Assembly: GCA_017399965.1 (NCBI GenBank)
Contig: JAFQAP010000019.1
Span: 543 to 64,542, forward strand
Reading direction: 5' to 3'
Length of the DNA stretch: 64,000 nucleotides
From: Clostridia bacterium
GTDB taxonomy: Bacteria; Bacillota; Clostridia; Oscillospirales; CAG-382
The translations under genes and the position numbers were made by a program. Below, one piece after another: positions 1 through 64,000 of this stretch. Each line of letters opens with the position of its first letter. Within the stretch, counting starts at the first letter, position 1. The notes under the pieces are model-generated. The model did no database searches and was not told the origin of the DNA. It saw only the letters and a program-made list of their open reading frames with translations.

Positions 1-110
1 GTGAAGGGGTGCTTGACGATCATCGGTGAGTACGGCGTTTCATTGATCTCTGTGGATAGCAGAGCAAGGGCGGTTAGTTTGACCTCGGCCAAGTTCGTTT
101 GCTTTCGCAT
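1..110 (-). CDS. hypothetical protein, N-terminal fragment (gene continues beyond window start)
   Basis: ATG at 110-108 with AAAGGAGG 6 nt upstream on the minus strand. The frame is open to position 1 (MRKQTNLAEVKLTALALL...). No family recognised. Confidence 0.5.
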   Translation of the reverse strand, partial: MRKQTNLAEVKLTALALLSTEINETPYSPMIVKHPF

Positions 111-132
111 TGTTTTCCTCCTTTCTGTGGAA

Positions 133-168
133 TAAAAAAAGCGCATGGATTTGTTCTTATCCATGCGC
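133..168 (-). terminator. rho-independent terminator downstream of tRNA-Ser(CGA)
   Basis: Hairpin GCGCATGGAT-loop-ATCCATGCGC (141-168), followed on the minus strand by a run of 8 T (133-140). Confidence 0.5.
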
Positions 169-333
169 TCGGTGGCTTGTATTCGGTTGTGCGAGAGTTC
201 GGCTCACTACAGAAAGGGAAAATACCTTTTTCACATCTGCAAAATCGCTTGTAAAAATTTCGACCGTAGAAACGGCGAAACCCCCGATAAAATCGGGGGT
301 TTCTTGGGCAATATCTTTTTCATTGCCCTTTGA

Positions 334-422
334 TGGCGGAGACGGCGAGATTCGAACTCGCGGGGGATTGCTCCCTAACTGATTTCGAGTCAGCCCCGTT
401 ATGACCACTTCGATACGTCTCC
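334..422 (-). tRNA. tRNA-Ser (anticodon CGA), class II with long variable arm, CCA encoded
   Basis: Minus-strand read begins GGAGACGTATCGAAGTGGTCATAACGGGGCTGACTCGAAATCAGTT and ends CGCGAGTTCGAATCTCGCCGTCTCCGCCA. Acceptor GGAGACG/CGTCTCC, anticodon stem GCTGA/TCAGT with loop CTCGAAA, T-arm GCGAG-TTCGAAT-CTCGC. Confidence 0.9.
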
Positions 423-573
423 GTATATGTTAAACTCCCGAAGGAGTATTAACGCAAATATTCAGTTGTATTAGAATTCTCGTTAGAACTCATAGTGTTT
501 TAGAAACGGTGGAATGCCCGAAAACCGCACGGTTAAAGGCTTTTGGGAAGATTGACTTCCGTTTGGCGAAGAA

Positions 574-615
574 GATTTCGAGTCAGCCCCGTTATGACCA
601 CTTCGATATCTCTCC
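574..615 (-). pseudogene. truncated 5-prime half of a tRNA-Ser gene (acceptor through anticodon loop only)
   Basis: 574-608 is identical to 381-415 of the intact tRNA. The acceptor strand differs (GGAGAGA vs GGAGACG). Sequence after the anticodon loop has no anticodon-stem partner, variable arm or T-arm. Confidence 0.6.
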
Positions 616-734
616 GTGTATTGAATTTGCTTGGTATATGTTAGCACAACCGGAAAGGATTTGCAATAGTTTTTTGTAAAAACCCCTTTTCTTTTTGTTT
701 AAGGTATGGTAAAATATCGATACCGAGGTGAAAA

Positions 735-1514
735 ATGTTGAAAGCAATAGAAGTTCTTGAAAAATTGAATTATTATTCCGGCGCATCCCTTGTTCGGACT
801 GTAGACACACTGAAAGCGGGAAGCGACGAAAAGGAGACGAGCAAGGTCGCCTTTTGCTTTACTGCAACGGCGGACGTTATAAAAGCGGCAAAGGAGTGGG
901 GCGCAGACGTTCTTGTAACCCATGAGCCTACATACCACGACCATTTCGATAATTTCCGTGAAAGCGAAGTTGCCTGCAGTAAAAGACAGTTGCTGGAATC
1001 CACGGGAATGACTGTATACCGCTGGCACGACCATCCCCATGCGGCGCTGCCCGATATTATTCACGCCGGATTTCTTGAAGCATCCGCTTTGCACGGAACC
1101 TTGGACGGAAGATTTTTCATTCTTGATAAACCTATGACATCCCGCGAAATAGCGAGGAAAATAGAGAAAAACTGCGGCATAAAGCACGCCCGTATTATCG
1201 GCGCTTGCGATACCGAATCACAAAAGATCGGAATGTGCTTGGGCGCTTGCGGAGATATGGTTTTTGATATTATCCGCGATACTGACTGCGAGGTAGTGAT
1301 CGCAGGGGAAATATGCGAATGGCGTGAGGGTTGCTTTACCCGTGACGCGGCGCAGCTCGGATTCAATAAATCCATTATCCTTTTGGGACATTGCGCCAGC
1401 GAGCGTGACGGAATGAAATATCTTGCGGATATATGGAACACCATCTGCCCCGATATACCCGGACGATACTTTGAAACCGGCGAGCTTTTTAACTATACGG
1501 AGGACAAACAGTAA
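735..1514 (+). CDS. NIF3-family (YqfO/GTP cyclohydrolase 1 type 2-like) dinuclear metal centre protein
   Basis: 259 aa. The motif around DVLVTHEPTYHDH and the C-terminal LLGHCASE block are typical of NIF3-like proteins. Family assignment is by eye. Confidence 0.6.
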   Translation: MLKAIEVLEKLNYYSGASLVRTVDTLKAGSDEKETSKVAFCFTATADVIKAAKEWGADVLVTHEPTYHDHFDNFRESEVACSKRQLLESTGMTVYRWHDHPHAALPDIIHAGFLEASALHGTLDGRFFILDKPMTSREIARKIEKNCGIKHARIIGACDTESQKIGMCLGACGDMVFDIIRDTDCEVVIAGEICEWREGCFTRDAAQLGFNKSIILLGHCASERDGMKYLADIWNTICPDIPGRYFETGELFNYTEDKQ

Positions 1515-2975
1515 ATGAAAAAAATAACATCCTTTTGTGTTGCTTTGGTACTCACGCTTCTCTGCGTGCTTCCCGTTTCCGCTTCACATACCAACCCTTG
1601 TAACGGCAACCACAGCTATACCGGTTCCGGCACGCCCAATACTCCCACAGGATCATTTTCTTTTGATCCCGAGGTACAGGAGTACTGGACAAAAAGCGGT
1701 GAAATTATTACTCTTGCCATAACGGTAAACGACTTGAACAACACCTTGAAGCAGGTCGGCGGCATTATTGTTTCCTTCAAGCTTTCTTATGATTCTAAAG
1801 CTGTAACATTTATCGACCCTGCGGATGACAGCGCAGGCTACGATATGCTGAGCAAGCTTCCCGGCGGCACCAGCGATGCTGCCAGAAAGGACTGGGAAAA
1901 GGGTACCGAGGTAACTGCGGTCAAGGACAGCCGCGGAAACGATCTGGTCAACGTTATTGCGGAATCCAACGTGGGTGTTACCAAAGGTAAAAACGACTAT
2001 GCCATAACCGGTGACGGTCAGTTTACTATTCAGCTTAAATTCAAAATCAATTCCGGCTGGACGGGCGATATAACCTTTAAGACTGTTACGGTGGCGATCA
2101 CCGGCAACAATTCTCCTATTCCCAAGGAGTATAACGGTGCGGGCTTTACCCGCAACGTAAAGAGCTATACACAGCTTTTGGCGAATTCTTCTCTTTCGGG
2201 AGATTGGACTGTTTTAAAAGAGCCCACCTGCTCCGAAAAGGGAAAAGCAGAGCTTCGCTGTAAGATCTGCGGCGAGCTTGCAGGCATTAAAGATCTGCCC
2301 GTGTCCGACCACAAGCCCGGTCCTCTTGTTGAAAAGGTAAAGCAGACCTGCACTCAGGACGGTGTTTGGGAATCCAAGTGTACCGGCTGTAACAAGGTTT
2401 ATGAAACCAAGACCGAAAAGGCTACGGGACATAAAGCAGGGGAGTTTGTTGTAAAGACTCCCGCTACCTGCACCAAAGACGGAGTTATGGAGTCCAAGTG
2501 TACCGTGTGTAATACCGTCATCGAGACCAAGACCATTAAAGCGACCGGTCACAAGGCAGGGGAATTGAAAAAGGTAAAAGAAATGACCTGCGTTCAGGAC
2601 GAGGTTTGGGAATCCAGATGTACCGAATGTGACGCGGTGGTAGAAACCAAGACCGAAAAATCACCCGGTCATAAGTACGGCGAATGGGCAGAGCACAAAG
2701 CTCCCACTATGGTAGACGAGGGCGAGGAACGCCGCGTTTGCTCCGAATGCAACGAATACGAATCCCGCGCCACCGCAAAGCTTCCCTTTGAGGGCTTGCG
2801 CGGCGACGTTGAGCGCACGGGCGAGATCGACGAAGAGGACGCAGCCGCAGTAAAGGATATGTTCCTTGGCGACAGAGAATATGATAAAATGGATCAGCTT
2901 TTTGCCGACGGCAACGAAAACGGCAAGCTGGATCTGGGAGATTACATATTCGTGCTCAGACAAATGAATAAATAA
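1515..2975 (+). CDS. secreted protein: signal peptide, cohesin-like domain, five Cys-rich tandem modules, C-terminal dockerin
   Basis: N-terminal signal peptide (MKKITSFCVALVLTLLCVLPVSAS). Residues about 50-205 resemble cohesin (ITLAITVNDL..., YAITGDGQFTIQLKFKI..GDITF). Residues 234-424 hold repeats of the form TC..DG....KC..C...ETKT..ATGHK.G. The C-terminus has two DxxxxGxIDxxD-type dockerin segments. Confidence 0.6.
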   Translation: MKKITSFCVALVLTLLCVLPVSASHTNPCNGNHSYTGSGTPNTPTGSFSFDPEVQEYWTKSGEIITLAITVNDLNNTLKQVGGIIVSFKLSYDSKAVTFIDPADDSAGYDMLSKLPGGTSDAARKDWEKGTEVTAVKDSRGNDLVNVIAESNVGVTKGKNDYAITGDGQFTIQLKFKINSGWTGDITFKTVTVAITGNNSPIPKEYNGAGFTRNVKSYTQLLANSSLSGDWTVLKEPTCSEKGKAELRCKICGELAGIKDLPVSDHKPGPLVEKVKQTCTQDGVWESKCTGCNKVYETKTEKATGHKAGEFVVKTPATCTKDGVMESKCTVCNTVIETKTIKATGHKAGELKKVKEMTCVQDEVWESRCTECDAVVETKTEKSPGHKYGEWAEHKAPTMVDEGEERRVCSECNEYESRATAKLPFEGLRGDVERTGEIDEEDAAAVKDMFLGDREYDKMDQLFADGNENGKLDLGDYIFVLRQMNK

Positions 2976-2982
2976 AACATAA

Positions 2983-3019
2983 AAGAGAGAACCGTATCAT
3001 TTGCGCGTTCTCTCTTTTG
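2983..3019 (+). terminator. rho-independent terminator
   Basis: GAGAGAAC...GTTCTCTC hairpin followed by TTTTG. Confidence 0.6.
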
Positions 3020-3144
3020 TCTCGAACCGTATTGGGGGTGTTTTTTTCGGGGTCCCCAAAAATGCGAATGCATTTTAGGGGTAATTTTTCTTTCGGGGTA
3101 TATTTTATATGCCCTGTGCCAAAATATAGCCGAGGTGATATATT

Positions 3145-3807
3145 TTGACAGAAACAAACAATACCGAGGAAACAACCGCGCCCGAGCAGGATAGTATAAC
3201 TACCGAAAGCGGGATACACGCTCTTATTATCGCAGGGCAGATAGAGGGGCATTTTTCTGCTGGAGCGCAGGCGAAAAGCACAAGATACGAGCAATGCATT
3301 CCAACCCTGGTAGCTGTGGAGGAATCCGAAAACATAGGGGGACTTTTGCTTTTAATAAATACTATTGGTGGCGATGTGGAAGCCGGACTTGCCATAGCCG
3401 AATTGATAGCAGGGATGAAAAAGCCCACTGTATCTATAGTTTTGGGAGGCGGACATTCTATCGGCGTACCTCTTGCCGTAAGCGCAAAGAAATCCTTTAT
3501 CGTACCTTCCGCAACAATGACCCTGCATCCCGTGCGGATAAACGGTCTGGTTATCGGTGTTCCCCAGACCTACAGCTATTTTGAAAAAATGCAAAACCGC
3601 ATAGTGGATTTTATTGTGCGCAATTCAAGAGCAGACGGGGACGAACTGCGCAAGCTTATGTGCCGCACAGACGAGCTTACCACGGATATAGGTACCGTGC
3701 TTGAAGGAAGCGAGGCTGTGGAGAAGGGGATAATCGACTGTGTGGGCGGCTTGGGAGATGCGGTGGCGGCGCTCAAACAGATGATGCGGGAAAAGGAAAA
3801 AGAGTAA
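3145..3807 (+). CDS. tepA: ClpP-family protease-like protein (TepA/YmfB type)
   Basis: 220 aa, TTG start. The core LLLINTIGGDVEAGLAIAELI...SATMTLHPV matches the ClpP/TepA fold family. It sits upstream of rplU, as in other sporeformers. Confidence 0.65.
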   Translation: MTETNNTEETTAPEQDSITTESGIHALIIAGQIEGHFSAGAQAKSTRYEQCIPTLVAVEESENIGGLLLLINTIGGDVEAGLAIAELIAGMKKPTVSIVLGGGHSIGVPLAVSAKKSFIVPSATMTLHPVRINGLVIGVPQTYSYFEKMQNRIVDFIVRNSRADGDELRKLMCRTDELTTDIGTVLEGSEAVEKGIIDCVGGLGDAVAALKQMMREKEKE

Positions 3808-3827
3808 TAAAAATCGCAAAAAATGTA

Positions 3828-3856
3828 TTGACAAACTCTCTTTGTTGTGTTAATAT
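3828..3856 (+). promoter_or_regulatory. sigma-A type promoter of the rplU-prp-rpmA operon
   Basis: TTGACA (3828-3833), a 17-nt spacer, then TAATAT (3851-3856). Confidence 0.65.
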
Positions 3857-3950
3857 AGCAAGTGCCGCGTGTATGGGGTTTTTGAAGTTGCGCAGTTTTG
3901 CGCACACCTGCTAAGCAGCGAGTCTAAAAAGAAAGAGAGGTGCTGCACCA
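3857..3950 (+). ncRNA. candidate ribosomal protein L21 leader (5-prime UTR structure)
   Basis: About 95-nt leader between the promoter and rplU. It has hairpins TGCGC-AGTTTT-GCGCA and CTGC-TAA-GCAG, plus GGTGC-T-GCACC overlapping the RBS. An L21 leader is known at this position in Firmicutes. Not verified against a covariance model. Confidence 0.4.
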
Positions 3951-4259
3951 ATGTTTGCAATAGTAGAAACAGGAGGAAAGCAGTACAAAGTCAGCGAAGG
4001 CGACGTTATCTACGTTGAAAAGCTTGACGTTAACGAAGGCGAAACCTACACCTTCGAAAAGGTATTGGCAATTTCCACCGCAGAAGGCTTTGTTGTTGGA
4101 AACCCTGTTGTTTCCGCAAAGGTAGAGGCTAATGTGGTTAAGAACGGCAAGGGCAAGAAGATCCACGTACTCCGTTACAAGGCAAAGAAGAACGAGAAGA
4201 AGCATATCGGTCACAGACAGCCTTACACCAAGCTTCAGATCACTTCCATCAACGCTTAA
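3951..4259 (+). CDS. rplU: 50S ribosomal protein L21
   Basis: [25 protein letters not shown]... is a canonical L21. Confidence 0.95.
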
Positions 4260-4260
4260 G

Positions 4261-4599
4261 ATGATTAAAGTACAGGTTAGCTTTGCAGGTAAAGATTGCC
4301 TCCTGCACGTGTCCGGTCATTCGGGATACGCAGAGGCAGGCAGTGATATCGTCTGTGCCGCTGTAAGCTCAATGGTTATGCTTACCCTTAACACGGTAAC
4401 AGAACGTTTCGGCTGTAAAGCGGTTATCAAAACAAACGAAAGCAAAGCTGAAATTGACGCCAAGGTGGTTGATTACACACCGGAAGCGGAAGGTATCATC
4501 AAGCAATTTGCACGGGAAGCGTGGGAAATATCCCAAGATTATCCCGAAAACGTAACGGTTATTGCCGATTTTTTGAAAGGAGAAATTCACAATGCTTAG
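4261..4599 (+). CDS. prp: ribosomal-processing cysteine protease Prp (YsxB family)
   Basis: ATG at 4261, 112 aa. [21 protein letters not shown] is the Prp His/Cys dyad region. It lies between rplU and rpmA. Confidence 0.85.
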
Positions 4600-4879
4600 A
4601 TTGACTATACAGTTTTTTGCACATAAGAAGGGCGTTGGTTCTACCAAGAACGGCCGCGATTCCGAGTCCAAGCGTCTTGGCGCAAAGCGTGCTGACGGTC
4701 AGTTCGTAGTTGCAGGCAACATTCTTGTTCGCCAGCGCGGAACTAAGATCCATCCCGGTAACAACGTCGGCAGAGGTTCTGATGACACTCTGTTTGCACT
4801 TGCAGACGGCGTAGTTAAGTTCGAGCCTATGGCAGGCGGCAGAAAGAAAGTAAGCGTTAACGCAGTAAACGCTGACTAA
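4592..4879 (+). CDS. rpmA: 50S ribosomal protein L27 with N-terminal propeptide
   Basis: [30 protein letters not shown]... is canonical L27 with the Firmicute N-terminal extension. It overlaps prp by 8 nt. Confidence 0.95.
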
Positions 4880-4892
4880 CTATATGCTTTTC

Positions 4893-4936
4893 ACGGAGCT
4901 TACGGGTACTCGTGTACCCGAAGCTCCGTTTTGTTT
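4893..4936 (+). terminator. terminator or attenuator between rpmA and obg
   Basis: Long hairpin ACGGAGCTTACGGGTAC-TCG-TGTACCCGAAGCTCCGT followed by TTTTGTTT. Confidence 0.5.
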
Positions 4937-4967
4937 GGTTTTATTATGTTTGAAAGAGGTGACGGAA

Positions 4968-6230
4968 GTGTTTATAGATAAAGTCGATATTTACGTAAAG
5001 GCAGGTAACGGCGGCAACGGCTGTGTTTCCTTCCGCCGCGAAAAATACGTTGCCAAGGGCGGACCTGACGGCGGCGACGGCGGCAAGGGCGGAGACGTTA
5101 TATTTGTTGTGGACGAGGGCGCAAACACCCTTCTTGCTTTTAAAAACAAAAGAAAATATATTGCTGAAAACGGCAAGGACGGTCAAAACAAAAAGTTTTT
5201 CGGCGCTTCCGGAGCAGACCTTTACATTTCCGTCCCCAGAGGTACCGTTATACGTGATAAAGACTCCGGCAGAATAATAAAGGATATGTCGGATGATCAG
5301 CCTTTTTTATTTCTTAAGGGAGGCAAAGGCGGTTGGGGCAACACCCATTTTGCAACCGCCACAAGACAGGTTCCTCATTTTGCAAAAAGCGGTATTACCG
5401 GCGGGGAAGCCAACCTTACCCTTGAACTTAAAACTATTGCCGACGTAGGTCTGGCAGGCTATCCCAACGTAGGTAAATCCACTTTTCTTTCCGTGGTTTC
5501 CGCAGCAAGACCAAAAATAGCAAATTATCATTTTACTACTCTTCAGCCTAACTTAGGTGTTGTAAATAACCACGGCGATACTTTTGTTATTGCCGATATC
5601 CCCGGGCTTATAGAGGGCGCGGGTGAAGGCAGAGGCTTGGGCCACGATTTTTTGCGCCATATCGAGCGCTGCCGTCTTATACTTCATATATTTGATATTT
5701 CTTCCTCCGAGCGTGAAGATCCGCTGGAGGATATAAAGCGTATTAACGGGGAGCTTGAGATATTCTCTCCCGAGCTGGCAACACGCCCCCAGATACTCGC
5801 CGCAAACAAGTGCGACGTAGGCTATGACGAAGAAGTGCTTGAAAAAATAAAAGAATACGCATTTGAACAGGGATATTCTCTGTATCTCATCTCCGCCGCC
5901 ACCCGTGAAGGCGTGCAGGAGCTTTTAAACGGCATAAGCGCCGCATTGCGTGAGCTTCCTCCCGTAAAGGTTTACGAAGCGGAGGAGGCGGAGGAAGCAC
6001 TCCCCGAAGAAAGAACCACCGAAGTTACCAAGGATGGCGACGTGTTCGTGGTTACCGGCGAGTGGCTTAAGAAGGTTTGCGGCAGCGTTAATTTTGATGA
6101 TTACGAATCTCTTGCATACTTCCAGCGCGTGCTGAGAAACGGCGGAGTTATAGACGCTTTGGAAAAAGCGGGCGTGCAAGAGGGCGATACCGTGGATATC
6201 TACGGTATTGAATTCGATTTCGTATATTAA
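4968..6230 (+). CDS. obg: GTPase Obg/CgtA
   Basis: GTG at 4968 with AGAGGTG upstream. VFIDKVDIYVKAGNGGNGCVSFRREKY..GGPDGGDGGKGG is the Obg fold. G-domain GYPNVGKST and a C-terminal TGS-like domain are present. Confidence 0.9.
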   Translation: MFIDKVDIYVKAGNGGNGCVSFRREKYVAKGGPDGGDGGKGGDVIFVVDEGANTLLAFKNKRKYIAENGKDGQNKKFFGASGADLYISVPRGTVIRDKDSGRIIKDMSDDQPFLFLKGGKGGWGNTHFATATRQVPHFAKSGITGGEANLTLELKTIADVGLAGYPNVGKSTFLSVVSAARPKIANYHFTTLQPNLGVVNNHGDTFVIADIPGLIEGAGEGRGLGHDFLRHIERCRLILHIFDISSSEREDPLEDIKRINGELEIFSPELATRPQILAANKCDVGYDEEVLEKIKEYAFEQGYSLYLISAATREGVQELLNGISAALRELPPVKVYEAEEAEEALPEERTTEVTKDGDVFVVTGEWLKKVCGSVNFDDYESLAYFQRVLRNGGVIDALEKAGVQEGDTVDIYGIEFDFVY

Positions 6231-7153
6231 AATACGGTTTCTATGGTTTTTTCACATGAAAGGGGCGAATATATCCATCTGTCTATATGGCTGATATCGG
6301 GATATTCATAGCGGCTTTCTGTTTTTGAAACCTCACCCACGTCCACTATCACTAATTTTATCTTCATTCGCTCGGGGATTATGCTTTTAATATATACAGC
6401 GGCATACATTCCGGGCAAAACACCTTCACGGTATTCCGCAAGTCCTGCCAGGTTGGGAGTAAGCTCAACAAAGATACCGTAGCTTTCCACGCTTCTTATA
6501 ATACCTGCGGCAGTCTGCCCCACAGAAAAATTGCGGGCGTTTTCTTCCCACGTGCCCAAAAGCTCACGGTGGGTAAGGGAAACGTATCCGTTTTCATCCA
6601 CACCGCTTCGCACCACCGCTTTTATGCGCTGTCCGATACGGAATCTGTCCGAAGGGTGGGATATTCGGGATACGGACATACAGTCTATAGACATAAGTGA
6701 AATTATCCCGCAGCCGATATCTACAAATCCCCCGTAGCTTTCAAAATGGGTTATTTTTGCATCAATAATATCTCCGGGTGAAAGCTTTTCCACGTGCTGT
6801 GCCATACATTCTTCTTGTGCCAGCCTTCTGGAAAGGTAAACTTGCACCTTTTCATCGGAAGAGGGAACGATGTCCGTTACCATAAAGCATACGGGCTTTC
6901 CCACGCGGGATAACACGGCAATGTCCTTTAACTTACCGCATCTGGAATAACCGCACTGGCTTTTGGGAATTATACCCATACAAAATCCCAGATCCACGTA
7001 AAGATCCATATTTTCATCGCACAGCACGCATCGCGCTTCAAGTATTATTTTTTCCGCAAGGGCACGTGCCAAGGTTTCGTAATTTTTAAGTAATGCAAGG
7101 TTTCTGGGGGTGTTTAACAGCATACCCTCGGGTAAATATTCGTTTCGCTTCAT
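6227..7153 (-). CDS. S1 RNA-binding domain protein (multiple S1 repeats)
   Basis: 308 aa with S1-like segments (GDIIDAKITHFESYGGFVDIG..., GQTAAGIIRSVESYGIFVEL). Confidence 0.65.
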   Translation of the reverse strand: MKRNEYLPEGMLLNTPRNLALLKNYETLARALAEKIILEARCVLCDENMDLYVDLGFCMGIIPKSQCGYSRCGKLKDIAVLSRVGKPVCFMVTDIVPSSDEKVQVYLSRRLAQEECMAQHVEKLSPGDIIDAKITHFESYGGFVDIGCGIISLMSIDCMSVSRISHPSDRFRIGQRIKAVVRSGVDENGYVSLTHRELLGTWEENARNFSVGQTAAGIIRSVESYGIFVELTPNLAGLAEYREGVLPGMYAAVYIKSIIPERMKIKLVIVDVGEVSKTESRYEYPDISHIDRWIYSPLSCEKTIETVF

Positions 7154-7229
7154 TGTTTGTTAAATTCCTTTCGGTTTTTATATTTACATTTTATGAAGCG
7201 TAAAATACATATATTCGGAGGAAAATAAA

Positions 7230-8294
7230 TTGATTGAAAAGCTTAAGGATATAGAACGTAAATTTAACGAGATCGAAGAAAAGCTTTCCGATCCCGAAAT
7301 AATCTCCAATATGGAGGAATACAAAAAATACACCAAGGAATACAAAAATCTCTCTCCCGTAGTAGATAAGTACCGTGAATACGTTTCTTACCAAAGAGAT
7401 AAAGAGGACGGGGAAGAGGTGCTTGCCGAAGGCGACGAGGATATGCGGGAGCTGGCAGAGGAGCAGATAAAGACCGCCAAGGAAAGTATGGAAGTTTGCT
7501 TTGAAGAGCTGCGTATACTTCTCCTTCCCAAGGATCCCAACGACGATAAAAACGTTATTATCGAAATACGCGGCGGCGCGGGCGGCGACGAGGCGGCGCT
7601 TTTTGCAGGCAACCTTTACCGTATGTACAATATGTACGCAGAGCAGGCAGGCTTTAAGTGCGAGCTTCTTTATGCCAACGAAACCGAGCTTGGCGGTATG
7701 AAGGAGGTTTCTTTCACCGTAAGCGGAGAGGGAGCGTATTCCAGATTTAAGTTTGAATCCGGCGTTCACCGCGTTCAGCGTGTGCCCGATACGGAGTCCC
7801 AGGGCAGAATTCAGACCTCCACCGCAACGGTAGCCGTGCTTCCCGAGGTAGAGGAAAGCGATTTCGAGCTTAATATGGATGAGCTGGAAATTACCACCCA
7901 CCGTTCCGCAGGCGCAGGCGGACAGCACGTAAACAAAACGGAAAGCGCTATCCGTATTATCCACAAGCCCACGGGCACCGTGGTTGACTGTCAGGACGAA
8001 AGAAGCCAGGGCAAAAACAAGGAAAAGGCTTTAAAGGTAATGAAGAGCCGTCTTGCGGATATGGAAAAGCGCAAGAGAGAGTCTGCCCTTGCTTCCGAAA
8101 GAAGAAGCCAGGTTGGCACCGGCGACCGAAGCGAGCGTATCCGTACCTATAACTTCCCTCAGGGCAGAGTTACAGACCACCGTATCGGTCTTACCCTTTA
8201 TTCTCTTGAAAGCTTTATGAACGGCAGGATCGACGAAATGATAGATGCCCTCATAACCGCAGACAGAGCAGAAAAACTAAAAGCTGAAATATAA
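7230..8294 (+). CDS. prfA: peptide chain release factor 1
   Basis: TTG start, 354 aa. Contains the PxT-type RF1 region and the GGQ motif ([15 protein letters not shown]). Confidence 0.95.
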
Positions 8295-8365
8295 GAATCA
8301 CCCCAAGAAAGGTTTTTAGGCGTGTAGCGGCAGCAGACATAACTGATATGTTAAAAACGCTTTCT

Positions 8366-8430
8366 CGGGGACCCCGATAATCACCCCAAGAAGCCTAACG
8401 GCTTTTCGGGGACCCCGATAATCACCCCAA
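8366..8430. repeat. two tandem copies (period 41 nt) of a dispersed hairpin repeat (family R1)
   Basis: CGGGGACCCCGATAATCACCCCAA occurs at 8366-8389 and 8407-8430. A partial copy GAATCACCCCAAGAAAGG is at 8295-8312. The hairpin is CCCCAAGAAGCC-TAAC-GGCTTTTCGGGG. Confidence 0.8.
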
Positions 8431-8495
8431 ATACAACACAAATAAAAACGGAGAGCTTAAAGGCAGGTTCTCATAAGGAAGTTTGATTTCTCCTT

Positions 8496-8521
8496 GTAGG
8501 GACCGGCGTCCTCGACGGTCC
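8496..8521. repeat. GTAGGG-hairpin repeat (family R2)
   Basis: GTAGGGACCGGCGTCCTCGACGGTCC. Related copies are at 34298, 48236 and 48489. Confidence 0.7.
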
Positions 8522-8555
8522 GAGACATATTTTGCTATGCAGGAAACAAATAATT

Positions 8556-8590
8556 AACCCCAACAGATTTTACAAATCTGTTGGGGTTTT
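8556..8590. terminator. bidirectional terminator between prfA and the 8592-9095 gene
   Basis: 15-bp perfect stem AACCCCAACAGATTT-TAC-AAATCTGTTGGGGTT, with T-rich flanks on both strands. Confidence 0.7.
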
Positions 8591-8591
8591 A

Positions 8592-9095
8592 TCATATTCC
8601 GTAACGTATTGCCTTCCACTCGTTCCAAAAGGCAATATAACCGTTTCGATCAAATTCATCTTCGGGTAATTTTTTATCTGCAGCGGCATTATAAAATGCT
8701 TCTACTTGGTCTGCAAATGCAAAGACGGTTGTTTTATATTCATCAAATAATATTTCCGTTCTTTCTCCTGCTTCTGTAACTAAAACAACATTGCCGTTTT
8801 CGTGCAAAACCGACCAATCAACTCCGTTAGGGCAACCGCAAATATCAACTTTTGAAAGTTCTTCATTTGCTATCATAAAAAAGCCACAGCAAGGAAGCAT
8901 TTGATTACTCTCATATATTTTATGATCTTCCTTCAAGGATTTCAGCAAATACAATGCGGTAGAACTGACTGTTGCGTCATCATATTCCAAAACTTCATGT
9001 CCTATAATCGCTTTTGCATTTCCGTGAAGACACAGATCCTCGATGGAATCTACCCCTTCCATCCAATGAAGATTGGATACACTGATAGAAAACAT
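8592..9095 (-). CDS. hypothetical cytoplasmic protein (167 aa), family not recognised
   Basis: Clean ORF with no antisense competitor of known function, and a Cys cluster (PCCG, CGCPNG). It is flanked by repeat blocks on both sides. Confidence 0.55.
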   Translation of the reverse strand: MFSISVSNLHWMEGVDSIEDLCLHGNAKAIIGHEVLEYDDATVSSTALYLLKSLKEDHKIYESNQMLPCCGFFMIANEELSKVDICGCPNGVDWSVLHENGNVVLVTEAGERTEILFDEYKTTVFAFADQVEAFYNAAADKKLPEDEFDRNGYIAFWNEWKAIRYGI

Positions 9096-9229
9096 ATGTA
9101 ACCTCCGTTATCGCCAGTTTCGCCTTTGTATTACAAAGGGATAGGGCATAGCCCATACCCCTACAATACCGAATATATTATATCATAGATTAGCAGAGAA
9201 AGCAAGAGTTATATTCCGATTTCGTCGGA

Positions 9230-9376
9230 GTGATATGATCGCGTGTGCGATCGTGATATGGAAGCCTTACGGCTTCAGTGATATTTTATTCGCCTCCAAA
9301 CTCGCGTAGCAAATACCACTCGGCGATAGCCGAATATCACTGCGAAACAATAGAACTCGCCGCAGGCGAATAAAAC
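9230..9376. repeat. dyad-symmetric heptamer plus mini-hairpin array (block A, motif GTGATAT)
   Basis: GTGATAT at 9230, 9253 and 9278, with inverted ATATCAC at 9334 (variant ATACCAC at 9314). The intervals are hairpins GATCGC-GTGT-GCGATC, GAAGCC-TTAC-GGCTTC, TCGGC-GATA-GCCGA and TCGCC-GCA-GGCGA. Confidence 0.75.
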
Positions 9377-9378
9377 TG

Positions 9379-9405
9379 CCCAACTTCCTTATGAGAAGTT
9401 GGGCA
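9379..9405 (-). terminator. terminator of the DUF975 gene
   Basis: GCCCAACTTC-loop-GAAGTTGGGC hairpin, followed by a T-rich tract on the minus strand. Confidence 0.55.
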
Positions 9406-9439
9406 AAGGCTCTCCGTTTTAACATATAAAGAAAAATTT

Positions 9440-10147
9440 TTAAAAGGGCTTTAATTCTCTGTAAAAGCTTGCCAAAGCGGCGTTTTGATACGGGGTAAGC
9501 CATATAGAACCGACACCGAAGGAAAGCACGGTAAGAAGTATCCAGCCGATAAAGCTGAACTGCAGGCAGAAAAGTCTCCAGCGGTTGCCGTACATCATTT
9601 CTTTGGACATTCGCAGCGCTTCTTTTGCGGAAACGGTAGGATCATCCGCAAGGATATAGGGCACCATTGCGTAATTATATGAAATAATTATTCCCGGAAC
9701 GATAAACAGCATATAGCCGATAAGTTCAAAGGCAAAACGCAGTAAATACGCCACGATAATGGATTTTGCGTTACGGAACTGGGAAAACAGATCTCTGAAC
9801 GCAGGTTCTTCGTAATCTATAAGCTTAAGGTTAAACGAACAGTATCCCGCCTGAATTATGCTTGAAAACATTCCGTATATACTGCCGGCTATAAACGCTA
9901 TTGCGAATACTGCAGCAAAAACCAAAAGTACAGTTACAATAATTTTTACAGCTTCCTCGTTGCTTACGTTGATGTATCCGCTTTCAAACGAAATGGAAAA
10001 AGGAAAACTAAAGCTTGCTCCGCCGATTAACGCGGACGCTACAAGACCCGTTCCTATGGCAAGCCCCCATCTTCCGCTCAACGCTCCGCGGGCTGCTTCT
10101 CTGTGCTCGGATGCTGTCATATGTGTCATATGCTTAACTCCTTTCAA
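9440..10147 (-). CDS. DUF975-family integral membrane protein
   Basis: 235 aa. The N-terminal region ...AREALSGRWGLAIG... and 5-6 hydrophobic spans are typical of DUF975. The true start may be one of the downstream Met codons. Confidence 0.6.
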   Translation of the reverse strand: MKGVKHMTHMTASEHREAARGALSGRWGLAIGTGLVASALIGGASFSFPFSISFESGYINVSNEEAVKIIVTVLLVFAAVFAIAFIAGSIYGMFSSIIQAGYCSFNLKLIDYEEPAFRDLFSQFRNAKSIIVAYLLRFAFELIGYMLFIVPGIIISYNYAMVPYILADDPTVSAKEALRMSKEMMYGNRWRLFCLQFSFIGWILLTVLSFGVGSIWLTPYQNAALASFYRELKPF

Positions 10148-10154
10148 TAAAGGG

Positions 10155-10922
10155 TTATTTTTTCTTTGTTCTGTATATTATTGCCGCGATAAGAGCCGCA
10201 ATGGAAACCGCAACACCGGTTATGTATATCCAGTCGGTACTCGTCTGTGCGGTATCGGGTGCATTGCCCAAGGGTTCGGAAGCTTCGGGGGTCTGGGCAG
10301 ACTGTTCGCCGTCTGTGTTTTCGTTTTTGGATTCTTCGGGCTTTTCGGGCTTGCTTATATCGCCGGAAAACGCCTGTACTTCGTCAACGAATATCCAGTT
10401 TGTATTGTGAGAAAGCCGGAAGGTAATATATCTTGCCTCCGCATAAAGATCGGCTACCGCTTTTACTACCTCGCCGTCTGCAGGCTGTTCTACCTCGTAT
10501 TCCGCCGAAACAGGCTCGGACCAGTTTTCGCCGTCAACAGAATAGACCACGGTGACCATACCGGGAAGGGATATACCTGCGGAATTAAGGTTACTGCAGG
10601 ATACTGCCGCATTAACGATAGGATATACCTCGCCCAGATCGAGTGCGATTTCGGAAACACCGTTGTTTGCCGAAGTTCCTTCGGAGGTAATGTTAAGACC
10701 GACAAACTCGATATCGGAATAGCTTGCGGACTGAGCAAATACGTTGTTGGTAAGGGAATCGCCGGTCTCATCGGGATAATGGGTTTTTCCTTCACCGTCG
10801 GTCAAAATACCCAACACCTCGTAAGAAGCGCCGATAGCTACGTTTTCCGTTTCCGCACAGGCATACACCGTAAAGAGAGAAACGAGCAAAAGGGTTAAAA
10901 CAAGAGTTAAAAGCTTTTTCAT
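10155..10922 (-). CDS. secreted protein with discoidin (F5/8 type C)-like domain and C-terminal membrane anchor
   Basis: Signal peptide, then ...YITFRLSHNTNWIFVDEVQAF (discoidin-like C-terminal strand), an acidic linker, and the TM helix WIYITGVAVSIAALIAAIIY followed by RTKKK. Confidence 0.5.
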   Translation of the reverse strand: MKKLLTLVLTLLLVSLFTVYACAETENVAIGASYEVLGILTDGEGKTHYPDETGDSLTNNVFAQSASYSDIEFVGLNITSEGTSANNGVSEIALDLGEVYPIVNAAVSCSNLNSAGISLPGMVTVVYSVDGENWSEPVSAEYEVEQPADGEVVKAVADLYAEARYITFRLSHNTNWIFVDEVQAFSGDISKPEKPEESKNENTDGEQSAQTPEASEPLGNAPDTAQTSTDWIYITGVAVSIAALIAAIIYRTKKK

Positions 10923-10937
10923 AACAATTCTCCTTTT

Positions 10938-13931
10938 TTATTCTGTTGCATCTTGTGTATAAATATTAAATATTCCGAGAAAATGTCGTCTTACCATAAG
11001 GTAATCCGTTGCGGTGACCGAAGGCATACCGGAAACGCGGGCGGCTTCAAACTGAACGTCGGTATATTCCATAGTCATCATAACTATACGCCGCGTTATA
11101 AGGTAATCGGTGGCGGAAATAGTACCGCTTCCGTCACAATCGCCCAAAACGATAACGGTTGCCGTTTGAATAACATTTCCGTCCCTGTCCTTAAGGGACA
11201 CGGTGGTTCCGGTTCCCGCGTAGTTTTCGCTTGAAGGAGTAACGGTCAAATACTGCGCCTCGTTTTCAAACATACCCAAAATTTCTTCGGGGGAAGTCAT
11301 TTCCTTTACGCCGAGTATATATCCTTCGGAAACAGATATGCCTTCCTTGGGTAATAGGTTTTGAGGCAGGGGAGGTTCGGGCTTGGGCAGTACGTTGAGC
11401 ACGAATACCGCCGTCTTTCCTCCCGCATATACCGTTATGACCGTGTTGCCTTCCGCAAGGGCGGTGATAACGCCGTTTTCGTCCACAGAAGCAATGCTGT
11501 TATTGGAAACGGTAAAGGTAACCTCAACGTCTTCGGGGTCTACTGTCCATACAAGAGTAAAGGATTCTCCTTCGGTTATGGTGGTGTGGTCGGTCTCAAG
11601 CGCCAGAGAAGATGCGTATTTTCCCAGCACCTTCACCCACTCTGCAGAAACGTATCCGCTTGCTTCGGTTCCGTTTGTCAGTACTCCGGATACCGCGTAC
11701 CAGCCGTTTTGTTCGTCACCGTAAACGGTTATTTCCGTGCCGTTGGCAAGCTTGCCAACCGAGGTGAAATCGGTGCCGGGACCTTCTCTCATATTAAGAG
11801 CACCGCCGTTTGTGGCGATCTGTCCTATATATTTAGTGCCCGTAAAACCGCTTTCCGTAACGGTGATATTAAGACTTGCGGTAAGATCTCCCGCCTTTGC
11901 GGTAATAACCGCCGTTCCTTCGGCAATAGCCGCAATAACGCCGTTTTCGCTTACGGTCGCTATAGCCGTATCCGAGCTTTCAAAGGTTACCGTACTTTCG
12001 GAAGGGCTTACCGTCCAGGAAAGATTAAGGGTATCTCCCACGGTAAGAATGGAATCCGACGTGTTGAACACGAGATTTTCTACCTGCTCTTTGTTGATCT
12101 TTACGTAATCTCCGTATACGTACCCTTCAAGTCCTTCACAGCGTCCGGAGGTTACCAAAACGCTGTACCAGTTGTTGGGGGTCGGGTCGCCGTAGATTAC
12201 CAGCGTATCGTCCTGCATCAAAAATCCGTGGGAAAGATAAGATGTATCGGGACCTTGCCGCAGATTTACCAGATTTCCCATTACGGATCCGTCGTATTTT
12301 ATGCCCGTATATACCAGCTTTATTACCGTTACCTTACATTCGGCGGTAAATTCGCCCACCGTAGCGGTTACGGTACATTCGCCCTCACCCATAGCGGTTA
12401 TCTTGCCTCGTATGACTTTTGCCACAAGGTCGTTGGAAGATGACCATTTTACATCAGGCTCGGTTGCGTCCTCGGGAGTTACGGTTGCGGTAAGAGTGTG
12501 GGTATCGTTTATATTAAGGGATAATTCGGTTTGGTCAAGGGTAATACCTTCAACGGGAACGTACACGCCGGGAGTAACCGTTACCTTTACGGAAGTATAC
12601 ACACCGTCTGTGGAAACTGCGTATACGGTGCACTCGCCTTCGCCTACGCCGGTTATCTTTCCTGCGTTTACCTTTGCTACTGCGGGATTATCGGATATCC
12701 ATCTTACGGTGGTGGAGGAGGGAGCTTTTTCCTCTTCCGTAAGGGGTGTGGCTGTTACCTTAACGGAGGTGTACTGTGCAAGGCTCACCTCGGGCATATC
12801 TACGGTAACAGAAACCGCATCCTTAAGGTGGGTGTAATTAATGCTCTGACCAAAGCTTATTCCGCCGGAAAGAACGTAGCCTGTTTTTACCACAACTTCG
12901 GTTCCGGTAAGCACCTTCGCTCTTACCTTCATCCAGCTCGTTCCGTCTTCGGTCTGGAATTTTTCACCGATACCAATAACGCAATGACGGGAAGGCAGAG
13001 TTCCGTATTTTTCGCTGTCCTTGCTTGCTTCGGCATATATGGGAATATCGCCGGAGCAAACGTATTCTGCGTAAGCCGCCTCGGGGTCGTAGGTGGCAAT
13101 ATAACAGCAGGCGTGCCAGCCGGTGGAGCTGGTTACGGTTATCATACATTCACCGTCCGAAACGGGGGTTATAAGTCCCGTTTCGTCAATTGTTGCCACT
13201 TCGGGGTTATTTGAAGAATATGTAAGGGTATCTTCCGCACCGAAAGGCTGTATAACCGTTACGGGTAATTGCCATTGCTCGTTCAACGGAAGATACTTTC
13301 GGGTCTTTGTAACTATTACCACCTGATCTTCGGGGTAATTCATTGCGTCATATTGGGTAAGATTATATAATTCAATACAGTTTATTATCTTTTTGGTATA
13401 CTCCATATCCGAAGCGTAGCCGTCCTCAATAATATTCCAGGCGGCGGCAACGTAATCGTATTCATAGGGTATATCGTCGTATCGGGAAGAACCGGTAAGC
13501 AAAGCACTGTGGTCTGCAAGGGATTCATACCAGGTTGAATAAGCTCTCCACACACGCTGTATGTTGGAGGACACGTATTCGCTGGTGTTTGATGTAACGT
13601 AAGCGGCGTAGGAAGGATATACTATACCCTTGTTGCTGTCGTAAACCATTCCCGTCCAGGACGAATACGCCTTAATACCGAACAGGTTTTTAGCCAGCTT
13701 TGCCATGGTGGATGTTCCCCAGCCCGCTTCCAGAATGGATTGGGCAACGGTGAGGGATGCAAGCACCCCGCTGGTAAGCATATCCTCGGTGGCGGCGGCG
13801 CCGATAGTTTCCATATATTCTTCCTGAGACGCAGTAAGCGCTTGGGATCTTATATTAAAGCCTTCTATACTTGCGGCGGTAAGGGCAAGGCAAAGGAGAA
13901 AGCATATAAATTGTTTAAAACGTCTTGTCAT
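10938..13931 (-). CDS. secreted peptidoglycan hydrolase: N-acetylglucosaminidase domain, Big_2 Ig-like repeats, SH3b domains, C-terminal dockerin
   Basis: ATG at 13931 with GGAGG 8 nt upstream, plus a signal peptide. Glucosaminidase motif (SILEAGWGTS...NLFGIKA). There are several Big_2-like repeats (...VTATPLT.., ...TLTATVTPEDA...). Two SH3b-like segments are present (NLRQGPDTSY..., NMREGPGTDF...). The dockerin reads GDCDGSGTISATDYL...SVTATDYLMVRRHFLG. Confidence 0.8.
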   Translation of the reverse strand: MTRRFKQFICFLLCLALTAASIEGFNIRSQALTASQEEYMETIGAAATEDMLTSGVLASLTVAQSILEAGWGTSTMAKLAKNLFGIKAYSSWTGMVYDSNKGIVYPSYAAYVTSNTSEYVSSNIQRVWRAYSTWYESLADHSALLTGSSRYDDIPYEYDYVAAAWNIIEDGYASDMEYTKKIINCIELYNLTQYDAMNYPEDQVVIVTKTRKYLPLNEQWQLPVTVIQPFGAEDTLTYSSNNPEVATIDETGLITPVSDGECMITVTSSTGWHACCYIATYDPEAAYAEYVCSGDIPIYAEASKDSEKYGTLPSRHCVIGIGEKFQTEDGTSWMKVRAKVLTGTEVVVKTGYVLSGGISFGQSINYTHLKDAVSVTVDMPEVSLAQYTSVKVTATPLTEEEKAPSSTTVRWISDNPAVAKVNAGKITGVGEGECTVYAVSTDGVYTSVKVTVTPGVYVPVEGITLDQTELSLNINDTHTLTATVTPEDATEPDVKWSSSNDLVAKVIRGKITAMGEGECTVTATVGEFTAECKVTVIKLVYTGIKYDGSVMGNLVNLRQGPDTSYLSHGFLMQDDTLVIYGDPTPNNWYSVLVTSGRCEGLEGYVYGDYVKINKEQVENLVFNTSDSILTVGDTLNLSWTVSPSESTVTFESSDTAIATVSENGVIAAIAEGTAVITAKAGDLTASLNITVTESGFTGTKYIGQIATNGGALNMREGPGTDFTSVGKLANGTEITVYGDEQNGWYAVSGVLTNGTEASGYVSAEWVKVLGKYASSLALETDHTTITEGESFTLVWTVDPEDVEVTFTVSNNSIASVDENGVITALAEGNTVITVYAGGKTAVFVLNVLPKPEPPLPQNLLPKEGISVSEGYILGVKEMTSPEEILGMFENEAQYLTVTPSSENYAGTGTTVSLKDRDGNVIQTATVIVLGDCDGSGTISATDYLITRRIVMMTMEYTDVQFEAARVSGMPSVTATDYLMVRRHFLGIFNIYTQDATE

Positions 13932-14060
13932 TTTAAAACCTCCGAAAGTTTTGGACAGTATCACAAATACATTATATACATTTACATAATGTTTGTCAAT
14001 ACAGAGTACGACAAAAAGCCGAAGAGGGGGTATCCTCTTCGGCAGGTAATATATGGCAGT

Positions 14061-14675
14061 TTACTGCTTTCCTATTATTTTTACGTTTTCCGGCTGTGCT
14101 TCCGTCTGCTGGCAGACTATTTCAAGTATCATTGCGGTTTCTGCCGCGTTAAGCCCGCCGCTTTCAACTATAACCGTGCAGTTTTCGCCGGAAACTATGG
14201 CAACGCATTCGTTAAATCCCTTTGCCTTTACAAGAGTTTCTATGTTTGCTTCCGCATTCATATCCTCTACGATACGGGCAATGGCGTTTAAAGCGTCTTC
14301 CTTTGTATCGGGTAAAGCATCGGGGTTGTTTGCAAGCTGGTTAAGCACTTCCATAGATTCATCTCTGGTCTGCTCTCGGTTGAGAATGGCGGATGCAAAG
14401 AAATCGTCTTCCTTTTGGGTTGCGTCTGCGTTTTCATCCTTGTTTTCATCTTTATTGCCGTCTGCCAGAGTTCCGTCTGCCAAGATCGCATTTCCAAGGG
14501 TCTTGTTGCTTTCGTTACCTACCGTGTCTGCATCGCCGGGATTGGAAATAATGGTCGATACCACCACAGCCGCCGCAACCAATGCCAGACATCCCGCTAT
14601 AACAAAATTCTTTGTGTTAAGCAGTTTTTTCCATTCGTATTCTTTCATCTTTTTCCACAGGGTAAATTCTTTCAT
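14061..14675 (-). CDS. spoIIIAH: stage III sporulation protein AH
   Basis: Last gene of the spoIIIA cluster. It has an N-terminal TM helix, and FFASAILNREQTRDESMEVL is the conserved SpoIIIAH/YscJ-like motif. Confidence 0.8.
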   Translation of the reverse strand: MKEFTLWKKMKEYEWKKLLNTKNFVIAGCLALVAAAVVVSTIISNPGDADTVGNESNKTLGNAILADGTLADGNKDENKDENADATQKEDDFFASAILNREQTRDESMEVLNQLANNPDALPDTKEDALNAIARIVEDMNAEANIETLVKAKGFNECVAIVSGENCTVIVESGGLNAAETAMILEIVCQQTEAQPENVKIIGKQ

Positions 14676-14708
14676 TGTTGCCTCCGTAATATATGTATTA
14701 AATTTTGT

Positions 14709-15140
14709 TTAGCTTTGCACAGATATCCTGTTGGAAGAAATTCCGTATGCCGCCTGCAAAAGTCTTATAATTTTGTATTCGGTCTCTGCGGAAATATTCT
14801 TTGCCACCACGGCAATACCGCAAACCGCGGGAGGCGTTTCCGAAATGATAATGGGGCATCCGTTTCCTTCCAGAATATACTTTTTGTCTGCTTTGCTGGA
14901 AAGCAGAGTGCCCGAATTATCGTAAGTGCGGTCAAGGGTCTGGTCGGATGCGTACAGATATTCATAACCGCTTTCCAGAGTTATCATCACCCTGCAATCG
15001 GAAACCCCTTCAAGCTCTTTTATAAGCTTTCTCGTTTGCTCTTCAAGCTGTGATCGGTATTCCTGAATATCCGGAAATTCCGCCGTTTCCGCCGTTCCCT
15101 TTTCTTCGGGCCAAAGCATAAGCAAGGCTCCCGCCAGCAA
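14709..15140 (-). CDS. spoIIIAG: stage III sporulation protein AG (start codon uncertain, probably further upstream)
   Basis: The position in the operon and the C-terminal ...VCGIAVVAKNISAETEYKIIRLLQAAYGISSNRISV match SpoIIIAG. The frame stays open upstream to 15209 and encodes the rest of the TM helix. Confidence 0.7.
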   Translation of the reverse strand: MLAGALLMLWPEEKGTAETAEFPDIQEYRSQLEEQTRKLIKELEGVSDCRVMITLESGYEYLYASDQTLDRTYDNSGTLLSSKADKKYILEGNGCPIIISETPPAVCGIAVVAKNISAETEYKIIRLLQAAYGISSNRISVQS

Positions 15141-15198
15141 AGCGAGAAATAACAGCCATACTCCTTTAATTTTAAAAAGTCTTGTTAAAACGCTTTCT

Positions 15199-15630
15199 TT
15201 ATCCGTCTTTTATCACCTCGGCATATTCCCCAAGAAGCTGTTTTGCTTTAATAAAGTCTTTTTCCTCCACGGAAACAACAATATTACCTATTACCGTTTC
15301 CGTATCGGTTACCGCTAATTCTATATTTACGCTGATACAAGTTATTCCTTCCTCCAAAAGATATGAGCATATATACTCTTTTATACCTTGTTTTGTTTTT
15401 TCTTCCATATATTTGTTTCCGTCCGGCAGGGAAACGGTTTGGGATATCTCCTGAGGGCTTTGAACTTTAAAGCCTTTTATCAGTTGCTGTACGGGGATAA
15501 CCGTAACGTATACGCATATGATCCCGCAAAGCAGCTTAATGTGCTTTTCTCCCGCACCGCCTGCCGCCAGCAGATTTATTATCCCTCCCGCAAGGGAAAC
15601 GGTGAATATAATAAATACCCATTCTTTCAT
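15199..15630 (-). CDS. spoIIIAF: stage III sporulation protein AF
   Basis: ATG at 15630 overlaps the spoIIIAE stop (ATGA). It has two N-terminal TM helices and the expected operon position. Confidence 0.75.
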   Translation of the reverse strand: MKEWVFIIFTVSLAGGIINLLAAGGAGEKHIKLLCGIICVYVTVIPVQQLIKGFKVQSPQEISQTVSLPDGNKYMEEKTKQGIKEYICSYLLEEGITCISVNIELAVTDTETVIGNIVVSVEEKDFIKAKQLLGEYAEVIKDG

Positions 15631-16682
15631 ACCTTTGCTCCCGCGCATACGAATACGGTTATTGCAAGCAAGCCCACAAGAGAAGATCCCAGCATCACTG
15701 CCAGCAAAACGCCGAAAATTCCGTTAATATCATATAAAAGATGAGCTTCTTTTTCGCATCCCAGCATTTTCGCGCTTGAAGCGCAAAACAGTATTCCCAG
15801 CTTATACATTACCACTACTCCCACAGGAGGCACGACTATTGTCAGCAATCCGGTGATTCCTCCCAAACCGATTATCGATTTTGCCTTTGCCACAGCGGAA
15901 AGCACGGTACGTGACGCTTCGCCCACCATATTTCCGATAACGGGTATAAATACCCCCGAAGCAAACCGCACCGTTCTGGAAGCGTATGAATCTCCCGCTG
16001 CGGATATTACTGTCTGTACCGAAACCGCAAAGCCCAGTATGGAAAATACAAAGGCTGTAAGAGATGCGGAAAGGTTTTTAATTCCGTTTGCAATAGGCTG
16101 TACCGAGCCGCAGCCGGGTATGGCGGCGGTGAGGGAAAGGATAAGGCAAATATTTACCAGAGGTGTAAGCACCGTGTTGCAGATAACGGTTATTACTGTG
16201 CAAAACAGATCAATAGAGGTGGCGTTTGCCGCCGCAGCCCCGGTGCTTCCGCCGTAAACGTACATGGCAGTCATTACGGGAAGCAGGCTTAATAAATACT
16301 GGGAAAATCTTAAGGTCGCCTGCTTTACAAAAACCGTTACTGCGTTTACCGCAGAAAAAGCGGCGGCAGACAACGCCAGAATGCTTACGTATTCTCCCAC
16401 GTTGCCCAAAGACGGAAAGGAATTTTTAAAGCTGTTCATAACTCCCGCACATACGCAAACAGCAAGAATACCTGCGCAGTGGGCAATAACTCCCTTTCCG
16501 TTTTGGGAAAATGCGGAAAATATTAAAGATAAAGCGTGGTGTACAAGATTTGCGGGAGGTGATTCGGCGGTTTCTCCTCCCGCGTCGGATATTACCGTTT
16601 CCGCATCCACTGCGGCAACGCACCGCAAGGGAAAGGCGAAAATAAATAAAAGTGCCACAGTAACAAATAATATTTTTTTCAT
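15627..16682 (-). CDS. spoIIIAE: stage III sporulation protein AE
   Basis: ATG at 16682 (MKKILFVTVALL..., signal-like) overlaps the spoIIIAD stop. It is a polytopic membrane protein of the expected size and position. Confidence 0.85.
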   Translation of the reverse strand: MKKILFVTVALLFIFAFPLRCVAAVDAETVISDAGGETAESPPANLVHHALSLIFSAFSQNGKGVIAHCAGILAVCVCAGVMNSFKNSFPSLGNVGEYVSILALSAAAFSAVNAVTVFVKQATLRFSQYLLSLLPVMTAMYVYGGSTGAAAANATSIDLFCTVITVICNTVLTPLVNICLILSLTAAIPGCGSVQPIANGIKNLSASLTAFVFSILGFAVSVQTVISAAGDSYASRTVRFASGVFIPVIGNMVGEASRTVLSAVAKAKSIIGLGGITGLLTIVVPPVGVVVMYKLGILFCASSAKMLGCEKEAHLLYDINGIFGVLLAVMLGSSLVGLLAITVFVCAGAKV

Positions 16683-17056
16683 CCCGCCAGCTCTCCGGCA
16701 ATAATTATAATGTCCTTTATAAGAGGCAAAGCAAGTAAAAGAATATTTATCTTTGCCATAAGCTCTACTCTGGATGCGAACACGGTTTCGCCGCAATCCT
16801 TGCAGATCTCTGCGGTTATCTGGGAAAACAAAGCAATTCCCAAGGCTTTTATCATTACGGATATTCCTCCTGCTGCCAGAGAATCCATTTTTTTAATAAA
16901 CTCTATAATCGGGGACACGCTTTTCAAAACGTAACCGAAGAATACAAGTCCTGCAGCGGCGGCGCAGAAAGGGGCAAGGGATGGGCGTAATTCCCGTATA
17001 ACCGCCGTGGCAAGCAGAGAAATAAGCGCCAGACCGCATAAAGCAAAAATATTCAC
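16679..17056 (-). CDS. spoIIIAD: stage III sporulation protein AD
   Basis: 125 aa, with a GTG start overlapping the spoIIIAC stop (GTGA). MNIFALCGLALISLLATAVIRELRP is typical of SpoIIIAD. Confidence 0.85.
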   Translation of the reverse strand: MNIFALCGLALISLLATAVIRELRPSLAPFCAAAAGLVFFGYVLKSVSPIIEFIKKMDSLAAGGISVMIKALGIALFSQITAEICKDCGETVFASRVELMAKINILLLALPLIKDIIIIAGELAG

Positions 17057-17253
17057 AGCCCGAAGATTCCTTTTACGGAAGAAAACAACTGGCTTATTTC
17101 GCTTATCAGCATTATCATTACCGTAATCACTCCTGCGATGCTAACGAAAGTGGCTTGCTCGTCCTTTCCGCTTTTTTGCAATATCTGGCAAGCCACACTT
17201 GCCAAAAGTCCCACTCCGGCTATTTTTATTATCAGAGTAACGCTCATAGCCAA
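17053..17253 (-). CDS. spoIIIAC: stage III sporulation protein AC
   Basis: 66 aa with two TM helices. ...IKIAGVGLLASVACQILQKSGKDEQA... is typical of SpoIIIAC. Confidence 0.85.
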   Translation of the reverse strand: MAMSVTLIIKIAGVGLLASVACQILQKSGKDEQATFVSIAGVITVMIMLISEISQLFSSVKGIFGL

Positions 17254-17266
17254 AAAATCCTCTCTG

Positions 17267-17737
17267 TCAGAACATCAGTATTACCGCCACCGCTCCCGCC
17301 AGGGAAAACAGTGCTTGTATACTTTTGCTTTTTTGTTGTTCGGTCTGTTTGAACTCACGGTATACCGTTTCCAGTATTCCTATGGTGCTTTCAAGCTTTT
17401 TGCATTGGTTTTCGCTGTCTGTTTTCCCCAAAGCTAATGCAAGCTCCCGCAAAGGCAGGTATGCTTCCTCGGGCAGAACAAGTTGTTCAACAGCAGCGGC
17501 AAGCCCCTTTGTTTTCAGCGATTTTTCAAAATCAGCCATATATTTTTTGTCAAACTCAAAGGAATCGTATATATCGGGAAGCGGGGTAAGGGATATGGAA
17601 ATACAGTCTTTAATATGGCGGGTAAGCTTTAATATTTCGTAAAGCTGTTTTACCGCCGTTCTGTCCCGTTCCGTAGCCTTTCTGCCCAACAGAAAAAAGC
17701 ATACGCATATCAAGGCGGCGCCTGCGATTGCTTTCAT
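17267..17737 (-). CDS. spoIIIAB: stage III sporulation protein AB
   Basis: ATG at 17737 (MKAIAGAALICV...) overlaps the spoIIIAA stop (ATGA). Size and position match SpoIIIAB. Confidence 0.8.
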   Translation of the reverse strand: MKAIAGAALICVCFFLLGRKATERDRTAVKQLYEILKLTRHIKDCISISLTPLPDIYDSFEFDKKYMADFEKSLKTKGLAAAVEQLVLPEEAYLPLRELALALGKTDSENQCKKLESTIGILETVYREFKQTEQQKSKSIQALFSLAGAVAVILMF

Positions 17738-18627
17738 AATACCTCCGTTACGTACCCGTACACTCCGTTTTCCCGTTTTACCCTCGAAAGCAACCCAAAG
17801 CATCCTTTTTCCATAAGAATGCGTATGTGGGGCTTTGCTTCAAGCTCCTTTTTGTTTTCCGCGTGGCAGGAGCATATTAAAAACACTCCCGTTCCCGTGG
17901 AATGAACAAGCTCTTCCGTATCGGCGGGGGTTATTTCATCGCATATGATCACCTCGGGGGACATGGTGCGGGTCAGCATTTCCACGGCAATATGCTTCGG
18001 GCATCCGGAAAATACGTCTGCTATCCCTAAATTTGTGTCCGGAAGTATTATTTCCTCCCGTTCATCCGCAAACCCCACCTTGTACGGACGTATTCCTTCA
18101 CCCCGTGCCAGCATCAGCCCCACGGACCGAAGCAAGGTGGTTTTTCCCATTCCCGGCGGGGAGTATATAAGTGTCCCCTTCAAGCCTTCCTGCTTGTAGA
18201 TGTTTATTATCTTTCTTCCGTAATTTTCTATATTTCGGTGTACCCGCAGGGAAACAGAGGTTATTTCTTTAATCTTTTTCATTTTTCCCATTTCCGTAAC
18301 CCCGTCACCGCACACCCCCGCACGCCCGTATGGAATGGGTATATATCCACGGCGTATGCTGTCGTCATAAGAATAAACCGACCCTTTGCAAAGCAAAAAC
18401 ACACATTCTTCAAATTCTTTTTCGGTAACAGTCAAGGCTTTTTCAATACGGCATATTCTGCCGTTTTCATCGGGAAACAGGTTTTTCCCTCCTGCAAATA
18501 TGTTAAAAACACCGTTTTTACGAAGCCGTATCTCATCGGTTATCCTTTTGGTTTCATTTGGCATATTTTCCGCGGCTCTTTTTAATCTTGCAGGCAAAAA
18601 CGCAGTTATGCGGCGTAAACTTTCCAA
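17734..18627 (-). CDS. spoIIIAA: stage III sporulation protein AA (ATPase)
   Basis: TTG start, 297 aa. It has the N-terminal ...LPARLKRAAE...EIRLR motif and a Walker A motif (SPPGMGKTTLLRS). Confidence 0.85.
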   Translation of the reverse strand: MESLRRITAFLPARLKRAAENMPNETKRITDEIRLRKNGVFNIFAGGKNLFPDENGRICRIEKALTVTEKEFEECVFLLCKGSVYSYDDSIRRGYIPIPYGRAGVCGDGVTEMGKMKKIKEITSVSLRVHRNIENYGRKIINIYKQEGLKGTLIYSPPGMGKTTLLRSVGLMLARGEGIRPYKVGFADEREEIILPDTNLGIADVFSGCPKHIAVEMLTRTMSPEVIICDEITPADTEELVHSTGTGVFLICSCHAENKKELEAKPHIRILMEKGCFGLLSRVKRENGVYGYVTEVL

Positions 18628-20111
18628 AGCTTGTTACCGGCAAAATATACCGCCGCAGCAACACTTAAATAGGTAAGCGTTACGCATATGGCCATAGGAT
18701 AAATTCCCGTTATATAATCCTTTATGCCTCCTGCGGCAACTCCGCCGAGGGCACAGCATATAAGGGGAAAAACAATGCCTTTAAACAATTTAGGCGCGCT
18801 GCCCGCTTTTTTCTTCATGCGGTAAGCGCACATTACGTAAGAAAATACGTTGGATACCACCAAAAGCCATAAATATCCCTCCGCACCCGTACGGGATAAT
18901 ATGGTAAGCACCGCAATAATTCTTAAAGCTGAGTTTATAAGTCCCGTCATAAAGGTCCACATTTGCTCGCCTATACTTTTAAGCATACCGTCGGTAATGG
19001 TTTCTATATACATCATGGGAGTTACCGCCGCCAAGATCCGTATCGCCCGCGCCGCTTCGTCCGTGCGGTAAAAGGCAAGAGAAAATGTATCGGGAAACAA
19101 AAAGAACAGCCCTCCTGCACAGACAGAAAACATCCAGGCATAGGTAAGTATTTTGGAGGTGCGCTCTTTTAAGGCATCCTTGTTTTTGAGTGCTTTCAGG
19201 CGGGATATCTCCGGTACGGTTACGGAAATAAGGGCAGATAAAAAGGAAAAGGGGAAAAACAGCAAAGGTATTGCCATACCCCGTATAATTCCGAAATCGG
19301 AAAGCGCGCTTTCTCGGTTTCCGCCGTAAAGCATAAGCATTTTGGGTATAAGCACGCTTTCGCAGGTATGTAAAAGTCCCGTTACGCAGGCGCTTGCGGC
19401 AATGGGAAAGCATACTGAACGTATGTCTTTATCAAATTGTCTTTTGAATTCTGTGGGTAACGGGGATCTTTCTTTTTTAAAGACATACATCGCCCAAAGT
19501 ATTACTGTTGAGCATATTTCCCCTAAAGTAATTCCCAAAACCGTTCCCACGCAAAGAGAAACAGGGTCGCTTTTTCCTTTCATAAAGGTGCCCAGCAGTA
19601 TTACCGTAACGGATATTTTTATACTTTGCTCAAGCAAAGAGGCAATAGACGGCTTTAACGGCTGTGTTACCGCAAAGAACCAGCCTTTGTAGCAGGCGGC
19701 AACCGCCATAAAGGGCATAGACAGGGAGAGTATCCGCAAGGGCAGGGCGGTGTAGACATCGCCTATAAACCGCAAAGCGGTAAAGTCTGCCCCGAAAAAC
19801 ATTATTGTTCCCGCAGGAATACTTACAAATAAGGAAAGTCTTATAGCTCTGCGAAGCAAAAGCGTTGCCCCGCTTTTTCCGTCGGTTATAAGCTTTTCGG
19901 ATGCCAGACCCGAAACGGTTACTGTAAGTCCCGCCGTGGCAAAGGTGGTGAATAATCCGTACACCGACATTACGAGCTGGTAAAGCCCCATTCCTTCCGT
20001 GCCGATACGGGCGGTAAGATAAAGGCGGAACAGCATTCCCAAAAATTTAACGGTAAGAGAAAAGGCGGTGATCGCCAATGCGCTTTGTAAAAGACTGTTT
20101 TTTCTGTGCAA
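18606..20111 (-). CDS. spoVB: MOP/MurJ-superfamily flippase, SpoVB-like (stage V sporulation protein B candidate)
   Basis: 501 aa with about 14 TM spans. The N-terminus ...LTVKFLGMLFRLYLTARIGTEGMGLYQLVMSVY is typical of SpoVB/polysaccharide-biosynthesis flippases. It overlaps spoIIIAA by 22 nt. Confidence 0.6.
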   Translation of the reverse strand: MHRKNSLLQSALAITAFSLTVKFLGMLFRLYLTARIGTEGMGLYQLVMSVYGLFTTFATAGLTVTVSGLASEKLITDGKSGATLLLRRAIRLSLFVSIPAGTIMFFGADFTALRFIGDVYTALPLRILSLSMPFMAVAACYKGWFFAVTQPLKPSIASLLEQSIKISVTVILLGTFMKGKSDPVSLCVGTVLGITLGEICSTVILWAMYVFKKERSPLPTEFKRQFDKDIRSVCFPIAASACVTGLLHTCESVLIPKMLMLYGGNRESALSDFGIIRGMAIPLLFFPFSFLSALISVTVPEISRLKALKNKDALKERTSKILTYAWMFSVCAGGLFFLFPDTFSLAFYRTDEAARAIRILAAVTPMMYIETITDGMLKSIGEQMWTFMTGLINSALRIIAVLTILSRTGAEGYLWLLVVSNVFSYVMCAYRMKKKAGSAPKLFKGIVFPLICCALGGVAAGGIKDYITGIYPMAICVTLTYLSVAAAVYFAGNKLWKVYAA

Positions 20112-20165
20112 CGGCTTTTCCCCCTTTCTTTAACAAATATTATGCATTAGTTTACAATTTAATTC

Positions 20166-20194
20166 TTGAAATACGGTTCGGTTTGTAGTATAAT
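20166..20194 (+). promoter_or_regulatory. sigma-A type promoter
   Basis: TTGAAA (20166-20171), a 17-nt spacer, then TATAAT (20189-20194). An AAAGGAG RBS precedes the ATG at 20225. Confidence 0.6.
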
Positions 20195-20224
20195 CCACCT
20201 TAACTACCGAAAGGAGCCCGGTAC

Positions 20225-21322
20225 ATGAAGAAAATCCTTGCAATTATTATCAGTCTTGTTTTATTAACGTCCATTCTCGCCATACCCGTATACGCATACA
20301 CTTTGGACGACGGCGCAGGCAACGTAACAGAAAACGGCGAAGAGCCTGACGAAAAGCTTGCGGTGGAGGGAGATTACCTTAATCTCACCGGTGGAAACCA
20401 CAATTTAAGGGGAAGCATCGGCGGAGATCTGCTGGGATTTTTCACTTCTCTCACTGTGAAGGATGCGGTTATCGGAGGCAGTATGCGGTTTTTCTCTTTT
20501 GAAACTGTTTTGGATGATCTGACGTGCCGTAACCTTACCTTTGCGGGAACGGATGCAAATATCGGTAAAAACGTAAAGGTAAACGCCGTATATGCCGTTA
20601 CCAGCGGCACCTTTGTTTTCGAGGGAAGCTGCGATACCCTTGTGGTTTACGCTCAGAAAGTAGTTATAAAGGGTACCGTTAACGATAATGCAGAGATTTA
20701 TTCGGATGACGTAAGCTTTGCTTCGGATTGCACCGTTAATAATGTGGTTGTGGAATCTGTTTCCGCGCCTTATCTTAACGATACCGACGGATATTCCGAC
20801 GCTACGGATCATTTTGAATCTCTCACCTGGAATAAGGTAAACGTGTGGAGAGATACTTTTGTAAAGCTGCCTTCCGTTATCATATATGCCCTTACCGGTG
20901 CGCTTATAATACAGTTTATTTTCGGCAAGCATGCCCGCCGCACCGCAGAGGTGCTCAAAGCTCATCCCGTACGCTTCTCCTTTTCAGGCGTGCTGTATCT
21001 TATCTCCATTCCCGGCTTTGCCGCGTTTATGCTGATATTCAGCAGAGAAATATCAGCCGCTTTGCTGTTTTTGTATATGGCGCTTATCAGCGTTTCCCAG
21101 CTTTTTGCGGGAAGCGTGCTTGGTGCCCGTATATTCCCCACGATGAACCGCTTCCTTTCCGCAGTTATCGCAACCACCACGATTGCAATAATCTGCGCGC
21201 TTCCATACGTCGGCGGCGTGGCGATCATACTCTCTCTTATCGTAGCCTTTGGATTTTTTGCGGTTACTGTTTTTTCAAAAAGAACAGACAAACAGATGCC
21301 CACCTCCGAAACAAATGAATAA
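20225..21322 (+). CDS. hypothetical membrane protein (signal peptide, beta-rich extracytoplasmic region, C-terminal polytopic TM domain)
   Basis: 365 aa with a signal-like N-terminus. The repetitive V/G/T-rich segment resembles polymer-forming/beta-helix proteins. Four to five TM helices lie in the last 150 aa. Confidence 0.45.
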   Translation: MKKILAIIISLVLLTSILAIPVYAYTLDDGAGNVTENGEEPDEKLAVEGDYLNLTGGNHNLRGSIGGDLLGFFTSLTVKDAVIGGSMRFFSFETVLDDLTCRNLTFAGTDANIGKNVKVNAVYAVTSGTFVFEGSCDTLVVYAQKVVIKGTVNDNAEIYSDDVSFASDCTVNNVVVESVSAPYLNDTDGYSDATDHFESLTWNKVNVWRDTFVKLPSVIIYALTGALIIQFIFGKHARRTAEVLKAHPVRFSFSGVLYLISIPGFAAFMLIFSREISAALLFLYMALISVSQLFAGSVLGARIFPTMNRFLSAVIATTTIAIICALPYVGGVAIILSLIVAFGFFAVTVFSKRTDKQMPTSETNE

Positions 21323-21334
21323 CAAATAAAAAAT

Positions 21335-21382
21335 GAGCAAGGAAAAGTTCAAAACTTTTTTCCTTGCTCTTTTTGTTTTTTT
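21335..21382. terminator. bidirectional terminator between the membrane-protein gene and pepT
   Basis: GAGCAAGGAAAA-loop-TTTTCCTTGCTC hairpin, with an A-run upstream and a T-run downstream. Confidence 0.7.
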
Positions 21383-21398
21383 ATGCGATGGTATTTTT

Positions 21399-22607
21399 TT
21401 ATTTTGCCGTGTTGGTAATGATCTTTTTAATAATTTCCGCGGTTTTTTCCATATCCTCTGCGCAGGCAAATTCAAATCTGCCGTGAAAGTTTCCTCCGCC
21501 GGTGCAGATATTGGGGCAGGGCAGTCCTTCAAAGGAAAGCCGTGCGCCGTCGGTACCGCCTCGTATAGCGATGATCTCCGGTTCAACGCCGCATTCCCGC
21601 ATTGCTTTTTCCGCATCCTCTATAATATGGAAATGAGGAAGTATCATTTCCTTCATATTTCTGTAGCTGTCGGTAATATCCACCTTTACGGAATTTTCGT
21701 ATTTTACGTTCATATATTCCGCGGCGGCGGTCATAACCGCTTTTTTCTGTTCAAGCTTTTGCGCATCGTGATCGCGGATAATAAAATCCATTACCGTTTT
21801 TTCCACGTCGCCGTGTATATCGTTAAGATGAATAAATCCCTCGTATCCTTCGGTGTTTTCGGGTCTGTCAAAAACGGGAAGCATGGAATGGTATTCCATT
21901 GCCAGCAAAATAGAATTTATCATTTTGCCCTTTGCGCTTCCGGGATGAATGTTTCTTCCCGTTACCGTTACCGTAGCGTGGGAAGCGTTAAAGCATTCGT
22001 ATTCAATTTCGCCCAAAGCACTGCCGTCAACGGTATATGCCCAGTCGGCACCGAATCCCTTTACGTCAAAAAGATCCGCACCTGCGCCTATCTCCTCATC
22101 GGGAGTAAAGGCAATTCTTATCTTGCCGTGTTCTTCACCGCTTGAAATAAGCATTTCCACAGCGGTAAGGATATCTGCAATTCCCGCCTTATCGTCTGCC
22201 CCCAAAAGAGTGTTTCCGTCGGTTACTATAAGAGTCTTTCCCTTGTAGCCTTCAAGGAAGGGGAATTCGGATATCTTCATGACCGTGTCTTCGTTAAGCG
22301 GAATATCCTTTCCGTCGTAATCTTCGATAACACGGGGATTAACGGGGAAATCCGGCGCATCGGGCGAGGTGTCCAGATGGGCAATAAAGCCAATTACGGG
22401 CAGGTCTTTTTGTGTATTTGCCTCCAATGTTGCGTAAACGTAGCAATTTTTATCCACGGTTACATCGGTAAGCCCCATTTCACGCATTTCTTCGGCAAGA
22501 TAATTTGCAAGCGCAAACTGCTTTTCGGTAGAAGGGCAGGTGTTTGCCCTTTCATCGGATGCGGTGGGGAAGGCGGCGTATTTAAGTAATCTTTTGTATG
22601 CTTTCAT
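21399..22607 (-). CDS. pepT: peptidase T (tripeptide aminopeptidase, M20B)
   Basis: 402 aa. MKAYKRLLKYAAFPTASDE...IGFIAHLDTSPD...GADDKAGIA matches PepT hallmark regions. Confidence 0.9.
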   Translation of the reverse strand: MKAYKRLLKYAAFPTASDERANTCPSTEKQFALANYLAEEMREMGLTDVTVDKNCYVYATLEANTQKDLPVIGFIAHLDTSPDAPDFPVNPRVIEDYDGKDIPLNEDTVMKISEFPFLEGYKGKTLIVTDGNTLLGADDKAGIADILTAVEMLISSGEEHGKIRIAFTPDEEIGAGADLFDVKGFGADWAYTVDGSALGEIEYECFNASHATVTVTGRNIHPGSAKGKMINSILLAMEYHSMLPVFDRPENTEGYEGFIHLNDIHGDVEKTVMDFIIRDHDAQKLEQKKAVMTAAAEYMNVKYENSVKVDITDSYRNMKEMILPHFHIIEDAEKAMRECGVEPEIIAIRGGTDGARLSFEGLPCPNICTGGGNFHGRFEFACAEDMEKTAEIIKKIITNTAK

Positions 22608-22610
22608 TTT

Positions 22611-23783
22611 TTACTCCTTTACGGTATAAGACCCGAGATAGATCCGTTTAATTCGTATATAATCGTTTGCATCGATTTCGCCGTTTTGGTTAAGGTCTGC
22701 CACGGCTTTTTGTGTTGCATTGGCGTTGTAGGTTCCCAAAACCATACGTCTGCATATAAGGTAATCCGCAGTATCCACCCGTCCGTTTCCGTTTATATCT
22801 CCCGTTACGCCGGTTTTTGAATATTTGCTCTGAATAAAATCTCCCAAAGCCTTTGCGTACAGGGTGTATCCCTTTGTGTTGGGGTGGGTTCCGTCGGTAT
22901 TTATAAGGGAATAAAGGTCTTTGCCTGCAAATTCTGCGGCAAGGTCGAAATAATATACTCCGTATTCCTTTGCTACTCCCGCCATTATATCCGTATATTT
23001 GGAAACAAGGGCGTTTATGCCGCCGTCTTTTATATAATCCTCACCGGGGTGTAAAGGATTTGCGTTGAAATATTCTTCTATAACCAAATTGGGTGAAAAC
23101 AAAATAACATCGCTTCCCGCACTTTTTAACGAGTTAACATAATACACGAGATTTTCTCTGTATCTTTCCAAAGAAACACGGGATGCTTTTCTGTCTATCT
23201 TCACCGCATCGTTGTACGCAAAGCAAATTAAGGTGATATCCGGATTTTTCGCCAGCACGTCTGTTTTAAATCTTTCTCTGGAAGTTTCCGTGGTGGTGCC
23301 GCCGACACCCGCGTTTATAAAGAGTGCGCCGAACCGTGCGGAAAGCTGTTTTTCCCAAATTCCGTTTGCTGTAAGACTGTCCCCGAAGCAGACCACTGTC
23401 TTGCCCGATATGGGCGATACCACGTCTGTGTAAACAAATATAACCACCGGGGAATAATGCATTTTTCCGTTTATGCAGGCGCCTACACAAACTCGGTAAG
23501 AGCCCTGCCCGTAAACGTCCATTACCTTTTTTTCCAAGGTGAAGGATGTGTTTTCGGTTTTAACTGCATCATATGCCAAAGGGCCCGAATCGCTGTTTTG
23601 AATGTATCTTACGTTTACCGTGTAATATTCTGCGGTTTCTATTTTATCCCAGTATATTTCCATATCCCCGTTGACCGTCTGTCCGTCGGATATTCCCTTG
23701 ATCGCGGGACTTTGTGCAGATACACCGGGGGAAAAAGACAAAACAAGCAATAAACACAGTACAGCACATACGATTTTTTTCAC
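22611..23783 (-). CDS. secreted SGNH/GDSL-family hydrolase with C-terminal dockerin
   Basis: Signal peptide and the GDSL block (VVCFGDSLTANG). The C-terminal dockerin reads GDINGNGRVDTADYLICRR...DLNQNGEIDANDYIRIKR. Confidence 0.7.
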   Translation of the reverse strand: MKKIVCAVLCLLLVLSFSPGVSAQSPAIKGISDGQTVNGDMEIYWDKIETAEYYTVNVRYIQNSDSGPLAYDAVKTENTSFTLEKKVMDVYGQGSYRVCVGACINGKMHYSPVVIFVYTDVVSPISGKTVVCFGDSLTANGIWEKQLSARFGALFINAGVGGTTTETSRERFKTDVLAKNPDITLICFAYNDAVKIDRKASRVSLERYRENLVYYVNSLKSAGSDVILFSPNLVIEEYFNANPLHPGEDYIKDGGINALVSKYTDIMAGVAKEYGVYYFDLAAEFAGKDLYSLINTDGTHPNTKGYTLYAKALGDFIQSKYSKTGVTGDINGNGRVDTADYLICRRMVLGTYNANATQKAVADLNQNGEIDANDYIRIKRIYLGSYTVKE

Positions 23784-23970
23784 AGTAATTTCACCTCGCT
23801 GCTCTTATTCTACCACATTTCCTCCGCCATTTCAACACGGCTGTAAAAAATATAAACTTTGTGTTTATAAAAACGTTTGGCTAAACCTACCGTTGATTTT
23901 TTAAAGCTTGCGATGTATTATATAAGCATAAAACGAATAAAAGTGCGGTTTTTTCGCAACTGTGCGGTTA

Positions 23971-23999
23971 TTGAAAAACGTGTGGGTGCGTGGTAATAT
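23971..23999 (+). promoter_or_regulatory. sigma-A type promoter of the HTH-GIN gene
   Basis: TTGAAA (23971-23976), a 17-nt spacer, then TAATAT (23994-23999). Confidence 0.55.
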
Positions 24000-24037
24000 A
24001 TTCTTGCGCGCTTAAAAAGTATTAAAGGAGTATTTTT

Positions 24038-25318
24038 ATGGCAAACAACGGAATAAAAAATTTCGGCAAAAGACTTGCCCAAATGCGCCGCGCAAAGGGC
24101 ATGACACAAAACGAACTGGCAGAAAAGCTTTCCATAACTCCGCAGGCTATCTCCAAATGGGAGCGGGAGGAAGGACTTCCCGATGTAACATTGTTTCCCG
24201 AAATAGCATCCGTTTTGGGCGTTTCGGTGGGAGAACTGTTCGGCGAAAAGACAGAAAAAGAAGATGCTGTAAGCGAATATTACGAAGGTCTGGCTCTGGT
24301 GGGAATATCGGGCAATCTCCTGTGCTATTCCGATAAAAAAGCGGAGCACAGCGATGATATACGTGTCACTTTCAGCGACGGAAGCTACGCGGATTTTTCG
24401 GATAATCTGGTAATAAACTGCGGCCCGGGGGAAATACGTATTATCGAGCGGGAGAAAGACGATGTGCGTGAATATTCCGAAATCGGCGAAACCGTGCTTG
24501 ATAAGGAGTTTACCCCGTTTTCATCTTTGGAAATATCCAATAACTACCCTTGTGATATAGAGATACGTCCTTCGCGGGACGGTTCTTACGGTATGCATGC
24601 CGAGGGAAGCGCAAAATTCATCTCACTTATCGACTCCTCCTTTACTGCCGACGGCGTACTGCGCGTTCAGGTAAAGAGCGCAAACGGAAATAACGGACGG
24701 AACACAAAAAATATACTTGTTATATACGCAGGATTTGAAAAAGGAGAAGGCTTAAGCTGTCATATAAACGGCTCCGGCTCTTTTAAAACCGATTTTACCT
24801 TTGAAAGAGGTACTATGCATATAAACGGCTCGGGCGATATAAGCATAGGTGATTTGGGAGAATGGCTCAGCGTGGTAATAAACGGCTCCGGCGACGTTAA
24901 TGCAGGTAATGTGCAAACCAATACCGTGCTTCAGATAAACGGATCGGGTGATATAACCTGCGGAAGCTTTGGCGAAATGCTGTCTGCCCAGATAAACGGT
25001 TCGGGAGATATTTCGGGTGCACGTGCAGGTACGGCAAATCTGCGTATTGCAGGCAGCGGAGATATAAATATAAACGAACTGACCCGCGCTTTAGGCGCAA
25101 ATATTACGGGAAGCGGAGATATAACCTGCGGAGGAAGCATAGCTATGCTGGAGCTTTGCATAACCGGCGCAGGCGAATTACACGGAGAAGATCTCACGGC
25201 AAAAGAAGCGGATATAACCTTAAAGGGCACCTCGGGCGCCGCTATCGGCAGAATTATCGGCAGGTCCGCAGAGCGTATCGCAAAGACCGCAACACTCAAC
25301 GTAATAAAAAGAGGATAA
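24038..25318 (+). CDS. XRE-family HTH domain fused to a GIN/DUF2807-like beta-helix repeat domain
   Basis: N-terminus ...MTQNELAEKLSITPQAISKWEREEGLPD (HTH_3). The C-terminal half has about 8 repeats of INGSGDI/ITGSGDI at roughly 20-residue spacing. No TM segment seen. Confidence 0.7.
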   Translation: MANNGIKNFGKRLAQMRRAKGMTQNELAEKLSITPQAISKWEREEGLPDVTLFPEIASVLGVSVGELFGEKTEKEDAVSEYYEGLALVGISGNLLCYSDKKAEHSDDIRVTFSDGSYADFSDNLVINCGPGEIRIIEREKDDVREYSEIGETVLDKEFTPFSSLEISNNYPCDIEIRPSRDGSYGMHAEGSAKFISLIDSSFTADGVLRVQVKSANGNNGRNTKNILVIYAGFEKGEGLSCHINGSGSFKTDFTFERGTMHINGSGDISIGDLGEWLSVVINGSGDVNAGNVQTNTVLQINGSGDITCGSFGEMLSAQINGSGDISGARAGTANLRIAGSGDININELTRALGANITGSGDITCGGSIAMLELCITGAGELHGEDLTAKEADITLKGTSGAAIGRIIGRSAERIAKTATLNVIKRG

Positions 25319-25329
25319 TAAAACGAAGA

Positions 25330-25360
25330 AGAACACCGCGGATTTTCACGGTGTTCTTTG
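25330..25360 (+). terminator. rho-independent terminator
   Basis: AGAACACCG-loop-CGGTGTTCT followed by TTGTTG. Confidence 0.6.
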
Positions 25361-25364
25361 TTGT

Positions 25365-25445
25365 CGGGGTCTCCGAGAAGCCGCAAGGCTTCTTGGGGTG
25401 ATTGTAAGAATCACCGGGACTCCGTAAGGAGTCTCGGGGTGATTG
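25365..25445. repeat. two copies of hairpin repeat family R1 (opposite orientation to the 8366 copies)
   Basis: CGGGGTCTCCGAGAAGCC-GCAA-GGCTTCTTGGGGTGATT is the near reverse complement of 8378-8416. The second unit is CCGGGACTCC-GTAA-GGAGTCTCGGGGTGATT. Confidence 0.8.
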
Positions 25446-25504
25446 CTGATGGTACAAAGCAGCTGATAGGTTTTTGAAGCAATTATTTAAGATCTTTATA
25501 CTTT

Positions 25505-26122
25505 TCAGCAGCCAAGAAGTATATTTCGAATATTGGCGTTTATTTCGGATTCATCAAGCCCTTTTTGTATCAAAGGCTGAATTGCCTCGCGGCTTTCTCT
25601 TGTATGAGGAAGTTCGGAAGCGAGAGCATTAGCTTTATCGGTTTTTCCGCACTTCAGATATAAAAAGCAAAGCGCGGCACGCATTGTTGCTTTTTGCTTC
25701 TCGTTAACAGACATAGGCAATCCACGCTCTGTTAATTCGATCGCTTCCTCGGATTTGTTCTGCAAAGCCAACACTCCCGCAAGGCCCAGAATCATGCCGG
25801 GTTTGTTTGGATATATCAGCAATGCATCTCTATATACTTTCTCTGCGGAAACGTAATCACCGTCACGTTGAAATTCTGAAGCTTTTTTATGAATATTGTA
25901 GCGTGTCTCTTGCGCTCGTATCGTATCCATACCTATAAGCAGATCTATACTTGTTTCAAATATATTTGCCAATGCGGGCAGAAACGTTATATCGGGATAA
26001 CATTCACCGCGTTCCCATTTTGAAATGCTTTGGGGGGTCAACCCTAAATATTCCGCAACATCTTCTTGAGTAAGGTTTTTCATAATGCGGTATTTTTTTA
26101 AATTTTCCGATAAATAAAACAT
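25505..26122 (-). CDS. XRE-family HTH plus TPR-repeat transcriptional regulator
   Basis: The N-terminus ...LTQEDVAEYLGLTPQSISKWERGECYPD is an HTH. The remaining 130 aa or so have TPR-like A/Y/L periodicity. Confidence 0.65.
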   Translation of the reverse strand: MFYLSENLKKYRIMKNLTQEDVAEYLGLTPQSISKWERGECYPDITFLPALANIFETSIDLLIGMDTIRAQETRYNIHKKASEFQRDGDYVSAEKVYRDALLIYPNKPGMILGLAGVLALQNKSEEAIELTERGLPMSVNEKQKATMRAALCFLYLKCGKTDKANALASELPHTRESREAIQPLIQKGLDESEINANIRNILLGC

Positions 26123-26249
26123 TATTATCTCCTTTGCTTACTTTTGATCGGCTTCGAAGCGATGTTATTATATCATAGGAACAGATCCGATGCAATGACG
26201 CATTGGTTGTTATTGATTCAACCTCGTAATTGCGGTTGCTTTATTTTTA

Positions 26250-26278
26250 TTGCAAAACGGGTTTTGGTTTGCTATAAT
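26250..26278 (+). promoter_or_regulatory. promoter of DUF4434 paralog 1
   Basis: TTGCAA (26250-26255), a 17-nt spacer ending in TGC, then TATAAT (26273-26278). Confidence 0.6.
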
Positions 26279-26307
26279 AGCTTCAAACTCAAAAGGCGGT
26301 ACTGTAT

Positions 26308-27270
26308 ATGAAAATGATAAAAGGCACTTGGTTTGAATTCAGACATCATAACGTCAAAGAAGGTGATTACTGGAATCCCGTTTGCCGTAAATTTACGGAA
26401 GAGCAGTGGCGGGCAAAAATAAAGGAAATGCATGATATCGGTATGGAATACCTTGTGCTTTTGTGTTCCTCTCTTGTATATACGGATTATGCGGAAGCAT
26501 ATTTTGAAACTGATATTTATCCGTTCCCCGAAGATATGGTGTGCAAGGATCCTATTGCCGTTCTTTTGGACGAATGCGATAAACGGGATATGAAGGTATT
26601 TATGTCCTGCGGGTACTACGGACCCTGCACCAACGCATATAAGAATATGGTTTCGCCCGAAGTTACAGCCCTCGCCTTTAAAGCAATGAAGCAGCTGTGG
26701 GAAAAATTCGGTTTTCACAAAAGCTTTTACGGCTGGTATTATCCCGATGAAACGGGAGCAGACGGATATTTCCACGAAGATTTTATTTCCTACGTAAACA
26801 CATACGGAGCTTATATTCGCAAAATTGCTCCCTGCACAAAAACTCTCATCGCCCCTTACGGTACGCGGAAGATAATTGCGGACGAAAAATATATAGACCA
26901 GCTTAAAGCCTTGGACGTGGATTTCATAGCGTATCAGGACGAGGTTGGCGTACGCAAATCCACTCCCGAGGAAACGGGAGCATACTTTAAATCGCTCCGC
27001 GAAGCCCACGATAAAGCGGGGAAAAGCGCTCTTTGGGCAGACGTAGAGCTGTTCGATTTCGAAGGGGAAGTATACCGAAGCCCGCTTATCCCTTCGGATA
27101 TGGATAGGGTGGAAAAGCAGCTGAAAGCCGTTTCCCCTTATGTTGACGTTATACTTTGTTATCAATATTTGGGTATGCTTAACGAGCCTTCAACCATCGC
27201 ATATTGCGGACATCCAGATTCCTTGAAGTTTTACGAGGATCTCAAGGTCTTTAAAGAGAAATACGAATAA
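26308..27270 (+). CDS. DUF4434-like (glycoside-hydrolase-like TIM barrel) protein, paralog 1
   Basis: 320 aa. The N-terminal pattern GTWFEF.HHN...YWN....F.EEQW...I.EMH.IGMEYLVL resembles the DUF4434 signature. Family call is by memory only. Confidence 0.5.
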   Translation: MKMIKGTWFEFRHHNVKEGDYWNPVCRKFTEEQWRAKIKEMHDIGMEYLVLLCSSLVYTDYAEAYFETDIYPFPEDMVCKDPIAVLLDECDKRDMKVFMSCGYYGPCTNAYKNMVSPEVTALAFKAMKQLWEKFGFHKSFYGWYYPDETGADGYFHEDFISYVNTYGAYIRKIAPCTKTLIAPYGTRKIIADEKYIDQLKALDVDFIAYQDEVGVRKSTPEETGAYFKSLREAHDKAGKSALWADVELFDFEGEVYRSPLIPSDMDRVEKQLKAVSPYVDVILCYQYLGMLNEPSTIAYCGHPDSLKFYEDLKVFKEKYE

Positions 27271-27300
27271 TTATATAAATTCATTTTTTTCATTTATCTC

Positions 27301-27329
27301 TTGCAAAATTTTACTTAATTTGCTATAAT
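27301..27329 (+). promoter_or_regulatory. promoter of DUF4434 paralog 2 (duplicated with the gene)
   Basis: TTGCAA (27301-27306), a 17-nt spacer ending in TGC, then TATAAT (27324-27329). The architecture is the same as at 26250. Confidence 0.6.
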
Positions 27330-27361
27330 TATACCAAATGTGAAAGGCGGTAATATAATAT

Positions 27362-28336
27362 ATGAAAACAATTAAAGGCACTTGGTTTGAATTCAAGCAT
27401 CATAATATACCTGAAGGAAAGTATTGGAACCCTATCTGCCGTAAGTTTACGGACGAACAGTGGCGCGCAAAGGTAAGAGAAATGCACCATATGGGTATGG
27501 AATACGTTGTACTTATGTGCTCATCTCTCGTTTATGAGGACAGCGCAGAGGCATATTTTAATACCGATATTTATCCGTTCCCCGAAGATATGGTCTGCAA
27601 GGATCCTATCGGCGTCCTTCTTGACGAATGCGATAAATGCGGTATGAAGGTATTCGTTTCCTGCGGCTTCTACGGCGTATGGACTCATACCTATGATAAT
27701 ATGACCTCTCCCGAAGTAACCGCACGTGCTTTCAAGGCAATGGATGAGCTTTGGGCGCAGTACGGAAACCACAAGAGCTTCTTCGGCTGGTATTTCCCCG
27801 ATGAAACCTGCATAAACGGTCATTTCCTTGAAGAGTTTATTACATACGTAAACGCATACAGCGCTCACGCACATAAAATCTCTCCCAATGCAAAGACTAT
27901 GATTGCTCCTTACGGCACCAACATTCTGGTTGCAGACGAGCAGTATGTGGATCAGCTCAAGCGTATGGATGTTGATATCGTTGCATATCAGGACGAGATC
28001 GGTGTACGCAAGTCCACACCCGAACAGACCGGCGCATATTACAAGGCTCTCCGTGCCGCACACGATGCAGCAGGCAGAAGCGCGCTCTGGGCAGATATGG
28101 AAGTATTTGAATTTGAAGCAGACGTATACCGCAGCGCACTTATCCCCGCCGCTATGGAGCGTGTGGAAAGACAGCTTGAGGCTATCTCTCCCTACGTTGA
28201 CGTTGTGCTTTGCTATCAGTATCTGGGTATGTTCAACGAACCCTCTACCATCGCATACTGCGGACATCCCGAATCTATAAGATATTTTGAAGAATATCAG
28301 GCATTCAGAAAGAAGTATGAAAATAATGAAGACTAA
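27362..28336 (+). CDS. DUF4434-like protein, paralog 2
   Basis: 324 aa, colinear with the 26308-27270 product. Roughly two thirds or more of residues are identical by eye. Confidence 0.5.
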   Translation: MKTIKGTWFEFKHHNIPEGKYWNPICRKFTDEQWRAKVREMHHMGMEYVVLMCSSLVYEDSAEAYFNTDIYPFPEDMVCKDPIGVLLDECDKCGMKVFVSCGFYGVWTHTYDNMTSPEVTARAFKAMDELWAQYGNHKSFFGWYFPDETCINGHFLEEFITYVNAYSAHAHKISPNAKTMIAPYGTNILVADEQYVDQLKRMDVDIVAYQDEIGVRKSTPEQTGAYYKALRAAHDAAGRSALWADMEVFEFEADVYRSALIPAAMERVERQLEAISPYVDVVLCYQYLGMFNEPSTIAYCGHPESIRYFEEYQAFRKKYENNED

Positions 28337-29336
28337 AATATTTGCACTCCTCCTTGCCGCGGTCATTCTGCTTTCGGCATGTGTTTCCGGCGGCGGTGAG
28401 GAAAGCAGTACTCCCGATAATTCGGTTCCTCCCGTTGAAAACAGCGCTCCCGTGGGCGAAAACAGTACTCCTGCAGAAAACAGTAACCCTGCAGAAAACA
28501 GTAACCCTGCAGAAACCAGCACTCCCGCAGGTGAGACAAGTAATCCCGCGGAAACCAGCAAGCCCGAAGAAAGCAAGCCCGAAGAAAGCAAGCCTGAGGA
28601 AAGCAAGCCCCAGGAAGAAAGCCGTCCCGAAAACAACAGCGGCATTTACTCCGGTCAGAGTATGGATACCCACGGTATGGACAGAAAGGAACTGGAGGAT
28701 TTTCTGGAAGATTCTCTGTTCGTCGGCGATTCCGTAACCGATGGCTTTAAGCTTTACGTAAACAACTACGGCAATATGCCTTACGTAAACTTTTTCTCTG
28801 CAGCTTCTTACGGCTATATCAACGCTTGTAAGGACAAAGCCACTTCCTCTTTGCACCCCAAGATAGGCGGTGAACGCAAATATATCTGGGAAGCGGTTGA
28901 ATATTACGAAGCAAAGCGTGTGTTTATCAATTTCGGGCTTAACGATTTCGGCTATATAACCGATACCAAGCTTGTCGAGTGTATGGACACCATCTGCAAC
29001 AATATAAAGGAAGTTTCTCCCGAAACAGAGATAGTATTCCTTTCCTGCGGCTTCTTTACCAAGAGCGCCAGGGATCAGGGCAAGGGCGTGGATAACGACC
29101 GTGTCCGCAACAAAAACGAAGTGGTATTGAACTACTGCGATGAAAACGGATACGATTTTATCGACGTTTCCTGGGTATATGCAGATGCAAACGGATATCT
29201 TAAGAGCGAGTATTCTTACGATAACTATTGCCATATGAAGTATGATAAATACGATTTCTGGGAAGAGATCCTTATGGCGTATGCCGCAGATAAACTGCTT
29301 AACCAGTACGAAAATATCGACACGATGTTAAAATGA
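28317..29336 (+). CDS. lipoprotein with low-complexity P/E/S/N linker and SGNH-type esterase domain
   Basis: Lipobox LLSAC after MKIMKTKIFALLLAAVI (start at 28317 or 28326). The linker reads ...ENSNPAENSNPAETS...KPEESKPEESKPEESKP. The SGNH block is FVGDSVTDG. It overlaps the end of the upstream gene. Confidence 0.6.
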   Translation: MKIMKTKIFALLLAAVILLSACVSGGGEESSTPDNSVPPVENSAPVGENSTPAENSNPAENSNPAETSTPAGETSNPAETSKPEESKPEESKPEESKPQEESRPENNSGIYSGQSMDTHGMDRKELEDFLEDSLFVGDSVTDGFKLYVNNYGNMPYVNFFSAASYGYINACKDKATSSLHPKIGGERKYIWEAVEYYEAKRVFINFGLNDFGYITDTKLVECMDTICNNIKEVSPETEIVFLSCGFFTKSARDQGKGVDNDRVRNKNEVVLNYCDENGYDFIDVSWVYADANGYLKSEYSYDNYCHMKYDKYDFWEEILMAYAADKLLNQYENIDTMLK

Positions 29337-30883
29337 TAAGACTTTACGATATATCCCTGCCGCAAGGCAGGGATTTGCCCTCATATATACAAAATAAATA
29401 CGGTAATGTTTCTTTTTCTATTTACCGCCGAAGCATAGACGCCCGCAGAGGCAGACCCCTGCGCACCGTGTACACGGTTGACATAATGACAGAACGCCAA
29501 GATGAGCTTTTACGCCGTCTTAAGGGGGAAAAATATGAGCTTCTCTCTGAAGAAGGCTACGTCTGCCCTCAGAAAAGCGGTTTTTCCTGCCGTCCTGTTG
29601 TGGTGGGCTTTGGTCCTGCGGGAATGTTTGCCGCTTTGCTGCTTGCAAAAGCGGGGGCAAGACCCGTTGTGCTTGAGCGGGGCAAGGCTGTGGACGAGCG
29701 TGTTAAAAGCGTAGAGCTGTTTTGGAATACGGGTATCCTTGACCCCGAAAGCAACGTGCAGTTCGGGGAAGGGGGAGCAGGCAGCTTTTCCGACGGAAAG
29801 CTGAATACTTTGGTAAAGGATAAAAACTACCGAGGCAGATTTGTCCTTTCAACCTTCGTTTCCCACGGCGCGCCGGAGGATATTATGTACGATGCAAAGC
29901 CCCATATCGGTACCGACCTGCTTCGCGGCTGTGTAAAGGGCATACGGCAAGAGATAATCGCTTTGGGCGGAGAAGTTATATTCGGCGCACGTATGACGGA
30001 TATCTTGGTTTCGGATAACCGCGTGTCTGCCGTTAAATACGTTAAAAACGGTGAAGAGAATATTTTAAAAACGGACGCACTGTTTTTGGGCATTGGCCAT
30101 TCCGCCAGAGATACTTTTAAAATGCTTGCGGAAAAACATATTGATATGGAAGCAAAGCCCTTTTCCGTTGGTGTACGTATCGAGCATCCGAGGGAAATGA
30201 TAAACGATTCCCAGTACCGCGAGCACGCTCCCTTTTTGCCTGCCGCTTCTTATAAATTATCCCACCATACGGGTGCGGGCAGGGGAGTATATACCTTTTG
30301 TATGTGCCCCGGCGGGTACGTGGTCAACGCTTCGAGCGAAGAAAAACGGCTTGTTACAAACGGTATGAGCTACCGTGCAAGAGACGGCGTCAATTCAAAC
30401 TCCGCTGTTTTGGTTGGGCTCACCCCCGCAGATTACGGAAACGGTCTGTTCGACGGAATGTATTTCCAGCAGACCTTGGAGGAAAAGGCGTTTTTGATGG
30501 GCGGCGGTGATTTTAAAGCACCCTGCAGTACAGTGACGGCGTTTCTCGGCAGGGGAAAGGATACCTGCGCCGTTTCCCCTACCTTTTCAAACGGTGTTCG
30601 GGAAACGGATATAGCAAAGGGCTTTCCCGAATATATAACCGAATCCCTTAAAGAAGGCATAACCGCCTTCGGAAAAAAGATACAAGGCTTTGATACCTGC
30701 GGTGTTATTACCGCCGTAGAAAGCCGTTCCACCTGCCCCGTAAGAATAGTTCGGGATGAAAACGGTGTTGCCTCCATTGGCGGCTTGTATCCCATCGGCG
30801 AAGGCGCAGGCTATGCGGGCGGCATAATGTCCGCCGCAATGGACGGTATGAAAGCCGTGGAGAATTATTGTAAACAGGTATGA
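29333..30883 (+). CDS. FAD-dependent protein (COG2509-type NAD(FAD)-utilising dehydrogenase)
   Basis: 516 aa. It has the dinucleotide-binding motif VVVGFGPAGMFAALLLAKAG..VVLERG and a C-terminal ...PIGEGAGYAGGI motif typical of this family. Confidence 0.7.
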   Translation: MIRLYDISLPQGRDLPSYIQNKYGNVSFSIYRRSIDARRGRPLRTVYTVDIMTERQDELLRRLKGEKYELLSEEGYVCPQKSGFSCRPVVVGFGPAGMFAALLLAKAGARPVVLERGKAVDERVKSVELFWNTGILDPESNVQFGEGGAGSFSDGKLNTLVKDKNYRGRFVLSTFVSHGAPEDIMYDAKPHIGTDLLRGCVKGIRQEIIALGGEVIFGARMTDILVSDNRVSAVKYVKNGEENILKTDALFLGIGHSARDTFKMLAEKHIDMEAKPFSVGVRIEHPREMINDSQYREHAPFLPAASYKLSHHTGAGRGVYTFCMCPGGYVVNASSEEKRLVTNGMSYRARDGVNSNSAVLVGLTPADYGNGLFDGMYFQQTLEEKAFLMGGGDFKAPCSTVTAFLGRGKDTCAVSPTFSNGVRETDIAKGFPEYITESLKEGITAFGKKIQGFDTCGVITAVESRSTCPVRIVRDENGVASIGGLYPIGEGAGYAGGIMSAAMDGMKAVENYCKQV

Positions 30884-30885
30884 AA

Positions 30886-30911
30886 AAACACCGCCGAAGA
30901 CGGTGTTTTTG
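30886..30911 (+). terminator. rho-independent terminator
   Basis: AACACCG-CCGAAGA-CGGTGTT followed by TTTT. Confidence 0.65.
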
Positions 30912-30913
30912 CG

Positions 30914-31080
30914 GTGAAGTTTGGGCTTGTGCCCAAGTGAAGTTATGCTGTGCATAGTGAAGTTTTGTGCTGTCGCACAAAGTGAAGTTAAGTTTGCCGC
31001 TTCGCCGTAAGGCGAAACTTCACTGCCGCAGGCAACTTCACTGCCATAGGCAACTTCACTTGTCCGTAAGGGCAAACTTA
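30914..31080. repeat. dyad-symmetric octamer plus mini-hairpin array (block B, motif GTGAAGTT)
   Basis: GTGAAGTT at 30914, 30937, 30957 and 30982. Inverted AACTTCAC at 31016, 31034 and 31052, with a degenerate copy near 31076. Every interval is a different small hairpin. Confidence 0.8.
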
Positions 31081-31086
31081 GTTCCG

Positions 31087-31131
31087 CCAAAACAAAAACA
31101 CCCCACATAAAGTGGAGTGTTTTGTTTTGGG
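31087..31131 (-). terminator. terminator-like long hairpin downstream of the lipoprotein gene
   Basis: CCAAAACAAAACACTCCAC-loop-GTGGGGTGTTTTTGTTTTGG on the minus strand, with a T-rich 3-prime arm and tail. Confidence 0.5.
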
Positions 31132-31155
31132 AACTCACCCTAATTTTGATACAAA

Positions 31156-31224
31156 TGCACCCCCTTTTGAGGTTAGGGGGTGCAAAGTCATTTTAGGGGG
31201 TGCATATTTGAGTCAGGGGGTGCA
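31156..31224. repeat. AGGGGGTGCA direct repeats x3 at exact 20-nt period, plus one inverted copy
   Basis: AGGGGGTGCA at 31175, 31195 and 31215. The reverse complement TGCACCCCCT is at 31156-31165. Confidence 0.85.
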
Positions 31225-31231
31225 ACCGCAC

Positions 31232-31945
31232 TTAATCACCCATCGGTTTAAAAACTGGCGCTCCATTTTCGACAACTACTGAGCCAATAACACCCGTTGC
31301 AGTATAAGACAAATCTGCAAGGTTATCGCCGTTGACTTCTATGTTTGCGCTGTAGACTTGATAATAAATGGGAAGGTCTTGGGGATCTTTTGACGAAAAC
31401 GAGGGCGAAACAGCCGCTACAAACAGATCTACTGAAGGATTGTCGGTAGTTGAAGTATCATAAATAACAATGGATTCCTTTGTGGTTGTATTAAAAACGG
31501 ATATTATAGAACGGTGTAATCCCGAACCCCATGAAGAAGCAACCAATAAATCGAGATTCCCATTTTCGTCATAATCCCAAGGTACGGCATTTACAAAACC
31601 GTAGCCACCAAAGGACTCACAAATAGAATATACCTCACCATCAATTAGTGCAAGCGAGATGCAGGAATCGCTGAACTTAAAAATCTTGATATCTGTCTGG
31701 GCGGCAACAGAAAGCGGGGTGACATTGTAGCAATGTTCCTTATCAAGCGTCATTCCGGTAGACAAACCACCCAATTCCACCTCGCCAATAATTGACATAA
31801 ATTCATCTACGGAATCCTTAGTGCATGATGTAGTCATATAGTCGACATTGCTTTCGTTTTTATCTGAATTATCGGTGTTTGTTTGACAAGCCGTCAAAGA
31901 AATCAATACAATTCCTGTTAGAAGCAAGCAGAATAGGCGTTTCAT
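31232..31945 (-). CDS. hypothetical lipoprotein (FG-GAP/VCBS-like beta-propeller flavour)
   Basis: Start at Met15 of the ORF (MKRLFCLLLTGIVLISLTAC, lipobox). WDYDENGNLDLLVASSWGSG resembles an FG-GAP repeat. Family not firmly recognised. Confidence 0.5.
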   Translation of the reverse strand: MKRLFCLLLTGIVLISLTACQTNTDNSDKNESNVDYMTTSCTKDSVDEFMSIIGEVELGGLSTGMTLDKEHCYNVTPLSVAAQTDIKIFKFSDSCISLALIDGEVYSICESFGGYGFVNAVPWDYDENGNLDLLVASSWGSGLHRSIISVFNTTTKESIVIYDTSTTDNPSVDLFVAAVSPSFSSKDPQDLPIYYQVYSANIEVNGDNLADLSYTATGVIGSVVVENGAPVFKPMGD

Positions 31946-32010
31946 TGCAGATAACCTCCTAAATAATTTATAATTAAAGCATAGCATACAAATATGAACA
32001 TTTCAACATT

Positions 32011-32098
32011 TTAACGATTATCGGCTACAATTTAACGATTGCCTCTATAAATCAACGATTATTGTTATGATTTAACGATTATCTGTCTTTTAACGATT
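32011..32098. repeat. five direct TTAACGATT repeats at 18-21 nt period, upstream of the lipoprotein gene
   Basis: TTAACGATT at 32011, 32032, 32072 and 32090, with TCAACGATT at 32052. Confidence 0.85.
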
Positions 32099-32106
32099 TG
32101 AAGTGA

Positions 32107-32284
32107 GTGAAATATTTGCCTTGCGGCAAATGTGAAATAATTTACTCCGTAAATTGTGAAATTTGATGCTTTCGCATCAAGTGAAATGAAATAAATCCTC
32201 TCACGCCCGCAGGCATTTCACATTGCGAAGCAATATTTCACACGCGAAGCGTATTTCACAAATCCCGCAAGGGATTTATTTCGT
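32107..32284. repeat. dyad-symmetric heptamer plus mini-hairpin array (block C, motif GTGAAAT)
   Basis: GTGAAAT at 32107, 32132, 32156 and 32181. Inverted ATTTCAC at 32215, 32235 and 32253, with ATTTCGT at 32278. The intervals are distinct hairpins. Confidence 0.85.
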
Positions 32285-32286
32285 TG

Positions 32287-32325
32287 AAAAAGACCTATGC
32301 TTTGTATCAAAGCATAGGTCTTTTT
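32287..32325 (-). terminator. terminator immediately 3-prime of tRNA-Ser(GGA) (bidirectional hairpin)
   Basis: AAAAAGACCTATGCTTT-GTA-TCAAAGCATAGGTCTTTTT is a long perfect stem with A/T runs on both sides. Confidence 0.75.
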
Positions 32326-32326
32326 C

Positions 32327-32418
32327 TGGCGGAAAGAGAGGGATTCGAACCCTCGGAACGGTATTAGCGTTCACACGATTTCCAGTCGTGCGCCTTAGAC
32401 CAGCTCAGCCATCTTTCC
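32327..32418 (-). tRNA. tRNA-Ser (anticodon GGA), class II, CCA encoded
   Basis: Minus-strand read begins GGAAAGATGGCTGAGCTGGTCTAAGGCGCACGACTGGAAATCGTGTGAACGCTAATACCGTTCC and ends GAGGGTTCGAATCCCTCTCTTTCCGCCA. Acceptor GGAAAGA/TCTTTCC, anticodon stem CACGA/TCGTG with loop CTGGAAA, variable arm GAACG/CGTTC. Confidence 0.9.
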
Positions 32419-32621
32419 ATATTAAGTTCAAGCGGTTTCCGCTCGTGCTTTGCAATTATATCACACCTGACAGCGCTTGTCAACAGTTATTTTTCTTATT
32501 TTTAAATATATATTCACATAAATTTTGCCGGAAAATCAAAAACGCTCTTGATTTTTTGCGTTATTTATTTTATAATGTATTCAGCAAAACTTGAAGTTTT
32601 GAGAAAGAAAAGGAGAAAATT

Positions 32622-34145
32622 ATGAAAAAGTCTATTATTGCTGCTCTTCTGAGCATCGCACTTGTACTTGTAATGGTTTTCGCTCTCGTTCCCGCTACTG
32701 TTTCCGCAGCAAGCGCTAACGCAGAATACGATCTCCCTTACAACAGCATCGCACCCAAGATCGACGGTGTTGTAGGAACCGGTGAATATTCCACCCTTCC
32801 TTTCCATAAGGTTGATTACAACAGCGACGAATTTCTTGATGAATTTGACACTGACCATTCTATCAATGCAGAATTCTACGCTTGCTGGGACAGCGAAGCT
32901 ATGTACCTTGCTTGGGTAGTTTATTCCGAGCTTGAAGCATACTCTTCCCCCGTTTACGGCGCAGACAACCTGGGCAGCATGTGGCAGCACTGCTGCATTC
33001 AGGTAATGTACACTCCCTACCATCCTACTGATGCAGAAGAAGTTGCTCCCGGTACTTTTACCGGCGACTACCTTGAGCTTGGTGTTACCATGCACGAAGG
33101 TCAGACCCCCATTAAGTGCGTATGGAACGCTTCCAATACTCAGACCGGCATCGGTTCTGCTGACTGGGATTTCGCAGGTAACGTAGAAACAACTACCGAT
33201 GGTATCGTTGCTACATACGAAATCAAGTTCCCCTGGAAGGCTTCCGGCCTTGAATCCGTTGGTAACGGCACTCAGATCGGTCTCGGCTACGCTATCGGCG
33301 ACCAGACCAACTTTAACGATCATAACAACATGGCAGAGTGGATGGACTGCATTCTTGGTAACGGCGGTAAAAAGGTTCCCAAGAACCTTGCTATCATCAC
33401 TCTCGCAGGTAACAAAAACGATGATCCTATCGAAATTTCCGATGTAAGCTTCGCAGGAACCGAAAGTGTTGACATTCCCGTTGCACCCGGCAACATCGAC
33501 GTTAACTCTATCCCCGCAGACGCTACCGCAGTTCTCCAGCAGACTCCCTTCAACACCGGTATCGTTGCAGGCTCTTCCACCATCATCACCGACCTTTCCA
33601 AGGTTAATGATTACAACGTTAAGTGGGCAGCTACCGCTCACCTCAGACCTACCGATGCAGCAGGCGTATACGAAGTAGTAGAAATCGTATGGGGCGGCGG
33701 AAATGAGATCACCTTTGCTAACGAAGTTCAGGAAGGCGATATCGCTCTCGCAGTTCACGGCGACGACAGCACCGATCCCAACTCCGAATCCTGCCAGAAG
33801 AGAGAAGCTCTCCGCGCTCTCGTAGCAGGCGACCTCGTAACCTTCCTCGGCTACGATTTCGAAACCAAGCTTTTCGCTACCAACGCTGTTGTTTACTACG
33901 GCAACACTGTTACCGAAGACGAATCTTCCGTTGAACCTTCCGATGAGCCCTCTGAAGAGCCCTCCGAAGAGCCCTCCAAGGATGAATCCAAGGAAACCGA
34001 ATCTTCTACTCCCGTAGTTGACGAATCCAAGGACGACAGCGAAGGCGGCAACACCGGTCTTATCATCGGTATCGTTGCAGGCGTAGTTGCAGTTATCGCA
34101 GTTGTTGTGGTAGTTGTTATCGTTCTTAAAAAGAAAAAGGCATAA
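32622..34145 (+). CDS. cell-surface protein: signal peptide, CBM9/DOMON-like region (weak), acidic PSEEP linker, C-terminal TM anchor
   Basis: 507 aa with a signal peptide ending ...VSAASA. The segment ...IAPKIDGVVGTGEYS... resembles CBM9-like modules. The linker EPSDEPSEEPSEEPSKDESKE precedes the TM helix GLIIGIVAGVVAVIAVVVVVVIVL followed by KKKKA. Confidence 0.55.
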   Translation: MKKSIIAALLSIALVLVMVFALVPATVSAASANAEYDLPYNSIAPKIDGVVGTGEYSTLPFHKVDYNSDEFLDEFDTDHSINAEFYACWDSEAMYLAWVVYSELEAYSSPVYGADNLGSMWQHCCIQVMYTPYHPTDAEEVAPGTFTGDYLELGVTMHEGQTPIKCVWNASNTQTGIGSADWDFAGNVETTTDGIVATYEIKFPWKASGLESVGNGTQIGLGYAIGDQTNFNDHNNMAEWMDCILGNGGKKVPKNLAIITLAGNKNDDPIEISDVSFAGTESVDIPVAPGNIDVNSIPADATAVLQQTPFNTGIVAGSSTIITDLSKVNDYNVKWAATAHLRPTDAAGVYEVVEIVWGGGNEITFANEVQEGDIALAVHGDDSTDPNSESCQKREALRALVAGDLVTFLGYDFETKLFATNAVVYYGNTVTEDESSVEPSDEPSEEPSEEPSKDESKETESSTPVVDESKDDSEGGNTGLIIGIVAGVVAVIAVVVVVVIVLKKKKA

Positions 34146-34185
34146 GTCTTAAAAATTAAAGTTCATATATAATATATTGACTTTT

Positions 34186-34223
34186 CCGTCGGACATAGCT
34201 ATAATATGTCCGACGGTATTTTT
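34186..34223 (+). terminator. rho-independent terminator
   Basis: CCGTCGGACAT-loop-ATGTCCGACGG followed by TATTTTTT. Confidence 0.75.
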
Positions 34224-34248
34224 TCGGCACTCACATTTGGCGCAGACC

Positions 34249-34397
34249 CAAAAACGCAAAAAATAATATATATTTCTGTTTAGCAAATTCCCACAATGTA
34301 GGGCAGGGGCTTGCTCCTGCCGCTTTAATCACAAGTAATAGGCAAAAATTTTTCCGACGAAAATCGTCTTCAAAATTTTATTTAATTTGCGTTTTTG
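34249..34397. repeat. MITE-like element bounded by a 12-bp inverted repeat (copy 1)
   Basis: CAAAAACGCAAA (34249-34260) pairs with TTTGCGTTTTTG (34386-34397). The interior carries a GTAGGG hairpin (34298-34322) and GACGA-AAA-TCGTC. It is related to the 48198-48367 element. Confidence 0.5.
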
Positions 34398-34547
34398 TAG
34401 AAATTTTAACCTTCCACCCCACGAATGCTGTTCGCATTCGCAGGGACCCCGGAATCTTCGCTAGCTGTAGATTACTACAGCACGCTCGTTAAAATTCCTT
34501 CTGCATCCAAATGTGCGCACCGTATTTATTTTTGGGAGGTATTTTTT

Positions 34548-35435
34548 ATGAAAGTCAAAAAAGCGGTCATACCTGCGGCAGGCTTGGGCACAAGAATGCT
34601 TCCCATATCCAAAAGCGTTCCCAAGGAAATGCTTGCTATTGTGGATAAGCCCGCAATACAGTATCTGGTGGAGGAAGCGGTTAACAGCGGTATAACGGAT
34701 ATACTCATTATCTCCAACCGCGGCAAGGAATCTCTTGAAAACCATTTTGATTACAGCCCCGAATATTCCGAATCTCTCCGCCGCGCAGGCAGGGAAGATG
34801 ATCTTATAAAGCTTAATGCCATTACGGAAATGGCAAACGTAAGCTATATCCGCCAAAACAACGCCCGCGGCTTGGGCCATGCGGTAAGCCTTGCCCGTTC
34901 TTTTGTGGGCAACGAGCCTTTTGCCGTAATGTACGGGGACGATATTATTTTTTCAAAAACACCCGTAACAAAACAGCTTACCGATATTTATGAAGAGTTC
35001 GGGCTGGCTGTGGCAGGCGTCCGCCACGTGGATGCGGAGAGCATATCCAAATATTGCTCACTCAAAGCCGAACAAGTGCGTGAAAACGTGTATCATTGCA
35101 CGGATATGATCGAAAAACCCACTCGTGATCAGGTGTTTACAGACCTTGCCATTTTGGGCAGAGTGGTGCTTACTCCCGAAATTTTTAATATTCTTGATAA
35201 AACTCCTCCCGGCGCCAAAGGGGAAATACAGCTTACCGACGCTATGGCGGTTCTCGCCCGTACCAAGGGTATGAAGGCTTGCGTTTTCGAGGGTGAGCGT
35301 TTTGACGTAGGCAATAAATTAAGCTATATAGAGTCCAACGTATATATGGGACTCCGCCACCCCGAAACTAAAGAAGGATTTAAAGAGTATATTCTGAAAA
35401 TCGCAAAGGAGCTTGAAAATGACACGTCCCGATAA
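34548..35435 (+). CDS. galU: UTP-glucose-1-phosphate uridylyltransferase
   Basis: ATG at 34548 with GGGAGG upstream. MKVKKAVIPAAGLGTRMLPISKSVPKEMLAIVDKPAIQY is the canonical GalU N-terminus. Confidence 0.9.
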   Translation: MKVKKAVIPAAGLGTRMLPISKSVPKEMLAIVDKPAIQYLVEEAVNSGITDILIISNRGKESLENHFDYSPEYSESLRRAGREDDLIKLNAITEMANVSYIRQNNARGLGHAVSLARSFVGNEPFAVMYGDDIIFSKTPVTKQLTDIYEEFGLAVAGVRHVDAESISKYCSLKAEQVRENVYHCTDMIEKPTRDQVFTDLAILGRVVLTPEIFNILDKTPPGAKGEIQLTDAMAVLARTKGMKACVFEGERFDVGNKLSYIESNVYMGLRHPETKEGFKEYILKIAKELENDTSR

Positions 35436-35904
35436 AATAAACTATTATCTCGATATAGCACAGACAGTTTCCCAAAGAGGAACCTGTCTGCGCCGTAAGT
35501 TCGGTGCCATTATAGTTAAAAACGACAGTATCGTTTCCACCGGATATGCGGGCGCGCCCCGCGGAAGACAAAACTGCTGTGACAGAGGCACCTGTTTGCG
35601 TGAGGAAATGGCTATTCCCAGAGGAGAAAGATACGAACTGTGCCGTTCCGTCCACGCAGAAGCAAATGCGATCATCGCCGCTTCCCGCGAGGAAATGCTG
35701 GATGCGGATCTCTATCTTGCCTGCACAGACCCTAAAACGGGCATATCTATCGGTGGAACCACAAGCTGTCAGATGTGTAAAAGAATGGTTATAAACGCAG
35801 GCATAAAGCGTGTTATCGTCCGCGAGACAGCAACGGAATATTCCATATACAACGTAGAGGACTGGGTAACCAACGACGACAGTCTGGGACAGAAAGGCTA
35901 TTAA
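35419..35904 (+). CDS. comEB: dCMP/cytidine deaminase-family protein (ComEB-like)
   Basis: ATG at 35419 with AAAGGAG 8 nt upstream. Zinc motifs HAEANA and PCxxC-like (TSCQMCKRM) are present. Confidence 0.75.
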   Translation: MTRPDKINYYLDIAQTVSQRGTCLRRKFGAIIVKNDSIVSTGYAGAPRGRQNCCDRGTCLREEMAIPRGERYELCRSVHAEANAIIAASREEMLDADLYLACTDPKTGISIGGTTSCQMCKRMVINAGIKRVIVRETATEYSIYNVEDWVTNDDSLGQKGY

Positions 35905-36584
35905 TGAAAAAAATACTTGCACTCACACTTGTTATATTAACTCTCGCTCTCTGCGCTTGCACCGAAGGCGAGGAACCGCTCAGAGGATACGAGGTTTCCT
36001 TAACAGATTACGGTTTTACCGACCCCGAAACGGGAATAGAATACGAAATGTTTTCAAATCCCATTTCTGTTTACGCTCTCGAGAAGGAATCACCCCTTTG
36101 CAACGACGGTGATGTTCAGTATTATTCCGTAAAGTGGGAGGACAGTTCCAAGTTTCTGTGCGATAAGGACGGAGTGGTTTATAAGGCTGTCGGCATTCCC
36201 GATCTTACCATAGATGTTTTCGATCCCGTTGCCGCATTCGTATACTACGGCTCCGCATATCTCACCACCCTTTACTGTGAAGAAAAGTACCGCGATCCCG
36301 AAATAAGCTACCCCGAGGATACCGAATTTCAGGACGACAGCGATCTGGTATACGGCATCCGCGATGCTATTTTAAACGAACCGGAAACCCTGCTTCCCGC
36401 AAAACTGGATGATGATAATACGTTTATTCTCCGTATGCTCAGCGCAAATTATCCCGGCTTGTATTATGTGGTGGTATTTGCTGTGGATCTGGACGGAAAC
36501 TGCTATATTTACGACAGAGCAACCCGTAAAGCGGTGTATGCGCCCCAGGATATAATAGACAGGTTTATCGGCGATGAGTATTAA
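35904..36584 (+). CDS. hypothetical lipoprotein
   Basis: MKKILALTLVILTLALCAC lipobox. No family recognised. Confidence 0.5.
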   Translation: MKKILALTLVILTLALCACTEGEEPLRGYEVSLTDYGFTDPETGIEYEMFSNPISVYALEKESPLCNDGDVQYYSVKWEDSSKFLCDKDGVVYKAVGIPDLTIDVFDPVAAFVYYGSAYLTTLYCEEKYRDPEISYPEDTEFQDDSDLVYGIRDAILNEPETLLPAKLDDDNTFILRMLSANYPGLYYVVVFAVDLDGNCYIYDRATRKAVYAPQDIIDRFIGDEY

Positions 36585-36993
36585 AATACTGCCGCTTACA
36601 AAAGATAAAATACCCGCAGCCGCGGTGTTGGAAAAGGAATGTCTGGATACCGCTTGGTCGGAAAACGCTATATCCGAATTTCTGTCTTCCGATACTGCGG
36701 TGTATCTTTATTGCGAAACCGAAGGGGTTTTAAGCGGTATACTTTCCGCAACTCTGCTTTTCGGGGAAGCGGAAATAGAAAATATTGCGGTTTCTCCCGA
36801 TTTCCGCCGCAGGGGTATAGGAAAAGATCTGGTGAACGCATTAAAAGAAAAATGCGAAAAAATATTTTTACTTGTAAAAGAAGATAATTACGGAGCAATA
36901 GCATTTTATGCTTCTATGGGCTTTGTAAAAACAGGCGTCCGCCGAAGGTATTATCACGGCAAGGATGCTTATGTTATGGAATTGAAGGTGTAG
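36574..36993 (+). CDS. rimI: ribosomal-protein-alanine N-acetyltransferase (GNAT)
   Basis: 139 aa. GNAT motif A (RRRGIGKDLV) is present, and it lies directly upstream of tsaD, the conserved rimI-tsaD arrangement. Confidence 0.75.
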   Translation: MSIKILPLTKDKIPAAAVLEKECLDTAWSENAISEFLSSDTAVYLYCETEGVLSGILSATLLFGEAEIENIAVSPDFRRRGIGKDLVNALKEKCEKIFLLVKEDNYGAIAFYASMGFVKTGVRRRYYHGKDAYVMELKV

Positions 36994-36997
36994 TTTG

Positions 36998-38008
36998 ATG
37001 AAAATTTTGGGTATAGAAAGCTCTTGTGACGAAACTGCCGCTTCCGTGGTGGAGGACGGCAGAAACGTGCTTTCAAATATTGTGGCTTCTCAGGCAGAGG
37101 TACACGCCCTTTACGGCGGTGTTGTGCCTGAGATCGCTTCCCGCGCTCATTGTGAGGCTCTTACGGGTGTCGTAAAAGAAGCGCTGGAAAAAGCGGAATG
37201 TACTCTTAATGATATAGATGCCATTGCCGTAACCTACGCACCCGGTCTTATCGGTGCGTTGCTTACGGGGCTTTCCTTTGCAAAGGGATTAAGCTTTTCC
37301 TGCGGAAAGCCTCTTGTTCCCGTTCACCATATAAGAGGCCACGTGGCGGCAAACTATATCGCCCATACCGACCTTAAGCCGCCTTTTATCGCTTTGGTGG
37401 TTTCGGGCGGACACACCTCTCTTTTAAAGGTGGATGATTATACCTGCTATACAAGCATCGGTCAGACCAGAGACGATGCGGCGGGGGAAGCCTTTGATAA
37501 AGCCGCACGTATGCTGGGTCTGCCTTATCCCGGCGGCGCGGCTATGGACAGATTGGCGTCTTTGGGCAACAAAAACGCTATGAAGTTTACCATAAGCCAC
37601 GTGGACAACTGCCCTTATGATTTTTCTTTTTCCGGCTTAAAAACGGCGGTCATCAATCAGGTGCACACCTTGCAGCAAAAGGGAATAGAGCTTACAGAAG
37701 AATTCAAGGCAGATCTTGCGGCATCCTTTACAGAAACCTTGGTAAAGAGTATTTGCCTGCGTGTTGATGCGTTGTATTCCCAAGTGGGCAAACTTCCCCT
37801 CGTTCTTGCAGGGGGTGTTGCAGCCAATTCCCATCTGCGTGCAGGGCTTAAAGCTTTGGCAGAAAGCAAGGGAGTTTCCCTCTATTTACCGCCTCTTTCT
37901 CTGTGCGGAGATAACGCTGCCATGATCGCTTCCCAAGGCTATTTTGAGTACGTTTCGGGCGCGGTTGCAGACTTGAAACTCAACGCTTTTGCAACAAAAA
38001 GCGTGTAA
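36998..38008 (+). CDS. tsaD: tRNA N6-adenosine threonylcarbamoyltransferase TsaD (Gcp)
   Basis: MKILGIESSCDETAASVV... with HHIRGH and GGVAAN motifs. ATG at 36998 with a GAAGGTG RBS. Confidence 0.95.
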   Translation: MKILGIESSCDETAASVVEDGRNVLSNIVASQAEVHALYGGVVPEIASRAHCEALTGVVKEALEKAECTLNDIDAIAVTYAPGLIGALLTGLSFAKGLSFSCGKPLVPVHHIRGHVAANYIAHTDLKPPFIALVVSGGHTSLLKVDDYTCYTSIGQTRDDAAGEAFDKAARMLGLPYPGGAAMDRLASLGNKNAMKFTISHVDNCPYDFSFSGLKTAVINQVHTLQQKGIELTEEFKADLAASFTETLVKSICLRVDALYSQVGKLPLVLAGGVAANSHLRAGLKALAESKGVSLYLPPLSLCGDNAAMIASQGYFEYVSGAVADLKLNAFATKSV

Positions 38009-38024
38009 TGTATTATACATAATG

Positions 38025-38151
38025 TTTTCCACATTTGGTGGAAAAGTATGTGGATTACCCACATGAAAATGTTTCAAAACGTAAAAAATCCCCGAATTAT
38101 CGTGTTGGCACCCTTTAAAAATGTGGATAACTATGTGGATAATGTGGATTT
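38025..38151. promoter_or_regulatory. DnaA-box cluster (7 boxes, 2 perfect)
   Basis: Perfect TTATCCACA on the minus strand at 38122-38130 and 38134-38142. Near-consensus boxes are at 38025-38033 (TTTTCCACA), 38037-38045, 38049-38057, 38055-38063 (TTACCCACA) and 38143-38151. Confidence 0.65.
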
Positions 38152-38282
38152 CATAATTTTTATTATGTTAATAAATAACGAGTTATGTAAACCTACAGGT
38201 GCATAATCGGGGTGAATATTCACAGTATACAGTATAAAAATAACTACCCCAAGAAACCCCGTGGTTTCTCGGGGACAGCAAT

Positions 38283-38312
38283 AAAAAACACGTCACGAAA
38301 GGGACGTGTAAA
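38283..38312 (-). terminator. rho-independent terminator
   Basis: On the minus strand, CACGTCCC-TTTC-GTGACGTG is followed by TTTTTT. Confidence 0.65.
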
Positions 38313-38313
38313 T

Positions 38314-39036
38314 TTACTTTTTCTTGCGTTTTTCGCCGTTAAAATTTTCTGTAGTGCCGCCGGTCAAAAACCGTATGGAACGCTCTACGGAATCCTTGCT
38401 GTTGCCCCAGGGCTGATCGTCAAAACGGTAATCAAACTTGCGGCAGAACCAGGAAACGTCATCCTTCAAAGTATCCAGATATCCTCTCACCAGCTTGTCT
38501 GCATCCTCAAAAAGATTTGAATATAACTTTTTGGGAAGATTGGAGGAAGCGCAGGTAAGCAGTCTGCGGTAATGAGGGAGGCATATTACGGTTGCGGAAT
38601 TGAATTTGTTTCTGAACTCCTCTTCCGTGTGGTATAGAAATACGGCGGTTGCGATCATTTTAGAAAATTTTTCTTCGATCCTGTCGCAAACATAACAGCT
38701 TTCTTCCAGCTCAGCAACCCGCTTTACCGGTTTTGCGGAAGCGTCCTTGGCGAGAAATCCGCCGGGGGAAAGCTCTTTTTTAAGAGTTTCAAGATGGCTT
38801 TCCAATGTAAGTGCCATTCCCAGACGGTTTTTCATTGTAAACATACGTCTGTAATGGTTTCCGCAAAAGCCTTTTTCATTGGTCTTTTTGCGTATGTCGG
38901 GCTCCATCATAGATGCGCCCAGAATAAGATCCAGCTCGGTTTCCTCAAGCTCTTCAAACAGCATACAAAAGGGGCAGTTTCCGCCGCAGCTTTCAAATGC
39001 TTCGTTAACAGGGATGGTATATATGTGTTCCTGCAA
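38314..39036 (-). CDS. hypothetical Cys-rich cytoplasmic protein (CxxC pairs), family not firmly recognised
   Basis: The preferred start is TTG at 39036 with AAAGAGGTG 6 nt upstream and a TATAAT box at 39062-39057. The ORF track start at 39072 is the alternative. Motifs CGGNCPFC, CGNH, CYVCDR and CLPH suggest metal binding. Confidence 0.5.
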   Translation of the reverse strand: MQEHIYTIPVNEAFESCGGNCPFCMLFEELEETELDLILGASMMEPDIRKKTNEKGFCGNHYRRMFTMKNRLGMALTLESHLETLKKELSPGGFLAKDASAKPVKRVAELEESCYVCDRIEEKFSKMIATAVFLYHTEEEFRNKFNSATVICLPHYRRLLTCASSNLPKKLYSNLFEDADKLVRGYLDTLKDDVSWFCRKFDYRFDDQPWGNSKDSVERSIRFLTGGTTENFNGEKRKKK

Positions 39037-39101
39037 AAATATCACCTCTTTAAGCTTATTATACATTAGCATATTAAGATTTGCAATACCAAGGTTTAAC
39101 T

Positions 39102-39935
39102 ATGAACGTATTTTTTGAAAACGACAAAGTAATAATTAAAAACCAGCCTCATCTTTCTTTGGATCTCACCTTTGATTGCGGGCAGTGCTTCCGTTTCAAT
39201 AAAAACGGGGACGGGCTGTGGCAGGGTGTGGCTTTCGGCAAAAGACTTACGGGCTATACCCAAGACGGGGATACTGTGCTTTTTTGCAAAAAGGAAGAGT
39301 ATCTTTCCCTGTGGGAGGATTTTTTCGATCTTAAAAGAGATTATTCGGTCATTCAAAGCTCTTTTTCTCACGACCCCAACGTTTCCCACGCGGCAGAGAT
39401 AGGGAAGGGCATACGTATCTTAAAGCAGGATAAATGGGAAACACTTATTTCTTTTATAATTTCCCAAAACAACAATATTCCCCGTATAAAAAAGATAATA
39501 GAATCTATGTGTGCGCTTTTGGGCGAGCCTTTGGGAAACGGATTGTATTCTTTTCCTACCCCCGAAAAAATCTGCGAAGCGGGCGCGGAAGGTCTTGCGC
39601 CCATAAAGGCCGGATTCCGTGTTAAATATATACTTGATGCGGCGCACCGAGTTTTAAGCGGAGAGACCGACCTGGAATATATCGCCTCCCTTTCCTATGA
39701 AGAAGCGGAACACGAGCTTATGAAGATAAAAGGCGTGGGCAAAAAGGTGGCGTCCTGCGTGCTTTTGTTCGGCTACGGTTTTTTATCCGCTTTTCCTATT
39801 GACGTGTGGGTAAAGCGTGTCTTGGAAAAGTATTACGATGAGACCTTTGATCCTTTGTCCTTGGGAGAATATGCGGGCATAGCACAGCAGTATCTGTTTT
39901 ACAGAGAACGGTATCTGCTTTCTGTTGAAAATTAA
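39102..39935 (+). CDS. ogg: 8-oxoguanine DNA glycosylase / HhH-GPD family DNA glycosylase
   Basis: FDCGQCFRF N-terminal motif and the HhH-GPD region (MKIKGVGKKVASCVLLFGYG..FPIDVWVKR). Confidence 0.75.
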   Translation: MNVFFENDKVIIKNQPHLSLDLTFDCGQCFRFNKNGDGLWQGVAFGKRLTGYTQDGDTVLFCKKEEYLSLWEDFFDLKRDYSVIQSSFSHDPNVSHAAEIGKGIRILKQDKWETLISFIISQNNNIPRIKKIIESMCALLGEPLGNGLYSFPTPEKICEAGAEGLAPIKAGFRVKYILDAAHRVLSGETDLEYIASLSYEEAEHELMKIKGVGKKVASCVLLFGYGFLSAFPIDVWVKRVLEKYYDETFDPLSLGEYAGIAQQYLFYRERYLLSVEN

Positions 39936-39936
39936 A

Positions 39937-39988
39937 GACCTGCCCGAAAAGGCAGGTCCTTAACACCTCTGCTTTTAAGAGGTTTTTT
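39937..39988. terminator. pair of tail-to-tail terminators between ogg and the small peptide gene
   Basis: GACCTGCC-CGAAAA-GGCAGGTC (39937-39958) has a T-rich tail on the minus strand. CCTCT-GCTTTTA-AGAGG (39966-39982) is followed by TTTTTT on the plus strand. Confidence 0.65.
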
Positions 39989-39995
39989 GCGGTTA

Positions 39996-40094
39996 TTAAC
40001 CGCAGCAGCAACAGATGATGATCGCGATAAGAATAATGATCCAGCAGCAATTACCGCCGCCGTTGTTTCCGAAAAATTGATCAAAACAAGCCAT
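39996..40094 (-). CDS. 32-aa hydrophobic Cys-rich peptide (YjcZ/tiny-TM sporulation-peptide-like)
   Basis: ATG at 40094 with GGGAGG 7 nt upstream. The product is MACFDQFFGNNGGGNCCWIIILIAIIICCCCG, and the gene has its own terminator. Confidence 0.45.
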   Translation of the reverse strand: MACFDQFFGNNGGGNCCWIIILIAIIICCCCG

Positions 40095-40198
40095 CGGGCA
40101 TCCTCCCTTCCTATTTGCATAGTATGTGTTGTTTTTAAAATGTGTTACCCGGCTTTTTTGCCGTCCTATATTACAGTTGTATGCGAGGTAGTAAAAAA

Positions 40199-40759
40199 AT
40201 GATAATTCTTGCTTCGAAATCCCCCAGAAGAAAAGAAATACTTGATACTCTTGGGTTTGAATACCGCTGCGTCCCTGCGGACACCGATGAAACTCCCGAA
40301 GAGGGAATGTCCCCTGCAGACACGGTAATGCTGTTTTCGGAGCGCAAGGCATTCGCTGTAAGGGATGAAGCCGAATACGGCGATATCGTATTGGGAATGG
40401 ACACTATGGTGTGTATCGACGGTAAGCTTTTAGGAAAGCCGAAGGATGAAGAGGACGCTTTTCGTATGCTTAAAATGCTGAGCGGCAGAAAGCACAATGT
40501 TATTACGGGATATACCGTGATCTGCGGAAATAAATGGGAAAGCGGATGTGTTTCCACAGATGTGTATTTCCGTCCTCTTACAGATTCGGAAATACGCTGG
40601 TACATATCCACAAAAGAGCCTATGGACAAAGCAGGAGCGTACGGGATCCAGGGCAAGGGAAGTCTGTTTGTAGAGTCCGTGGATGGAGATTTCTTTTCCG
40701 TTATCGGTTTTCCCGTGTGTACGGTGTTTAAGGTTGTAAAAAAATTAAAAAACAGTTAA
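40199..40759 (+). CDS. maf: Maf-family nucleoside triphosphate pyrophosphatase
   Basis: MIILASKSPRRKEILDTLGF...DKAGAYGIQG is canonical Maf. Confidence 0.85.
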   Translation: MIILASKSPRRKEILDTLGFEYRCVPADTDETPEEGMSPADTVMLFSERKAFAVRDEAEYGDIVLGMDTMVCIDGKLLGKPKDEEDAFRMLKMLSGRKHNVITGYTVICGNKWESGCVSTDVYFRPLTDSEIRWYISTKEPMDKAGAYGIQGKGSLFVESVDGDFFSVIGFPVCTVFKVVKKLKNS

Positions 40760-40777
40760 TAAATATTACATTAGTAA

Positions 40778-40806
40778 TTGACTTTAAACAAAAAACTGTG
40801 TATAAT
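40778..40806 (+). promoter_or_regulatory. sigma-A type promoter
   Basis: TTGACT (40778-40783), a 17-nt spacer, then TATAAT (40801-40806). Confidence 0.6.
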
Positions 40807-40841
40807 TGATATGAAATTTCAATATAAGGAGACGACATTTT

Positions 40842-43517
40842 ATGAAATTCACTAAAAAAGCGTTGGCGCTTGTTTTAGCGCTCGTTATGGTCGGCTCTCT
40901 TGCATCCGTTTTGGCTTTCGCAGGTTATGATATGGAAGCTACATCGGAAGCATATGAGGTAGACGATAATGTTTTCCACACCAGCTATGAAGTTACCAGC
41001 GGTGAAAATGGAAATACCGTTACTGCGCAGGCTCTTGAGTTTGACCCTGCAGACGGTTACGTTCCCGTAGTATACGCCGCAAATGCAGGTTCGGTTTCCT
41101 TGCTTCACAATAGTACAAAACTTAATGGACACTTTGATAGGGCTTCCATTGAGCGTTGGGGATATGAGCCTGTTGGCGTTATCAACGGTTCCTTCTTCAA
41201 TATGAGCAACGGCTTCCTTAACGGTATCAATATTACCGATGGCAGAATCACCTGTGCTCACGTAGGTTATACCGGCGAAATGGTTACCTTTGACAGCAAG
41301 GGTGTTATGACTGTTGTTAAGAGCAGCCTTGATTATAAACTTTACGCAAACGGCAACGAGCTTAAGAACGCTCTTACATACATTAATAAACGTGACAAGG
41401 GTACAGCCGGAGATAAGGTTTATTACTGGGATTCCGCTTGCGGTACCATCTCCGATTCTCAGGATTACGAAAAAGGCGTTGAAGTACTTTGTAATAAAGT
41501 AAACAATACCGAACTTTCCGTTGGCGGCACTCTGGTAGGCGAGGTTGTTTCCGTAGGTACGGATACAAACGCAACCGGCATCGGCACCAACCAGTTCGTT
41601 CTTTACTGCAAATCTTCTTCTCCCTTCGCAGACACTCTTAAGAATCTTAAAGCAGGCTCCGAAGTGCAGATTTCCGTTAACGAATCTATCGAAGAATCCA
41701 GAGAAGTTATGGAAAACTGCTCTTCCGCTATCGAAAACATCGGTTGGCTGGTAAAGGACGGCGTTGACCAGACTCAGATTAAATCCGAAATCGGTACTCA
41801 CTCCGTTACTCTTCAGGCACGTTGGACCGCATTCGGCACCAAGCCCGATGGATCTTACGTATTCTTTACCACCGAGGGCGGCTCTACCGGCGCAGGCGGC
41901 TCTGTAACTCTCCGCGACGTTGCAAAGGCAATGATGGAGCTTGGCTGCAATAATGTTATCCGTATGGACGGCGGCGGATCCTCCGCTATGTACCTTGCAG
42001 ACGCAGGCAACGGCGAACCCGGCTACGTTCAGTCCTCTTCCCGTTCTGTTTCCGACTGTATAATGGTAGTTAAGCTTTCTTCTATGCTTCCTTCCGAAGA
42101 GCTTGTAACAGCACTTGATGCGGCTATAGCAAAAGGTGAAGAAGCAGAAGAATCTGCAAACATCACTCTCGCTCTTGAGGCTGCAAAGGCTGTCCGCGCA
42201 GACGAAAGATCCACCGAAGGCGACTACAAGCGCGCTATTATGAAGATCTCTGCTGCTCTCGCAGGCAAGCAGGAGCTTCAGGCTCTTGTTGCAAAGGCAG
42301 CAAATGTTAAGTTTACCGAATACTCTCAGTTCGTTCTTGATAACCTCCGCGTTGCATATGACGCAGCAAGCACTGTTGTAGCAAACAAAGAAGCTACCGC
42401 AAAAGAAATTAAGGACGCATACAATGAACTTCTTTACTGGTATTCTCTTTCCGGCGACCAGTCTGTAAACGTTGCATTCGGAAAGGATTACACCTCTTCT
42501 TCCAATTCCAACGCTTCTTACGTTGATACCGACGGTGTTGAGCTTACCGACGGTGCTCTGGGCAACGGAGTTGACGCACATTCTCCCACCTGGGCAGGCT
42601 ATAACGGCGCTTCCGGCGGAAAATATGAATATGTTATAGACCTTGGCGAAAAGTTCGAAAACATCTCTTCTTTTGGCGTAAACGCACTTCAGTTGGATGG
42701 CTGGGGCATCGCAGTTCCCAAGAATATAAAGGTATACGTTTCCGACGATAATACCGCTTGGACAGAAGCAGCTTCTTTGGACATTTCCGCAGATATTTAC
42801 GGCTCCAAGGAGCAGGATGCTCACGATATAACCGTTAAGCCCGCATCCGCAGTTTCCGGCAGATACGTTAAGTTTGAGCTTACCGCTGTTAAGTCATTCA
42901 TCTTTATTTCCGAACTGTCTGTAAACGTTGATTTTGCGGCTATCGACGAAGGTCTGTATCTCACCGCATTCAATACTTCCATTCTTGCAGACTACACCTC
43001 TATCTTCACCTCCGGCACCATTACCGGCGCTTCTCACAACCCCTTGTGGACCCATAACATCTGGCTTGAGTGGAACGAAGCTCTCGAAGCATACGTTGTA
43101 ACCAAGAATGTTTTTGCAAACGGTTCCTTCGCAGATTACACCCTTAAGGAAGGCGAGATCATCATCGCTGTTCACCGTGATTCCGCTGTTGCAGATATGA
43201 ACAGAACTCTTGCTCAGAATGCAAAAGTTGGCGATATTCTGGTACTCAACGGTATTGATATCGAAAAGCTTTCCACCGATATCGGCGCATACTTCTATTT
43301 TGAAGACGGCTACAAGCCCGGCGACGTTAATATGAACGGCGAAATCGATGCAACCGATTATCTTATAATCAGACAGACCGTTCTCGGTCTTGTTGAGCTC
43401 GACAAAGAGCAGACCAGACTTGCAGACGTAAACGGCAACGGCAAGATCGATGCAAACGATTACGTTATGGTTAAGCGTCACTTCCTCGGCACCTACAATA
43501 TCAAGGGCTGGAACTAA
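40842..43517 (+). CDS. secreted multidomain protein: phosphodiester glycosidase (DUF2233/NAGPA-like), helical FIVAR-like region, discoidin-like domain, C-terminal dockerin
   Basis: Signal peptide, then GVINGSFFNMSNGFLNGINITDG and ...IRMDGGGSSAMY (DUF2233-like). ...KEIKDAYNELLYW is FIVAR-like and ...RYVKFELTAVKSFIFISELSV is discoidin-like. The dockerin reads GDVNMNGEIDATDYL...DVNGNGKIDANDYV. Confidence 0.7.
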   Translation: MKFTKKALALVLALVMVGSLASVLAFAGYDMEATSEAYEVDDNVFHTSYEVTSGENGNTVTAQALEFDPADGYVPVVYAANAGSVSLLHNSTKLNGHFDRASIERWGYEPVGVINGSFFNMSNGFLNGINITDGRITCAHVGYTGEMVTFDSKGVMTVVKSSLDYKLYANGNELKNALTYINKRDKGTAGDKVYYWDSACGTISDSQDYEKGVEVLCNKVNNTELSVGGTLVGEVVSVGTDTNATGIGTNQFVLYCKSSSPFADTLKNLKAGSEVQISVNESIEESREVMENCSSAIENIGWLVKDGVDQTQIKSEIGTHSVTLQARWTAFGTKPDGSYVFFTTEGGSTGAGGSVTLRDVAKAMMELGCNNVIRMDGGGSSAMYLADAGNGEPGYVQSSSRSVSDCIMVVKLSSMLPSEELVTALDAAIAKGEEAEESANITLALEAAKAVRADERSTEGDYKRAIMKISAALAGKQELQALVAKAANVKFTEYSQFVLDNLRVAYDAASTVVANKEATAKEIKDAYNELLYWYSLSGDQSVNVAFGKDYTSSSNSNASYVDTDGVELTDGALGNGVDAHSPTWAGYNGASGGKYEYVIDLGEKFENISSFGVNALQLDGWGIAVPKNIKVYVSDDNTAWTEAASLDISADIYGSKEQDAHDITVKPASAVSGRYVKFELTAVKSFIFISELSVNVDFAAIDEGLYLTAFNTSILADYTSIFTSGTITGASHNPLWTHNIWLEWNEALEAYVVTKNVFANGSFADYTLKEGEIIIAVHRDSAVADMNRTLAQNAKVGDILVLNGIDIEKLSTDIGAYFYFEDGYKPGDVNMNGEIDATDYLIIRQTVLGLVELDKEQTRLADVNGNGKIDANDYVMVKRHFLGTYNIKGWN

Positions 43518-43548
43518 TTAACACAAAACTATAAGCATTATACCGCAC

Positions 43549-43571
43549 CTTCATAGGTGCGGTATTTTTTT
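43549..43571 (+). terminator. rho-independent terminator
   Basis: ATACCGCACCT-TCAT-AGGTGCGGTAT followed by a T7 run. Confidence 0.8.
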
Positions 43572-43612
43572 AGTGTTTTGAAAGTATAATTACGGGAGGT
43601 GATAAATAAAAA

Positions 43613-44308
43613 ATGCTTTCAGCACTTGCTTTTTTCTTTTCCCGTATCGTATGTATGTTTTTGCGCGTGTCCGGCGGCAACAATTTTCCGCCGCCTTTAA
43701 GCGCAAAGGAAGAAAAATATTATTTTTCCTTGGCGCGAAAAGGGGATATGTCTGCAAGAAATACCCTTATTGAGCACAATTTGCGCTTGGTGGCTCATAT
43801 CGTTAAAAAGTATTATTCCTCTTATCCCGATCAGGACGATCTGGTGTCTATAGGCACCATAGGACTTATAAAAGCGATAGACTCATTCAATGTGGAAAAC
43901 GGCACCCGCTTTGCCACTTATGCGGGGAAATGCCTGCAAAACGAAATACTTATGTATTTTCGTTCCCGCAAAAAGCTTTCCTGCGAAGTGAGCATAGAAG
44001 AACCGGTGGACGTGGATAAAGACGGAAATCCTTTAACATATATGGATATAATAAGCACGGATGAAGATATGATAGACGAAATCGACGCCCGCATCCGCTC
44101 CTCTGCGGCGTACAAGGCAATAAATACCGTGCTTACTCCCAGAGAAAAAGCAATAATCCTCTTGCGGTACGGTCTTACGGAGGAGGGGAAGGAGTACCCT
44201 CAAAGAGAGGTGGCGGAAAAACTGGGGATTTCCCGTTCATACGTTTCCCGTCTTGAAAAAGGTGCTTTGGAAAAACTGTGTGCCTATATGGAAAACCGCA
44301 GATTATGA
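43613..44308 (+). CDS. sigK: sporulation sigma factor SigK (pro-sigma-K, uninterrupted)
   Basis: It has a hydrophobic pro-sequence followed by FPPPLSAKEE. LIEHNLRLVAHIVKKY and SIGTIGLIKAIDSF match SigK rather than SigE. Regions 2-4 are contiguous. Confidence 0.8.
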   Translation: MLSALAFFFSRIVCMFLRVSGGNNFPPPLSAKEEKYYFSLARKGDMSARNTLIEHNLRLVAHIVKKYYSSYPDQDDLVSIGTIGLIKAIDSFNVENGTRFATYAGKCLQNEILMYFRSRKKLSCEVSIEEPVDVDKDGNPLTYMDIISTDEDMIDEIDARIRSSAAYKAINTVLTPREKAIILLRYGLTEEGKEYPQREVAEKLGISRSYVSRLEKGALEKLCAYMENRRL

Positions 44309-44392
44309 ATATTTTTAAAGCGCGGATTTTAAAAAACGCTTGAAAAGACAATAAGTATATAGTATAATCAATCTATAAATATAAAAAGGAAA

Positions 44393-44896
44393 ATGTTTCT
44401 TATGTTGCCATATTTACTGGTGTTTGCTTTAAGCATGGTTCCTGTGCTGGAACTGCGCGCCGCTCTGCCTCTGGCGCTTTTATATTATGATATGAATCCC
44501 GCCTTGGCAATACTGTTAACGCTTATCGGAAATATGCTTCCCGTACCGTTTTTGGTAGTTTGGGGAAGACAGGTCCTTGAATGGCTGGCGTCTTATAAAA
44601 CTATCGGCGGTCCTTTCCGCTGGATACTCCGTCTGGGAGAAAAAAAGGTTGCCAAAATGCATCGCACTCTTTTTGTGGGGCTGCTTTTATTCGTTGCCGT
44701 GCCTCTTCCCGGTACGGGTGCGTGGACCGGTTCTTTAATAGCGCTTACTCTTAATCTCAAACTAAAAAAAGCCATACCGCCTATTGCGCTGGGCGTCCTT
44801 GTTGCAGGAATTATCGTTGCAATAGCCTGCTTTGCCGGCGGCGGATTGGCAGAAATTTTCGTTTCGGATAAACTCATTGATTTTTTCAGTAAATGA
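44393..44896 (+). CDS. small multidrug export-like membrane protein (COG2426 family)
   Basis: 167 aa with 4-5 TM helices. ...VPVLELRAALPLAL... and ...VAVPLPGTGAWTGSLIA... are typical of this family. Confidence 0.55.
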   Translation: MFLMLPYLLVFALSMVPVLELRAALPLALLYYDMNPALAILLTLIGNMLPVPFLVVWGRQVLEWLASYKTIGGPFRWILRLGEKKVAKMHRTLFVGLLLFVAVPLPGTGAWTGSLIALTLNLKLKKAIPPIALGVLVAGIIVAIACFAGGGLAEIFVSDKLIDFFSK

Positions 44897-44909
44897 AAGG
44901 ATGTTTAAC

Positions 44910-46436
44910 GTGAAAAAAAGACTGCTTGTGTGTATTTTGCTTTTGGTTATGGCGGTAGGTATGCTTGCTTCTTGTAACGATGGCAATGCAGACGACCCTT
45001 CGAGCGATGTTTCCGAGGGAGAAACCTTTTTCGGCTACACCTTGCCCGAGAATATCGAAGAATTCAAAGGCACCAAGGTAAAGGTACTTACCACCTCCAC
45101 CAACGACGATTGGTCCTACCAGATACAGCCTTCCTCCAATCCTCTGTATTCTGCGGACACGGCTTCGGGTATCGTTACCGCCGCGGCAGAGCGTACCAGA
45201 TTGGTAGAACAGACCTTTGGTATAACCATAGAAGAGCAGGTAGTATACACCTCCAACCGTTACGGCGGTGAAATGTATCAGCATATCATATCCGATCTTA
45301 CCGTTGGCGGCGGCGATTATCTCTTCTGTATGCCTGCTTCCACAGAGGCGGCAATGCTTTCTACCGAAGGAGTACTCAGAGATCTCGTCACCGTAGAAAC
45401 TCTTGATATTACCAACGAATGGTGGTCCCAGTCCTTTAACGAAAAGGTTGCTATTGCCGGCAGTGTGTATTTTACTATCGGCGATATCGGCTACGTAAAC
45501 AAAAACGCCACCCTTTTTGTAGCGTTCAACAAGAATATGGTAGAAGAAAAGCACCTGCTTGATGACTTTGGTTATTCTTCTCTTTACGAAATGGTAGACG
45601 ACGGCGCATGGACACAGGACGTAATGTTCGCTATGTCCAAAGCGGTTTATCAGGATCTTAACGAAAACAACAAGTCTGATGTTGGTGACATTCTGGGCTT
45701 TGCCCAGCAGGACGGCGTAATTGCCTGCCTGCTTTCCGGCGCGGGAGAAACTATCGCTACTCCCGATTCGGACGGATATCCTTCACTTACCATCAACAAC
45801 GAGCGTGCTATTTCTCTTATATCCGATGCGCAGGATTTCTTGCAAAACCCCCAAAGCGGCTTTATCTCCGCAAACGATTATTTTAATGTTTCCGGTGTTC
45901 CCGTTGCCGATGTTATAGTTCCGGAGTTCAAAGCAGACCGTCTTTTGTTCCTTATGGAGGCGGTACTTAATCTGCCGCTGCTCCGAGATATGGAAAATGA
46001 TTTCGGAGTACTTCCCACTCCCAAATACGATAAAGAGCAGGAAGAATATTATTCCCGTATCGGCGGTTGGTCTTGCGATACAGTGTGTATCCCCGTATTT
46101 GTGGAAGATAAAGACCTTGAACTTGCAGGCTACGTGCTTGAAGCACTCGGCGCTGCATCCAGAGCAAATCTCAACAGAGTATATTACGAGCAGACGCTTC
46201 AGTACCAGATCTCACGTGATGATGAATCTATGCGTATGCTGGATATAATCTTTGAATCCCGTATTCCCGATATGTGCGAAATTTACCGTTGGGGCACTAT
46301 GTACGATACGGTTATCGGAATGTATAAAGCGGGTAAGGATACCTTCGCTTCCGCTTATGAAAAGGCGGAGCCCGGTACGCTTGCGGAAATGGAAGAAACA
46401 ATAGAAATATTTAAGTCACTCCAGAAGAGTAACTGA
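44910..46436 (+). CDS. ABC transporter extracellular solute-binding lipoprotein (large sugar-binding type)
   Basis: GTG at 44910 with an AAAGG RBS, and lipobox MLASCNDG. About 500 aa, resembling LplA-type sugar-binding proteins. Confidence 0.65.
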   Translation: MKKRLLVCILLLVMAVGMLASCNDGNADDPSSDVSEGETFFGYTLPENIEEFKGTKVKVLTTSTNDDWSYQIQPSSNPLYSADTASGIVTAAAERTRLVEQTFGITIEEQVVYTSNRYGGEMYQHIISDLTVGGGDYLFCMPASTEAAMLSTEGVLRDLVTVETLDITNEWWSQSFNEKVAIAGSVYFTIGDIGYVNKNATLFVAFNKNMVEEKHLLDDFGYSSLYEMVDDGAWTQDVMFAMSKAVYQDLNENNKSDVGDILGFAQQDGVIACLLSGAGETIATPDSDGYPSLTINNERAISLISDAQDFLQNPQSGFISANDYFNVSGVPVADVIVPEFKADRLLFLMEAVLNLPLLRDMENDFGVLPTPKYDKEQEEYYSRIGGWSCDTVCIPVFVEDKDLELAGYVLEALGAASRANLNRVYYEQTLQYQISRDDESMRMLDIIFESRIPDMCEIYRWGTMYDTVIGMYKAGKDTFASAYEKAEPGTLAEMEETIEIFKSLQKSN

Positions 46437-46450
46437 AAGGATAAATAATT

Positions 46451-47308
46451 ATGGAAAAAAGATTTTCTATCGGCGTAATGACCGACTCATTCAAGAAACC
46501 CTTTTTTGAAGCACTTGACAAGGCGGTAGAAGTTGGCGCACAGGGCATTCAGCTTTACGTTGTTGAGGGTGAAATGTCCTACAAGACCTTTGACGATGCA
46601 AAGGTAAAGGCTGTTAACGATGCTCTTGCGGCACACGGACTTGTTGTTTCCGCAGTGTGCGGCGATTTCGGCGGACACGGCTTCGCTACCGAGGAAGAGA
46701 ATGTTTGGAAGGTTCCCGCTTCCAAGGAAGTTGCTTCTCTTGCAAAGAAGCTGGGCAGCTCTGTTGTTACCACTCATATCGGCTGTGTTCCCGAGGATAA
46801 GAATTCCGAAGAATATATCCGTATGAAGAACGCCTGCAAGGATATGGGCGATTACGCCGCATCTATCGGTGTAACCTTCGCTATCGAAACCGGTCCCGAA
46901 AAGGCAACCGTTCTTGCAGATTTCATCCGTGATGTCGGCAGCAAGGGTATCGGCGTAAATCTCGACCCCGCAAATCTTATAATGGTTACCGGCGATGACC
47001 CCGTTCAGGCAGTTTACACTCTTAAGGACTTTATCGTACATACCCACGCAAAAGACGGTATTATGATCAAGCAGACAGACCCCAAGATAATCTATACCTT
47101 CTTCGCAGAGGGCGGTATTGAGGATATGCGTATGTCCGATTACTTCCTTGAGCTTCCCTTGGGTGAAGGCAAGGTGGATTTTGATGCATATTTGAACGCT
47201 CTTACCGATATCGGCTTCAAGGGCTTCCTCACCATCGAACGCGAATGCGGCGCAGATCCTTACGCAGATATACTTAAAGCAGCAGACTTCCTCAGAAGCA
47301 AAATATAA
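46451..47308 (+). CDS. sugar phosphate isomerase/epimerase (xylose isomerase-like TIM barrel)
   Basis: 285 aa. ...FAIETGPE..., ...NLDPANL... and ...HAKDG... motifs are typical of AP endonuclease 2/xylose isomerase-like TIM proteins. Confidence 0.7.
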   Translation: MEKRFSIGVMTDSFKKPFFEALDKAVEVGAQGIQLYVVEGEMSYKTFDDAKVKAVNDALAAHGLVVSAVCGDFGGHGFATEEENVWKVPASKEVASLAKKLGSSVVTTHIGCVPEDKNSEEYIRMKNACKDMGDYAASIGVTFAIETGPEKATVLADFIRDVGSKGIGVNLDPANLIMVTGDDPVQAVYTLKDFIVHTHAKDGIMIKQTDPKIIYTFFAEGGIEDMRMSDYFLELPLGEGKVDFDAYLNALTDIGFKGFLTIERECGADPYADILKAADFLRSKI

Positions 47309-47326
47309 AAAAAGAGGTGTATTGAA

Positions 47327-48166
47327 ATGGCAAAAAAGATAGGTTTTATTGATTATTATCTTGACGAATGGCACGCACTTAATTATCCCCAGTTTATAAA
47401 GGACGCAACCGACGGCGAGTTCGAGGTTGCCTACGCTTATGCTGAAATGGATAAGCCCGGCGGAATGACTACCGATCAATGGTGCGAAAAATACGGCGTA
47501 CAGCGTCTTGACAGCATTGATGAAGTCGTTGAAAAGAGCGATTGCATTATCGTTCTTTCTCCCGATAACCCCGAGCGCCATTGGGATCTTTGCCAGAAGC
47601 CCCTTCGCAGCGGTAAACGTGTATATGTAGACAAGACCTTCGCTTTGGAAAAATCCACTGCCGAAGCACTTGTAAAGCTTGCAGAGGAAAACAATACTCC
47701 CTTCTTCTCTACTTCCGCGCTCCGTTTTGCAGACGAACTGAAGGATATCGACAGAGACGGCATTTGCTTTATCAATTCCCGCGGTCCCGGTAACTTTGAT
47801 ACATATTCCATTCATCAGATCGAGCCTATCGTTGTTCTTATGGGCAGCAAGGCAAAGAGAATAATGTCTGTCGGTAACGGTAAGTACGAAAGTATGGTTA
47901 TCGAATTCGAAGGCAACCGCAGCATCGTTATGTCCCAGTACGGCTGGACCAACGTGGATTTCAGTATGCTTGTTAACTACGAAGACGGCAGAACCGTTTC
48001 CGTTCCCCAAATGAGCAATACCTTCCCCAACTTTATTAAGGCTATGTGCGATTTCTTCCGCACCGGCGAAATCAAAGCCGCACACGACGAAACTGTAGCG
48101 ATAATGGGTATTATCGAAGCGGGCAACAAAGCTTTGGCTAATCCTAACACCTGGATCGAAATCTAA
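47327..48166 (+). CDS. Gfo/Idh/MocA-like oxidoreductase (divergent)
   Basis: 279 aa. The N-terminal IGFID... Rossmann-like start and ...RVYVDKTFA... resemble the Gfo/Idh/MocA family. No classic GxGxxG motif seen. Confidence 0.5.
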   Translation: MAKKIGFIDYYLDEWHALNYPQFIKDATDGEFEVAYAYAEMDKPGGMTTDQWCEKYGVQRLDSIDEVVEKSDCIIVLSPDNPERHWDLCQKPLRSGKRVYVDKTFALEKSTAEALVKLAEENNTPFFSTSALRFADELKDIDRDGICFINSRGPGNFDTYSIHQIEPIVVLMGSKAKRIMSVGNGKYESMVIEFEGNRSIVMSQYGWTNVDFSMLVNYEDGRTVSVPQMSNTFPNFIKAMCDFFRTGEIKAAHDETVAIMGIIEAGNKALANPNTWIEI

Positions 48167-48197
48167 CTATTGGGAACTGTCTAAACTTCGCACAACG

Positions 48198-48367
48198 AAA
48201 AACGCGACAGATAAAATAAAGGTTTTCGTTCACCCGTAGGGACAGACGTCCTCGAAGGCACCCCACAAAACCTGCGGTTTTGCGGGGAACCCCGCCGTCT
48301 GTCCGCATCCAAATAAAAATGTAGGAATCCGTTTTTGCGGATTCCTTCTTTATTTTATCGCGTTTTT
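48198..48367. repeat. MITE-like element bounded by about 20-24 bp inverted repeats (copy 2)
   Basis: AAAAACGCGACAGATAAAATAAAG (48198-48221) pairs with CTTTATTTTATCGCGTTTTT (48348-48367): 12+8 matching nt with a 4-nt indel. The interior has nested palindromes, including a GTAGGG hairpin and an R1 hairpin. Confidence 0.55.
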
Positions 48368-48380
48368 CTAAACGCTTTTA

Positions 48381-48414
48381 CTTCGCTAGTCGTAGATTAC
48401 TACGCCACGCTCGT
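48381..48414. repeat. 34-nt dispersed repeat (family R3)
   Basis: CTTCGCTAGTCGTAGATTACTACGCCACGCTCGT differs at 4 positions from 34456-34489 (CTTCGCTAGCTGTAGATTACTACAGCACGCTCGT). Confidence 0.8.
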
Positions 48415-48513
48415 AAAAGACGTTTTCTGCTTTGTTTATACAGTTCCTCGCTTCAGCGATACTCTTGCAACTACAGACGGTAGATTTTGTAGGGAAGGGG
48501 CTTGCCCCTTCCG

Positions 48514-48548
48514 CATAGAAATGTAAAAACTCCGTAGACGTAAAATCT
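48514..48548 (-). terminator. terminator of the 48564-48824 gene
   Basis: AAACTCCGTAGA-loop-TCTACGGAGTTT, followed by TTTAC on the minus strand. Confidence 0.6.
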
Positions 48549-48563
48549 ACGGAGTTTGATCTT

Positions 48564-48824
48564 TTACTCTGTTTTTTCAATTATCAATTCGTTTTCGTCC
48601 TCAGGATTGCCCGTAAAAAACGAATTAAAATGAACGTGTGCGCCGTGTTGGATATCGTTATTTGCCAGATACAGCATCTGTTTAGCCAGCGATACCAACG
48701 CTTCTTTGTTTCCACGCAATACAACTTGGTTTCCGTCTACCTCAACAGAATATTTGCTCTTGTTTTCCCAAATAACGTTAATGCTATTTCCGTCGTATTC
48801 GGGTATTTCAACACAGATTTTCAT
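48564..48824 (-). CDS. hypothetical small protein (86 aa)
   Basis: Clean ORF (MKICVEIPEYDGNSINVIWENKSKY...). No family recognised with confidence. Confidence 0.45.
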   Translation of the reverse strand: MKICVEIPEYDGNSINVIWENKSKYSVEVDGNQVVLRGNKEALVSLAKQMLYLANNDIQHGAHVHFNSFFTGNPEDENELIIEKTE

Positions 48825-48835
48825 ACGTTCTCCTA

Positions 48836-49690
48836 TTATTTTGCCTCGTGAATTCCATATGCTGTCATGGTGTTTTCCATCAGCATTGCTCTGGTCATGG
48901 GGCCGACACCGCCGGGAACGGGGGTGATATGGCTTGCCTTTTCATAGCAGGATGTGTAATCGCAGTCGCCGCACAGCTTGCCTTCGGCATTTCTGTTCAT
49001 ACCAACGTCCACAACCACAGCGCCGTCTTTTATCATATCGCCTTTAATAAAATCAGCTTTGCCCACAGCGGAAACCAGAATATCCGCGCTCTTTGTTACT
49101 TCTGCAAGATTCTTTGTCTTGGAATGGCACACCGTAACGGTTCCGTTGCGGTCAAGAAGCATCATTGCGGCAGGCTTGCCCACTATGTTGCTTCTGCCAA
49201 CTACCACGCAGCTTTTGCCTGCAATGTCGATAGAATATTCATCCAAAATTCTTATCACGCCTGAGGGCGTACAGGGAAGCAGGGAAGGGGTGCCTCTGAA
49301 CAGTTTTCCGGCGGAAACGGGGTGGAAGCAATCCACGTCCTTGTCCGGCGCAATACGCTCCAGCACCGCATTTGAATCTATATGCTTGGGCACGGGTAAT
49401 TGACAAAGAATGCCGTCCACGGTGTCATCCGCATTAAGCTTGTCTATAAGTGCTATAAGCTCTTCCTGCGTAGTTTCTGCGGGCAAGGTATAGCCTATAG
49501 ATAAAAATCCTACCTCTTCGCAGTCCTTTTTCTTGTTGCGTACGTACACGGCGGATGCAGGGTCTTCACCAACAAGTATTACAGCCAGCGCGGGAATACG
49601 TTTGCCTTCCTGCTTAAGCGCATCTACTTTTGCCTTTACCTCGCTTTTAACCTTTGCCGCGACAGACTTTCCGTCAAGTATTATTGCCAT
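48836..49690 (-). CDS. folD: bifunctional methylenetetrahydrofolate dehydrogenase/methenyl-THF cyclohydrolase
   Basis: MAIILDGKSVAAKVK...PASAVYVRNKKK...GRSNIVGKP...TPVPGGVGPMT is canonical FolD. Confidence 0.95.
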   Translation of the reverse strand: MAIILDGKSVAAKVKSEVKAKVDALKQEGKRIPALAVILVGEDPASAVYVRNKKKDCEEVGFLSIGYTLPAETTQEELIALIDKLNADDTVDGILCQLPVPKHIDSNAVLERIAPDKDVDCFHPVSAGKLFRGTPSLLPCTPSGVIRILDEYSIDIAGKSCVVVGRSNIVGKPAAMMLLDRNGTVTVCHSKTKNLAEVTKSADILVSAVGKADFIKGDMIKDGAVVVDVGMNRNAEGKLCGDCDYTSCYEKASHITPVPGGVGPMTRAMLMENTMTAYGIHEAK

Positions 49691-50654
49691 TATCGTCTAC
49701 CTCTTTTTCTTCGGATTCGGGCACAGTGCTTTCTTCGGTATTATCGCTTACTTCAGCACTTTCGCCGCCAACGTATGCCGCTTTGTAATTTTCAAGCTCG
49801 CTGCTTTCTTTTTTGCTCTTTATATAAAGCAAAACCAAACCAACGATACCGGCAATACAGGTAACAAATCCTATAACGCTGTTAAGCTTTATCGTTTCGA
49901 AAATATACAAAGAATCGGTGCGCAAAAGCTCTATAAATCCTCTTCCCAAGCCGTACCAGGTAACGTACATAAGGAAAATTTGGCCGGAAAACTTTTTCTT
50001 TTTGTATACAAGGTTAATAATAACAAATCCCAGAATATTCCAAAGAGATTCGTAAAGGAAAGTGGGGTGAACGAAATCTACGGAAACCTTGGTCTTTATT
50101 CCGTCAATTATTTCGGTACGGTATGCGCCCTCAAGCTGCATACGCCAAGGGAGCTTTGCTACACCCTCCGACCAGCCGTAAGCTTCGCCGTTAAAGAAAT
50201 TGCCCCATCTGCCCATTATCTGACCGATCATTACTGCGGGAGAAACAGCGTCCAGCAGGCGGAATACCATTATCTTTTTTACTTTGCTGAACACCACAAC
50301 GGTAACGGCACCGAAAATTATGGCACCGTAAATGGCAATACCGCCGTTCCATATGCTTAATGCGCTCCACAAAGAATCGTATTTTTCGGGGTTGGTTACA
50401 ACGTATAATAATCTTGCGCCCACAATGGCAATGGGCACGGTGAACAGCGCCAGATTGTAGCAATCATCCTCACGCACGTGCTCAAACTTGGTGGCGCGCC
50501 ACAAAAAATAGGTAAACGCCAGCACAATACCCAGCGCAATAATAATTCCGTACCAGTATACGGTTATTCCGTCGCCGATAGGAATGGTAAACGCCGCACG
50601 GTTAAGCTCGAACTGTTCAATTCCCAATCCCGGGAAAGCAATTGTTGTCTTCAT
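49674..50654 (-). CDS. lgt: prolipoprotein diacylglyceryl transferase
   Basis: ...YGIIIALGI..., ...GGIAIYGAI... and GRWGNFFNGEAYG are Lgt signature motifs. The C-terminal acidic tail overlaps folD by 17 nt. Confidence 0.9.
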   Translation of the reverse strand: MKTTIAFPGLGIEQFELNRAAFTIPIGDGITVYWYGIIIALGIVLAFTYFLWRATKFEHVREDDCYNLALFTVPIAIVGARLLYVVTNPEKYDSLWSALSIWNGGIAIYGAIIFGAVTVVVFSKVKKIMVFRLLDAVSPAVMIGQIMGRWGNFFNGEAYGWSEGVAKLPWRMQLEGAYRTEIIDGIKTKVSVDFVHPTFLYESLWNILGFVIINLVYKKKKFSGQIFLMYVTWYGLGRGFIELLRTDSLYIFETIKLNSVIGFVTCIAGIVGLVLLYIKSKKESSELENYKAAYVGGESAEVSDNTEESTVPESEEKEVDDNGNNT

Positions 50655-50672
50655 ATACCTTTTTCCTTTCCT

Positions 50673-51944
50673 TTACTCGTCTTCGGGAAATACTATGGAA
50701 AGACAGCTTTTTTCCATATCGTATCCCTTCATAAAGCGTTCTTTAACCTCTTCATAGCAGGTGTTTTGTATAACCGAAGCGTAATCAAGCATATCGCATC
50801 CCTCCAGTGCCGCAGATGCAAGACGGTTTGCGGTTTCGGAGGTGGAGTTAAAGCTCAGGCATTCGGTTGCGTAAATTACCTTTTTTGCACGCAAAAACTC
50901 TTCTTTTGTAAAGAAAAAGCTTTTGCGTTTTGCTATCTCGTTTTTAACAGCCTGCGCTACCATATCGGGATCGTCTGCCACACCTTCAATAGAGATATAG
51001 GACCAATCTCTCGAATTATAATAGCTGTATGAAAAACGGTCGGATATGAGTCCGCTTTCGTAGTTTTCGCAGTAAAATTCGCCGGATGGACCGAACAGAA
51101 GCTGCAAAATAATAGCGTGTTCCGCGCTCCGTTTAAGGTCGTCATCGCTCTTTTCGGGGAACGCTTCTTTAATTCCCAAAGCAAATTGAGGCATACCTAT
51201 TTTTAATTTGGTAACCACTCTTTGCTCGTTAACTTGGGCGGGTTCGAAAATATCGGGCAGGTCTATCTTCGTTTCGGGGTAATATGCCAGACATTCGTCG
51301 CAAACCTTTTTAACTTTCTCGGGGTCCACATTGCCGCAAATGCAAAGCACGGTGTTGGAGGGGTGGTAAAATACCTTGTGAATATCGTAAAGAATTTCCG
51401 GTGTTATCTCTGCAATCGATTCAACAGTGCCGGCAATATCCTTGCGCACGGGGTTGTTAACGTACATTCCCTCCAGCATACCAAGCAGTGCACGCCAGTC
51501 AGCATCATCCTCGTACATTTTTATTTCCTGACCGATGATCCCTTGCTCCTTTTGCACGCTCTCTTTGGTGAAATGAGGGGTGAATACCATTTGAAGCAGG
51601 GTCTTTAGGTTAATATAAAAGTTTTCCGTGCAGGAAAAAATATATTCGGTACGCTCAAAAGATGTAAATGCGTTTGCATCGCCGCCGTTTTTGGTAAATG
51701 TTTCAAAAGAGTCGGTTCCGTCGGGGTTTTCAAACATCTTGTGCTCAAGAAAATGCGCCGTTCCGTCGGGCACGGTAACAATTCCCTTTTCGGTGGGCAG
51801 ACGGTTATCACAGGAGCCGTATTTAACAGCCACAGCCGCAAAGGCGGTTTCGTGGTTTTTTGGGCAGACATACACGGGAAGCCCCGATGAATGAACAAAA
51901 TAATAATACTTTTCGCCCAAAACCTTGTTTTCTTTAACTATCAT
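50673..51944 (-). CDS. M16-family zinc peptidase, active-type subunit (YmfH-like)
   Basis: 423 aa with the inverted zinc motif HFLEH (GTAHFLEHKMFE). Confidence 0.8.
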   Translation of the reverse strand: MIVKENKVLGEKYYYFVHSSGLPVYVCPKNHETAFAAVAVKYGSCDNRLPTEKGIVTVPDGTAHFLEHKMFENPDGTDSFETFTKNGGDANAFTSFERTEYIFSCTENFYINLKTLLQMVFTPHFTKESVQKEQGIIGQEIKMYEDDADWRALLGMLEGMYVNNPVRKDIAGTVESIAEITPEILYDIHKVFYHPSNTVLCICGNVDPEKVKKVCDECLAYYPETKIDLPDIFEPAQVNEQRVVTKLKIGMPQFALGIKEAFPEKSDDDLKRSAEHAIILQLLFGPSGEFYCENYESGLISDRFSYSYYNSRDWSYISIEGVADDPDMVAQAVKNEIAKRKSFFFTKEEFLRAKKVIYATECLSFNSTSETANRLASAALEGCDMLDYASVIQNTCYEEVKERFMKGYDMEKSCLSIVFPEDE

Positions 51945-53215
51945 TCTCCGCCGTTACCCCCTTTCAGAAAATATACCGTATCTACCGTTATACTGTTTGC
52001 ACAGCGGATAACGTCTTCTCGGGTGACAGTATCAAGCAGTTCTGCATCTTCAAGAGGAGAGGTGTCCTTTCCCTCCAAATATCCCGCAACGTAAAACTTA
52101 TTAATACTGCGTATACTGTCGGTAACGCTTCTCAGACTGCTTTTTATGTTTCGTACGGCGGTTTCAAACTCTTCATCGGTAAAAACGCCGTTTTTCATAT
52201 CTTCAAGCTCGTGCATTATCGCATTGTAAGCTTTGTCCTTATCACGGGCATTTATTCCTGCGGTTATTATAAAAAGCCCCTTTATATAATGGGATATCAT
52301 AGAGCAATAGTAGCAAAGCGACAGCTTTTCTCTTACGTTTACGAACAGCTTGCTGGTGGGAGAAACGGCAAATATTTCCTTAAATACAGTAAATGCAAGG
52401 CGCTCCTTTTGCCGGTCCTCTGTTGCTACACGGCATCCGATAGATAATTTACTCTGGTTAATGTTCATTTCCTCGGTAAAATATTTTTCGGTTTCCGCCC
52501 TTGAAATAAGGATATTTTGAGGCAATTCCTCTTTTCTGGGAGTAAAGGTTATTTCTCTGCAAAGCTTATTGTATATATCTTTTCCCTCTGCATTGCCTGA
52601 AAAAACTATATAAACAGGGGAATTGGAAACAATCTTTTTATAAAAATCATAAAGATTTTTTCCGTTTATTATGTTAACCGTTTCTTCATTACCGCATGCG
52701 GAAACAGAAAACGGCTCATTTTCGCACATCAATTCCACGCATCTTTTTACTGCGTAGGTGGATTTGTTGTCTTTATCGGAACGGATGATATCTATCTGGT
52801 TTTTCTTTTCGCTTTCCACGTATTCGGGCAGGAATCCGCCGCTTACTATAAGAGGATTAAACATCAGCTCATTGAGCAATGCCATCATAGGAACTGTAAT
52901 ATCCTCTTTTTCCATAGTATAAGCCTTGTTCATATAGGAAGCGGAAAAAGTAAGGCACATACATTCTCCCATAGTGCGTGTATATACCTCCGCAGAAGCG
53001 GCGTACAGCTCCTCTTGGGCAATCTCAAGACTGCGCATATCGGGGTACTTTACCGTGCCGCGGTCTATTACTGCGGAAAGTAATGAGGAAAATGCGGTGG
53101 TTTCTTCGGTACGGGGAAATAAAAAGTTCACCGTAAGCATATCATATTTGGATTTATCTGTTTTGAGGGCAGTAAATGTTACGCCCTCGGTTATGGTTTT
53201 TGTGTATTTTTCCAT
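51941..53215 (-). CDS. M16-family peptidase-like protein lacking the HxxEH motif (YmfF-like)
   Basis: 424 aa with an M16-like fold by sequence flavour and no HxxEH motif. It overlaps the downstream M16 gene by 4 nt. Confidence 0.7.
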   Translation of the reverse strand: MEKYTKTITEGVTFTALKTDKSKYDMLTVNFLFPRTEETTAFSSLLSAVIDRGTVKYPDMRSLEIAQEELYAASAEVYTRTMGECMCLTFSASYMNKAYTMEKEDITVPMMALLNELMFNPLIVSGGFLPEYVESEKKNQIDIIRSDKDNKSTYAVKRCVELMCENEPFSVSACGNEETVNIINGKNLYDFYKKIVSNSPVYIVFSGNAEGKDIYNKLCREITFTPRKEELPQNILISRAETEKYFTEEMNINQSKLSIGCRVATEDRQKERLAFTVFKEIFAVSPTSKLFVNVREKLSLCYYCSMISHYIKGLFIITAGINARDKDKAYNAIMHELEDMKNGVFTDEEFETAVRNIKSSLRSVTDSIRSINKFYVAGYLEGKDTSPLEDAELLDTVTREDVIRCANSITVDTVYFLKGGNGGE

Positions 53216-53218
53216 TTA

Positions 53219-53983
53219 TTAAAGTATCTTTGAAGCGCTGTCCGTATCAAGATAAAGGGTTGCGTTATTATGGCGGCGGAGTATGGAAGCAGGGCAGGCT
53301 TCGGTAATTTCTCCTTTAACGGTGTTGTATACTGCGTTTGCCTTGCTGGGGGCGGGAACCACGCAGAATATTGCCTCGGGTGCTACAAGGGTGGGGATGG
53401 TAAGTGTCATGGCGTGGGTAGGAACCAGGTCGATAGACGCAAAGCATCCGTCGTTAACCTGCTGCATACGGCATACGTTATCCAATTCCACGGGCTTTAC
53501 CGCATATTTATCGTTGAAATCCGCTACGTGAGGGTCATTAAAAGCAATATGTCCGTTTTCGCCGATACCCATACAGATAATATCGCAGGGGTGCTCTGCA
53601 AGCAATGCGGCATATCTTTCCGCTTCCGCATAAGGGTCGGTTGCGGTAATATCAATATAATTTACGGAAGCAAAGGGCACCTTTCCGAAAATGGCGTTAT
53701 ACAGGAAGTTGCCAAAGCCTTGAGGCGCATCTTTATCCAGACCGATATATTCATCCATATGGAAAGCGTGTACCTTTGTCCAGTCAATCTCTTTATCGTT
53801 TATAAGAGAAGCAAGAAATTCGTTCTGGCTGGGTGCGGCGGCAAATATCATATTAATTTCGCCTTTTTTCGCTATTTGTGCCTTTATCTCCGCAGCCGCT
53901 TCCTTTGCGGCGCAAATACCCATTTCCTGTCTGGTTTCGTATATTTTGTATGTAAGCTTGTCTGCTGTTCCTGTCTTAACCAT
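53219..53983 (-). CDS. nagB: glucosamine-6-phosphate deaminase
   Basis: 254 aa. ...INMIFAAAPSQNEF...HAFHMDEY...MGIGENGHIAFNDP is typical of NagB. Confidence 0.85.
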   Translation of the reverse strand: MVKTGTADKLTYKIYETRQEMGICAAKEAAAEIKAQIAKKGEINMIFAAAPSQNEFLASLINDKEIDWTKVHAFHMDEYIGLDKDAPQGFGNFLYNAIFGKVPFASVNYIDITATDPYAEAERYAALLAEHPCDIICMGIGENGHIAFNDPHVADFNDKYAVKPVELDNVCRMQQVNDGCFASIDLVPTHAMTLTIPTLVAPEAIFCVVPAPSKANAVYNTVKGEITEACPASILRRHNNATLYLDTDSASKIL

Positions 53984-55148
53984 TTTTTATTTCCTTTCCG
54001 CGCACGTAAACCGCGCATACGTTTATATCATCGTCAAACACTGCTATATCCGCATCTTTTCCCGCTTCCAGGGTGCCCTTGTTATCAAGTCCTGCAAAGC
54101 GTGCGGGGGTTGCCGTCATCATTTTTACAGCATCGTGTAAAGGCACGTCTGCCTGCTTGTATACCGTGCGCACCAATCTGTCCGCCGTGGCGATACTGCC
54201 TGCAAAGGCTTGTCTGTCCGGCATTTTTGCAACGCCGTCTTCTATAAACACTTCGTATCCGTTTTCCAGAGAGCCCAGTATGGTAGTACCGGAGGTCTGT
54301 CCCGCACCACGCATGGAATCGGTTACAAGACACATTTTGTCAACGCCCTTTATGCGGTAAAGGGAGCCGAGAATACAAGGCGGGAGATGGCATCCGTCGG
54401 CAATGACTTCCACACGCATATCGTCAATAATATATCCGCTTTCTATCATACCGGGTATACGGAATCCGCCTCTTCTTACCATAGAGGACATACCCGAATA
54501 AAAGTGGGTAAGCAGATCATATCCGTTTTTATATCCTTCCAGCACGGTGGTGTATTCCGCATCGGAATGTCCCATAGAAGCGAGTATTCCTTCTTTGGCA
54601 AGAGCTTTGCCAAGCTCCATCGCCCCATCAAGCTCGGGCGCAACCGTCCAGCGCTTGATAATACCTTTGCCTGCTTCAAGAATGGGAAGATAATGGTCGG
54701 GCGTGGGCTTTTTCAAAAATCTTTCATCCTGGGCACCTTTTTGTGCAGGGGAGAAATAAGGCCCTTCAAGGTGGATACCGCAAAGGTCGCTTCCGTTGTT
54801 TTCGGTTTTGCTTGCTGTGCGGAAGGTTTCAAAGGTGCGGTATAATTCTTCATCGGGGCAGGTGAGTGTGGTGGGAAGCATAGCCGTTGTGCCGTGGCTT
54901 CCGTGCAGACGGGCGGCGGTGAGATATGCTTCTACCGTGCCGTCCATAAAATCGCTGCCTCCTCCTCCGTGCAAATGTATATCCACAAAACCGGGGGAAA
55001 CGTATTTATCCTTGTAATCGGTAACCTCGTATCCTTGGTCGCAGGTGCGTTCTCCCGCGGAAACTACCTTTCCGTTTTCAAAGCAAACCTCGCCTTTTTC
55101 GATAATACCGTTTTCTGTTATTAATCTTCCTGTAATTTTTTGTATCAT
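53976..55148 (-). CDS. nagA: N-acetylglucosamine-6-phosphate deacetylase
   Basis: ATG at 55148 with a GGAGG RBS. ...GFVDIHLHGGGG... and the ...HLEGP..., ...GHSDA... metal ligands are present. Confidence 0.85.
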   Translation of the reverse strand: MIQKITGRLITENGIIEKGEVCFENGKVVSAGERTCDQGYEVTDYKDKYVSPGFVDIHLHGGGGSDFMDGTVEAYLTAARLHGSHGTTAMLPTTLTCPDEELYRTFETFRTASKTENNGSDLCGIHLEGPYFSPAQKGAQDERFLKKPTPDHYLPILEAGKGIIKRWTVAPELDGAMELGKALAKEGILASMGHSDAEYTTVLEGYKNGYDLLTHFYSGMSSMVRRGGFRIPGMIESGYIIDDMRVEVIADGCHLPPCILGSLYRIKGVDKMCLVTDSMRGAGQTSGTTILGSLENGYEVFIEDGVAKMPDRQAFAGSIATADRLVRTVYKQADVPLHDAVKMMTATPARFAGLDNKGTLEAGKDADIAVFDDDINVCAVYVRGKEIKNG

Positions 55149-55150
55149 TT

Positions 55151-55621
55151 TTATTCCTCCAAAAGGCATACCGCGTGGGCACATATACCCTCTTTTGCTC
55201 CCGTAAAGCCCATGCCTTCTTCTGTGGTGGCTTTTATGTTTATTCTTTCAGGCTCCGCCCGCAAAGCTTTTGCTATATTCTCCCGCATATTTTCTATGTA
55301 AGGAGAAAGCTTGGGCACCTGAGCGATGACGGTACAATCAAGATTGCCTAAAACATATCCACGTTTATCCATTTCCTTTTTGACCTGCTCAAGAAGCAGT
55401 AACGAACAAATATTTTTATATTTTCCGTCGGTATCGGGAAAGTGAAAGCCTATATCCCGCAACGCCATAGCTCCCAAAAGACTGTCGCACACGGCGTGGG
55501 TAAGCACGTCCGCATCGGAATGTCCCGCAAGACCGTATTCATAGGGTATTTCCACACCGCCCAAAACAAGCTTTCTTTCCGGTGCGAAACGGTGAGCATC
55601 GTATCCGTGTCCTATCCTCAT
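55151..55621 (-). CDS. ispF: 2-C-methyl-D-erythritol 2,4-cyclodiphosphate synthase
   Basis: [12 protein letters not shown]......[11 protein letters not shown] is canonical IspF. Confidence 0.95.
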
Positions 55622-55626
55622 AAAGG

Positions 55627-56352
55627 CTATTTACCTTCCTTTTCTCTTTCCGCAAGGAATATCCGCGCTTTTGCTCTGCGTATATCCTCTGCGGTGGTAA
55701 GCTTATCGTTATTATCGCCGATATTTACATACTTTACCTTAAATCCTGCGGCTTCCGCAAGGGTGGTATCGTCGGTAGCGGTTATCTTATTCTTCTTTCC
55801 CATAGCGGACGCTACCAGATAAATATCTTTTCTGAACACCTGCGGGGTCTGTACGGCAATAAGTCTGTCCCTTTGGGGAGTGTACTGCGCCGCGCCGTTT
55901 TCATCGGTATACTTAATAGTGTCCGCCACCGCCTTGCAGGCGCAGGATGCACCTGTTTCGTAAACTGTGTTAACTACCTCGTCTATGTTTTCGGCTGTGA
56001 TAAAGGGACGTGCGCAATCGTGAATACAAACAATATCCGTGTTTCCCGCCATCAAGACTCCGTTAAGCACAGATTCGGTTCTTGTCTTTCCGCCGGGGGC
56101 AAATTTTATCTCTTTTTTTGTGTATTTACTTGAAATGGGCAAAAGACGTGTATTGTCACGGCAGACCACCACGATATCGTCCACCGTTTCGCTTTTTTCA
56201 AATGCGTCCAAAACCATGGAAAAGACTGTGGCTTTTCCCAGCTTTATAAGGGGCTTTTCCACACCGCCCATTCTTTGTCCCGTTCCTGCGGCGACAATAA
56301 CGGCGGTTACCCGTCTTTTTGTTTTTTTATTATTTTCCACGAATAATATCAC
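55627..56352 (-). CDS. ispD: 2-C-methyl-D-erythritol 4-phosphate cytidylyltransferase
   Basis: ...[16 protein letters not shown]... is the IspD P-loop-like motif, and it sits next to ispF. Confidence 0.9.
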
Positions 56353-57547
56353 CCTTTTTCAATCCCTCTGCTTTAAGATAAAACTCCATCTTTGCATGAG
56401 GTGTGCTTTCTATGGGGTTGCCGTCCATATCAAAAAGTTCGCCTATAACAGCATCTCTTCCCACCTTGCCGGGGGAGAGTATCTGCACGCTTTCTCCTAC
56501 GGACATTTTGTTTCTCTGCAGGCAAAGCGCCATACCTTTTTGGTTATCGTAATCGCTTACTGTACAAAGATATGCTCTGTCTTTAAGATATTCGTTGTTA
56601 TTTACTATGTTTGCGGTCTCCTGAGGGGAGTTAAAGTAAAATCCCGTGCAGTATTCTCTGTGGGAAACACTCTCCACTTCGGTAAGATATGCTTTGTTAA
56701 AGGGCTTGCCTGCAAAATGATCGTCCAGCGCCATACGGTAAGCGTTGGTTACAGCGGCGGTGTAATATGCACTCTTCATTCTGCCTTCTATCTTAAGACT
56801 GTCTATACCTGCGTCAATAAGCTCGGGAATATGCTCGATCATACACATATCCTTGGAGGAGAAAACGTAGGTACCCGTATCGTCCTGCACCGCTTCTATC
56901 TTATCACATTCTCTTTTTTCCTCGTACATATAGTACTTCCATCTGCAGGGCTGGGCACAGCTTCCGTCGTTGGCGTTTCTGTTTATATAGTAGTGGGAAA
57001 GTAAGCATCTGCCAGAATAAGAAACGCACATAGCACCGTGGACAAAGCACTCTATCTCCAATTCGGGAGGGGTGTTTTCTCTTACGGCTTTTATATTTTC
57101 CAAGGTAAGCTCACGGGCAAGAACGATTCTTTTTACCCCTGCGCTGTGCCAGAAACGGCAGGCGGCGGAATTCACCGTGGATGCCTGGGTGGAAAGGTGT
57201 ATTTCCCCTTCGGGAATTATCTCTTTTATTTTGCATATAACGCCCGGGTCGGATACGATATACGCATCGGGCTTTATTTCTCCCAGTACACGCAGATAAT
57301 CCTCCAGCACGGGGAGATCGTTATCTCTGGGCATGGTGTTAAGGGTAATATATACTTTTTTGCCCAAGGAATGAGCATATTTCACCCCTTCGTCAAGCTG
57401 TTCGGGTGTGAAATTACCTGCTTGGGACCGCATACCGAATTTATCCAGCGCGCAATACACCGCATCTGCGCCGTAAAGCAGGGCATAATACAGCTTTTCG
57501 GGATTGCCCGCAGGGGAAAGTATTTCGGGCTTTTTATTCTTGTTCAT
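56330..57547 (-). CDS. peptidase U32 family protein
   Basis: ATG at 57547 (MNKNKKPEILSPAGN...). The E.xxxGAxCxxxxGxC-like motif is ECFVHGAMCVSYSGRC. It lies downstream of mltG, as in the Bacillus yrrL-yrrN/O region. Confidence 0.8.
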   Translation of the reverse strand: MNKNKKPEILSPAGNPEKLYYALLYGADAVYCALDKFGMRSQAGNFTPEQLDEGVKYAHSLGKKVYITLNTMPRDNDLPVLEDYLRVLGEIKPDAYIVSDPGVICKIKEIIPEGEIHLSTQASTVNSAACRFWHSAGVKRIVLARELTLENIKAVRENTPPELEIECFVHGAMCVSYSGRCLLSHYYINRNANDGSCAQPCRWKYYMYEEKRECDKIEAVQDDTGTYVFSSKDMCMIEHIPELIDAGIDSLKIEGRMKSAYYTAAVTNAYRMALDDHFAGKPFNKAYLTEVESVSHREYCTGFYFNSPQETANIVNNNEYLKDRAYLCTVSDYDNQKGMALCLQRNKMSVGESVQILSPGKVGRDAVIGELFDMDGNPIESTPHAKMEFYLKAEGLKKGDIIRGK

Positions 57548-59030
57548 CGTAAAATTTATTAACCTCTTCAGCTTTTTGCTTGTTTGCGTTGTGTCCCGCG
57601 TTTGTCTGGGCATAGTAGGTCTTGCCCGTAACGTCGGAAACAAAGTAATATGCGTTTATCTCTTTTCCGTTTGCATCAACGGGGCGGGCAGGGTATATAG
57701 CCGCTTCCAGAGCGTCCAGACCGGGACAGCATATAGCGCCGGGAGTAAGACCGGGATACAGATAAGTGTTGTAAGGATTATCTGTATCAAGATCCTCCTG
57801 AGTCAGGTCTTCCTTTCTTGCATCAAGGAAATACTGTATCGTTGCATCGGATTCAAGGAAGGGGTAGGTGTTTGAATGGTTAAGACGGTTGTGGAACACG
57901 TAGGAAATGGGTTCGTAGTCGATAATGTGTCTTGCTTCCATCTGTACGAGGGATGCAAGGGTAACGATATCGTCAAAGGTCATACCCATCGCTTCTACGT
58001 CTGCTTTGTATTCTTCGTCATAAAAACGCCAGAAGCGGGAGTTGAAGTTGTTAAGAAAACGATTTATGACCAGATATTCGGCGGTGTCGGTATAAAACTC
58101 GTAGGTATCGGGGAAGAGATATCCTTCAAGTCTGTATACTCTGTCCTCACTGTAGCCCATTTCGTCAAGCAACTGTACGAATTCGTGCTTATAAGGGTAA
58201 TTGTTTATAGCCTCAACGTATTTTTCCTTGGTGCCGATCCCTTTGGAAACCAGCAGGTCTATGATCTGGTCAACGGTATATCCTTCGGGAACAGTGACCC
58301 ATACGGCAGTACGCTCTACCTTTACCGTGGTAAGACGGTAAAGAATGTTGGAAAAGTTAAGGTTATCGGGTATGGAATAATCACCCGGGATAAGCTTTAC
58401 GTCGGTACCGTCACCGTAAACCTCGCAATAAAGCTTAAACAGCCAAGGGTATTTTATAACGCCTTGCTCTTTCAGAGCCTCTGTTACGTCATCGATCGTG
58501 GTGGCTTCCGTAACGGTTACGTTGGCTTCTTTTTCAAGACTTACCAAAGCAAACATATCGTTGATTCCCGTCACCGCAAAATAACTGCAGTAAACTGCGG
58601 CGATCAGCACGAAAACAAGATATATTATCGCCTTGGGCAAAAAGCTCATATTGCCGAGTCTTGTCAAAAAATCGGAAAAATTGAATTTCTCTCTCTTTTT
58701 CTTTTCCTTGTTTGCGACAAAATGCTTGCTCTTTTCGTCCTTGAACTTGGAAAGGTCGGCTTTATCGGAAAAATGGCTGTTCAAAGCGGAGGGCTCTTTT
58801 GCTTCTTCCTGCTTTGCTTCCTCCGTCTTGGGTGCTTCGTCGGAAGCTTTGGGAGGCTCCTTCTTTTGAGCTGTCTTGGGCTGCTTTTTGGGTTCAGACT
58901 TTTTTTCCTGCTTTTTGGGAGCAGGCTGAGCAGGCTCCTTGTTTACGGGAGCTTCCTCGTTTTTTTTGCGGTATTCCTCAATTATCTTGAGTATATCGTC
59001 GGTATTGCTGCCGTTTTTGTTGTTATCCAT
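57534..59030 (-). CDS. mltG: endolytic murein transglycosylase MltG (YceG-like) with long K/E/P-rich N-terminal extension
   Basis: It has a TM helix after the low-complexity N-terminus. The C-terminal YceG domain carries ...ASLVQMEA... and ...NPYNTYLYPGLTPGAICCPG. Confidence 0.85.
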   Translation of the reverse strand: MDNNKNGSNTDDILKIIEEYRKKNEEAPVNKEPAQPAPKKQEKKSEPKKQPKTAQKKEPPKASDEAPKTEEAKQEEAKEPSALNSHFSDKADLSKFKDEKSKHFVANKEKKKREKFNFSDFLTRLGNMSFLPKAIIYLVFVLIAAVYCSYFAVTGINDMFALVSLEKEANVTVTEATTIDDVTEALKEQGVIKYPWLFKLYCEVYGDGTDVKLIPGDYSIPDNLNFSNILYRLTTVKVERTAVWVTVPEGYTVDQIIDLLVSKGIGTKEKYVEAINNYPYKHEFVQLLDEMGYSEDRVYRLEGYLFPDTYEFYTDTAEYLVINRFLNNFNSRFWRFYDEEYKADVEAMGMTFDDIVTLASLVQMEARHIIDYEPISYVFHNRLNHSNTYPFLESDATIQYFLDARKEDLTQEDLDTDNPYNTYLYPGLTPGAICCPGLDALEAAIYPARPVDANGKEINAYYFVSDVTGKTYYAQTNAGHNANKQKAEEVNKFYDEQE

Positions 59031-59043
59031 ATATTATATCCTC

Positions 59044-59958
59044 CTACATAAAGGCGGTAAGCGCGACGAATACGGCAACCAATGCCAGAAACGCCGGCGA
59101 AAAGAATACTTTTAATACGTTATCCTTGCTGTTTGCGGGCAATCCGCTTACAGGCGGCTTTTCCGCGTAATCGGAATAAACCTGATCAAGTCTTGAAAGC
59201 AAAAGTATGATAGAAAGGGCGAACAAGACCACAAGCAAAAAGCCCATAAATATTTCGCCGCTTTTTTGAATGGTAATTCTTAAGAAGCTGTCGCTTCCGT
59301 AAAGGGACAAAAGGTTTGAGAGTACGTGGAGTATTACCGAAGCCAACAGAGAACGGGTCACCACCGCTACCATACCCAGAACCAGTCCCGCAAACAGATA
59401 TAACAAGAAGTTATCAAAAGAAAAATGCATAAACGCAAAGCATAGAGCGGAAACGATAACTGCGTTTACCGAACCGTATGGGCGGTATTCGGAAAGGATA
59501 ATTCCTCTGTAAAACAATTCTTCCGTAACCGCGGGAATAATAACGTATGCAATAATAATTCCCGAACCGCTGTAGGAGGCGGTATTGTTTACCACGGAAT
59601 CCACCAGTCCGTGGGTGGAATACATTTCGTCAAACAACGTGTACTGCCCGTATTTTATCAGCAAAGTACCGCAAAGCAAAACCAAAGCGGATACCAGTAC
59701 GAAAATTATATGTTTGGGGCGCACCACGTAGAAGAAGGGGTCAGTTTCAAGCCGTCTTCCCTTAAGCAGATAATAAAAGATGCAGGGAAGTATAAATATT
59801 ATTAACTGCAGTATGGATATTGTAAGCAGGGGATTTTCGTTTTCTCCCATATTGCCGATAACAAATTTTCCGCACAGACGCAGTATAAGCATTACTGCCG
59901 CGGCAAGCACGGGTACCGTTACCGCAGGCGTCTTAAGGTGATTTTTTATATCCGACAT
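59044..59958 (-). CDS. CPBP-family intramembrane glutamic endopeptidase (CAAX protease-like)
   Basis: Polytopic protein with EELFYRG, FMHF and HVLSN motifs. Confidence 0.75.
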   Translation of the reverse strand: MSDIKNHLKTPAVTVPVLAAAVMLILRLCGKFVIGNMGENENPLLTISILQLIIFILPCIFYYLLKGRRLETDPFFYVVRPKHIIFVLVSALVLLCGTLLIKYGQYTLFDEMYSTHGLVDSVVNNTASYSGSGIIIAYVIIPAVTEELFYRGIILSEYRPYGSVNAVIVSALCFAFMHFSFDNFLLYLFAGLVLGMVAVVTRSLLASVILHVLSNLLSLYGSDSFLRITIQKSGEIFMGFLLVVLFALSIILLLSRLDQVYSDYAEKPPVSGLPANSKDNVLKVFFSPAFLALVAVFVALTAFM

Positions 59959-59992
59959 ATCAAGACCTCCTTTTTAATATTTTTTCAAGTTT

Positions 59993-60538
59993 TTATCTTC
60001 CGCAGGTGGCTTTTTTAAGCAGGCTTGCTTTTTCCGCACCGTAAAGATATTCGGTTATTTTAAGTCCGAACTCATAAGAAACGCCCATTCCTTGCGCAGT
60101 TATGATATTACCGTCCTGTACGACCGGCTCTTTCGCAAGGGTTTTGCAAAACAGCATATCCTCCATTCCGGGGTAGCAAACTGCGGTCTTGTCCTTTAAA
60201 AGACCCATCCTGCCCAAGACTGTGGGGGCGGCGCATATGGCGCACAAAAGACAGCCTTTATCGTATGCGTTTTTAACAGCGATCTTTACAATTTCGCTGG
60301 CATACAGATTTTCGGTTCCCTTACCGCCGCCGGGTAAAATAAGTCCGTCGCAATCCGTAAGGTCGGTTTCTTTTGCCAGAAGGTCTGCCTGTATTTTAAT
60401 ATCGTGAGCACCGCAAACGGTGTTGCTTTCGCTGATAGAAACCGTTTTTATATCCGCTCCTGCTCTTATAATAAGGTCAAGGGGCGCCAACGCTTCGGTC
60501 TCTTCAAATCCGTCTGCCAAAAACATATATATCTTCAT
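59993..60538 (-). CDS. DJ-1/PfpI (ThiJ) family protein
   Basis: 181 aa. ...DGLILPGG... and the nucleophile-elbow region ...LCAICAAP... are present. Confidence 0.8.
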   Translation of the reverse strand: MKIYMFLADGFEETEALAPLDLIIRAGADIKTVSISESNTVCGAHDIKIQADLLAKETDLTDCDGLILPGGGKGTENLYASEIVKIAVKNAYDKGCLLCAICAAPTVLGRMGLLKDKTAVCYPGMEDMLFCKTLAKEPVVQDGNIITAQGMGVSYEFGLKITEYLYGAEKASLLKKATCGR

Positions 60539-60550
60539 TGCTTTTACTCC

Positions 60551-62575
60551 TTAAAATATAATGTATGAAACCGTGTGGGGGGGAAGAGCTGCTTCAAAAG
60601 TGCCGTTTTGTACGGTTATTTCTTGCTGCACACCGCCGTCAAGCGTGTAAATGCCATCGGGAATTTCCGTTTGTATGCAGGAGTATGTCTTTTTTGCGGA
60701 TGCGTTTACCAACAGTAACAGCTTTTTGCCGTCTTTCCGCTGCCACAATTCGGAAAAGGTTGCGGTGTGGGCAAGTAACCCGCCGTAAGCTTCGTGCATT
60801 ATTTTTGTGGTTTTAATAATCTGCTTGTCTTTTATTTTGGGTGAACGCAAAAGCTTTCCGTCATAGAAGAAAGAGCCCAGCTTAACACGTGCGTTTACGC
60901 ACTTTTTGTAAAAATCCTTGTGTACCAGTGAATTGTAGGTTTCGGGCAGTATCCAGCCCATCTGTTCGCCGTATGTTAAGGATTGTGCGGCAAGAATATC
61001 CTGCCCCGCAGCGTCGGGAGCATATATATAGTTTCGTCCGAATACTGCAACATATCCGTTATATATGACCATAAATACGGGAACCTGGTCGTTTTTGATC
61101 CATATCCAGGAAAGATACGCCTGTATCTCCTTCATATACGGATCGGAGGTACATTCGGTGGTAAAGCATCCATCCGCCGGCATAGTCTGCCTTGCGTGGT
61201 CAAGAAGATTTCGGTAGCTTTCTATCCACCACGTGCCGCCGCCTGCGCGGTGGGCGTGGCTGCGGTCTTCACAAGGGTATGGCTGTGCCGCGCCGATCTG
61301 ATCGATGTATACAGCATCCACACCGAAATCATTAAACAGCGTGTGTATGATCTCTTTTTGTTTTTCCTGCCAAAGCGCCGTGGAAGGGCACATTATGGCA
61401 AGCTCGATGTTGGATGTGGGGTAAACCTCCAAAAAAGGCTTATCTCCTTGTTTTTTGGTGCAGTTCGGGCGAGCCACCGCCGTAAACTGCCAATCCTCCT
61501 TACCCTTATCGTGAGTATCCCATAATCTGCCGTTTATATACGGCATAACCCGTATGCCGGCGTTTTGCAAACGGCGCATAGCGGGAACAAATGAATCCTT
61601 TGCGGGAAAATAGTGAGGGTAGTTTGTATCGTAAGGGATCTGGAACCAATCGTAAATATGTGTAGGGCTGTGCAGACCCAAATCCTTGCTTACTTCAAGA
61701 AGCTCGTCCGCAAAGGTTTCGTCCCATTTCATACGCTTGCGCCACCAATGGGGATTTGTTCTCAGCCATTCGGGCATATCTGCACGCTTTCCGTCCTTTA
61801 TTTCAGGCTTCCAGGAGGCATGATTTTCAAAAAAGTCCTTATATATCAATGCCGCATCATACCAGTCGCCGTCAAACAATTCCCATACCGCTTCACCTTC
61901 AAGCGTTTGGCTGTTGCAGGCGGTATCTATATCCCTTAAAGGCATTGTCGCTTTCATACAAGCAATCTTTTCGCCTTCTGCTTTTTTATAAAACAGCTTT
62001 TTGTACGCAGGGGCGGGGTCGTGAAGCCCGTAATATATGCCTCTTTCCGCGCCCTCGTGCCACAAAGCCATATACTGCATTGAAGCGCCGTAGGAAGGGT
62101 AGTTTTGCTTTGTTTCAAAGGTGCGGACAGAGGGATAAACCTCACCGCATCCGTAAGGGAAAAACACTTTTGTCCTGTTGCAGGCGTTAAAGGAGAGGGC
62201 GGGGTAATCACATTCATAAAGAGTGTACAGATTATTTTCGCTGTGCAGGCGAACAGTCCAGCTAACGCTGTCAATTCCGGCGACAGCGGTGAGAATTACC
62301 GTTACTCCGTTAAGAATTGCGTGGTCAGAAAAGGTAAAGGTGTGAACTTTTGCGCTCGATCGTGCGCTTACAGCACCCCAGCCGCTTTTTGAATCCGCAG
62401 AAATAAAGCTTTCTTCGCCCTGTTTACGGGCGGTAAGAACAAACAGAGCGCCGACACCGCTTTGCAAAAATCTTCTGCCGCTTTTTTTATCGGCAACAGA
62501 GCGCAAAAGCATACCGTCTTCTTGGAGCTGTAAAGATATTTGCAGATCTTTTGCGGAAATGAGATGGGTCTTCAT
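60551..62575 (-). CDS. hypothetical 674-aa cytoplasmic protein, possibly glycoside-hydrolase-like
   Basis: Long clean ORF with no signal peptide. It is W/Y/D-rich, with segments reminiscent of TIM-barrel glycosidases. Family not recognised. Confidence 0.45.
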   Translation of the reverse strand: MKTHLISAKDLQISLQLQEDGMLLRSVADKKSGRRFLQSGVGALFVLTARKQGEESFISADSKSGWGAVSARSSAKVHTFTFSDHAILNGVTVILTAVAGIDSVSWTVRLHSENNLYTLYECDYPALSFNACNRTKVFFPYGCGEVYPSVRTFETKQNYPSYGASMQYMALWHEGAERGIYYGLHDPAPAYKKLFYKKAEGEKIACMKATMPLRDIDTACNSQTLEGEAVWELFDGDWYDAALIYKDFFENHASWKPEIKDGKRADMPEWLRTNPHWWRKRMKWDETFADELLEVSKDLGLHSPTHIYDWFQIPYDTNYPHYFPAKDSFVPAMRRLQNAGIRVMPYINGRLWDTHDKGKEDWQFTAVARPNCTKKQGDKPFLEVYPTSNIELAIMCPSTALWQEKQKEIIHTLFNDFGVDAVYIDQIGAAQPYPCEDRSHAHRAGGGTWWIESYRNLLDHARQTMPADGCFTTECTSDPYMKEIQAYLSWIWIKNDQVPVFMVIYNGYVAVFGRNYIYAPDAAGQDILAAQSLTYGEQMGWILPETYNSLVHKDFYKKCVNARVKLGSFFYDGKLLRSPKIKDKQIIKTTKIMHEAYGGLLAHTATFSELWQRKDGKKLLLLVNASAKKTYSCIQTEIPDGIYTLDGGVQQEITVQNGTFEAALPPHTVSYIIF

Positions 62576-62577
62576 AC

Positions 62578-63255
62578 CTACTCCTTGGCACTCAGTAAAT
62601 CGGAAACCTTTTGTATAACTTCTCGGTGAATATCCTCACGGGTGCGTAAGGAAACTCCGTCGGATACATCTATTCTGTCCCAACCGTATTTTTCGGAAAC
62701 GTACAAAGCCGCTTCATAGCTTTTATACAGGTGGTCTGCGTCTTTTTCGTGAATATCCTTTTTTGCTCCCGTTTCGTCGCACCGCTTTTGTATAAGGGAA
62801 AATGAAACTTCGGGAGGCTGGCAAAGGTAGATCACTTTATCAGGCGTGGGAAGTCCCAGCTTTTTCCATTCGTAATCGAACAGCCATTCTAAAAAATCGT
62901 CTCTTTTTTCTTTTGGTATCTTACTGCACTGATGCACCGCATTTGCGGTGGTGTATCTGTTTGCAATAATTATTTTACCCTCGTCGTAATCTTTTTTCCA
63001 ATCCATTATAAAGGAAAGATATCTGTCTGCCGCGAAAAAAGCGGATGCGGCATAGCCGTTAATATCATCGGGATTTTCCCCGAACTCGCCGGAAAGATAT
63101 TTGTTTACGAAAAAAGAATATGTATCGTCATAGGTGGGGAAGGTTACGTAGCGGTAGGGAATACCCTGCTTTTCCAGATAATCGGTAAGCAGGTGCGTCT
63201 GCGTATTCTTTCCCGAACCGTCCAGCCCGTCAAAGGCTATAAGCATTTTTTTCAT
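62578..63255 (-). CDS. tmk: thymidylate (dTMP) kinase family protein
   Basis: P-loop AFDGLDGSGKNTQ, 225 aa. Its ATG overlaps the thyX stop by 1 nt. Confidence 0.7.
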   Translation of the reverse strand: MKKMLIAFDGLDGSGKNTQTHLLTDYLEKQGIPYRYVTFPTYDDTYSFFVNKYLSGEFGENPDDINGYAASAFFAADRYLSFIMDWKKDYDEGKIIIANRYTTANAVHQCSKIPKEKRDDFLEWLFDYEWKKLGLPTPDKVIYLCQPPEVSFSLIQKRCDETGAKKDIHEKDADHLYKSYEAALYVSEKYGWDRIDVSDGVSLRTREDIHREVIQKVSDLLSAKE

Positions 63256-64000
63256 CAGAGTGCGCTAAACCTTTCTTTTACTTCCTTTGCCTTGCCGCAA
63301 GTCATACTGCCTTCGGGACATCTGCCTTTAAGGCAGGGAGGTCCTGCGTGGGCAAACAAGAGGGGATATGTGTTTCTGGCAAGACGGAGCATTTCCGTTG
63401 CAAGCTGTCTTATTTCCCATTGAGCACGGTTGCAGCAACGCAACGCAAAGAAATTATACAGGCTTCGCACGTTCATAGTCATAATTATCTTGGTATCGCA
63501 GGCATTGGGAAGCACTCCGCGGGCGTCCTCGAAGGCTTGCTTGGAAGCCGCTTTTTCCGCCTGCTTTTGGTCCATACCTTCAGCAACCAGTCTTTTTACG
63601 TGCTTTTCGGTAAGTATTTCCGCAAGACGGATATAGTGCTGTCTGTCTTCTTCCATTGCTTTAAGAAATTCTGCCTTGGCTTCTTCACATTCTTCTATTG
63701 CGGGAGGAATGATATACGTAAACTGCTCTTTGTTAACGTATCTCTGGCTTTGGACGGAAAAGGACGCAATTCTGTGGCGGGTTATCTGCGCCAGTACTGC
63801 GCGGGAAACTCCCTCAATACCGAAGGTGATGGAAACGTGCTCGAAGGGGGAGGCGTGTCCCAGATCTCCAAGCATTGTAAGAAATTTTTCGGTCTTTTCG
63901 GGAGTAAGTCCGTCCCAAAGGTCGGATATCTCCGATGATGAGTAGCAAAGTTTTGCCGCAGCGGCAATCAGTTTTTCGCCGTCCGGCGTGTAGGAAAGTA
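63255..64000 (-). CDS. thyX: FAD-dependent thymidylate synthase ThyX (N-terminus beyond window end)
   Basis: ThyX motif RHRIASFSVQSQRY. The frame stays open upstream of the listed Met to position 64000 (...TPDGEKLIAAAAKLCYSS...). Confidence 0.9.
   Translation of the reverse strand, partial: LSYTPDGEKLIAAAAKLCYSSSEISDLWDGLTPEKTEKFLTMLGDLGHASPFEHVSITFGIEGVSRAVLAQITRHRIASFSVQSQRYVNKEQFTYIIPPAIEECEEAKAEFLKAMEEDRQHYIRLAEILTEKHVKRLVAEGMDQKQAEKAASKQAFEDARGVLPNACDTKIIMTMNVRSLYNFFALRCCNRAQWEIRQLATEMLRLARNTYPLLFAHAGPPCLKGRCPEGSMTCGKAKEVKERFSAL

Follow-up and report, generated by a model that had tools for sequence, protein, structure and literature searches.

Block B, a hairpin array in a Clostridia genome, is a diverged copy of a dispersed Gut-1-type repeat attached to the 3' ends of transcription units

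Gut Clostridia carry a family of dispersed structured repeats that are oriented and non-coding and whose 5' half is listed in Rfam as the Gut-1 RNA motif. Block B is a copy of this repeat and a diverged member of the already known family. Its members are attached to transcription units at the 3' end, and compensatory change maintains their hairpins. Gut-1 has been described as a stand-alone small RNA of 77 nt, known only from human-gut metagenomes and with no function (PMC2864571). In the searchable literature, queries for Gut-1, RF01706 or the motif strings returned only this 2010 paper or PCR primers, and no follow-up work.

Position and parts of block B

Block B lies in a window of 64,000 nucleotides, which is the whole stretch of DNA analysed here. 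Seven copies of the linker GTGAAGTT or its complement AACTTCAC occur within 146 nt, and there are none elsewhere in the 64 kb window. The chance expectation is 1.49 ± 1.26 copies against the seven seen, and none of 100 dinucleotide shuffles reaches seven. A sequence-only reading had placed GTGAAGTT on the plus strand at 30914, 30937, 30957 and 30982, AACTTCAC at 31016, 31034 and 31052, and a degenerate linker near 31076. All these positions are confirmed, the degenerate copy being AACTTAG at 31076–31082. The seven intervals are hairpins exactly as that reading had listed them, with stems of 4–7 bp and a G–T pair inside one stem (TTGTCC/GGGCAA), and the block does start 3 nt (gcg) past the hairpin of the FAD-gene terminator. 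This terminator flanks the 3' end of the block B element, whose own orientation is the minus strand of the window (Table 1).

The linker orientation flips at 30990–31015. Two asymmetries are superimposed on the inverted arrangement. One, overlooked in the earlier reading, is the complementarity of AAGTTTGCC (30990–30998) to GGCAAACTT (31071–31079), which form inverted repeat I22; the other is that the left-hand hairpins are longer than the right-hand ones. Folding of block B gives z-scores of −5.5 on the plus strand and −5.9 on the minus strand. The terminator scan detected no terminators within block B, placing them only on its flanks (30892–30905 on the plus strand and 31123–31095 on the minus strand). 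An array of intrinsic terminators was considered and rejected, the combination of a G+C-rich hairpin with a T/U tract being absent inside the block.

The genes around block B are those for a DUF4434 protein, a GDSL lipase, the FAD protein and a nucleotidyl transferase. The window contains three elements with three different linker variants, block B being accompanied by block A and block C. Block C directly follows the terminator of tRNA-Ser (32286–32326). Two other local repeats of the window, AGGGGGTGCA and TTAACGATT, did not recur with Gut-1 elements.

Table 1. Coordinates of block B, its flanking features and the related elements in the window
Feature	Position	Strand	Basis or remark
FAD-protein gene terminator, intrinsic, bidirectional (AAAAACACCG...CGGTGTTTTT)	30884..30910	.	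inverted repeat I16; terminator scan
Distal (3') half, four AACTTCAC linkers (= GTGAAGTT on plus)	30914..30989	-	linker and hairpin positions
Three 5–6 bp hairpins between distal-half linkers	30921-30936, 30945-30955, 30965-30980		
Central X' segment (GGCAAACTT on minus), complementary to 5' X	30990..30998	-	I22, 10 nt, 100% complementary
Central hairpin hpZ, TTCGCC-GTAA-GGCGAA	31001..31016	-	conserved family-wide as TCGCC-loop-GGCGA
Proximal (5') half, three GTGAAGTT linkers on minus (= AACTTCAC on plus)	31016..31059	-	linker and hairpin positions
Two 3–4 bp mini-hairpins of the proximal half	31024-31034, 31042-31052		
hp1 (31060-31075), overlapping 5' X CTAAGTTTGCCC (31070-31081) and including degenerate linker R0	31060..31081	-	
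Upstream hairpin P0, here the bidirectional terminator of the lipoprotein gene	31087..31131	.	inverted repeat I5; terminator scan
Block C, canonical Gut-1-type element, GTGAAAT linkers, block B layout	32105..32286	-	Rfam 79.1 and 50.3 bits; L248 ortholog
tRNA-Ser(GGA), transcription unit to which block C attaches	32327..32418	-	
Block A, degenerate element of the same family, GTGATAT linkers, X/X' = TTTATTCGCC/GGCGAATAAA	9228..9372	-	

Relationship to Gut-1

Both halves of block B align across the whole 77-position Rfam model of Gut-1 (RF01706). The first half scores 43.4 bits (30912–30993, plus strand, E = 8e-7 in a 1.6 kb search) and the second half 40.7 bits (31012–31084, minus strand, E = 4e-6 in a 1.6 kb search), both below the gathering score of 50 bits. 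Block C reaches this cut-off with its 79.1 and 50.3 bits, and four copies of the GTGAAGTT type, one in L204, two in L156 and one in L203, lie above it at 50.6–53.4 bits. An nhmmer profile built from GTGAAGTT-type elements gives block B 155.8 bits on the minus strand versus 56.5 on the plus strand, and the same profile finds the canonical block C with an E-value of 3.3e-5.

The layout agrees as well. Block B has three consecutive hairpins separated and flanked by linkers of 7–8 nt, in the variant GUGAAGUU, and the published Gut-1 seed has the same layout with GUGAUAU and GUGAAAU linkers. Homology of block B to accepted Gut-1 members is thus found both by the nhmmer profile and in the layout of the seed, and the earlier proposal that the architecture of block B is real, not random, and related to that of block C holds. 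Inverted partner arrays and neighbouring tRNA genes and terminators are already visible in the flanks of the published seed.

Architecture of the element

The element is oriented, about 170–230 nt long and not a simple dyad. Its first part, P0, is a strong hairpin and often serves as the terminator of the upstream gene. P0 is followed by X (CTAAGTTTGCCC) with hp1, and then by three units of GTGAAGTT plus a 3-bp mini-hairpin. The central hpZ and X' (GGGCAAACTT), which is complementary to the 5' end, come next, and four units of AACTTCAC plus a 5-bp hairpin complete the element. The plain dyad proposed from the sequence alone is not supported, the X motif being one-sided in 44 of 48 exact dyads. 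Neither is the view that the hairpins are unique, their sequences being common to members of subfamilies; the combination of hairpins in block B is found solely at this locus.

X and X' are complementary in 35 of 44 elements and covary across five linker types. Inversion sites of an invertible segment were considered for X/X' and rejected, the all-direct arrays being right-half-only arrays or unrelated repeats. The 48 nt upstream of X have a median folding energy of −17.4 kcal/mol, compared with −7.8 kcal/mol in controls. A terminator T-tract accompanies P0 in only 8 of 80 elements; P0 is a strong hairpin but often not a canonical terminator.

The linkers are 7–8 nt long, uniform inside one element and different between elements. 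In the minimum-free-energy folds, both strands form a ladder of four-way junctions, in which every GTGAAGTT of one long RNA or single DNA strand would pair with its mirrored AACTTCAC, and such a ladder might be the functional structure. It would fit the concerted shift of linker type in both halves of blocks A, B and C and of L193 and L195, and also the usual count of four linkers on the left (including R0) and four on the right. However, rung-level compensation is absent from a sample not selected on linkers, and right-half-only arrays and arrays with an expanded left half exist. L258 and L262 combine GTGAAGTT on the left with four copies of AATATCAC on the right, L261 and L265 carry four copies of AACATCAC on the right, and L274, L254 and L293 are mosaics. 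Because such hybrid elements exist, rung-by-rung pairing of GTGAAGTT with AACTTCAC is unsupported, and we assign the ladder only a small probability.

Recurrence and genomic placement

A scan for triple GTGAAGTT returned at least 120 genome loci, at least 78 of which, in Clostridia, contain a bona fide element. About 42 of the 120 loci listed were rejected as unrelated repeats (Acidobacteria, Bacteroidales, Butyrivibrio and others). Among the matches listed, GTGAAGTT precedes AACTTCAC in 59 clusters and follows it in 4. A further 57 metagenome loci were recovered by X...X' alone. The sequence-only reading had made its case dependent on recurrence of the architecture elsewhere, and at least 78 genome loci together with 57 metagenome contigs provide it. 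In viral contigs, most matches to the degenerate pattern GTGAART x 3 were due to chance or to tandem repeats, and only L029, L081 and L082 look real. The Gut-1-type element is abundant in Oscillospiraceae-like Clostridia. Contig breaks are frequent at element sites in metagenome assemblies.

The elements are placed after stop codons, terminators and tRNA genes, and mostly in the same direction. By intergenic class, 29 elements are convergent, 37 tandem and 3 divergent; in tandem contexts, 28 are co-directional and 9 opposed. Fewer than 60 nt usually separate the element from the upstream stop codon. All eight elements near a tRNA gene lie 33–43 nt downstream of it and are co-directional, and this placement is shared by block C, L248 and L082.

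Stems, loops and strand signals

Among 56 elements, each hairpin position is occupied by 6–35 distinct stems, and Watson–Crick pairing amounts to 96–99% between true partners versus 46–71% when partners are swapped. Overall, about 98% of stem pairs are Watson–Crick and about 1–2% are G–U, a proportion that is unusual for long-selected RNA.

Read outward from the centre, the loops of block B are ACAA, ACA and GACA on the left (minus strand) and GTAA, GCA, ATA and GTAA on the right. They had been called GNRA-type when read in this way, and this stands in part, the family-wide form being c-GNA-g or c-GNNA-g and not strictly GNRA. Loops of the c-GNA-g and c-GNNA-g kinds are classic stable DNA mini-hairpin loops. 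They fall on the AACTTCAC-reading strand of both halves, that is, on opposite strands. Internal wobble pairs are 3 G–T and 7 A–C in the left half and 12 G–T and 2 A–C in the right half. Hence the loops and wobble pairs of each half favour the strand read outward from the centre, as the earlier reading had it for the loops, and in each half this strand is opposite to that of the Rfam model. Such a strand rule is not explained by a single forward transcript.

These signals bear on whether the element works as DNA. At the DNA level, mini-hairpins or a cruciform would be extruded, or a topoisomerase or nucleoid protein would bind, downstream of transcription units in a way that can be likened to gyrase binding at BIMEs, and RNA would be irrelevant. 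The predominance of Watson–Crick pairs in the stems and the opposite strands of loop type and wobble tolerance in the two halves argue for this possibility, as do the dyad layout and the enrichment between convergent genes and after tRNA genes. Mosaic and hybrid linker patterns point to template switching within elements at the DNA level. Furthermore, blocks B and C sit between strong terminators of the window according to the terminator scan, and thus little transcription should reach them. However, the co-directional bias with flanking genes (28:9) and after tRNAs (8 of 8) speaks against a role in DNA only. Some copies are certainly within operon transcripts: in L156, L164, L188 and L217, the element fills the gap from the stop codon to the next ribosome-binding site and must therefore be transcribed there. 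In addition, 3-bp stems are marginal for extrusion, and linker types vary within one genome, which argues against one sequence-specific binding protein. We regard the DNA-level explanation as possible but doubtful.

The literal Rfam annotation of each half, "Gene; sRNA", would make block B two convergent free-standing sRNA genes. Each half does match the Gut-1 covariance model, in convergent orientation, and Weinberg et al. rated Gut-1 in 2010 as certainly RNA and not cis-regulatory (PMC2864571). This explanation is nevertheless very improbable: a promoter-like site was not found upstream of either half, the elements lie directly against stop codons, terminators or the 3' ends of tRNAs, the strand favoured by loops and wobble pairs is the wrong one for the model in each half, and there are hundreds of diverged copies, whereas a single conserved locus would be expected of an sRNA gene.

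Comparison with close relatives

Block B is patchily distributed. The window and L246 have it, whereas L247 (91% protein identity) and L249 (77%) lack it behind the FAD terminator. An alignment of the window with L246 gives 99.4% identity for the core of block B, 88% for the FAD coding sequence next to it and 69% for the terminator, and homology ends within the loop of the P0 hairpin. As judged from this alignment, there is a sharp break in history at the edges of block B. On the other side of the lipoprotein gene, L248, from which block B and the lipoprotein gene are both missing, retains the arrangement of tRNA-Ser, terminator and block C, and its block C ortholog shows compensatory stem changes. 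tRNA-Ser and block C remain together across relatives with 79% identical FAD proteins.

A selfish miniature mobile element or relic of the MITE/REPIN kind, without host function, that may have moved as single-stranded DNA and is tolerated nowhere but at gene 3' ends, would account for this patchiness and for a core more nearly identical than the adjacent coding sequence and terminator. It would also account for many copies per genome, with three in the 64 kb window and up to four per 8 kb in other loci, and for one subfamily whose members are 80–95% alike with unrelated flanking genes and have TIR-like ends of about 22 nt, some 400 nt apart, identified by eye. Against it, block B has no target-site duplication or terminal inverted repeats, and in aligned copies homology begins at the P0 hairpin with no duplicated flank. 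Copies inside one genome are diverged, which indicates no recent bursts, and the retention of block C with tRNA-Ser under compensatory stem changes indicates selection. A transposase of the IS200/IS605 type was not found in 2.26 Mb, the approximate TnpA query making this a weak search. On balance, a purely selfish element is unlikely.

The sequence-only reading also had the lipoprotein gene bracketed by blocks B and C, and suggested a comparison of strains with and without the gene to see whether the two blocks mark insertion boundaries. Recombination sites or boundaries of a lipoprotein gene cassette would agree with the position of both blocks beside this gene, with the sharp identity discontinuity at the outer edge of block B and the homology break in the adjacent hairpin loop, and with the different neighbourhoods of the lipoprotein family in different genomes. 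However, the strain comparison has largely refuted this idea and leaves it hardly any probability: block C stays with tRNA-Ser when the lipoprotein gene is absent, L246 has block B with no lipoprotein gene adjacent, and no Gut-1-like element flanks the lipoprotein homologues of L308, L310, L311 and L312. Moreover, no integrase or recombinase was found beside blocks B and C in the window.

Proposed function

By analogy, we tentatively favour a structured element of the REP/BIME type, sited at the 3' ends of transcription units, a reading whose chance of being right we place a little short of even. The array of nucleic-acid hairpins just past the end of a gene or tRNA would be active when single-stranded, as in REP/BIME elements. 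In the preferred version, the element would be reached only by read-through transcription, and the read-through product would fold into a very stable multi-hairpin body. This body would buffer or insulate the transcript end, blocking exonucleases or more read-through, and the two inverted halves would present a similar structure to polymerases from either side. However, the orientation bias could reflect the direction of replication instead of transcription, and a simple exonuclease block leaves the uniform linkers within an element unexplained.

A more speculative and rather unlikely proposal is that Gut-1 elements are not small RNAs but bidirectional "post-terminator" modules, each half being optimised, in loop type and wobble tolerance, for the strand that runs outward from the centre. 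A polymerase that leaks through a terminator from either side and passes the centre may yield or expose a stable hairpin array, either on the non-template DNA strand or as a transcript, and the G-free AACUUCAC linkers may be displayed between the hairpins. By analogy with rutA-boxB-rutB of phage lambda, a termination or RNA-decay factor could load onto the array as onto a structured platform; alternatively, the array could consist of extrudable DNA mini-hairpins. The uniformity of the linkers may arise through intra-element template switching.

Comparison with known systems

The REP/BIME-like reading preferred here rests on resemblance to the REP/BIME elements of Enterobacteria and Pseudomonas. 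Both are high-copy extragenic palindromes in arrays of alternating orientation, sited at gene 3' ends, between convergent genes and within operons, and the Gut-1-type elements do occupy such extragenic 3'-end and convergent regions in high copy. The sources propose roles of REP/BIME in mRNA stability, termination and supercoiling (PMC2817692; PMC3733652), and one of them describes REPs as conserved units of 20–40 bp with a GTAG or CGTC tag, linked to RAYT transposases (PMC3733652). In contrast, the conserved part here is a non-palindromic linker of 7–8 nt, and the palindromes differ within an element. Block B contains neither a GTAG/CGTC tag nor a conserved unit of 20–40 bp, its hairpins being 11–16 nt long and all different. 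In 2.26 Mb of DNA comprising the window and the loci, tblastn with the approximate IS200 TnpA query, a weak search, detected no RAYT-like gene. A MITE was rejected for block B, for the missing terminal repeats and duplication described above.

Several other systems share single features with block B. The modules of BOX elements in Streptococcus pneumoniae and of NIMEs (dRS3/RS arrays) in Neisseria are 45–150 nt long and conserved in sequence; NIMEs intersperse a short repeat with variable segments, and both BOX and NIMEs are predicted to fold as long stem-loops. They resemble the present element as intergenic mosaics of an end module, repeated internal units and a complementary end module, but show no 8-nt linker interspersed with tiny hairpins that are each unique. 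A CRISPR array, in which short direct repeats also alternate with unique intervals, was rejected: the repeats are 7–8 nt and not 23–50 nt, the intervals of about 8–18 nt are self-complementary, the orientation flips mid-array, and no cas genes are found among the genes neighbouring block B. An integron attC site is a single imperfect palindrome of 55–140 nt bounded by RYYYAAC and GTTRRRY and located near gene cassettes and intI. This candidate was rejected as well, block B having many separate mini-hairpins and no such cores, and lipoprotein homologues elsewhere having no flanking elements.

The rut site of lambda tR1, rutA-boxB-rutB, is a structured factor-loading site. The likeness, a pure analogy, lies in single-stranded, C-containing and G-free segments (AACUUCAC) between hairpins past a gene end; the difference is that complementary GUGAAGUU copies upstream could sequester the linkers of the element.

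The closest system is Gut-1 itself, in which a conserved linker of the GUGAAAU type stands between three short hairpins; block B differs in its GUGAAGUU linker and in scoring under the 50-bit cut-off. Rfam has listed Gut-1 since 2010 as an orphan "sRNA" seen solely in human-gut metagenomes, and the published unit measures 77 nt. In the present loci the motif forms one half of a larger, oriented repeat with P0, X/X' and a second, inverted half, it occurs in named MAGs of Clostridia from the guts of many animals, and its attachment to gene and tRNA 3' ends, its abundance in Oscillospiraceae-like Clostridia and strand signals at odds with the Rfam strand assignment are new. For annotation, block B is an ordinary locus, one more copy of the family. 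If confirmed, these findings would reclassify the Rfam family among the REP/BIME-like features in the genomes of major gut anaerobes and would explain the frequent contig breaks at element sites in metagenome assemblies.

Identity of block B

Block B is a hairpin array in which short linker repeats alternate with hairpins. The block holds all seven copies of the linker 8-mer in the 64 kb window when both strands are counted, compared with 1.49 ± 1.26 in dinucleotide shuffles, and seven copies were reached in 0 of 100 shuffles. Every interval contains a hairpin with a stem of 4–7 bp, and the block starts 3 nt past the terminator (30884–30910) of the adjoining FAD gene. The repeat positions, the hairpin intervals and the distance to the terminator given in a sequence-only reading of this DNA are borne out by these results.

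Features of blocks A, B and C and parts of the element (window coordinates; L-numbers denote related loci fetched from genomes, metagenomes or viral contigs)
Feature	Position	Strand	Description
GTGAAGTT copies, block B	30914, 30937, 30957, 30982		seen in the sequence
AACTTCAC copies, block B	31016, 31034, 31052		seen in the sequence
Degenerate copy AACTTAG, block B	31076		seen in the sequence
Gut-1 match, block B, one half	30912-30993	+	43.4 bits, below cut-off 50
Gut-1 match, block B, other half	31012-31084	-	40.7 bits, below cut-off 50
Gut-1 match, block C	32105-32192	+	50.3 bits, cut-off 50
Gut-1 match, block C	32210-32286	-	79.1 bits, cut-off 50
P0 of block B	31087-31131		bidirectional terminator of lipoprotein gene
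P0 of block C	32286-32326		bidirectional terminator of tRNA-Ser
Part 1, element orientation			P0, strong hairpin
Part 2			X, NAA-CTAAGTTTGCCC, containing degenerate linker R0
Part 3			hp1, TTGCCC-loop-GGGCAA
Part 4			GTGAAGTT + hpA, GTGAAGTT + hpB, GTGAAGTT
Part 5			hpZ, TCGCC-loop-GGCGA, then AGTG
Part 6			X', GGGCAAACTT
Part 7			AACTTCAC + hpC, AACTTCAC + hpD, AACTTCAC + hpE, AACTTCAC
Block C, same layout			linker GTGAAAT; X/X' GAAATAAATCC/GGATTTATTTC
Block A, same layout	about 9228-9372		linker GTGATAT; X/X' TTTATTCGCC/GGCGAATAAA
L193, same layout			linker TCGATAT; X/X' GATATAAATCC/GGATTTATATC
L195, same layout			linker GCTAAAT; X/X' TAAATTCGCC/GGCGAATTTA
L029, same layout, GC-rich copy			X/X' GAAATCCACCC/GGGTGGATTTC

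At curated thresholds, Rfam reports block C as a convergent pair of Gut-1 RNA motifs (RF01706), and the next best Gut-1 matches, obtained at a permissive threshold, are the two halves of block B. Both halves align across the full model, and their sole systematic departure from it is the linker GUGAAGUU in place of GUGAAAU. Four GTGAAGTT-type copies from other loci pass the Rfam cut-off. Block B is very probably a diverged member of this known but uncharacterised family. Weinberg et al. 2010 (PMC2864571) reported 43 Gut-1 examples, from human-gut metagenomes only, and proposed no function; a literature search found no other description and no later work. Their raw alignment includes GUGAUAU variants, and its flanks already display inverted partner arrays as well as a tRNA and terminator upstream. 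Several features are new with respect to the Rfam entry: a complete element that includes P0, X/X' and a second half in inverted orientation, the variety of linkers, hosts among named Clostridia MAGs, the coupling to tRNAs and terminators, and strand signals that contradict the sRNA annotation.

Architecture of the element

Block B is an oriented element and not a plain dyad. CTAAGTTTGCC is present on one side only in 44 of 48 exact dyads, and a profile built from oriented copies gives block B 155.8 bits on the minus strand versus 56.5 on the plus strand. Stem length is about 3 bp in the element's first half and about 5 bp in its second half. Of 44 elements ascertained by their linkers only, 35 have X complementary to X' with no more than one mismatch, and a covarying pair, AAGTTCGCC/GGCGAACTT, occurs at L152 and L217. 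Because the layout is kept across differing linker and X/X' sequences, X has two possible pairing partners, X' and the 3' arm of hp1, and each of the two pairings is conserved. The 48 nt upstream of X have a median folding energy of −17.4 kcal/mol versus −7.8 kcal/mol in control windows. Block A is a decayed element that keeps X/X'; one of its sides has three linkers and the opposite side a single clear copy, and a terminator-like hairpin comes after the block. A subfamily (L153, L176, L232, L231, L235, L240 and L214) has an extra conserved stretch about 200 nt 3' of the element, with a terminator-like hairpin, the perfect palindrome GTTTGACTAGTCAAAC and no Rfam match. The end of this stretch resembles an inverted copy of the P0 region, and the flanking genes differ between genomes; the subfamily may be a larger composite or mobile unit.

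In the predicted fold of either strand of block B (−77.5 and −70.7 kcal/mol; z = −5.5 and −5.9, respectively), GUGAAGUU and AACUUCAC pair as the rungs of a ladder from which the hairpins project, and the linker type shifts in concert in both halves from block to block. Rung-level compensation between linkers was not seen in 57 metagenome elements retrieved via X...X' alone, that is, not by their linkers. L258 and L262 combine a GTGAAGTT left half with four AATATCAC copies on the right, L261 and L265 have four copies of AACATCAC in the right half, and L274, L254 and L293 carry mosaic linker sets; L194 is a right-half-only array, and L202 has an expanded left half. The halves are therefore separable modules that do not require strict linker–linker pairing, and a strict ladder is unlikely. 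In the mosaics, a variant has reached some of the copies of both orientations, which suggests within-element sequence exchange such as template switching. The presence of several linker types per genome, three in the window and three in L195, argues against one sequence-specific binding protein.

Hairpin maintenance and strand signals

In the 56 elements that were parsed, 6 distinct stems occur at hp1 and 13–35 at each of the other six hairpin positions. Watson–Crick pairing amounts to 96–99%, and exchanging 5' and 3' arms from one element to another lowers it to 46–71%. Compensatory changes separate block C from its L248 ortholog (e.g. AATTTAC/GTAAATT versus AATTCAC/GTGAATT). Such stem diversity with Watson–Crick pairing kept, together with the compensatory changes, shows that hairpin pairing is maintained. 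Wobble pairs are scarce, with 15 G–T and 9 A–C in about 1300 pairs. Both halves have C–G-closed loops, which on the strand reading AACTTCAC are GAA, GCA, GTA, GATA, GACA, GCAA and GTAA. Counted in the forward frame, wobbles number 3 G–T and 7 A–C in the first half and 12 and 2 in the second, the second-half asymmetry having p = 0.013. Loop type and wobble tolerance on the AACTTCAC strand thus make each half look as if it were optimised for outward reading from the centre, matching what the sequence-only reading had remarked of the loops. Rfam models the opposite strand, and one transcript alone does not account for the pattern. The loops c-GNA-g and c-GNNA-g are classic extra-stable DNA mini-hairpin loops, and no UNCG or GNRA signature specific to RNA is evident; these loops offer a lead towards a DNA-level form. 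Given how few wobble pairs occur and that the two halves look optimised on opposite strands, action of the element at the DNA level stays in consideration, and it is judged rather unlikely.

Recurrence and genomic placement

A scan of one genome per species with three spaced GTGAAGTT copies as query gave at least 120 loci. A profile search placed bona fide elements at 78 among the 120 loci listed, so that the architecture recurs at no fewer than 78 Clostridia loci; the remaining listed loci were rejected as unrelated repeats in other phyla. Judged by the names given to P0004 and P0007, the organism of the window is a near relative of Ruminococcaceae/Oscillospiraceae MAGs. Among the matches listed, all 78 hosts are Clostridia MAGs from animal guts (Oscillospiraceae, Acutalibacteraceae, Christensenellaceae, Candidatus Scatosoma, Ruminococcus, Faecousia and others), and GTGAAGTT copies precede AACTTCAC copies in 59 clusters and follow them in 4. 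Up to four elements occur per 8 kb, and one intergenic region can hold different linker types side by side. At L195 (1792–2111 and 4380–4660), three types (ATGAATT, GCTAAAT and GTGAAGTT) adjoin in two neighbouring intergenic regions of one MAG. Two IMG/VR contigs classed as viral carry copies, a GC-rich one with full layout (L029, 4990–5190) and one in the order tRNA, terminator, Gut-1 (L082, 9700–9870); these contigs may be prophage or host DNA. Several metagenome contigs, among them L003, L004, L247 and many that carry lipoprotein homologues, end inside or right beside repeat blocks, which suggests that Gut-1-type elements break short-read assemblies.

The elements are found at 3' ends, at terminators and at tRNAs, and their orientation is biased. 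Where both flanks are callable, the genome set comprises 21 convergent, 16 tandem co-directional, 5 tandem opposed and 3 divergent regions, and an independent metagenome set 8, 12, 4 and 0; pooled, 42% are convergent and 4% divergent. In the tandem regions of both sets, 28 of 37 elements are co-oriented with the genes. X is typically less than 60 nt from the upstream stop codon, and at L156, L164, L188 and L217 the element occupies the entire gap from stop codon to next ribosome-binding site. All eight elements within 150 nt of a tRNA gene are co-directional with it, 33–43 nt downstream, and the same arrangement is found in block C, its L248 ortholog, L082 and one published seed.

History of the locus

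L246 has block B, and its FAD protein is 92% identical to that of the window. The block B core is 168/169 identical (99.4%; L246 6085–6283, window 30914–31111), compared with 88.2% for the FAD coding sequence and 69% for the intervening terminator. Because block C orthologs do diverge, a near-identical block B beside flanks that differ by 12% is better explained by recent transfer or insertion than by constraint. Homology stops in the P0 loop, and unrelated genes follow (DUF6809, HTH_17 and a UvrD-like helicase), of a kind typical of a mobile island. Block B is absent after the FAD terminator in L247 (91% identity in the FAD protein) and L249 (77%). In L248 (79%), the FAD gene is followed by tRNA-Ser, a terminator and the block C ortholog; block B and the lipoprotein gene are both missing. 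Block B is a patchily distributed, recently shared 200-nt segment. Patchiness also leaves room for a selfish element, an explanation that we consider unlikely, more so than DNA-level action.

In four other genomes, the lipoprotein homologue (74–92% identity) has a different neighbourhood each time and always follows closely on a tRNA or tmRNA gene; no Gut-1-like element adjoins it at any of these four loci. Since block C is kept in L248, block B is patchy and the homologues lack elements, the two blocks are not matched cassette boundaries, and the suggestion that they delimit an insertion of the lipoprotein gene (31232–31945) fails; block C belongs to the tRNA-Ser end.

The 237-aa lipoprotein family has no Pfam match, and many homologues lie on contigs of 0.8–1.7 kb. 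In the window (31232–32418) and at L308, L310, L311 and L312 (gene at 3501 in each), a co-directional tRNA or tmRNA gene precedes the lipoprotein gene by a few hundred bases to about 1 kb. Five spaced TTAACGATT copies lie upstream of its promoter (32011–32098), and the same repeat (AATCGTT × 4) precedes a 92%-identical homologue in an unrelated neighbourhood (L308 3348–3433, L309 2319–2404), so it looks like an operator or iteron of the gene and not part of the Gut-1 blocks. Between stop codon and terminator (31156–31224), AGGGGGTGCA occurs three times directly at exact 20-nt spacing and once inverted; it was found nowhere else in all fetched DNA. In-frame tandem repeats with 18-nt and 15-nt periods (28437–28510 and 28557–28610) lie near the 5' end of a GDSL-lipase-like gene.

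Mode of action

The element may act as a structured buffer at transcript ends that would be reached by read-through. This reading is favoured because the elements tend to be co-directional with the genes, some copies lie inside operons, and the coupling to terminators and tRNAs is tight. Joined with Gut-1 identity, it falls somewhat short of probable; the putative function by itself is doubtful. Transcript-end buffering, DNA-level action and selfish spread are not mutually exclusive. The closest working analogy for Gut-1-type elements is REP/BIME, arrays of palindromes that occur in high copy at gene ends and to which roles at both the RNA and the DNA level are ascribed (PMC2817692, PMC3733652).

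What the first reader, a model, noticed from the sequence alone, without database searches (positions are those of the whole stretch)
32107..32284. Dyad-symmetric array of a constant heptamer (GTGAAAT / ATTTCAC) separated by variable mini-hairpins (block C)
Four direct GTGAAAT copies (32107, 32132, 32156, 32181; period 24-25 nt) are followed by four inverted copies. These are ATTTCAC at 32215, 32235 and 32253, and ATTTCGT at 32278. Every interval between motifs has a different sequence but is always self-complementary. The hairpins are ATTTGCC-TTGC-GGCAAAT, AATTTAC-TCC-GTAAATT, TTGATGC-TTTC-GCATCAA, GCC-CGCA-GGC, ATTGC-GAA-GCAAT, ACGC-GAA-GCGT and AAATCCC-GCAA-GGGATTT. Read outward from the centre near 32200, each half gives the same unit on its own strand. 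That unit is a variable stem, a 3-4 nt loop that is often GNRA-type (GCAA, GAAA) or GAA/GCA, and then ATTTCAC. A constant short motif with variable but always palindromic spacers means structure is conserved, not sequence. This is not a CRISPR, a REP pair or a simple tandem repeat. Two more blocks with the same architecture but a slightly different core motif are in this window (30914-31080 and 9230-9376). I know of no described element class that matches. Possible roles are a protein-binding array, stable RNA hairpin arrays at gene ends, or footprints of a hairpin-templated mobile or repair process.
Basis: seen in the sequence. Interest (0 to 1): 0.75.

Follow-up and report, generated by a model that had tools for sequence, protein, structure and literature searches.

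The report
Gut-1 hairpin-array element behind tRNA-Ser
The repeated heptamers separated by small hairpins are real, but they belong to a catalogued orphan family, the Rfam Gut-1 RNA motif; the new result is that these elements sit behind stable-RNA genes and next to genes for a small ring-forming protein of unknown function, which makes both directly testable.

Summary
Block C has eight heptamers and seven perfect mini-hairpins, and blocks B and A have the same build.

The claim that no described class matches is wrong. Each half of each block matches Rfam RF01706, the Gut-1 RNA. In block C the scores are 79.1 and 50.3 bits against a threshold of 50. The only paper says just that Gut-1 occurs in human gut sequences.

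Comparison with about 47 related elements shows one conserved, asymmetric element of about 190 nt:
- a terminator hairpin;
- an arm with short hairpins, closed by an 11-bp long-range helix that covaries;
- an arm with 17-18-nt hairpins.

About half of the elements lie directly downstream of a tRNA, tmRNA or RNase P RNA gene, always on the same strand. Here that gene is tRNA-Ser(GGA).

All six sampled genes for PF05635 four-helix-bundle proteins from two clades, plus eight met by chance, have such an array 17-100 nt upstream.

My best guess, inferred and untested, is that the folded hairpins present the heptamers as a multivalent binding site for this pentameric protein. Rival readings are a stand-alone trailer RNA, a selfish REP-like repeat, and a backstop terminator.

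This locus is a new member of a known but uncharacterised kind.

The parts
32107..32187 (-). Long-hairpin ('weak') arm. On the minus strand (the tRNA-sense strand) it reads as four ATTTCAC linkers separated by three 17-18-nt hairpins: TTGATGC-GAAA-GCATCAA, AATTTAC-GGA-GTAAATT and ATTTGCC-GCAA-GGCAAAT.
   Evidence: Rfam Gut-1 scores 50.3 bits on the + strand. The equivalent hairpins in 36 aligned elements are 82-92% paired, with two-sided changes at every pair.
32188..32204 (-). Centre. GAAATAAATCC (32188-32198 on the + strand) is one strand of the long-range helix P1. Its partner is 32272-32282.
   Evidence: In the P1 columns, 97.7% of cells are paired and 10 of 11 pairs change on both sides. 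Own-partner complementarity is 10.4 of 11, against 7.1 for partners from other elements.
32205..32214 (-). Central short hairpin hp4, GCC-CGCA-GGC. GCCTGCGGGC on the tRNA-sense strand is conserved in many elements.
32215..32286 (-). Short-hairpin ('strong') arm, which is the Rfam Gut-1 match. On the minus strand it reads CAACGAAAT, hp1 (AAATCCC-TTGC-GGGATTT), GTGAAAT, ACGC-TTC-GCGT, GTGAAAT, ATTGC-TTC-GCAAT, GTGAAAT.
   Evidence: Rfam RF01706 scores 79.1 bits against a threshold of 50, E = 3e-14, at 32210-32286 on the minus strand.
32287..32325 (.). hp0: a two-way intrinsic-terminator-like hairpin (A-run, 13-bp stem, T-run) lying between the tRNA gene and the element.
   Evidence: A hairpin ending in TTTTT directly abuts (C)AACGAAAT in most related elements.
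32327..32418 (-). tRNA-Ser(GGA), the upstream stable-RNA gene, on the same strand as the strong arm. It has a perfect TTGACA-17-TATAAT promoter at 32455-32483.
   Evidence: Of 42 related elements, 22 have a tRNA less than 250 nt upstream, and all 22 are on the same strand.
30912..31084 (-). Block B: the same architecture with the heptamer flavour GTGAAGT/ACTTCAC. It lies between the terminators of two convergent genes. Its P1 strands are TAAGTTTGCC and GGCAAACTTA.
   Evidence: (43.4 and 40.7 bits, below threshold). It shows 1 change in 201 nt against L131, where the preceding 400 nt are 82% identical.
9206..9378 (-). Block A: a degenerate copy with the flavour GTGATAT/ATATCAC. Its P1 strands are TTTATTCGCC and GGCGAATAAA. 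Its flanking hairpin hp0 lies at 9377-9405.
   Evidence: (42.5 and 34 bits, below threshold).

Best explanation
Shown:
- Block C is a complete copy of a conserved composite element of about 190 nt. Its short-hairpin arm is the Rfam Gut-1 motif.
- The element folds in single-stranded form into seven perfect mini-hairpins, flush against constant 7-nt linkers. A covarying 11-bp helix (P1) can also close the short-hairpin arm.
- It is parked directly behind the terminator of a stable-RNA gene, here tRNA-Ser(GGA), in a fixed orientation.
- Its family is an interspersed repeat of gut Oscillospirales-type Clostridia and Akkermansiaceae.

Inferred mechanism:
- The hairpins act as spacers that display the linkers (ATTTCAC on one strand, GTGAAAT on the other) as a multivalent, regularly spaced binding platform.
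- The partner would be a homopentameric PF05635 four-helix-bundle protein (the 23S-rRNA-IVS / Avd-like family), encoded next to some copies and acting in trans on the others.
- Copies such as block C would then be orphan binding arrays.

Open: whether the bound form is RNA (read-through from the tRNA gene) or extruded or single-stranded DNA, and what the complex does.
For: Identity:
- Rfam RF01706 scores 79.1 and 50.3 bits.
- The same architecture occurs in 46-47 elements.

Structure:
- About 98% of stem pairs are Watson-Crick.
- Hairpins and P1 covary, with 0 of 500 shuffles reaching the observed scores.

Context:
- 22 of 42 elements have a tRNA upstream, all on the same strand and covering at least 15 anticodons.
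- tmRNA lies upstream in L372 and RNase P RNA in L114.

Link to the protein:
- A PF05635/TIGR02436 gene starts 17-60 nt after the last ATTTCAC, on the same strand, in L009, L026, L039, L048, L051, L114 and L238. A remnant is present in L236.
- All six proteins sampled from two homolog searches have an array 50-100 nt upstream, in unrelated gene neighbourhoods. Two of these neighbourhoods have no tRNA.
- The proteins span Clostridia and Akkermansiaceae and are about 50% identical between the two groups.
- Different protein lineages sit next to different linker flavours: GTGAAAT, ATGAAAT/ATTTCAT, ACGAAAT/ATTTCGT and GTTATAT/ATATAAC.
- One homolog (L022) is flanked by contiguous (G/T)AGAAAT heptamers.
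- The Coxiella IVS ORF of this family is preceded by tandem GACAGAT heptamers (PMC4990558).
- The family forms homopentameric rings (PMC4990558). The closest solved structure, 2RLD, has 5 chains (E = 6e-23).
- Avd of diversity-generating retroelements is a homolog of this family (PMC10053308).
Against: - No PF05635 gene lies in this 64-kb window. Only about 10-15% of the arrays I fetched have one adjacent.
- This one genome carries three linker flavours in 64 kb. A single trans-acting protein would have to accept all three.
- The arms have 4 linkers, not 5.
- No binding data exist, and the protein family has no known function.
- Adjacency could reflect a shared preference for the same safe insertion sites. 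It could also simply be an operator for the gene's own promoter.
- The fixed orientation relative to tRNA genes points to a transcription-coupled role that needs no protein partner.
Confidence: 0.35

Rival explanations
1. Selfish interspersed repeat, like REP/BIME or a MITE. The element spreads or is homogenised within genomes and accumulates in neutral safe sites behind terminators. It has no host function. The four-helix-bundle gene would be a passenger or a mobilisation factor.
For: - It is present or absent after the same gene in close relatives: present in L131, absent in L132 and L134.
- Near-identical copies occur at different loci of one genome (L032a/b and L057a/b; L065, L068, L069 and L080).
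- Many contigs break inside arrays, and many homolog contigs are only 0.5-1.5 kb long.
- Block B shows 1 change in 201 nt where the neighbouring DNA is 82% identical.
- The block C type in L120 is 94% identical to block C, but its flank is unrelated.
- Covariation of inverted repeats is also expected if a single protein recognises both ends.
Against: - I could define no target-site duplication and no clean empty site.
- No transposase is linked. The only Y1 transposase seen is an IS inserted into an array.
- Blocks A, B and C of this genome differ strongly from one another.
- Orthologous copies persist at 79% protein identity with compensatory changes, which indicates selection on the fold.
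Confidence: 0.25
2. Stand-alone or trailer non-coding RNA, which is the Rfam view. Read-through from the tRNA gene or another upstream gene yields a structured RNA. It would act on its own, for example as a sponge with repeated single-stranded GUGAAAU/AUUUCAC motifs or as a processing or stability module.
For: - Weinberg 2010 rated it as certainly an RNA on the basis of covariation.
- Its orientation is fixed, on the same strand as the stable-RNA gene.
- The predicted fold is strong: -69.4 kcal/mol with z = -6.75 for the tRNA-sense strand.
- GNRA-type loops and a conserved tandem G.A motif occur in the long-hairpin arm on that strand.
Against: - There is no room for a promoter between the terminator T-run and the element, and no conserved promoter on the other side. 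The element lies behind terminators on one or both sides.
- G.U pairs (9) are no commoner than A.C mismatches (11) among about 1260 stem pairs. This is unusual for an RNA selected on one strand.
- Loop preference flips between the arms. On a single strand the short-hairpin arm has T..C loops 75:1 and the long-hairpin arm has G..A loops 63:1.
Confidence: 0.2
3. Backstop terminator or insulator. RNA polymerase that reads through the main terminator from either side meets a series of hairpins, each followed by AUUUCAC, in the far arm and is paused or released. This would protect neighbouring genes near strongly transcribed stable-RNA genes.
For: - The element sits directly behind terminators, often between convergent ones.
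- tRNA-Ser has a consensus promoter.
- The hairpins have tight loops closed by C-G, as many terminators do.
Against: - The linker has only three U residues, and the stems end in A-U pairs.
- This reading does not explain P1, the two differentiated arms, the matching linker flavour, or the link to the four-helix-bundle gene.
Confidence: 0.08

Closest known systems
Gut-1 RNA motif (Rfam RF01706; Weinberg et al. 2010, Genome Biol 11:R31)
   Same: Four (G)UGAAAU linkers separated by three variable hairpins. It comes from gut organisms. Block C scores above the curated threshold on both arms.
   Different: - The Rfam model covers only one 77-nt arm.
- The paper gives no function, context or pairing.
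- The second arm, helix P1, the flanking terminator hairpin, the stable-RNA-gene context and the neighbouring protein gene are not part of the description.
REP/BIME (REPIN) elements and their RAYT genes in Proteobacteria
   Same: Extragenic, multicopy, hairpin-forming units with a short conserved flank, often in inverted pairs behind genes. A small protein gene is itself flanked by the repeats.
   Different: - REP palindromes are conserved in sequence within a genome. Here the linkers are constant and the palindromes vary.
- The linked protein is a four-helix bundle, not an HUH/Y1 transposase.
23S rRNA intervening sequences that carry an S23p/PF05635 ORF (Coxiella, Leptospira)
   Same: The same protein family is encoded beside a hairpin-forming non-coding element attached to a stable-RNA gene. 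Heptamer repeats lie upstream of the ORF (PMC4990558).
   Different: - An IVS lies inside 23S rRNA helix 25 or 45 and is excised by RNase III.
- Its heptamers are contiguous.
- Here the element lies downstream of tRNA, tmRNA or RNase P RNA genes, and the heptamers are separated by hairpins.
CsrB/RsmZ-type sponge RNAs
   Same: A short motif is repeated between or on many small hairpins to bind several copies of one protein.
   Different: The motif and the protein differ. There is no evidence that Gut-1 has its own promoter or is abundant.
CRISPR arrays
   Same: Constant short units alternate with variable units.
   Different: The constant unit is 7 nt and unstructured. The variable units are 10-18-nt palindromes. 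Each arm has only four units, and no cas genes are present.

Membership tests
Rfam RF01706 Gut-1 | Covariance-model score at or above the curated gathering score of 50 bits | tested here: met
   Block C scores 79.1 bits (minus strand, 32210-32286) and 50.3 bits (plus strand, 32105-32192). Blocks B (43.4 and 40.7) and A (42.5 and 34) fall below the threshold.
Rfam RF01706 Gut-1 | Three hairpins of variable sequence separated by UGAAAU linkers | tested here: met
   Covariation of the hairpins across 36 elements is.
Rfam RF01706 Gut-1 | It functions as an RNA, on the annotated strand | tested here: inconclusive
   For: the orientation is fixed, on the same strand as the upstream tRNA. Against: there is no excess of G.U over A.C (9 vs 11), and the loop bias is opposite in the two arms. 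No expression data were available.
CRISPR | Repeats of 23 nt or more, unique non-palindromic spacers, many units, cas genes | tested here: not met
   The constant units are 7 nt, the spacers are palindromic, and each arm has four units.
REP/BIME (REPIN) | A palindromic unit of conserved sequence, repeated across the genome | tested here: not met
   There are 77 distinct sequences among 113 short-arm hairpins and 118 among 142 long-arm hairpins. All hairpins of blocks A, B and C differ.
REP/BIME (REPIN) | An associated RAYT (Y1 HUH) gene flanked by the repeats | tested here: not met
   The only PF01797 gene found (L400, L401, L010) is an IS inserted in the centre of an array.
MITE | Terminal inverted repeats, a target-site duplication and near-identical copies | tested here: inconclusive
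   Near-identical copies exist in some genomes, and inverted repeats are present. No target-site duplication or clean empty site could be defined.
Intrinsic terminator | A G+C-rich hairpin followed by a U-tract | tested here: not met
   Only the flanking hp0 (32287-32325) fits. The array units are followed by AUUUCAC or GUGAAAU.
23S rRNA intervening sequence | Located inside 23S rRNA helix 25 or 45 | tested here: not met
   There is no rRNA in the window or the loci. The context is the 3' flank of tRNA, tmRNA or RNase P RNA genes.
Integron attC | Inverted core sites (RYYYAAC ... GTTRRRY) bracket each palindrome, with gene cassettes between the sites | tested here: not met
   The heptamers flanking each hairpin are direct repeats, not inverted repeats, and there are no cassettes.

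The most novel reading that the evidence does not exclude
Gut-1-type hairpin arrays and a clade of PF05635 four-helix-bundle proteins (IVS-protein / Avd-like) form a previously unrecognised protein-repeat system. It would be analogous in layout to RAYT-REP. A pentameric ring protein would recognise heptamer linkers presented between hairpins, with protein lineage and linker flavour co-evolving. The system would colonise the 3' flanks of stable-RNA genes (tRNA, tmRNA, RNase P RNA and, in other lineages, 23S rRNA).
Probability: 0.3. Interest if true: 0.8.

Novelty: new member of a known kind. Interest (0 to 1): 0.55.

Why it matters
Gut-1 has been an orphan Rfam family since 2010. PF05635, the '23S rRNA intervening sequence protein' family and a homolog of the retroelement factor Avd, has had no known function for about 30 years.

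This study links the two in 14 independent loci across two phyla. It also links both to the 3' flanks of stable-RNA genes. That gives each orphan a concrete partner, which a simple binding experiment can test.

The study also corrects the picture of Gut-1. It is a two-armed element of about 190 nt with a long-range helix, not a 77-nt three-hairpin RNA. Its near-absence of wobble pairs raises the possibility that it acts as DNA.

Tried and rejected
- **Chance, CRISPR, tandem repeat.** Rejected.
- **Hypervariable hairpins between strains.** Rejected. Block B is almost identical in a relative whose surrounding 4.8 kb is 89% identical, and block C orthologs change by compensatory substitutions.
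- **Loop-loop kissing between hairpins at equivalent positions of the two arms.** Matches are no commoner than in permutations.
- **A conserved promoter upstream of the long-hairpin arm.** No positional signal beyond T-rich positions -5 to -2 and A at -1, directly before GTGAAAT.
- **Choosing the functional strand from wobble pairs.** G.T 9 versus A.C 11, uninformative.
- **A ladder in which GUGAAAU of one arm pairs with AUUUCAC of the other.**
  - For it: RNAfold predicts something ladder-like, and the linker flavours mostly match between arms.
  - For it: one rung, L3:R1, shows two independent A-U to G-C changes.
  - Against it: linker position 1 does not covary, and heterologous partners exist (L008, L097, L401).
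  - Against it: the ladder is topologically incompatible with P1, which is far better supported.
  - Left as unresolved.
- **Phage association.** Only a few true elements occur among 236 viral-contig hits, all in host-like tRNA contexts.
- **Y1 transposase as the mobilising enzyme.** It is an IS inserted into an array.
- **Anti-phage defence annotation of the protein.** No PADLOC hit.
- **Metagenome scan for orthologs of the FAD protein.** It returned only relatives of 52% identity or less, so it was not useful.

Full report
**1. Observation**

The sequence at 32107-32284 is exactly as described.
- There are four GTGAAAT copies, three ATTTCAC copies and one ATTTCGT.
- Each of the seven intervals is a perfect small hairpin with no spare nucleotides next to the heptamers.

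Blocks B (30912-31084, GTGAAGT/ACTTCAC) and A (9206-9378, GTGATAT/ATATCAC) are built the same way.

None of this is expected by chance.
- The pattern of three spaced GTGAAAT copies occurs twice in the window and never in 100 shuffles.
- Spaced 6-mer chains number 42, against 1.3 in shuffles.

**2. Identity**

A scan against Rfam finds RF01706, the Gut-1 RNA.
- The right arm matches on the minus strand at 32210-32286, with 79.1 bits.
- The left arm matches on the plus strand at 32105-32192, with 50.3 bits.
- The curated threshold is 50 bits.
- Both arms of blocks B and A also match, but below threshold at 34-43 bits.

The only paper in the library that mentions the family is Weinberg et al. 2010 (PMC2864571). 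It says only that the motif is detected in human-gut environmental sequences (43 representatives) and rates it as an RNA. It says nothing about function, context or pairing. So the class is described, but hardly characterised.

**3. Relatives and anatomy**

Most came from gut or rumen Clostridia (Eubacteriales, Oscillospiraceae, Ruminococcaceae, Acutalibacteraceae, Christensenellaceae). Some came from Akkermansia and Akkermansiaceae. The window itself comes from an uncultured Ruminococcaceae/Oscillospiraceae-type organism.

Pairing of arms is the main form. Of 86 arrays with full flanks, 57 have two or more inverted heptamers within 160 nt downstream, and only 5 have them upstream. About a third of arrays are solo.

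Parsing 46-47 paired elements shows a conserved but asymmetric element. Read on the strand of the upstream gene, the parts are:
- a terminator-like hairpin (hp0) whose T-run abuts (C)AACGAAAT;
- hairpin hp1;
- three GTGAAAT linkers with short hairpins of 9-13 nt;
- a short central hairpin;
- a segment that repeats the 3' arm of hp1, followed by ATTTC;
- four ATTTCAC linkers with hairpins of 17-18 nt, whose closing pairs are conserved (ATT..AAT, AAT..ATT). The first of these often carries a tandem G.A motif (ATCGA..GAGAT).

Block C fits this element on the window's minus strand. Blocks B and A fit as well.

**4. Structure evidence**

Stems are almost purely Watson-Crick.
- One search counts 1275 Watson-Crick pairs, 6 G.T, 15 A.C and 4 other.
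- One search counts 1235 Watson-Crick pairs, 9 G.T, 11 A.C and 10 other.

On a MAFFT alignment of 36 elements:
- The long-arm hairpins are 82-92% paired, with two-sided changes at every pair.
- The whole structure beats all 500 shuffles and all slid controls.

The long-range helix P1 pairs L0 plus the 5' arm of hp1 with the central segment.
- In the window this pairs 32272-32282 with 32188-32198.
- It is 97.7% paired, and 10 of 11 pairs change on both sides (for example A-U 17, U-A 15, C-G 4).
- Thirteen distinct versions exist. Own partners match 10.4 of 11 positions, against 7.1 for partners from other elements.
- P1 and hp1 are mutually exclusive, so the short-hairpin arm has two alternative folds.
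- Caveat: covariation of inverted repeats is also expected if one protein recognises both copies.

Pairing of GUGAAAU in one arm with AUUUCAC in the other is unresolved.
- For it: it appears in the minimum-free-energy fold (-69.4 kcal/mol, z = -6.75), and linker flavours usually match between arms.
- Against it: variation is sparse, linker position 1 does not covary, heterologous partners exist, and it conflicts topologically with P1.

**5. RNA or DNA, and which strand**

On a single strand, the short-hairpin arm has T..C loops 75:1, while the long-hairpin arm has G..A loops 63:1. About 90% of closing pairs are C-G.

So each arm carries GNA/GNRA-type loops on the strand where its linker reads ATTTCAC. 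From my own knowledge, C-GNA-G triloops such as d(GCGAAGC) are exceptionally stable DNA mini-hairpins, and C-GNRA-G loops are stable in RNA.

Two findings do not fit a simple RNA selected on one strand. The loop bias flips between the arms, and G.U pairs show no excess over A.C. They are compatible with folding of both strands or of DNA.

Against that, the orientation relative to upstream genes is fixed (section 6), which argues for coupling to transcription. I could not resolve this.

**6. Genomic context**

The element lies behind terminators.
- Block C follows tRNA-Ser(GGA), which has a perfect promoter and a two-way terminator.
- Block B lies between the terminators of two convergent genes.
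- No conserved promoter precedes either end of the element.

Stable-RNA genes lie upstream far more often than chance would allow.
- Of 42 paired elements with enough flank, 22 have a tRNA gene less than 250 nt upstream of the short-hairpin arm. All 22 are on the same strand. The count is 23 if L104 is included; my script mis-oriented it, and Rfam gives the correct orientation.
- At least 15 anticodons are represented.
- The upstream gene is tmRNA in L372 and RNase P RNA in L114.
- The remaining elements follow protein-gene terminators.

**7. Population behaviour**

After the same FAD-protein gene:
- A relative with 92% identical protein (L131) has block B with 1 change in 201 nt, a GTAA to GCAA loop change. 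The preceding 400 nt are 82% identical, and the whole 4.8 kb is 89% identical.
- Relatives at 91% and 77% protein identity lack the block.
- A relative at 79% has the tRNA-Ser plus block C ortholog, with compensatory stem changes.

Elsewhere:
- L120 carries a block C type that is 94% identical but has an unrelated flank.
- Near-identical copies occur within single genomes, and contigs often break inside arrays.

The family therefore behaves as an interspersed repeat that is gained and lost. Retained copies are under selection for the fold.

**8. The protein link**

A 115-129-aa gene starts 17-60 nt after the last ATTTCAC, on the same strand, in L009, L026, L039, L048, L051, L114 and L238. A remnant is present in L236.
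- The gene belongs to PF05635 (23S_rRNA_IVP, E = 6e-25) and TIGR02436 ('four helix bundle protein').
- It usually has its own promoter with an extended -10 element.

As a test, I sampled six such proteins from two homolog searches without regard to context. All six have a heptamer-hairpin array 50-100 nt upstream.
- P0164: smpB, tmRNA, hp0, element, gene.
- P0194: tRNA-Pro upstream.
- P0213: tRNA-Ser(tga) upstream.
- P0251 (Akkermansiaceae): tandem elements on both sides of the gene.
- P0263: tandem elements with the flavour ACGAAAT/ATTTCGT, and no tRNA.
- P0308: two tRNA-Ser genes, then an element with the flavour ATGAAAT/ATTTCAT, then the gene.
- Sources.

Further points:
- Rfam calls Gut-1 above threshold in these arrays.
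- In an Akkermansia locus the gene sits among GTTATAT/ATATAAC arrays.
- In L022 a homolog is flanked by contiguous (G/T)AGAAAT heptamers.
- The Coxiella IVS ORF of this family is preceded by tandem GACAGAT heptamers. The family forms homopentameric rings (PMC4990558).
- The closest solved structure is 2RLD, with 5 chains.
- Avd of diversity-generating retroelements is a homolog (PMC10053308).
- The window holds no such gene.

**9. Interpretation**

Shown:
- membership of the Gut-1 family;
- the full architecture;
- conservation of the fold;
- the stable-RNA-gene context;
- the genetic link to PF05635 genes.

Inferred:
- The hairpins display the linkers as a multivalent platform for the pentameric protein.
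- Copies such as block C are bound in trans.

I give this mechanism about 0.35. The rivals are a selfish REP-like repeat (0.25), an autonomous trailer RNA (0.2) and a backstop terminator (0.08).

**10. Verdict**

The claim of an undescribed class is wrong, because this is a new member of the known Gut-1 family. That family is essentially uncharacterised, and the context found here makes its function, and that of PF05635 proteins, directly testable.

Noticed in passing
window 32013-32100: Five copies of (T)TAACGATT lie at 18-21-nt spacing, with non-palindromic spacers. They sit between block C and the promoter of the lipoprotein gene (31232-31945, minus strand). The last two copies are conserved next to the block C type in L120, and one TAACGATT lies between the element and the four-helix-bundle gene promoter in L039.
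   Followed up: partly
window 31156-31228: Three direct copies of AGGGGGTGCA at 20-nt spacing, plus one inverted copy (TGCACCCCCT), lie just downstream of the lipoprotein gene, beside the terminator of block B. This is another short-period array, and its role is unknown.
   Followed up: no
L131 about 5283 onward (equivalent to window about 31112): Synteny with the window breaks inside the loop of the terminator hairpin that flanks block B. The DNA beyond it encodes DUF6809, HTH_17 (excisionase-like) and a UvrD-type helicase. It may be an integrated mobile element.
   Followed up: no
L378 about 1220-1300: Only the last 17 nt or so of tmRNA precede the terminator, element and four-helix-bundle gene, and unrelated DNA lies upstream. 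This looks like the far end of an island integrated into ssrA.
   Followed up: no
L008 3324-3652; L018 1071-1124; L073 6656-6721; L006 2416-2490: Arrays with the same design (a constant linker plus variable hairpins) but unrelated linkers occur in the same gut genomes. The linkers are ATGATG(C/T), GCTAAAT and (AC)GAGAT. The design is therefore broader than the Rfam Gut-1 model.
   Followed up: partly
L400/L401 2365-2766; L010 7300-7842: An IS200/IS605-type Y1 transposase gene (PF01797), with its own subterminal hairpins, is inserted in the centre of one Akkermansiaceae element.
   Followed up: yes
window 28411-28620: In-frame tandem repeats of 18 and 15 nt lie inside the ORF 28287-29336 (a GDSL-like lipase). 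This is probably a repetitive linker region of the protein.
   Followed up: no
window 26308-27270 and 27362-28336: Two adjacent DUF4434 paralogs are about 74% identical in DNA.
   Followed up: no
L068, L069, L080, L065, L106, L107, L112 (contig ends): One Gut-1 subtype is flanked by an AT-rich hairpin, AAATTATAGTTTA..TAAACTATAATTT, that begins at the TAA stop codon of three different genes. Near-identical copies within one MAG cause contigs to end about 26 nt after the array.
   Followed up: partly
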